19,703 nt of DNA, taken from Candidatus Vampirococcus lugosii. Lineage in GTDB: Bacteria; Patescibacteriota; Gracilibacteria; Absconditabacterales; Absconditicoccaceae. Shown piece by piece: positions 1 to 19,703 of this stretch. The DNA is taken from positions 1 through 19,703 of the forward strand of contig NZ_JAEDAM010000015.1 in NCBI RefSeq assembly GCF_018420025.1, in the 5' to 3' direction. Within the stretch, counting starts at the first letter, position 1, and every line of letters starts with the position of its first letter. The position numbers were made by a program, and so were the translations under genes. The notes beneath the pieces were generated by a model. The model saw only the letters and a program-made list of their open reading frames with translations. It was not told the origin of the DNA and ran no database searches.

Positions 1-786
1 ATTTACAACATTTTTTATTTCTGTTCGTGAATTTAATCAATAATGATCTTTAACTATATTTGACAAAATATCTCATGATTTTATAGTGTAATAATCTGGT
101 TCTAATTCTATATTCTCTGGATTCTCTGGATTCTCTGAATTCTCTGAATTCTCTGGATTCTCTGGATTCTCTGAATTCTCTGAATTCTCTGAATTCTCTG
201 GATTCTCTGGATTCTCTGGATTCTCTGGATTCTCTGAATTCTCTGAATTCTCTGGATTCTCTGAATTTTCTGGATTTTCTGGATTCTCTGAATTCTCTGA
301 ATTCTCTGGATTCTCTGGATTTTCTTGTTCATCAGATGGAATTCATATTTCTTTTGATCACCATTGTTCTTCCAACATTCTAGATTGTTCAGTATCTCAA
401 ACAGTATCATCAATTTCACCAGCTTGAACATCTCCACTACCTGAAAAGAAAGTAGTTATAGATTCTCGTAATTCAGAAATATTTTCTTTTGCCATATCAA
501 TAATACCAATTCTTTCATTATTTTGTTCACTTTCTACACTAACCAATTCATCTATAAAATTATTAAGAGCAATTTTTTGATCAGCATCCAAAGATAATGA
601 ATTATCAATATTATCCTTAATCTCTGAAATATCATCTTCATTACTTCGATCTATATCTTTACTTCAATCAATAATTCAATTTTCAACAAATAATGTATTT
701 ATAGCTTGACTTAAAACTTCATTATCTTCAACAGTTTCAACAGTTTCATTATCTTCAAACCTTTCATTATTAATATTTTCTACCAT
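1..786 (-). CDS. Acidic protein with (E-N-P/S)x23 repeat and C-terminal LysM domain; 3' end runs off the window
   Basis: ATG at 786-784. The frame stays open down to base 1 with no in-frame TAA/TAG (checked codon by codon); several in-frame TGA are read as Gly. The N-terminal ~150 aa are very D/E-rich with no obvious signal peptide. 112-318 encodes the ENP/ENS repeats. The last codons read PDYYTIKSGDILSNIVKDHYGLNSRTEIKNVVN, which fits the LysM consensus (Y-x-[VI]-K-x-GD-x-L-x-x-I-[AV]-x-x-[YH]-G). The standard-code ORF 108..437 (QRI repeat) is a different, wrong frame. Confidence 0.8.
112..318 (-). repeat. 23 tandem copies of a 9-bp unit (plus strand ATTCTCTGG / ATTCTCTGA / ATTTTCTGG), in frame, encoding Pro/Ser-Glu-Asn tripeptides
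   Basis: Direct reading gives 23 consecutive 9-bp units. Variation is limited to G/A at the last base (Pro vs Ser on the coding strand) and C/T in two units (synonymous gag/gaa Glu). Confidence 0.95.
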
Positions 787-929
787 CTATTTTTATTTTT
801 ATATATATAAATAAAATATATATATTATTATATATTTTTTTAAAAATTTGTCAAAAAAAATTATATTTTATTAAATAAAGTTAAATTATAAAATTTTAAT
901 TATAAATTAAATTATAAACAATATCAAAT

Positions 930-1956
930 TTAATTACAATCCAACAAAATCCCTGTTTTATATACAGTTCAATAAGTTTTTTTATCTTGCTCACAATTAT
1001 CATCAACACAAATATATTTTTCTATTCAAAAAGAATATTCTCAACCATCATATATTGTTCAAGAAGAAAAAATACTTCCAGTATAATATAAAATACTTCA
1101 AGTATATAAATTTATTCAAGTTCATAAATCTACTCAAGTTAAATAATTTCAAGTATATAATAAATTATCTAAAGTTAAATTATTTCAAGAAAAAATTGAA
1201 TATTCATATTTTATTTCATCAATCCAATCTATGTTTGCTCAACTTCGATTTCGTTGCAAATCTATTCAAGTTCAAGAAGGACTACAATTTGATATTCAAG
1301 TTAAATTATAAGCTTGTGGTGGTGGTATATAAAATGAATTTTGATATTCAATATTTTTATCAAAAAATTTTCTATTTCAAATAAATAAATTCTGATTAAC
1401 TTGTATATCAAATCATCAAGTTAAATTTTGTGATATTTTATGTTTTTTTAATAAATTTCATCAAGTAAGATTAAATATAAATTGTATTCGTTCGTCTTCT
1501 TTATTTTCAAGCTTTAAATTTAAATTTTGATTAATTATATCACCTGTAAACATAAATTTTTTATCTTGTATTAAATATTTATCATTTCAATCATTAGTAA
1601 AATTATTTATATGTAATATAGTATTTATATTATTTCCTGTTAATAATATATTAAATCAACTTGCATAAATATTTTGATAGAATCATAAATCTATAGTTTT
1701 GTTAGGAGGAATAAATCAATAAATTCATCATGATTTACATTTTTCTATATTTTCATCTAAACAATCTTGAAAATAAGTTTTATTATCATAAAAATATTTT
1801 TCATTAAGTTTATTGTTTGATTCTCATATATAATATGACTGCAAAAATTTATCTGCAAAAAAAATTAAAATCTTGTAAAAAAAAATTAAAACTAATTAGG
1901 TAAATTCATAATACTGAAATTAGAACAACTATAGCAAAAATAGCAAAAAAAATCAT
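930..1956 (-). CDS. Distal pilin-operon gene: hydrophobic N-terminal anchor plus a Gly/Asn/Tyr-rich domain with (L/Y)-T-G repeats. The reading frame is interrupted and needs a +1 shift at or near the T9 run
   Basis: ATG at 1956-1954 lies 1 nt after the upstream stop. It opens MIFFAIFAIVVLISVLGIYLISFNFF..., which stops at TAA 1851-1849. A second frame is open from 1895 down to TAA 932-930 (321 codons, checked codon by codon). That frame has no ATG before 1553; the only alternative start is TTG at 1844. The two frames overlap across an A9 run (1877-1885) and an A8 run (1857-1864). C-terminal sequence: ...NLTGGNLL..NLTGGFD..YNLTGISN..LYTGNYLTGVDLGTGINLYTGSILYYTGSIF...CVDDNCEQD...LLDCN. Confidence 0.6.
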
Positions 1957-1957
1957 T

Positions 1958-2422
1958 TTATTTTTTTATAAAATAATATAAATTATGTGTTTTATTCAAA
2001 CTTTCTACAAAAATTTCAATAAAATATCAATCATATTTTGATTTTGAATTTATTTGTAAACAATTAATATTATATTCATATTTATCTTCAAAAGTATTTT
2101 CGTCATCACTTATTTTACTAATTATTAATTTTCAATCTTCATTACATTTGTATTGTATATACTCATCATTTTTTTGAATAACAATTTCGTTGGATCAAGT
2201 AAGATTTGTTCAAGTCATAGTAGACAATTCCCATCAATAATATCAATTAGCATAAATTACTTTTTTTATATCATTTATATTTTTTGCAATTTCCTGTGTG
2301 TTTTCACTTAATTTACTTATTGAAAAAAAGTTTGCAATTATACTTACCATAAGTCATCATATTAATGCAAAAAATCAAATATATATAGATATTTCCAATA
2401 AAGCAAATCATTTTTTATTCAT
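1958..2422 (-). CDS. Type IV pilin-like (minor pilin/pseudopilin) protein, 154 aa
   Basis: ATG at 2422-2420 overlaps the upstream stop (TAATG). The N-terminus MNKKGFALLEISIYIGFFALIGGLMVSII matches the prepilin class III signal (K-G|F-x-L-L-E plus a hydrophobic helix), and the cleavage-site Gly is encoded by TGA. The frame was checked codon by codon to TAA 1960-1958. Confidence 0.8.
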
Positions 2423-2811
2423 TATTTCAAAATTGAATAATTATAAAAATACTCTTCTCATAATTGTATTTCACAAAATATTATATTTTCTTGTATATCT
2501 GAATCTATTAATTTAAAATTTTCTTTTTTTTCACATTCAAAATAATTTGAATTAGTTTCAAATATATCTCAAGTATATATACTATAATTGTCTATATTAT
2601 TTCAAGTAAAAGTAATATATCAACTCATACTTTCACTTGTATTTTCAACAAGATATTTTGAGTAATTTATTATATTAATATTTTTATCATACTGTTTTTG
2701 TTCTTTCCAATAATCTTCAAATCATAATCTTGCAATTTGCAAACTTTCCAAAGAATAAAACAATATTACACTTACAATAAAAATTGCTATACTTACTTCC
2801 ATTAATTTCAT
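2422..2811 (-). CDS. Small membrane-anchored protein (129 aa) with a pilin-like hydrophobic N-terminal helix but no cleavage-site Gly
   Basis: ATG at 2811-2809 lies 3 nt after the upstream stop. The N-terminus is MKLMEVSIAIFIVSVILFYSLESLQIARLGFEDYW. The frame was checked codon by codon to TAA 2424-2422. Operon position between two pilin genes supports the call. The product assignment is weak. Confidence 0.65.
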
Positions 2812-2814
2812 TTA

Positions 2815-3615
2815 TTAATTTGTTTTACAAGAAATAGAAATATTACCTGAATCACTAACACATTCCCAATCCCAATTTGAATCAATACTTCAAGTTAAAT
2901 TTTTTGCATTTCATAAACTACATAATTTAGTAGGTCTTGAATTAATATCTGAATTATGATCTTGTCAACATTCTATACTACCATAATTTTTTATTAATCT
3001 ATTTTTTACCGCATCTCATGTAAATGAAACATTAGAACCAGTTAATATTATATTATATAAAGAAGGAAAATCTGGATCATATATATCTCAAGTTAATATT
3101 GATCAACTTGATGTTAATGCTTCATTATCATCTGAATTTACTATAATTCCCAACTCATTTCAAAGAGTTTTTATATCCATAATTGAAAAATTTTGTGCAT
3201 AAACTTTTTCAGTATATGAAAGATCTTCACTTTCTTTTTCCAAATATCACATAATTTGATATTTATTTTTTCCTTCATTTATATTATATATATATTCAAA
3301 ATCATCTTTTGGATCAAGTTGTTTAACAGTAATTCATTGTGTATTTGAAGTAGCATTATCACCAAAAGTTCATTGATATCAAAGAATAATAGCTCAACTT
3401 GTTATAGTTATTTTATTGTCAGGCTCAGGTAAATATCATTTTCTAAATAATTCTTGTTCCAAAGATGAAGAAATATTTTGTAAACTTGTAATTCTAGCAG
3501 TATTTCTTGCATCTCTCATATATTGACCAAAAAGAAAACTAGAACTTGCTGCAAGTATCATAATAATTCATATAGAAACAATTAATTCTATCAAAGTAAA
3601 TCATTTATTTTTCAT
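2815..3615 (-). CDS. Type IV pilin (prepilin with N-terminal cleavage/methylation motif), 266 aa
   Basis: ATG at 3615-3613. The N-terminus MKNKGFTLIELIVSIGIIMILAASSSF is the textbook K-G|FTLIEL prepilin peptidase site followed by a hydrophobic alpha-1 helix. That Gly is TGA (3603-3601). The C-terminal region has two Cys pairs (..IECGQDH..KLCS.. and ..WECVSDSGNISISC..). The frame was checked codon by codon to TAA 2817-2815. Confidence 0.9.
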
Positions 3616-3782
3616 TTATTTTTAATAATAATAATCTAAATTATATTAGATAATATAATAAATATATTTTATTTAATATCAAGCTTTTATAAAAAAAAAT
3701 ATTTAATATATTTTATTGTATATTAGAGCTATATCTTTATATACAATATATCTATATTTATTAGTATAATTTTTATGTTGTA

Positions 3783-5690
3783 ATGAAAAAAATTTATTTT
3801 ATTTCAATTTTGTTATCTGTTTTATTTTTACAAGCTTGTAATACTGAATACAAGGAAATAGAGTATTCGCAGAATCAAAATTATTATACAGTTAAGACTT
3901 GATCTATAAGTACACAGTGAAATTTTATTTGAAATATTGAATCTCAAAATCAAACAGTATTATCATCAAAAACTTTTGGTAGAGTAAATACATTAAATTT
4001 TTCCAAATGAGATTTTGTTAATAAATGACAAATAATAGCAAGTGTTGATTCTGTTCAATCTTCAATTTCTTATGATTCTATATGAAATGTTTTGGAAAAT
4101 CTTCGTTCTACTAGAAATTCTACAGAATTAATGTTTCAAAATCAAATAAAATCAGCACAATCAGCATATCATCAAGCTCAAAATTCTATCAATATGATTA
4201 AATCACAATTAGCTTGAACAACAAATCAAGTTCTTAATATAGAAAATATAAATAAAAGTAATTTGCAAGTAGCACAAGAACAAATAAATTCTGCTCAACT
4301 AGCTATTGAATCTATAAATAATGAAATTGAAAATGCAAAAACTAATTTTGAACAACAAGAAAATAATATATATTCAAATGCAACATCTTCAATAAGTGCA
4401 TCATCTATTTTATCAAAAAATATTTTGAAGTTTACGGATGAAATTTTGTGAGTATCAAATCAGAATAAAAACAAAAATAATTCTTTTGAAACTTATCTTT
4501 CTGCAAGAAATTCTTCCTTAAAAGCTGAAGCAAAAAATACTTGGTCAGATTTGAATAATAAATTTGAACAAATAGAAAATATGTATAATAATTTGGAAAC
4601 TCTTGCTTGAAATCCCAATTGAAAAGAAAAAATACAAGAAATTTTGTCTGAATATGAAAAATATTTATCAGATTTGAGAAGTTTTTTATCTGAATTTTAT
4701 GAAGTTCTTGATAAAAGTGTTAATGCAGTATCTTTTCCAGAATCTAAAATAAATAATTTAAAAGAAAGAACTATAAATTATCAACAAAATTTGGAAAAAA
4801 CATTGATTGATGCACAATGAAATTTTATGGTATGAATTAAATGAAGTTTACAAGCTATAAAAAATTTGGAAAATGAAAAAACATCAACTTTTGATAGATT
4901 AAAGAATAATCTTGAACAAGCTCAAAAACAACTTGATCAAGCGAATAAAGCTTATGAAAATTATGAAGCTATGTGAACTTCTGAATCAACTAAAGTTTTG
5001 ACTCAAAAAGAGGTTTATCAAGATCAAATTAAAGTTTATGAACAACAATCTCAACAAGCACAAGATAATGTATCTGCAATTCAAAACCAAATGGAATCTG
5101 AATTATCATCAATAGATTCAAAAATAGCTGAATTAGAATGACAAAGAAAATCAGTTTCTAGTCAAATACAAAATACAAATATTGTTGCTCCATTTTCTTG
5201 AGTAATTATTGAAAATAATGTTGAATTAGGGCAATTATTATGACCTGAAAATCCTGCTATTATTTTTGCAAGCAATCAAGATTTAAAAATTAATATCAAA
5301 ATTCCACAAACTTTATGAGAAAATATTTCTCAATGAGATAATGTAAATATAAAAATTTCTTGAAAAGAACAAGAATTTACTTGATTTGTATCAAAAATAT
5401 TTCCAAATATTGATCCTTTATCCAAAAGACTTGATATAGAAATTAAATTTAATGAATCTCCATGAGATACTTTAATTTGAATGTTTGCAAATATATCTTT
5501 TGATAAAAACAATATTTCTTGATTAAAAGTTCCTTATAGTTATATAAAATATGATTATTGAAGTGCATATTTAAATATTTTGCAAGAAAATAAGTCTTTA
5601 CAAAAAATTGATATAGAAAAAATACAATGTAATAATTGAGAATGTATAATAAAATGAGATTTGAGTGTATGAGATAAAATAATAAGATAA
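3783..5690 (+). CDS. Efflux membrane-fusion protein (HlyD/RND periplasmic adaptor family), putative lipoprotein, 635 aa
   Basis: ATG at 3783. The signal/lipobox-like N-terminus is MKKIYFISILLSVLFLQAC. A long Q/N/E/K-rich coiled-coil-like central region follows. The C-terminal barrel motif is typical of adaptors (NIVAPFSGVIIENNVELGQLLGPENPAIIFASNQDLKINIKIPQ). The standard-code ORF 4263..4451 is in the same frame. Stop TAA at 5688-5690. The gene sits immediately upstream of the RND permease. Confidence 0.85.
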
Positions 5691-5720
5691 ATAATTTATT
5701 TTTTAAATTTTCTTTTAATT

Positions 5721-8700
5721 ATGTTTTGAAAATATGCTGAATTTTGGATCAAAAATCCAAAACTTACAATCATATTAATGATAGTTATTTTGATTTGGTG
5801 ATTATTATCTTGGTTTGTAATTCCTAAACAATATAATCCTGATATTGAGGCTCCAACTTTTATAATTTCTGCACAAGCTCCTTGATATACTGCAAAAGAA
5901 GTAAATAATTTGTTAGTTTCTCAAATGGAAATGAAATTTAAAGAAATAGAAGATGTTAAAGAAATTTCTTGAAATTCTATGGAAAATTTCTGATCAGTTA
6001 TGGTAATGTTTGAAATATGAACTGATAAAGAAAAAGCAACAACTAGACTTTATAATAAAATTTATACAAGTTTAGATTTTTCTCCTATGTGAATATCTCA
6101 ACCTAGTGTAATGTCTATTGATCCAAATGATATTCCAATTTTTTCTTTTGCTATTTACAATACACAAAAAGATATTCCTGAACATAAAAACTTATTAAAA
6201 CTGAAAGATATATCTATTGATATTGTTGAAAGATTAAAACTTATTGATGATACTACAGTTTTTTATAATATATGAGCATATAATCAAAAATTAATTGTAA
6301 GAACAGATTTGGAAAAGTTATCTGAATACAATGTTGATATGACACAAATTCTTTGAGCAATATCACAAAATAATCAAAATTTTTATTGATGAAAAATTAA
6401 ATATGACAATATTATTTCTGATATTCAAGTAAAATGAGAAATATCTGATCTTTCTTCTATAGAAAATATAATTGTAGCAAATTATAATTGAAATAATATT
6501 TATTTATCTGATTTGGCAAATGTATATTTTTGAATATGAAAAGAAGAACATTTTGCAAAATTTTCTGAATATTGAGATACTAATGATGCAGTTTTTATTT
6601 GATTAGCAAAATCTCCAAGTGCAAATAGTATATTTGTAGTAAATGAAGTAAAACAAGAACTTGAAAAAATAAAATCGGAACTTCCTGCATCATATGAAAT
6701 TGTTGAAATACAAAATGAATGATATGAAGCTGAGAATGCAACTAATATGTTAATTATTAATCTTTTTCAAGCTATATTTATAGTTTTTATAGTTTTGTTT
6801 TTTTATTTATGATTTAAAGATGCTATAAATAATAGTATAGCTATTCCATTAACTTTAGCTATAGTTTTTGGTATAGCTTTGGCAATATGAGATAATGTAA
6901 ATAGAATTACATTATTTGCTGTAATTTTAGTTTTATGAATGTTGGTAGATAATAGTACTGTTATAGTAGAAAACATTTCTAGACATTTAAAAGATAGAGA
7001 AACAACTTGAGTTGATAAACTTACTGCAATCAAAACTTGAGTTCAAGAAGTTGGTTTTGGTGTAATATTGGCAACAATTACTAGAATATTAGCTTTTATT
7101 TCTATGTTTTTTGTTACAGATATGATGTGAGAGTATATGTGACCTATTCCCAAATATGCAATTATAGCTCTTAGTGCATCTTTTTTTATTGCCATGTCTA
7201 TCAATCCATTTTTTGCTTATTTTCTTACAAAAAAAGATTCTCAAAAATCTAATAAAAAAAATAATATCAAACAAGAAAATATTGAAATAAAACAAACTTG
7301 GATAGAAAAAAAATATAAATCTTTGATAGAACTTTTATTAACTCCCAAAACTTCTATTTTTAGAAAAATATTTAAAGCTATTTTTTGGATAGTTTTGATC
7401 GTGTCTGTAGTAGTTCCTATATATTATCAAGTATTTAAAGCTCAAATGCTTCCCAAATCTGATAAAAATCAATTTTATATTTGGATTGATGCACCCAGAG
7501 ATTGGTCTATAGATAAAACAAAAGATTTATTAAATCATATAGATGATTTTGTTTATGATTTTTCTTATGAAAGTGATAGTAAAGAAGATGAAAATTTAAA
7601 AATAATAAAATCTACTTCATCACGATGAGGTATACAACCTGTTCCAGATTTTGCTAGTGTTTTTCGTGGAAGTTATCAAAGACAAATGCAAAATCAATTA
7701 TCTATTAAAATTAATTTAATTAAAAGTGATTATAGAGATATTTTTTCGCAAGATTTTGTTATACAATTTAGACCTTTGATAAAAAAATATATAGATAGTA
7801 AATATCCTGAAGTTGAAATTAGATTATTGGAAGAACCACCTTGACCTCCTGTACAATCAACTTTTATGTTAAAAATTTCTTGAATGCCTGATCAAGATTA
7901 TGAAAATGTTTGAAATTTTGCTAAATGGATACAAGAAAAAATAAAACCATCTTTAGTTCAAAATCAAGTTGTAGATATATATAATTCTTTTCAAGAATAT
8001 CAAACTACCTACAAAATCAATCTAGATCAAGAAAAAATAACTAGACTCTGATTAAATATAGAACAAATTTGAAATTCTCTTTATTCAATTTTTGAATGAT
8101 TAGATATATCACCCTATCATGATCAATCTACAAAAAAACCTATAAATATTTTTGTTACAGCAAATCAAGAAAAAGTAAATGATATAAATATTTTTGATAA
8201 AATATATTTTACAAGCAAAAATTGAAAACAAGTTCCATTATTGGAAATAGCTGATATAATACCTCAAAAAAAAGCACAAACAATAATGAATAATGATATG
8301 CTTCCTACAGTATATATTTATTGAGAAATATGAGAAGATAGTATTGTTTATCCTAGTTTTGCATTATTATCTATATTTTTGGATAAAAAATTTTGGCAAG
8401 ATAAATTTGAAATTATCTCTTGGAATTTATATTGATTTAAATTGAAAGAAAAATTAACTTGAAATAATTATGAAGTAAATTTTTGATGAGAACGGGAAGT
8501 TACTATGGATACTTTTGCTGATATGTGAATAGCTATGATAATAGCTTTGCTTTGAATATATTTTATAATAGTTGCACAATTTAAATCATTTACTATATGA
8601 TGAATAGTTATGATAACATTTTTGTTATGATTTTTTGGTGTATTTCCTTGATTTGCTAGTATGTATATGATAAATTGAGAATTTTTTTCTGCTACTAGTA

Positions 8701-9023
8701 TGATATGAGTTATTGCTCTTGCTTGAATAGTAGTTGGTAATGCTATTATTTTAATAGAATATGTAAATGTTTTACTAAAATCTGGTTTATCTATTAGAGA
8801 TTCTATTATAAAAGCTTGAATTGTAAGACTTAGACCTATAATTCTTACTTCTCTTACTACAGTATTATGAATTACTACAATTTTATGAGATCCAGTATGG
8901 AGTGGTTTGGCATTTTCTATAATCTTTGGTCTAACTATTTCTGCCGTACTTACATTGATTGTAGTACCAGTTTTCTTATATGATAACTTAATTTGGCAAG
9001 ATCAAAAATTAAGTAAAAAATAA
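5721..9023 (+). CDS. RND-superfamily efflux permease (AcrB/AcrD/AcrF-like), 1100 aa
   Basis: ATG at 5721. The full frame was read through with no TAA/TAG (many TGA=Gly) to TAA 9021-9023. Supporting features are an N-terminal TM helix followed by a large soluble domain, the TM4-type motif LVLGMLVDNSTVIVENISRH, and the TM10-type motif ALAGIVVGNAIILIEYVN. The standard-code ORF 7194..7628 is in the same frame. Confidence 0.9.
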
Positions 9024-9039
9024 ATCTAATAGTATTTAT

Positions 9040-9059
9040 AACTTCTATTGAAGTTTTTT
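9040..9059 (+). terminator. Weak AT-rich intrinsic terminator after the RND gene
   Basis: Stem AACTTC (9040-9045) / GAAGTT (9050-9055), loop TATT, and a T-run extending to 9059. It lies 17 nt after the stop codon. Confidence 0.4.
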
Positions 9060-9085
9060 ACTAAAATTTTTAACTTTTCAACTAT

Positions 9086-9133
9086 ATAATAAAGCAATAG
9101 ATTATCTTTCAAGATAATCTATTGCTTTATTAT
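9086..9133. terminator. Perfect 23-bp inverted repeat (long hairpin), probable terminator/insulator between convergent operons
   Basis: ATAATAAAGCAATAGATTATCTT (9086-9108) and its exact reverse complement AAGATAATCTATTGCTTTATTAT (9111-9133) are separated by 2 nt. There is no clean U-tract on either side, so the function is inferred from position only. Confidence 0.45.
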
Positions 9134-9831
9134 AAATTAATATTATCAATTTCTTTTATTCAATCAATTTGTTTCAAACAATTTTTGAGAGTATTTTTTT
9201 AAAAAATATATTATGATTATTAGCACTTAAAATAATAAAAAAACAAAAAAAATATACTAAATTATAATAAAAAAATCAGAATTAAGAAAAAATATAATAA
9301 TATTAACTACAACAAAATAAACTATTTTTTTTTACAAAAACAAAATTAAACAATAAAATTCAGATTACAAATTAATTTTAGTATATTTTAATTTAAATTT
9401 TATAAATTTACAAAACAGTTTATATAAAAATATATATTTAAAAATGATTAATAATATTCAAGCTGTTTTAAATAAATTTAAACAAGTCAAATAATTTAAA
9501 TGTTTATCTTATTTTTCAAAATATAAACTCTAATCAAATAAATTTTATTTTAAAATATACTAAAAATATTTAATCTAATTATTTAATAAATCAAATAATA
9601 GAATAAATATATGGTCTATAAAATATATTTCATAAAACAACTAATGTAAACAATCACATTAACCAATTAAAAATCACTCCAAAACTAGCATTTTCAGAAT
9701 TTACTCATTACAAGTTTGAAAAGTAATTATTTTCAAATAACCTACTTAAATCCATAGCATATAAAGCAAAACTAGAATAGAACAAAAACATATAAAAAAA
9801 TGTAAATCAATTATTTTAATACATAAAAAAC

Positions 9832-10260
9832 TTAATTATTTTTTTTAGATAATTTTAGATTAACAAGAGATTTTGCTATTTGCTCTTCAGCTTCTATAAA
9901 TGCCTCCATATCTATTTTATTTTTCTGACTTTTAATTTCTTCCATATTTTTTATAGCATCTAATCTTGCTTGTTCAGCCTTTTCAAAATCTAAATCTTCA
10001 GCTCCTACTACTGTATCCAAAATAATTTTACAATTATTTTCATTAAATTGTAATACTCCCCTTCATACTGCAAATTCTTTTGAAAAATCAGAATTATTTT
10101 CAACATAATCAATATATAATACCGATGGAATTATAGCAGATAAGATACAATGGTGATTGTCAAGTATAGTTAATTCTCAAGCTAAAGTATGGACATTTAT
10201 CAATTTCACATTATCATTTATAAAAGTTTCTCACTCAAAAGAAATTAATTCTAATTTCAT
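9832..10260 (-). CDS. atpC: F1 ATP synthase subunit epsilon, 142 aa
   Basis: ATG at 10260-10258. MKLELISFEGETFINDNVKLINVHTLAGELTILDNHH...GRGVLQF..., followed by the C-terminal helical hairpin (EKAEQARLDAIKNMEE...). Last gene of the atp operon. Stop TAA at 9834-9832. Confidence 0.9.
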
Positions 10261-10286
10261 TATAAAATATATTTAAATATTAAACA

Positions 10287-11681
10287 TTATTTTTTTTGAC
10301 TATTTTCAAAAGAACTTATAACATCATCAATAGTCGCTTTGTACATAAAATGTTTTTCTCAAATATGATCAAGTTCTCAATCAATTATTTTTCTAAATCA
10401 AGAAATAGTATCACTTAATTTAGCATAAACTCATTTCATTCAAGTAAATTGTTCTGCAACGAAGAATGGTTGAGATAAGAATTTTTGAATTCTTCTAGCT
10501 CTTGAAACAGTCAATTTATCTTCTATAGAAAGTTCATCCATTCAAAGAATTGCTATAATATCTTGTAATTCTTTATATTTTTGAAGAATTCTTTGAATTT
10601 CTCTTGCAACATTATAATGTTCCTTTCATAAAACTTGAGGATCCAAAACTGTACTTGTAGAATCCAACGGATCAACAGCAGGGTAAATACCTAATTCTGC
10701 AATAGATCTATTCAAAACTATAGTACTATCCAAATGAGAAAAAGTTGTAGCAGGAGCTGGATCAGTAAGATCATCTGCTGGCACATAAACTGCTTGTACT
10801 GAAGTAATAGATCAATCTTTTGTTGAAGTAATTCTTTCTTGTAAAGCACCCATATCTGTTGCTAAAGTTGGTTGATATCAAACTGCTGATGGAATTCTTC
10901 AAAGTAATGCAGATATTTCTGATCAAGCTTGAGTAAATCTAAATATATTATCTATAAATAATAAAACATCTCTTTTTTCTCTATCTCTAAAATTTTCTGC
11001 CATTGTCAATCAAGTAAGTGCAACTCTAGCTCTAGGTCAAGGAGCTTCGTTCATTTGTCAAAATACCATAGCAGTTTTATCCAAAACTCAAGAATCTTTC
11101 ATTTCATGATATAAATCATTTCATTCTCTAGTTCTTTCTCAAACTCAAGCAACTACAGAATAACCACCATGTTCAGATGCAATATTATGAATTAATTCTT
11201 GCATTATCACTGTTTTTCAAACTCAAGCTCATCAAAATAATCAAACTTTTCATCATTTCAACATTGGAGCTATCAAATCTATAACTTTAATTCAAGTTTC
11301 AAATATTTCTGCACTTGTTGTTAATTCACTTAATTTTGGTGCATCTCTATGTATAGGATCCAAATTTTTAGTTTTAGGTTTTACTTTTCAATCTATCGGC
11401 TCTCACAAAACATTAAAAATTCTTCATAATACTTGTTCTCATACAGGAACTTTTATAGGACTATCAGTTGCAATAACTTCCAAACCTCTTTTTAATCAAT
11501 CTACAGGATTCATAGCTATAGTTCTAACAACTCAATCTCAAAGTAATTGTTGTACTTCCAAAACAACTTTGGAACCATTATGACTTAATTCAAGTGCATC
11601 ATAAATAGAAGGTACTAATCAATTTGAAAACTCAACATCTATAACAACTCAAATAATTCTAATTATTTTTCCTTTATTCAT
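10287..11681 (-). CDS. atpD: F1 ATP synthase subunit beta, 464 aa
   Basis: ATG at 11681-11679. Walker A GGAGVGKT is at 11234-11211 with all four Gly encoded by TGA. Other matches: [44 protein letters not shown], and the DELS motif ([10 protein letters not shown]). Stop TAA at 10289-10287. Confidence 0.98.
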
Positions 11682-11713
11682 AATTAATTTAATAACTTAA
11701 TAAAATTTAAAAA

Positions 11714-12631
11714 CTAATCTTTCATTGATTCTACTCAAGAAACAATTTCACCAACTTCTTTTGTAATATAAGCTTGTCTTTCTTTATTATACTCCAAAGT
11801 AAGATCATAGGCATAATTATTTGCATTATCTTTTGCATTTTTCATAGCTATCATACGAGCAGAATGTTCTGATGCTTTTGATTCCAACAATATATCATAA
11901 AACATAGAATCCAATATCATAGGCATTATATAATTAAGCAATCTATCTCTTGATGGTTCTACATAATAATCATTTAAATCTTGTGAGTGATCAATTTCTA
12001 ACAATTCATTATAATAATTCTCTCACAAAATTTGATAAAAATAATCATAAATGGAATCTTTACTAAGAGAAAGAAATTTTGAAGTTAAAGGAATTTGTTT
12101 AATAGTATTTACATAATAATTATAAAATATAACAACTCTTCAATATTCTCACAAAACATATTTTTTAGTAAGCATTTTTGATATAGATTTAGAAAAAGAA
12201 TATGAAACATCATCAATAAATTCAGATGAATAATCAAGAATTATATTATTACCCGTTCTTGCCAAAAAATTACTTCATTTTTTTCATATAGAAACAAAAT
12301 CAATATTTTCATCTTTATTATTCTGTGTATAATCCAAAACTTTTTTCATAACATTTATATTATAAGCTCAACATAATCATTTATTTGATGTTATAAGAAC
12401 TCATAAAGTTTTTTTATTTGAAATATTATCAGAAAAAAAATGACTATTTTTTATAGAATCATTAAGATCAAGGAATATCTTAAATATAGATTTTATATAT
12501 TCTTTTTTCAATAAAGCTAAATCTTGTGCTTTTTTCATTTTTATTGTAGATATAAGTTCCATAGTTTTAGTAATTTTTGCAGTATTTTTTACAGAACTTA
12601 TTTTTCTCTTAATTTCTTTTGTATTAGACAT
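11714..12631 (-). CDS. atpG: F1 ATP synthase subunit gamma, 305 aa
   Basis: ATG at 12631-12629. MSNTKEIKRKISSVKNTAKITKTMELISTIKMKKAQ... The middle reads LITSNKGLCGAYN. The C-terminus reads ESKASEHSARMIAMKNAKDNA...ITKEVGEIVSGVESMKD and reads through the TGA at 11737-11735 to TAG 11716-11714. The two standard-code fragments (11735..12004, 12401..12631) are in this frame. Confidence 0.95.
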
Positions 12632-12665
12632 ATTTAAACTATAAGTTTACATATTAAATAATAAT

Positions 12666-14171
<1,506 letters not shown>

Positions 14172-14184
14172 TATTTATTGTTTT

Positions 14185-14547
14185 TTAATAATTAAATAAA
14201 TTTTTTATAGTTTTTTGAAATTTCAAAAAGCTACAATCCAACATTTTATCATTACAAATCAATCTAATACCTCATAATAATGAAGTTTTAGGAACTAAAT
14301 CTATTTCATTTTTGTGAACATTAACTGCAAAATAATTTTTATATATTTGTATAGATTGGTTTATAACTTCATCTTTATCTTGCATAGGATAATATTCTAC
14401 AATATAAACATTTTTTGAATATAACTCATTTTTAAACTTTATTCTTCACTTATTTCATAGTTCTTTTATTAAATCTCTATAAAGAAATAAGTTCTTTTTT
14501 AAATATATAAGTTCCTCTCTAGTTAAATTATTCAATAACTTATTCAT
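14185..14547 (-). CDS. atpH: ATP synthase subunit delta (OSCP), unusually short at 120 aa
   Basis: ATG at 14547-14545. An in-frame TAA at 14565-14563 prevents any longer N-terminus. The frame was checked codon by codon to TAA 14187-14185. The C-terminal part, ...VYIVEYYPMQDKDEVINQSIQIYKNYF...SLLGGIRLICNDKMLDCSFLKFQKTIKNL, fits the delta C-terminal signature (GG[IV]x[IVL]xxGDxxxDxS). It occupies the operon slot between b and alpha. Confidence 0.75.
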
Positions 14548-14568
14548 AATAATAATTATTAATTATAA

Positions 14569-15030
14569 TTAAATAACTTCTTTTTTTATAAATTCTTTAT
14601 TTTTTGATGGCTCATCAAAAAACTTTCAATTTATCATAAGAGATGTATCAACTATTTTTTTCTTTATTCATCTCAACATAATTTCTCTTTCTTTTTCCAT
14701 ATCTTTCTTGGCAGAATCAATAATAAAATCAGCTTTCAATTCTGCTTCTTTCATTTTTTCATTCATTTGTTTTTCAAGCAAAATTTCATTATTTTTTTGC
14801 ATTTCATTTACTTTCTTTTTAGTTTCATCCAATATTTTATTAGCTTCTTTTTCGGCATCATTCAATTTTTGTCTTTTTATATCATCAGCTTGTTTCAAAT
14901 CCAAAATTTTTTGTCTTCTATCTTCTATCAATTTTATAATTTTATTTCATAAAAAATAATAAAAAACAAAAACTATTATTCAAAAATTTATAATTTGTGC
15001 CAAAATAACTCAAAAACTTATATCTTCCAT
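14569..15030 (-). CDS. atpF: Fo ATP synthase subunit b, 153 aa
   Basis: ATG at 15030-15028. The N-terminal TM helix is MEDISFGVILAQIINFGIIVFVFYYFLGNKIIKLIEDRRQKI, followed by a long charged helix. The frame was checked across both TGA-separated parts to TAA 14571-14569. The standard-code ORF 14668..14931 is in the same frame. Confidence 0.9.
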
Positions 15031-15057
15031 AATTATTATTTTAATAATATAAAATAT

Positions 15058-17310
15058 TTAGTTAGATAATATCAAAAATGAAATTATCAATCAATATATT
15101 GCCGCCGACTCTACCATTGCAATAAATAATGTCATAAATGCCATAGATTTACCTTTATTATCTGGAGAATTATTTATTCAATTAATAGCTCATTTTATCA
15201 AAAATCACTCTCATACACCTACTCAAATACTAGCAAGTCAAATTGCTAATCCTGCTCACATCAATCAATAAATTCAAATAAGTCAATTACTAGCTAATAT
15301 CTGAAATGATATTATTAATCAATATATAGCTGCTGATTCTATCAATGCCACTCACAATATTGATACTGTCAAAAAATATCACATCATTTTTGAATTTTTT
15401 CACATAGTATATATTGCTGTCTCTGACATATATCATCTTCAAATAGCTACTCATAAACCAGCTAATCATATCGCCAGTCATGCTCATATTGCCATATCAT
15501 GATTTTCTAATCATCACATAATATTAAAAACTATTATCAATCAATATATAGCTGTAACTTCTATAAGTGCAATAAATAATACCATAAAAGTCATTATTTT
15601 ATTTTTAATCTCTGGATTTCTATTTATTGCTCATAATGCTCAAACTATCAATCTACCTTGTCATATTCAAACTCATAATCATGATAATCATATTGCCAAT
15701 CATGCTCATATAGATCAATATATTGACATAATAATACCTGGAGATATTAATTGAAAAGCTATTACTAATCAATATATTGCCGCTGACTCTATCAATGCTA
15801 CTCATAATATTGATATTGTCATAAAAAAATTAGTCATTTTATTATTATCTCAAATAACTTCCATAGTTTTTTCTGACATATATCATCTTCAAATAGCTAC
15901 TCATAAACCAGCTAATCATATCGCTAATCATGCTCATATTGCCAAATCATAATTTTCTAATCATCATATGATATTAAAAGAAATTATCAGTCAATATATA
16001 GCTGTAACTTCTACCAATGCAACAAATAAAACCATAAGTGTCATTATTTTGTTTTTCAACAAAGGTCTTTTAGAAATAGCTTTTAATGCTCAAACTACTA
16101 ATCTACCTTGTCATACTCAAACTCATAATCAAGATAATCATACCGCCAATCATGCTCATATAGCTCAATACATTGACATAATAACATCTGGAGATATTAA
16201 TTGAAAAGCTATTACTAATCAATATATCGCTGCCGACTCTACTAATGCTATTGATAATATTGACACTGCCAAATATGAATTTGACATTGCTTCATTCTCT
16301 CACATAAGTTCTATTGATTTCTTCGCAAGTGTTCACTGACCTATAGCTACTCATAAACCCGCTAATCATATCGCCAATCATGCTCATATCGCCAATCATC
16401 AATCTATTCATGTATTTCACATTACTCTAAATGCAAACACTAATCAATATATTGCCACTGACTCTACTAATGCTATAAATAACACCATAAAAGTCATCAC
16501 TCTATTTTTTGAATCTGATCTCTTTCAAATAGCTCATAATGCTCAAACTACTAATTTACCTTGTCATACTCAAACTCATAATCAAGATAATCATACCGCC
16601 AATCATGCTCATATAGCTCAATACATTGACATAATAACATCTGGAGATATTAATTGAAAAGCTATTACTAATCAATATATCGCTGCCGACTCTACTAATG
16701 CTATTGATAATATTGACACTGCCAAATATGAATTTGACATTGCTTCATTCTCTCACATAAGTTCTATTGATTTCTTCGCAAGTGTTCACTGACCTATAGC
16801 TACTCATAAACCCGCTAATCATATCGCCAATCATGCTCATATCGCCAATCATCAATCTATTCATGTATTTCACATTACTCTAAATGCAAACACTAATCAA
16901 TATATTGCCACTGACTCTACTAATGCTATAAATAACACCATAAAAGTCATCACTCTATTTTTTGAATCTGATCTCTTTCAAATAGCTCATAATGCTCAAG
17001 AGACCAAAAATCACTCTCATATTCAAGCTCAAGCTCATGCAAGTCATATCGCTAATCCAGCAGCTATACTAGAATATGCAGATATACTTTCATTACCAAA
17101 TATTTGAAACGAAACAACCAATGAATATATTAATGCCGATTCCAATAAAGCCACCCCCAAAATAGATATTGTCAAATAAAAACTACTCATACTAGGTCTA
17201 TCTGACATTACTTCCATAGTTTTTTTAACCAAAATTCACTGTCATATAGCAACTCATATTCAAGCAAGTCAAATTGCTAATCAAGGTCATAAATACCATA
17301 AAAATTCCAT
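15058..17310 (-). CDS. atpE: Fo ATP synthase subunit c, ten c-subunit hairpins fused in one 750-aa polypeptide (about 20 TM helices)
   Basis: ATG at 17310-17308 and TAA at 15060-15058, 751 codons in total. The 3' ~900 nt of the frame was checked triplet by triplet on the plus strand; the remainder was read through directly, and the ten module lengths sum to exactly 750 aa. The product is ten consecutive modules of [GxGxGxG helix 1 - polar loop - helix 2 with Glu]. Examples: MEFLWYLGPGLAIGLAGIGVAIGQG...LGVALLESALIYSLVV (H1) and ...GAGLAIGLSGLGVGIGQGRLIVGALGAINRNPEIKNKIMTFMVLFIALIEVTAIYGL (H8). It lies in the canonical slot between atpB and atpF. Most Gly codons are TGA (7 of 8 in H1). Confidence 0.9.
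16083..16997 (-). repeat. Near-perfect tandem duplication of a 453-bp (151-codon, two-hairpin) unit inside the c-subunit gene
   Basis: 16083-16535 and 16536-16988 were aligned by eye. They are identical except for one position (C at 16101 vs T at 16554, Arg vs Lys). Identity continues for 9 more nt (16989-16997) into a partial third copy. Confidence 0.9.
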
Positions 17311-17373
17311 AATAATATTGTATATTTTATATATATAAATAAATTAGTATAATTTAAACATATCAAATTAATT

Positions 17374-18204
17374 TTAAGCAAATTTTGCAACCTTTATAAA
17401 TATAGCTATCAATAATGGAAAAACTAATGCTTGTATCAAAGCAACAAGTAAAGATTGAAAATAAAGTATAACTGGTCCCAAAACTGGAAACTCAAAATTT
17501 AAATAAGTCAAAGTAAGTCATGAAATAGCTCATACCAACATAGCTAATAACATACCACCAGAAGTTACATTTCAAAACAATCTAAACGATAAAGATATTA
17601 CTTTTGCAAAATGTCAAACTATTTCTAATAATCACAAAAACAAAGAAATAATAAGATCAAAAATTTTAACAAGTATAAATAAAGGCCAATCAAAAATAGG
17701 ATTTAAATTTCATCTAGTATAAGGAAGATAATTTTTTCAAAATATAGGAAAATATTCATACAATGCTTTTCAAAATCATAAAGCTCTAAATTGCTCAAAA
17801 ATAATAATCAAAAGTCATATCAAAGCCATTGCTATATTAAAATTTATATCAGCTGTAGGAATATCTATATATTTTTTCAATAAAGAAACATCTGTATCTG
17901 CTATATTTCAAAATACTGGAACCAAAATTTCCAAAAATACTCAAAGTAAATTTGAAATTAATATAACAAAAAAAAGTATTACTACATAAGTTTTTATCCA
18001 TTTTTTTTCTTCATTTCATAATATATCTTCAAAAAAATCATACATTTTTTCAAAAAAATAATCAAAAAGTATTGAAAATCAACTATTAGGAAATAATCTA
18101 TAAAATATAGATATAAACAATATAAGTAATACTACTAAAACAGTTCAATAAAAAAATCAAGGATTTAGATAAAATGATAAAAAAGCTTCAAAAACACTTT
18201 CCAT
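17374..18204 (-). CDS. atpB: Fo ATP synthase subunit a, 276 aa
   Basis: ATG at 18204-18202. The frame was checked codon by codon to TAA 17376-17374. It contains the invariant-Arg motif of subunit a (KVISLSFRLFGNVTSGGMLL) and the C-terminal LVALIQALVFPLLIAIF. First gene of the operon. Confidence 0.93.
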
Positions 18205-18244
18205 TAATTATTTTTTATATAAAATAAAACATTAAATCTTTGGC

Positions 18245-18272
18245 ATTATAATTATTTTATTAAAAATTTCAA
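18245..18272 (-). promoter_or_regulatory. Candidate sigma70-type promoter of the atp operon
   Basis: The minus strand reads TTGAAA (18272-18267), a 16-nt spacer, then TATAAT (18250-18245), 40 nt upstream of the atpB ATG. The AT-rich context makes -10-like hexamers common, so support is modest. Confidence 0.4.
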
Positions 18273-18446
18273 GAATTTTATTTCTAATCTTCTGCACTTA
18301 AATTAGAGAAAAAAGTGAATTTTGTTGATTCTGTAGCTGTTTTCTTTGATTTCTATTTCGGAAAAATTTTCAATTATGTAATATATATTCAACTACTTCT
18401 AACCAGGCATACATTATATTTTTTTCTTTATCAAAATCAACATCTT

Positions 18447-18464
18447 TTCCCGCCCGGGCGGGAA
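18447..18464. repeat. 18-nt perfect palindrome TTCCCGCCCGGGCGGGAA with a 14-nt all-G/C core, immediately 3' of hsdS; possible terminator hairpin
   Basis: Read directly from the sequence. The core CCCGCCCGGGCGGG is at 18449-18462 and can fold as CCCGC-CCGG-GCGGG. It abuts the hsdS stop codon (18467-18465). No U-tract follows on either strand. Confidence 0.6.
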
Positions 18465-19703
18465 TTAAACTTTAACTCTTACTTTGCCCGTCAATAAGTC
18501 CTTCATAAGTCATTTTTTAATATTTTCAAGTTTTTGTTTATATGCTTGTTCTTTTTCTATTTTTTCATCTGCACTTGATAATATTTCTGCTATTTTTTGT
18601 TGTTCTTGAAGAGATTGAGGAATTTGCAATTTTAAGTGTTTTAATTTTTTAATAGTAAATGCTTTTTGACTAGTTCATATTATTAAATCATCTTGTTGCT
18701 TGTAAATTGCTTCTTTTAAAAAATGTTTTAAAAAATATTTATTAATATCTTGTCTATATTTTCTTAACCAAATAATATTTCAATCTTTAAAGTAAAATTT
18801 ATCTGTTCATTTTACTAAATAAACATTTCACAGTGTTCATACTGCAGTAATTAAAATATCTCATTCTAAAGGTACTCAAAAATTATTTTTTATATTATTA
18901 AATTTATCTGTAGAAATATATAATAAATTATTGATTTCTACATTATTTATTTTTTTAGTTATTTCTTTTCATCTATAAAAAGGTATTCAATTTTTTTTAT
19001 ATTCATTAAAAAATATTCTCTTGCTTGATGTAAGCTCTCAAACTTCTCCCAATTTCTTCACCTCCCAACTCTCTGGAATTTTCCCCAACTCACTATCTTT
19101 AAATTTTGTATGAGGTTTTCAAGTATTTATATCAATTCATTTTGTAAATAAATCTTCCATCAATCAAGTTTTGATTTTTTTGTATTTTTCTATCAAATCA
19201 TCAGTTTTTTGTATAGCTTCATCTACTGTTGAAAGTATTTTTGCTATTTTTTGTTGTTCTTGAAATGATTGAGGAAAAGTAATAAAAATATTTTTTAAAT
19301 CTCAGTTATTTATAGCTTCTTGAGTACTTCATTCAGCATATAAATCTTTTTGTTTATTAAAATCATCTGACAATATAAATTGATAAAGATAATCAGAATT
19401 TATTGATGTATTTAATCATAAAAATCAAGTAGATAATATATATTTATTATATAGTTCATTATTAGCTTTTATTACTTTTAAAGTATATCTCATTTTAGCA
19501 AAATATATATTATCAATGATAGCTTGTATATTTGCTCTTGATGGTCTTTTATTAAATGTAATATATTTTTCAAAAGAAATTATTTTATTTCATTGAATTG
19601 ATGAAGTAGATAAATATTTTTTTTCTCAGTTAAAATTTATAATTCAGCTTCATTGAATTTTAAAAAAGTTTTCATCTACAAGATTTGTTGTTTTCCACCC
19701 TTC
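18465..19703 (-). CDS. hsdS: Type I restriction-modification specificity subunit HsdS; the 5' end (a few codons) is off the window
   Basis: The frame is open from 19703 to TAA 18467-18465 (413 codons). It starts at EGWKTTNLVDENFF (typical HsdS N-terminal LPEGWxxxxL). There are two target-recognition domains separated by the central conserved helix FPQSFQEQQKIAKILSTVDEAIQKTDDLIEKYKKIKTGLMEDLFTKG. The C-terminal conserved helix is IPQSLQEQQKIAEILSSADEKIEKEQAYKQKLENIKKGLMKDLLTGKVRV. A 22-nt exact DNA repeat, GCTATTTTTTGTTGTTCTTGAA, occurs at 18589-18610 and 19243-19264. Confidence 0.92.

What the first reader, a model, noticed from the sequence alone, without database searches (positions are those of the whole stretch)
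15058..17310. An entire F-type c-ring apparently encoded as one gene: ten fused c-subunit hairpins
A 70-90-codon atpE is expected between atpB (a) and atpF (b). Instead there is one ORF of 750 sense codons (ATG 17310, TAA 15060-15058) with no TAA/TAG in frame. Its translation is ten consecutive copies of the c-subunit fold. Each copy has helix 1 with the GxGxGxG packing motif (e.g. GAGLAIGLAGLGVAIGQG), a short polar loop (SDRPS, NRNPE, SKRPL, KRSDS...), and helix 2 with the ion-binding carboxylate (ALLESALIY, ALVESAAIYGLV, ALIEVTAIYGL, AMVESAAIYGL). Module boundaries on the minus strand are: H1 17310-17098, H2 17097-16873, H3 16872-16648, H4 16647-16420, H5 16419-16195, H6 16194-15967, H7 15966-15745, H8 15744-15517, H9 15516-15295, H10 15294-15061. 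Their lengths are 71, 75, 75, 76, 75, 76, 74, 76, 74 and 78 aa, summing to 750. All ten retain the Glu. Linkers of about 8-10 residues join helix 2 of one module to helix 1 of the next. Ten hairpins lies within the c8-c17 range established for F-type rings, so a single polypeptide could form the whole rotor ring with genetically fixed stoichiometry. Multi-hairpin proteolipids are established for V/A-type enzymes: two hairpins in V-type c, three in Methanocaldococcus jannaschii, thirteen in Methanopyrus kandleri. A two-hairpin c1 exists in the Acetobacterium woodii F-type enzyme. Engineered c-fusions were reported functional in thermophilic Bacillus PS3. I know of no natural F-type operon with a whole ring in one gene. 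Most Gly codons of the GxGxGxG motifs are TGA, so the gene is invisible under code 11 (only 60-78-aa scraps in the ORF track). Under code 4 it would read WxWxWxW. It is therefore easy to miss in automated annotation.
Basis: partly seen in the sequence, partly recalled or inferred. Interest (0 to 1): 0.95.

Follow-up and report, generated by a model that had tools for sequence, protein, structure and literature searches.

The report
Ten-hairpin fused F-type rotor subunit
In the predatory bacterium Candidatus Vampirococcus lugosii, the ATP-synthase rotor subunit c is encoded as one 750-residue protein made of ten fused c-subunit hairpins; it is one member of a large and apparently undescribed family in UGA=glycine bacteria whose genes carry 2 to 13 fused hairpins, so rotor size appears to be written into the gene and is still changing.

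Summary
Window 15058-17310(-) is one code-25 ORF of 750 codons (106 TGA-Gly) with ten ATP-synt_C hairpins, each keeping the helix-2 Glu. It lies between atpB and atpF in an F-type operon. The window is Ca. Vampirococcus lugosii. The protein is already deposited but is not discussed in the genome paper.

New points:
- The hairpins alternate between two types, so the gene is five copies of a two-hairpin (AB) unit.
- A 453-bp AB unit was duplicated very recently (443 bp exact). It is longer than the 125-bp reads, so ten is what was assembled and twelve is not excluded.
- About 50 related code-25 loci have the same gene with 2, 4, 6, 8, 10 or 12 hairpins. Many add a second c gene of 4-13 hairpins upstream of atpB.
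- A separate standard-code lineage has F-type genes of 613 aa (8 hairpins confirmed); shorter relatives by length suggest 5 and 7.

Genes with 2-7 hairpins cannot close a ring alone, so fusion does not always mean a whole ring. No gene exceeds 13 hairpins, and the 8-13 class lies inside the known c8-c17 range. AlphaFold gives a toroid-like c10 model and no closed ring for c6. A single-chain c10 ring is the most likely reading (about 0.55) but is unproven.

The parts
17374..18204 (-). atpB, F-type subunit a (276 aa), with the essential Arg in LSFRLFGN
   Evidence: Pfam PF00119, E = 4e-28. NCBIfam hits are F0F1 subunit A models. The Arg motif is shown.
15058..17310 (-). atpE encoding ten fused c hairpins (750 aa; ATG 17310, TAA 15060-15058; 106 of 122 Gly codons are TGA)
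   Evidence: (10 PF00137 stretches, E = 7e-131). It is 100% identical to P0001 of Ca. Vampirococcus lugosii.
17098..17310 (-). Hairpin H1 (A type; Gln at the Ilyobacter Q32 position; conserved N-terminal hairpin of the family)
16873..17097 (-). Hairpin H2 (B type; Glu32 plus Glu65)
16648..16872 (-). Hairpin H3 (A type), 100% identical in protein sequence to H5
16420..16647 (-). Hairpin H4 (B type); a hybrid whose N-terminal half matches H6 and whose C-terminal half matches H2
16195..16419 (-). Hairpin H5 (A type), identical to H3
15967..16194 (-). Hairpin H6 (B type; Glu-Val-Thr in helix 2)
15745..15966 (-). Hairpin H7 (A type; Arg at the Q32 position, codon 15888-15886)
15517..15744 (-). Hairpin H8 (B type; Glu-Val-Thr in helix 2)
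15295..15516 (-). Hairpin H9 (A type; Arg at the Q32 position, codon 15438-15436)
15061..15294 (-). Hairpin H10 (B type; C-terminal hairpin; Glu32 plus Glu65)
16104..16546 (.). Copy 1 of the exact 443-bp repeat; the identical stretch extends to 16084-16546 with a single A/G difference at 16103, at a period of 453 bp
16557..16999 (.). Copy 2 of the exact 443-bp repeat, i.e. a recent tandem duplication of one two-hairpin AB unit
14569..15030 (-). atpF, subunit b (153 aa)
   Evidence: Pfam PF00430, E = 1e-15.
14185..14547 (-). Short ORF (120 aa) in the delta position; conserved across the clade at 115-121 aa and probably a truncated delta
   Evidence: No Pfam or NCBIfam hit. Present in nearly all relatives. 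A profile gives a weak match to the C-terminal end of OSCP, E = 0.059.
12666..14171 (-). atpA, alpha subunit (501 aa)
   Evidence: Pfam PF00006, PF00306 and PF02874.
11714..12631 (-). atpG, gamma subunit (305 aa)
   Evidence: Pfam PF00231, E = 4.5e-76.
10287..11681 (-). atpD, beta subunit (464 aa)
   Evidence: Pfam PF00006 and PF02874.
9832..10260 (-). atpC, epsilon subunit (142 aa)
   Evidence: Pfam PF02823, E = 2.4e-11.

Best explanation
Shown: the atpE gene of the Ca. Vampirococcus lugosii F1Fo operon encodes one 750-aa, 20-helix protein made of five tandem AB double-hairpin units, giving ten c hairpins that each keep the ion-carrying Glu. Its middle AB units are lineage-specific duplicates and the terminal hairpins 1 and 10 are conserved. 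The newest duplication, a 453-bp unit, is almost mutation-free. Inferred: the gene grew from a shorter gene resembling the six-hairpin form by unequal crossing-over. The protein is the rotor ring of the enzyme. Consecutive hairpins pack side by side as separate c subunits do, joined by short linkers of about 4-8 residues on the side away from F1. One polypeptide most probably closes on itself into a c10 ring that carries ten ions per turn (3.3 per ATP). By the published sequence rule the coupling ion is H+. Because the hairpins are covalently ordered they can differ from one another. The sites alternate between A and B types, and two sites (H7 and H9) carry an Arg beside the carboxylate that might silence them.
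For: Gene and fold. F-type context, with subunit a carrying its essential Arg, plus b, alpha, gamma, beta and epsilon. Single hairpins score best against F0F1 subunit C models. Purifying selection between paralogous hairpins, dN/dS 0.33-0.53. Every hairpin in the window and relative c genes inspected keeps the Glu, apart from one contig-truncated hairpin. Growth by AB-unit duplication: odd and even hairpins form two classes; orthology to six-hairpin genes follows 1-2-(3-4)n-5-6; the a-b gene always has an even number of hairpins; recent internal repeats also occur in other expanded genes. Single-chain ring: ten lies within the known c8-c17 range, and an engineered single-chain c10 of Bacillus PS3 is active (PMC8809890). 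No family member exceeds 13 hairpins even though the search ranks longer proteins first. No second c gene lies in the 1.5 kb upstream of atpB here, nor upstream in the four c10/c12 relatives with at least 3 kb of sequence. The AlphaFold2 c10 model (pTM 0.77) has closed single-chain alpha/alpha toroids as its best PDB matches. The confident c6 control (pLDDT 90.5, pTM 0.90) matches two-hairpin c subunits and an open repeat protein and no toroid. The seam follows the same neighbour rule as internal junctions: Val66 of the last hairpin pairs with Gln32 of the first. H+ prediction: none of the ten sites meets the multi-hairpin Na+ motif of ProAD, which agrees with the genome paper.
Against: There are no protein-level data. 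Ring closure rests on a medium-confidence model (pLDDT 68, four-sequence alignment) whose coordinates I could not inspect. Relatives with 2, 4, 6 or 7 hairpins as their only operon c gene must form rings from several chains, so multi-chain rings are normal in this family. 2, 4, 6 and 12 all divide 12, and ten does not. The count of ten depends on a 443-bp exact repeat in an MDA plus 2x125-bp SPAdes assembly. Only 1.5 kb upstream of atpB is in the window, and I could not search the rest of the genome for another c gene. No close relative or second assembly of this species was found.
Confidence: 0.55

Rival explanations
1. The c10 polypeptide is a building block and not the whole ring. Two chains would form a c20 ring, or c10 would combine with the product of another c gene elsewhere in the genome (for example a c2 unit, giving c12).
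For: Family members with 2, 4, 6 or 7 hairpins must oligomerise, and 13 loci carry two c genes per operon. 43 of the 47 a-b genes in the survey have hairpin numbers that divide 12. Only 1.5 kb upstream of atpB is visible here.
Against: A c20 ring lies outside the F-type range of c8-c17 (PMC8809890). Relatives with c10 or c12 in the a-b position have no upstream c gene where at least 3 kb is available. No gene exceeds 13 hairpins. The AlphaFold model of the single chain is toroid-like.
Confidence: 0.2
2. The number ten is an assembly product. The real gene has a different number of the 453-bp unit: most plausibly three copies (twelve hairpins, the commonest large class), less plausibly one copy (eight hairpins).
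For: The 443-bp exact repeat is longer than the 125-bp reads, and the template was MDA/MALBAC-amplified. Five relatives have c12 in the same position. Assemblers tend to collapse identical tandem copies.
Against: The junction between the two copies and the single A/G difference (Lys versus Arg) are specific sequences that must have been present in reads, so fewer than two copies is unlikely. An independent c10 gene exists in GCA_028689115.1, where the longest exact internal repeat is only 102 nt.
Confidence: 0.2
3. The ORF is a polyprotein that is cleaved in its linkers into single or double hairpins, which then assemble like ordinary c subunits.
For: The linkers fall into two conserved classes, for example ISPDVIMSMYG and GNTGIDGG/GGLENYD, which could in principle be recognition sites.
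Against: No protease or processing signal is evident. The linkers are short and the model packs them tightly. Engineered uncleaved fusions work. The Methanopyrus kandleri precedent is interpreted as an uncleaved rotor (PMC2359735).
Confidence: 0.04
4. The gene is a runaway repeat expansion with no function, i.e. a decaying atpE.
For: Very recent duplication. The organism lacks a known respiratory chain (PMC8080830).
Against: The ORF is intact over 750 codons. All ten Glu and all Gly motifs are kept. dN/dS between repeats is 0.33-0.53. The rest of the operon is intact. The architecture is conserved in about 50 species.
Confidence: 0.02

Closest known systems
Subunit K of the Methanopyrus kandleri A-type ATP synthase (13 hairpins in one 1021-aa protein; Lolkema and Boekema 2003, as cited in PMC2359735)
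   Same: Many c/K hairpins are fused in one ORF, every hairpin keeps its ion-binding carboxylate, and the number of hairpins fits a complete ring. Homologues appear among the distant hits (P0116).
   Different: That protein is archaeal and A-type, sitting in an operon with V_ATPase_I, E, C and F (compare L045). The present gene sits in a bacterial F-type operon with a, b, gamma and epsilon. Its hairpins are closest to F0F1 subunit C models and alternate between two types.
Engineered single-chain c10 of Bacillus PS3 F1Fo (Mitome et al. 2004; used in PMC8809890)
   Same: Ten F-type c hairpins in one polypeptide, shown to be active in ATP synthesis and proton pumping. This is the direct functional precedent for a covalent F-type c10 ring.
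   Different: That construct is artificial, with identical hairpins joined by GSAG linkers. The gene here is natural, with diverged A and B hairpins, natural linkers, and site-to-site differences including Arg32 in two hairpins.
Acetobacterium woodii F-type c1 (a two-hairpin c subunit; PDB 4bem chain J) and V-type c subunits
   Same: These are natural double-hairpin c subunits, and the A. woodii one is in an F-type enzyme. 4bem_J is the best structural match of the family's c6 model. The AB pair is also the repeat unit here.
   Different: To my knowledge (not tested here), those double hairpins have lost one carboxylate, which lowers the ion/ATP ratio. Here both hairpins of every AB unit keep the Glu, and up to 6.5 units are fused.
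Multi-hairpin c genes of Gracilibacteria and related code-25 bacteria found here (P0002-P0099; L001-L041, L046-L063)
   Same: Same family, same operon position, same AB alternation, same genetic code. GCA_028689115.1 also has ten hairpins (P0008, 56% identity).
   Different: Hairpin number varies (2, 4, 6, 8, 12; also 7, 12 and 13 in genes upstream of atpB). V. lugosii reached ten by its own duplications and uses Gln rather than Glu at position 32 in most hairpins.

Membership tests
ATP synthase subunit c (Pfam PF00137 / F0F1 subunit C) | Helical hairpin with a Gly-rich helix 1, a short polar loop and a membrane-embedded carboxylate in helix 2 | tested here: met
   Ten PF00137 stretches, E = 7e-131. 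All ten hairpins have the Gly motif and the Glu. AlphaFold2 predicts 20 helices in 10 hairpins.
ATP synthase subunit c (Pfam PF00137 / F0F1 subunit C) | A single hairpin of about 70-90 residues per polypeptide | tested here: not met
   750 aa and ten hairpins. For this reason I file it as a variant and not as an ordinary member.
F-type (not A/V-type) rotary ATPase | Operon with subunits a (ATP-synt_A), b, gamma and epsilon, without V_ATPase_I, E, C or F subunits | tested here: met
   PF00119, PF00430, PF00231 and PF02823, in the order a-c-b-(delta-like)-alpha-gamma-beta-epsilon. The same order holds in relatives. The A-type operon L045 provides the contrast.
F-type (not A/V-type) rotary ATPase | A recognisable delta/OSCP subunit | tested here: inconclusive
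   The 120-aa ORF in the delta position has no Pfam or NCBIfam hit. A clade profile gives only a weak match to the C-terminal end of OSCP, E = 0.059.
F-type (not A/V-type) rotary ATPase | Individual hairpins are closest to F-type c rather than V/A-type K | tested here: met
   For single hairpins H3 and H8 the top NCBIfam hits are F0F1 subunit C models. The whole protein also hits V-type K models, as expected for a multi-hairpin protein.
Monomeric (single-polypeptide) rotor ring, as proposed for M. kandleri K | The number of fused hairpins lies within the range of complete rings | tested here: met
   Ten hairpins, against the F-type range of c8-c17 (PMC8809890). Caveat: the repeat copy number is uncertain.
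Monomeric (single-polypeptide) rotor ring, as proposed for M. kandleri K | Every hairpin retains an ion-binding carboxylate | tested here: met
   10 of 10 hairpins have the Glu.
Monomeric (single-polypeptide) rotor ring, as proposed for M. kandleri K | One chain closes into the ring, with one chain per enzyme | tested here: inconclusive
   The AlphaFold2 model has pTM 0.77 and pLDDT 68, and its best PDB matches are closed single-chain toroids. The c6 control gives no toroid match. Coordinates were not inspectable and there are no experimental data.
Na+-coupled c subunits (Mulkidjanian 2008 / ProAD motif) | [Q/E]32 and E65 in hairpin i, together with [S/T]66-[S/T/Q]67-x-x-Y70 in the preceding hairpin | tested here: not met
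   Position 67 is Ala or Val, or position 66 is Val, in every preceding hairpin (rule taken). H+ is therefore predicted, in agreement with PMC8080830.
A. woodii c1 / V-type double-hairpin c | Duplicated hairpin with loss of one of the two carboxylates | tested here: not met
   The double-hairpin AB unit is present, but both hairpins keep the Glu in all units and in the relatives inspected.

The most novel reading that the evidence does not exclude
Code-25 candidate-phyla-radiation bacteria (Absconditabacteria and Gracilibacteria) build F-type rotor rings from covalently concatenated hairpins. Complete rings of 8, 10, 12 or 13 hairpins would each be a single polypeptide. The ion/ATP ratio would then be hard-wired in the gene, would change in steps of two hairpins by unequal crossing-over (one such step is caught almost mutation-free in V. 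lugosii), and could be fine-tuned by making individual sites different or silent, as with the Arg32 sites. Some species would keep two alternative rotor genes in one operon.
Probability: 0.4. Interest if true: 0.85.

Novelty: new variant of a known kind. Interest (0 to 1): 0.75.

Why it matters
What sets c-ring size, and with it the H+/ATP ratio, is a long-standing question in bioenergetics. In ordinary enzymes ring size is an emergent property of identical subunits. Here nature seems to have written the number into the gene in an F-type enzyme, in many versions from 2 to 13 hairpins, with every carboxylate kept. That provides a ready-made natural series for three tests: how ring size is tolerated by one F1/stator design, whether non-identical sites around a ring are used, and why organisms without a known respiratory chain keep such an enzyme. 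It also shows that UGA=Gly recoding hides or garbles these Gly-rich genes in databases, where many entries are translated with Trp in place of Gly.

Tried and rejected
- Five further literature searches found no paper on natural F-type multi-hairpin c subunits in these bacteria. The V. lugosii paper (found) and ProAD mention c subunits only generically. The library does not cover most subscription journals, so absence here is not proof of absence.
- I looked for a close relative or a second assembly of V. lugosii and found none. Its 90% cluster has one member on one contig, and a-subunit identity in the genome and metagenome scans is at most 67%.
- I tried to name the organism of the standard-code c8 group and found no names.
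- I considered a constant c12 ring for the whole family (c2x6, c4x3, c6x2, c12x1). I rejected it as a general rule because robustly assembled c8, c10, c13 and c7 genes exist.
- I considered that the operon's two c genes always sum to one ring. I rejected this because the sums vary (8, 10, 12, 14, 18, 19).
- The trend that a-b genes with ten or more hairpins lack an upstream c gene (0 of 4, against 11 of 20 for shorter genes) rests on too few loci to be significant.
- A search for a second c gene elsewhere in the V. lugosii genome was not possible with these tools.
Full report
**1. What is in the sequence**

The reverse complement of 15058-17310 reads under table 25 as one ORF of 750 sense codons ending in TAA. 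It has 106 in-frame TGA codons and no TAG or internal TAA. Under table 11 the frame has 107 stops, and only ORFs of 42-78 aa are seen. TGA=Gly is verified independently of this gene: the invariant Walker-A glycines of alpha and beta are TGA, and TGA supplies 60-100% of Gly codons in each operon gene (about 85-90% in a, c, alpha and beta).

Pfam finds ten separate ATP-synt_C stretches (E = 7e-131). All ten hairpins have the Gly-rich helix 1 and the helix-2 Glu. AlphaFold2 predicts exactly 20 helices in 10 hairpins, with inter-hairpin linkers of about 4-8 non-helical residues.

The flanking genes are a (with its essential Arg), b, a short ORF in the delta position, alpha, gamma, beta and epsilon. 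This is an F-type operon.

**2. Identity of the window**

The protein is 100% identical to a deposited 750-aa protein of Candidatus Vampirococcus lugosii on a 19,703-bp contig. NCBI calls it 'hypothetical protein' and UniRef calls it 'ATP synthase subunit c'. The genome paper (PMC8080830) predicted genes with Prodigal table 25. It discusses the F1Fo enzyme as puzzling in an organism without a respiratory chain, and aligns one c hairpin to argue for H+ coupling. It does not mention ten hairpins. So the gene was not missed by annotation, but its architecture appears not to have been remarked on.

**3. Internal anatomy**

The hairpins fall into two alternating classes. The odd ones (H1, 3, 5, 7, 9) are 51-100% identical to each other. 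The even ones are 49-77% identical to each other. Odd and even hairpins are only about 37-47% identical. The gene is therefore five AB double-hairpin units.

H3 and H5 are identical. At the DNA level, 16104-16546 equals 16557-16999 exactly. The identity extends over 463 bp with one A/G difference (Lys versus Arg) at a period of 453 bp, which is one AB unit. Older unit pairs are about 82% identical. dN/dS between paralogous hairpins is 0.33-0.53, so the repeats are under purifying selection.

**4. The repeat and the assembly**

The genome was assembled with SPAdes from 2x125-bp reads of MDA/MALBAC-amplified DNA. A 443-bp exact repeat exceeds the read length. The junction between the two copies and the single difference are specific sequences that must have been read, so fewer than two copies is unlikely. 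Extra identical copies, however, would be collapsed by the assembler. Ten is therefore what was assembled, and twelve is not excluded.

Multi-hairpin genes as a phenomenon do not depend on this repeat. Another c10 gene has exact internal repeats of at most 102 nt. Several c12 and c13 genes have repeats of at most 65 nt.

**5. The family**

A protein search returned 99 close relatives before the archaeal A-type proteins begin. Their lengths fall into classes that correspond to 6, 7, 8, 9, 10, 12 and 13 hairpins. Many entries were translated with Trp in place of Gly.

Genomic context was examined for about 50 distinct loci from species genomes and metagenomes, all using in-frame TGA. The counts for the gene between a and b are:

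| Hairpins in the a-b gene | Loci |
|---|---|
| 2 | 5 |
| 4 | 13 |
| 6 | 20 |
| 8 | 2 |
| 10 | 2 (this window and GCA_028689115.1) |
| 12 | 5 |

The number is always even. Thirteen loci carry a second multi-hairpin c gene upstream of atpB, with 4, 6, 12 or 13 hairpins (one is cut by the contig end). Three loci, including human oral Gracilibacteria and a complete genome, have a 7-hairpin gene before atpB and none between a and b. Every complete hairpin in the loci inspected in detail keeps the Glu.

Orthology of hairpins shows that the 10- and 12-hairpin genes are internal expansions of a six-hairpin-like gene, with the pattern 1-2-(3-4)n-5-6 and conserved first and last hairpins. V. lugosii and the other c10 species expanded different units, so their expansions were independent. 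The expanded genes in other species also contain recent repeats of 102-599 nt. Copy-number change is therefore ongoing in the clade.

**6. A second, independent case**

P0104 has 613 aa and eight nearly uniform hairpins, each with the canonical ARQPEADGK loop and a Glu. It lies in a complete F-type operon with a full-length OSCP delta. The DNA translates under the standard code, and the locus has 43% GC. Its small group also contains proteins of about 535 and 383 aa, whose lengths suggest seven and five hairpins; I did not count these. The organism could not be named. Natural multi-hairpin F-type c subunits have therefore arisen at least twice.

**7. Does one chain make the ring?**

Arguments in favour:
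- Ten lies inside the F-type range of c8-c17, and an engineered single-chain c10 of Bacillus PS3 is active (PMC8809890).
- The family has an upper limit of 13 hairpins even though the search ranks longer proteins first. The large class (8, 10, 12, 13) coincides with known ring sizes.
- Loci with c10 or c12 in the a-b position show no second c gene where upstream sequence is available.
- The AlphaFold2 c10 model (pTM 0.77) finds closed single-chain alpha/alpha toroids as its best PDB matches. A very confident c6 control (pLDDT 90.5, pTM 0.90) instead matches two-hairpin c subunits and an open repeat protein.
- The last-to-first seam obeys the same neighbour rule as internal junctions.

Arguments against:
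- Members with 2-7 hairpins must form rings from several chains, so multi-chain assembly is normal in this family.
- 2, 4, 6 and 12 divide 12, and ten does not.
- The c10 model has only medium confidence, and I could not inspect its coordinates.
- The rest of the genome could not be searched for another c gene.
- The copy number is uncertain.

I rate a single-chain c10 ring at about 0.55. I rate a multi-chain or mixed ring at about 0.2. Independently of that, I rate a wrong hairpin count at about 0.2.

**8. Ion sites**

Across 47 distinct genes, the residue at the Ilyobacter Q32 position of hairpin i covaries with position 66 of hairpin i-1:

| Position 66 of hairpin i-1 | Position 32 of hairpin i | Cases |
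|---|---|---|
| Ser | Glu | 225 |
| Ser | Arg | 0 |
| Val | Arg | 27 |
| Val | Gln | 6 |
| Val | Glu | 0 |

The same-hairpin and i+1 comparisons show no such rule. These counts are not independent events, because the units are duplicated and the sequences are related. The rule fits a site built from two neighbouring hairpins, as in the multi-hairpin rule of ProAD.

In V. lugosii none of the ten sites meets the Na+ motif, so H+ is predicted, in agreement with the genome paper. H7 and H9 carry Arg at position 32, and each follows a Val66/Thr67 hairpin. Whether that Arg neutralises the neighbouring Glu, leaving eight active sites out of ten, is speculation.

**9. Comparison with what is known, and novelty**

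The closest natural analogue is the 13-hairpin K subunit of the Methanopyrus kandleri A-type enzyme (PMC2359735). The closest functional analogue is the engineered PS3 c10. The closest F-type natural relative is the two-hairpin c1 of Acetobacterium woodii, which is also the best structural match of the family's c6 model.

The present gene differs in three ways. It is F-type, it keeps all carboxylates, and it belongs to a family whose repeat number varies from 2 to 13.

I found no description of this in the searchable literature. That library is incomplete, and the sequences themselves are public. I therefore class it as a new variant of a known kind, of high interest to ATP-synthase specialists. 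The central mechanistic claim, one chain per ring, is still to be tested.

Noticed in passing
L003 3106-6012 (c13), L005 2326-5016 (c12), L014 5391-6734 (c6), L036 4317-5207 (c4), L017 4013-6706 (c12): Many relatives carry a second multi-hairpin c gene upstream of atpB in addition to the gene between a and b. The combinations seen are c13+c6, c12+c6, c6+c6, c6+c4, c4+c4 and c12+c2. Whether these are two alternative rotors or parts of one mixed ring is unknown. V. lugosii has none within 1.5 kb upstream.
   Followed up: partly
L003, L009, L011, L017, L040 (upstream c gene compared with the rest of the operon): In genomes of the c12/c13 + c6/c2 type, the upstream c gene encodes 58-70% of its Gly with TGA. 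The a-b c gene, alpha and beta use TGA for only 0-7%. This could reflect differential expression or foreign origin. It remains unexplained.
   Followed up: partly
window 15888-15886 (H7) and 15438-15436 (H9), minus strand: Arg occupies the position of Ilyobacter Gln32, next to the ion-binding Glu, in two of the ten hairpins. Family-wide, Arg/Gln32 follows a Val66 hairpin and Glu32 follows a Ser66 hairpin (Ser to Glu 225 cases; Val to Arg 27 and Val to Gln 6 cases; none in the opposite sense). This may mark silent or special sites.
   Followed up: partly
L044 7001-8842: A standard-code bacterium (locus GC 43%) has an F-type operon with an 8-hairpin c gene (P0104) made of uniform hairpins with canonical ARQPEADGK loops. 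Its relatives of about 383 and 535 aa suggest 5 and 7 hairpins by length (not counted). This is an independent origin of fused F-type c subunits, and the organism is not identified.
   Followed up: partly
window 14185-14547 (-): The ORF in the delta position is only 120 aa, against about 170-180 aa for ordinary delta. It is conserved at 115-121 aa across the clade and has no Pfam or NCBIfam hit. A profile matches only the C-terminal end of OSCP weakly (E = 0.059). It is probably a delta that lacks much of the N-terminal domain.
   Followed up: partly
L001 13674-14006; L002 7552-7962; L003 11744-12079: Relatives have an extra ORF of 110-136 aa with no Pfam hit between gamma and beta. V. lugosii has only 32 bp there.
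   Followed up: no
L004 7001-8575; L027 5394-6959; L062: Human oral Gracilibacteria (GN02-872 and the complete genome of HOT-871) have the gene order c7-a-b, with an odd number of hairpins, degenerate position-32 residues (M, L, G, A), and no c gene between a and b.
   Followed up: no
window 17311-17373: A 27-bp AT-rich tandem repeat (2.3 copies) fills the a-c intergenic spacer immediately upstream of the c10 start codon.
   Followed up: no
window 15968-17179 (+): Under code 25 a 403-aa ORF runs antisense to the c10 gene. It is most likely a by-product of the repetitive, stop-poor sequence and not a gene.
   Followed up: no
window 3783-9023 (+): An HlyD-like membrane-fusion protein and an AcrB-family RND transporter lie next to the atp operon. 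The RND transporter consumes proton-motive force, which is relevant to the idea that the ATPase runs in reverse to energise the membrane.
   Followed up: no
window 1-786 (-) and 1958-3615 (-): At the window start there is a highly acidic protein with a long ENPENS/ENSENP repeat. Further along are pilin-like genes, one of which (2815-3615) has an N-terminal methylation motif (PF07963).
   Followed up: no

What the first reader, a model, noticed from the sequence alone, without database searches (positions are those of the whole stretch)
16083..16997. A 453-bp tandem duplication, 452/453 identical, inside the c-ring gene: recent change in hairpin number or copy-number uncertainty
Two adjacent 453-bp units (16083-16535 and 16536-16988) differ at a single base (16101 C vs 16554 T, Arg vs Lys), whereas the other two-hairpin units are clearly diverged. 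Each unit adds exactly two hairpins in frame. Unequal recombination here would shift the ring between 8, 10 and 12 hairpins without breaking the ORF, which would change the ion/ATP gearing. Such long perfect repeats are also exactly what short-read assemblers collapse or expand. The true hairpin count in the organism or population is therefore uncertain.
Basis: partly seen in the sequence, partly recalled or inferred. Interest (0 to 1): 0.7.

Follow-up and report, generated by a model that had tools for sequence, protein, structure and literature searches.

The report
Fresh two-hairpin duplication in single-chain c-ring
The rotor gene of the ATP synthase of the predatory bacterium Vampirococcus lugosii encodes ten rotor units in one protein, and two adjacent two-unit blocks are almost identical, so the rotor either grew very recently or its true size is mis-stated by the short-read assembly.

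Summary
Window 16084-16546 and 16537-16999 are identical at 462 of 463 bases. The only difference is 16103 C versus 16556 T (Arg403/Lys252). Other paralogous units are 76-84% identical.

The window is a whole contig of Candidatus Vampirococcus lugosii. It uses genetic code 25, in which TGA encodes Gly. The repeat lies in atpE (15058-17310, minus strand). This 750-aa gene sits between atpB and atpF and encodes ten F-type c hairpins, all with the helix-2 Glu.

The repeat runs from loop to loop of the B-type hairpins, which makes hairpin 4 a chimera of H6 helix 1 and H2 helix 2. The identical run equals one period plus a 10-bp crossover interval. That is the pattern expected from misaligned recombination.

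Relatives carry 2, 4, 6, 8, 10 or 12 hairpins at the same operon position. Two lineages whose atpB genes are 95% identical have 12 and 8. One relative has its own 599-bp perfect module repeat.

The genome came from amplified DNA of about 10 cells, 2x125-bp reads and SPAdes, so a 463-bp repeat cannot be counted. The sequence supports at least two copies, not exactly two. No closer relative or population variant was found. Long-tract gene conversion is an additional rival.

The parts
15058..17310 (-). atpE: F-type ATP synthase subunit c, 750 aa, ten fused hairpins (H1-H10) of alternating A-type and B-type. Must be read with code 25; 106 of 122 Gly codons are TGA.
   Evidence: Translation. Ten PF00137 stretches, E=7e-131. 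100% match to the V. lugosii protein P0001. AlphaFold2 model with 20 helices, pLDDT 85.8, pTM 0.86.
16537..16999 (-). Repeat copy nearer the gene start (residues about 105-258): second helix of H2, all of H3, first helix of H4. Carries the T allele at 16556 (Lys252).
16084..16546 (-). Repeat copy further from the gene start (residues about 256-409): second helix of H4, all of H5, first helix of H6. Carries the C allele at 16103 (Arg403).
16537..16546 (-). 10-bp crossover interval TTGAGCATTA (gene strand; codons for Gly-Ala-Leu). It is shared by both copies and also occurs at 16990-16999 and 16084-16093. It is the junction of the duplication, in the cytoplasmic loop region of the B-type hairpins.
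   Evidence: three boundary contexts. The identical run is 463 = 453 + 10.
16408..16632 (-). Hairpin 4, a chimera. Helix 1 is identical to that of H6 and helix 2 is identical to that of H2.
   Evidence: H4 is 84% identical to H2 and 77% to H6 in DNA overall, and each half is identical to one parent.
16103..16103 (-). The only difference between the copies (C here, T at 16556). It is non-synonymous and lies 19 nt from the copy boundary.
15283..16179 (-). Older module duplication in another register: H6-H7 (16179-15733) and H8-H9 (15729-15283).
   Evidence: H6/H8 are 84% identical in DNA (dS 0.40); H7/H9 are 79% (dS 0.37); dN/dS is 0.37-0.48. H7 and H9 both match hairpin 5 of six-hairpin homologues best.
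17374..18204 (-). atpB (subunit a), immediately upstream of atpE.
   Evidence: PF00119, E=4e-28.
14569..15030 (-). atpF (subunit b), immediately downstream of atpE.
   Evidence: PF00430, E=1e-15.
9832..14547 (-). Rest of the F1Fo operon: a delta-like ORF (14185-14547, no Pfam hit), atpA (12666-14171), atpG (11714-12631), atpD (10287-11681) and atpC (9832-10260).
   Evidence: Pfam hits.

Best explanation
The repeat is most likely a real and very recent product of misaligned homologous recombination inside a modular, single-chain F-type c-ring gene.

The gene is built from two-hairpin modules, each an A-type plus a B-type hairpin. An unequal exchange between the loop regions of two paralogous B-type hairpins (today's H2 and H6) resolved within a 10-bp identical stretch. 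It duplicated the segment 'H2 helix 2 - H3 - H6 helix 1'. This added one complete A-type hairpin (H5) and one new chimeric B-type hairpin (H4), in frame and with both ion-binding Glu residues intact. An eight-hairpin gene thereby became a ten-hairpin gene.

What is shown: the anatomy of the junction, the near-identity, the intact reading frame and carboxylates, and the step-of-two series in relatives.

What is inferred: that the polypeptide forms the whole ring, so that ions per ATP went from 8/3 to 10/3; and that the event was a net gain rather than a conversion.

The deposited sequence fixes the copy number only as at least two.
For: - Junction anatomy. The identical run is one period plus 10 bp, the boundaries lie at the same point of the unit, and H4 is an exact chimera.
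- Linked allele. The junction-linked copy carries T, whereas the flank-linked copy carries C 19 nt from the boundary. A simple amplification chimera of a single copy would carry C.
- Age hierarchy of modules within the gene: dS is 0 for the new pair, about 0.4 for H6/H8 and H7/H9, and above 1 for H1/H3 and H2/H6. dN/dS is 0.2-0.5 and all ten Glu residues are kept. This indicates stepwise growth with retention of earlier copies.
- Origin. Vl hairpins map onto six-hairpin homologues as h1, h2, h3, h2/h4, h3, h4, h5, h4, h5, h6.
- Family series. Relatives carry 2, 4, 6, 8, 10 and 12 hairpins in the same operon slot.
- Rapid change. L002 (12 hairpins) and L003/L113 (8 hairpins) differ by four hairpins at 92-96% flank identity.
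- Independent case. L002 has its own 599-bp perfect module repeat.
- Structure. AlphaFold2 gives ten confident hairpins with pTM 0.86. The best solved-structure match is the two-hairpin c1 of the Acetobacterium woodii F-type ring.
- Feasibility. An engineered single-chain c10 is functional in Bacillus PS3 (PMC8809890).
Against: - No reads, depth or long reads are available.
- The assembly came from MDA/MALBAC-amplified DNA and 2x125-bp reads. Neither the junction nor the copy number has independent support.
- No relative closer than about 65% amino-acid identity exists in the protein, genome or metagenome collections searched. The ancestral hairpin number therefore cannot be rooted.
- A long conversion tract (at least 453 bp) would leave the same pattern.
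- Hairpin counts of 8 and 10 are rare in the family. Unlike 2, 4, 6 and 12, they do not divide 12, which hints that some could be collapsed 12s.
- That one polypeptide equals one ring is not demonstrated. Several relatives carry two c genes.
Confidence: 0.55

Rival explanations
1. The duplication mechanism is real, but the assembly under-counts it. The organism has three or more near-identical modules (12 or more hairpins). The assembler traversed the repeat loop the minimum number of times.
For: - The repeat (463 bp) is longer than the reads (125 bp) and any k-mer SPAdes could use.
- The only copy-specific base lies 19 nt from the boundary, so extra internal copies would be invisible.
- Twelve hairpins is much commoner in the family than ten: 11 versus 2 of the 99 best hits.
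- 2, 4, 6 and 12 all divide 12, whereas 8 and 10 do not.
- Both perfect repeats seen (Vl and L002) appear as exactly two perfect copies.
Against: - There is no positive evidence for a third copy.
- Ten-hairpin (L001) and eight-hairpin (L003/L034/L113) genes exist in relatives with clearly diverged modules, and the eight-hairpin form recurs in three assemblies.
- The V. lugosii architecture, with two EVT/GRG modules, is not simply that of the known 12-hairpin genes.
Confidence: 0.2
2. Long-tract gene conversion, or another non-reciprocal misaligned repair event, overwrote one pre-existing diverged module with its neighbour. The gene had ten hairpins before and after. The near-identity reflects concerted evolution, not a change of ring size.
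For: - A conversion tract of at least one period gives exactly the observed run of period plus chance homology (my own reasoning from the geometry seen).
- In relatives, internal modules are more similar to each other than terminal ones are (L001, L002, L005). That is typical of homogenised arrays.
- A ten-hairpin gene exists in L001.
Against: - Tracts shorter than 453 bp are excluded by the run length.
- Family members differ in module number by steps of two over short evolutionary distances. Net gains and losses therefore do occur.
- Most arrays (about 40 of 44 surveyed) show no long near-identical stretch, so homogenisation is not pervasive.
Confidence: 0.15
3. The repeat is an artefact and the organism has a single copy (eight hairpins). 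The junction was created by template switching between the 77-84% similar hairpin units during MDA/MALBAC, or by the assembler.
For: - Whole-genome amplification is known to create chimeric junctions (established knowledge), and the DNA came from about 10 cells.
- The C-to-T difference is of the type produced by cytosine deamination.
- Repeat-rich c genes break assemblies elsewhere: contigs L011/L093 end inside the gene.
Against: - The junction cannot be produced by a k-mer assembler without reads that span it, because only 10 bp are shared.
- A chimera of a single copy would carry the C allele next to the junction, but the assembly has T.
- MDA chimeras are mostly inverted, not direct (my own knowledge).
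- The contig continues for 15 kb and 2.7 kb on either side.
Confidence: 0.1

Closest known systems
[quoted passage not shown]
   Same: All rotor hairpins are fused in one gene, and each keeps its ion-binding residues. It was deduced from sequence to be a monomeric rotor.
   Different: It is an archaeal A/V-type enzyme. Here the operon is F-type (a, c, b, delta-like, alpha, gamma, beta, epsilon). The gene has ten hairpins of two alternating kinds, and one module is 99.8% identical to its neighbour.
Engineered single-chain c10 ring of Bacillus PS3 FoF1 (Mitome et al. 2004, described in PMC8809890)
   Same: Ten F-type c hairpins in one polypeptide. It was shown to be active in proton-coupled ATP synthesis and hydrolysis, so a covalently closed F-type c10 can work.
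   Different: It is artificial, with identical repeats joined by Gly-Ser-Ala-Gly linkers. The V. lugosii gene is natural, with hairpins 37-82% identical in protein (apart from the new pair) and native linkers of 3-8 residues.
Acetobacterium woodii F-type c1 subunit (PDB 4bem chain J)
   Same: A two-hairpin c subunit in an F-type enzyme. It is the best structural match of the model (TM 0.74 on the target, rmsd 2.4 A over 159 columns) and corresponds to the two-hairpin module that is duplicated here.
   Different: c1 contributes one module to a ring otherwise made of single-hairpin subunits, and it has lost the carboxylate of one hairpin (my own knowledge). Here every hairpin keeps Glu and the modules are chained.
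Multi-hairpin c genes of other code-25 CPR bacteria (Gracilibacteria/Absconditabacteria MAGs: P0002-P0099, L001-L119)
   Same: Same family and the same operon slot, with 2, 4, 6, 7, 8, 10, 12 or 13 hairpins. L002 has an equivalent perfect module repeat.
   Different: At most about 65% identical to V. lugosii. None is described in the papers searched. Most arrays are old, with no near-identical modules.

Membership tests
F-type ATP synthase subunit c (atpE, PF00137) | Helical-hairpin domain matching PF00137 | tested here: met
   Ten stretches, E=7e-131. The model has 20 helices in ten hairpins.
F-type ATP synthase subunit c (atpE, PF00137) | Conserved ion-binding carboxylate in the middle of helix 2 | tested here: met
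   All ten hairpins carry Glu, as ES(A/V)AIYGL or EVTAIYGL.
F-type ATP synthase subunit c (atpE, PF00137) | Encoded between atpB and atpF in an F1Fo operon | tested here: met
   PF00119 upstream and PF00430 downstream, followed by alpha, gamma, beta and epsilon.
Single-chain (monomeric) rotor ring, as in M. kandleri K or engineered c10 | The hairpin number of one polypeptide lies within the range of known ring sizes, and no second c gene is needed | tested here: inconclusive
   Ten hairpins fall inside the known F-type range of 8-17 (my own knowledge), and this operon has a single c gene. The rest of the genome was not seen, and relatives often have two c genes.
Single-chain (monomeric) rotor ring, as in M. 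kandleri K or engineered c10 | The polypeptide closes into one ring in the enzyme | not testable with these tools
   pTM of 0.86 suggests a defined global arrangement, but no coordinates were available to measure closure. Foldseek compares single chains only.
Single-chain (monomeric) rotor ring, as in M. kandleri K or engineered c10 | A/V-type ancestry (for membership of the M. kandleri K family proper) | tested here: not met
   The operon is F-type. Archaeal multi-hairpin proteins are only 29-32% identical. This is therefore an analogue, not a member.
Recent tandem segmental duplication by unequal exchange | Head-to-tail copies without a spacer, with an identical run of one period plus a short shared interval | tested here: met
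   463 = 453 + 10, with the boundaries at the same point of the unit.
Recent tandem segmental duplication by unequal exchange | Chimeric unit at the junction, with the reading frame kept | tested here: met
   H4 is H6 helix 1 plus H2 helix 2. The repeat is 151 codons.
Recent tandem segmental duplication by unequal exchange | Net gain of a unit relative to the ancestor | tested here: inconclusive
   No close outgroup exists. Long-tract conversion gives the same pattern.
Assembly artefact at a long repeat | Repeat longer than the reads and k-mers | tested here: met
   463 bp versus 2x125-bp reads, SPAdes 3.6.0 with default settings.
Assembly artefact at a long repeat | Abnormal read depth or absence of junction-spanning reads | not testable with these tools
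   No reads are available. The protein has one member on one contig and no entry in the contig index.

The most novel reading that the evidence does not exclude
In V. lugosii the whole Fo rotor is one 750-aa polypeptide, so ring stoichiometry is written directly in the genome as a tandem-repeat number. The near-identical module then records a very recent shift from 8 to 10 ion sites per turn (2.67 to 3.33 ions per ATP). It would be one step in an ongoing series from 2 to 12 hairpins, driven by recombination, in code-25 CPR bacteria. That would amount to a naturally evolvable gearbox of an F-type ATP synthase.
Probability: 0.3. Interest if true: 0.8.

Novelty: new variant of a known kind. Interest (0 to 1): 0.62.

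Why it matters
The number of c hairpins sets the ion cost of ATP. It is normally an emergent property of subunit packing and has to be measured structurally. In a single-chain ring the number can be read from the gene, and here it appears to change by simple repeat recombination.

V. lugosii lacks a known respiratory chain, and the role of its ATP synthase is debated (PMC8080830). The ring size matters for that debate. From the chemiosmotic relation, assuming 50 kJ/mol for ATP, rings of 8, 10 and 12 hairpins balance at about 194, 155 and 130 mV. This is an inference from established bioenergetics, not a measurement.

The family of 2- to 13-hairpin F-type c genes in Gracilibacteria and Absconditabacteria did not appear in any paper I could find. 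It offers a natural experiment on how rotor stoichiometry evolves.

On the practical side, the annotated length of this gene in the public record should be treated as a lower bound until long reads or PCR confirm it.

Tried and rejected
- Standard-code ORFs. The table-11 ORF list shows no long ORFs. Recoding TGA as sense restores them, and TGA falls at conserved Gly positions, so the code is 25. All proteins were translated by script.
- Search for closer relatives or population variants. I searched 5.8 billion protein clusters, GTDB genomes (whose Gly-containing patterns miss TGA-rich genes), and JGI metagenomes with a Gly-free degenerate DNA pattern. Nothing exceeded about 65% amino-acid identity. 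An exact look-up of the protein found no further contig.
- 'L003 (8 hairpins) is just a collapsed L002 (12 hairpins)'. Not a simple collapse. The internal modules are only 80-92% identical between the two, while the flanks are 92-98% identical. A collapse of modules that were identical within the L003 organism itself cannot be excluded.
- Short-tract gene conversion. Rejected because the identical run spans a full period. Long tracts remain possible.
- Ring closure. Foldseek against the PDB returns only one- and two-hairpin chains, and model coordinates are not exposed.
- Prior description. Seven literature searches and a preprint on ring stoichiometry found none. Three of the seven targeted prior description of multi-hairpin c genes in these bacteria. 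The V. lugosii paper aligns one hairpin only and never uses the word hairpin in its supplement.
- Sequencing technology of the L001/L002 assemblies. It could not be found.

Full report
**Observation.** Window 16084-16546 and 16537-16999 are the same sequence at 462 of 463 positions, with period 453 (script; MAFFT alignment; Tandem Repeats Finder). The single internal difference is 16103 C versus 16556 T. All other homologous hairpin pairs in the gene are 76-84% identical in DNA.

**What the region is.** With the standard bacterial code the window has almost no ORFs. Reading TGA as a sense codon restores long ORFs. TGA sits where ATP synthase subunits have conserved Gly, so the code is 25. The c gene alone uses TGA for 106 of its 122 Gly codons.

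The window is identical in length to the only contig that carries protein P0001 of Candidatus Vampirococcus lugosii. P0001 is 100% identical to the gene product.

The minus strand carries a complete F-type operon (Pfam):
- atpB, 17374-18204
- atpE, 15058-17310
- atpF, 14569-15030
- a delta-like ORF
- atpA, atpG, atpD and atpC

atpE encodes 750 residues with ten PF00137 stretches. These are ten hairpins of about 75 residues each, alternating between two kinds:
- A-type, with loop ...KKxxExMxxxxxM...
- B-type, with loop ...GALxAIxxxPxxKNK...

Every hairpin keeps the helix-2 Glu. AlphaFold2 gives 20 helices in ten hairpins with pLDDT 85.8 and pTM 0.86. The best solved-structure match is the two-hairpin c1 subunit of the Acetobacterium woodii F-type ring.

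**Anatomy of the repeat.** In gene orientation the first copy covers residues about 105-258 and the second about 256-409. Each copy runs from the loop of one B-type hairpin to the loop of the next. As a result:
- H3 and H5 are identical.
- H4 is an exact chimera of H6 helix 1 and H2 helix 2.
- The ten bases TTGAGCATTA (Gly-Ala-Leu) occur at all three boundaries. The identical run is therefore one period plus this 10-bp interval.

This is what a single misaligned exchange between H2 and the ancestor of H6 would leave. The one difference is non-synonymous (AGA Arg403 versus AAA Lys252), and dS between the copies is 0.

**History of the gene.** Other module pairs are older:
- H6/H8: dS 0.40
- H7/H9: dS 0.37
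- H3/H7: dS 0.50
- H1/H3 and H2/H6: dS above 1

dN/dS is 0.2-0.5 across these pairs. H7 and H9 both match hairpin 5 of six-hairpin homologues best. H1 and H2 match hairpins 1 and 2. H6 and H8 are closer to each other than to any foreign hairpin. The simplest reading is stepwise growth from a six-hairpin-like gene to eight and then to ten, with earlier additions kept under purifying selection.

**Relatives.** The protein search found 258 homologues. Among the best 99, a hairpin HMM counts the following:

| Hairpins | Proteins |
|---|---|
| 6 | 62 |
| 7 | 15 |
| 8 | 1 |
| 9 (truncated) | 1 |
| 10 | 2 |
| 12 | 11 |
| 13 | 7 |

Genome and metagenome scans add two- and four-hairpin genes. In the arrangement atpB-c-atpF, which is also that of V. 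lugosii, the full even series 2, 4, 6, 8, 10, 12 is present.

One clade is clearly in flux. L002 (12 hairpins) and L003/L034/L113 (8 hairpins, the same sequence in three assemblies) have 95% identical atpB genes and 92-96% identical flanks. L001 has 10 hairpins. L002 carries its own 599-bp exact run at offset 450. L110 has a 237-bp exact run that is cut by the locus end.

Among about 44 distinct multi-hairpin genes, only these have long near-identical modules. Such events are therefore sporadic, and the V. lugosii event is among the youngest seen.

**How far the assembly can be trusted.** The genome came from about ten micromanipulated cells. The DNA was amplified by MDA or MALBAC, sequenced as 2x125-bp Illumina reads and assembled with SPAdes 3.6.0 at default settings (PMC8080830). 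A 463-bp repeat exceeds both read and k-mer length.

The following is inference from how de Bruijn assemblers work. In a de Bruijn graph the repeat is a loop. The only copy-specific base lies 19 nt from the boundary. It therefore labels the entry edge (C, linked to the flank) and the junction edge (T), not the body of the repeat. The minimal path gives two copies, and a third would be invisible.

Conversely, the junction shares only 10 bp, so reads must have spanned it. A chimera of a single copy would carry C, not T, next to the junction. This argues, modestly, that the junction is real.

I found no closer relative, no second contig and no read-level data.

**Explanations.**
- Best (0.55): a real, recent unequal exchange that added a module, taking the gene from 8 to 10 hairpins. 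The copy number is known only as at least two.
- Rival (0.2): the same mechanism with three or more copies in reality. Twelve is much commoner than ten in the family, and 2, 4, 6 and 12 all divide 12 while 8 and 10 do not.
- Rival (0.15): long-tract gene conversion with no change in number. A tract of at least one period gives the same pattern.
- Rival (0.1): an amplification or assembly artefact on a single copy.

**Functional meaning (inferred).** If one chain forms the whole ring, each module adds two ion sites per turn. Ions per ATP would then be 2.67, 3.33 and 4.0 for 8, 10 and 12 hairpins.

Two precedents make a single-chain ring plausible. An engineered single-chain c10 works in Bacillus PS3 (PMC8809890). 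The 13-hairpin K subunit of Methanopyrus kandleri is the natural archaeal precedent (PMC2359735).

One caveat weakens the assumption. Several relatives carry two c genes in one operon, in the combinations 6+6, 12+2, 12+6 and 13+6.

**Known or new.** Multi-hairpin proteolipids and tandem duplication by unequal exchange are both known kinds. A natural F-type single-chain multi-hairpin c gene family in code-25 CPR bacteria was not described in any paper I could find. The V. lugosii paper aligned only hairpin 8. I therefore rate this a new variant of a known kind, with moderate to high interest. The interest is tempered because the key number, the copy count in the organism, cannot be settled from the data available.

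Noticed in passing
Whole window; atpE 15058-17310: The contig uses genetic code 25 (TGA = Gly). 106 of 122 Gly codons in atpE are TGA. Standard-code tools see no genes here, and pattern searches that back-translate Gly as GGN miss this organism.
   Followed up: yes
PMC8080830 Supplementary Fig. 6, versus window 15505-15729 (hairpin 8): The published Na+-motif alignment shows only hairpin 8 of the ten, with TGA written as W. Hairpin 8 has the EVT variant. H1, H3 and H5 have GQG...ES...Y, and H2 and H10 have a two-carboxylate GEG...ES pattern like Fusobacterium. The paper's inference about ion specificity rests on an unrepresentative hairpin.
   Followed up: partly
Window 15733-15957 (H7) and 15283-15507 (H9): These two A-type hairpins have Arg (GRGY) at the helix-1 position that is Gln or Glu in the others. 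The same GRGY occurs in the penultimate hairpin of many relatives (P0021, P0032, P0012). Whether these sites still carry ions is unknown.
   Followed up: no
L006, L007, L009, L010, L013, L100, L116, L117, L119: Some relatives have a second c gene on the other side of atpB, in the order cN-atpB-cM-atpF. The combinations are 12+2, 13+6, 6+6 and 12+6, which leaves the composition of their rings open.
   Followed up: partly
L019, L020, L027, L033, L035, L088, L099: Other relatives carry two complete a-c-b modules in tandem (c2 then c1, c2 then c2, or c2 and c6). This recalls the two a subunits and two stalks reported for Chloroflexus aurantiacus ATP synthase (PMC12002316, seen).
   Followed up: no
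L002 gene positions 841-1889; L110: There are independent perfect module repeats in a relative clade: a 599-bp exact run at offset 450 in L002, and a 237-bp exact run in L110 that is cut by the locus end.
   Followed up: yes
L011 / L093 (contig of 3261 bp): This contig ends inside a c gene that already has eight hairpins. It is an example of assemblies breaking at these repeats.
   Followed up: partly
P0100-P0120; L016, L017, L022, L030, L031, L036: Archaeal proteolipids of about 1000-1150 aa with 11-13 hairpin matches occur in Promethearchaeota, Thermoplasmata, Methanosarcinales and Methanobacteriota MAGs, not only in Methanopyrus.
   Followed up: no
Window 112-325: A 9-bp tandem repeat (ATTCTCTGG x 23.8) encodes (P/S)EN repeats in an acidic minus-strand ORF that runs off the start of the contig. 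The ORF has no Pfam match.
   Followed up: partly
Window 14185-14547: The ORF in the delta-subunit position is only 120 aa and has no Pfam hit. Relatives have a 115-119-aa ORF at the same place.
   Followed up: no
Window 2815-3615, 3765-9023 and 18465-19493: Neighbouring genes are a prepilin-type protein with an N-terminal methylation motif, a HlyD-like membrane-fusion protein plus an AcrB-like RND pump, and a type I restriction specificity subunit (HsdS) with its usual internal repeat (18490-18622 versus 19144-19276).
   Followed up: partly
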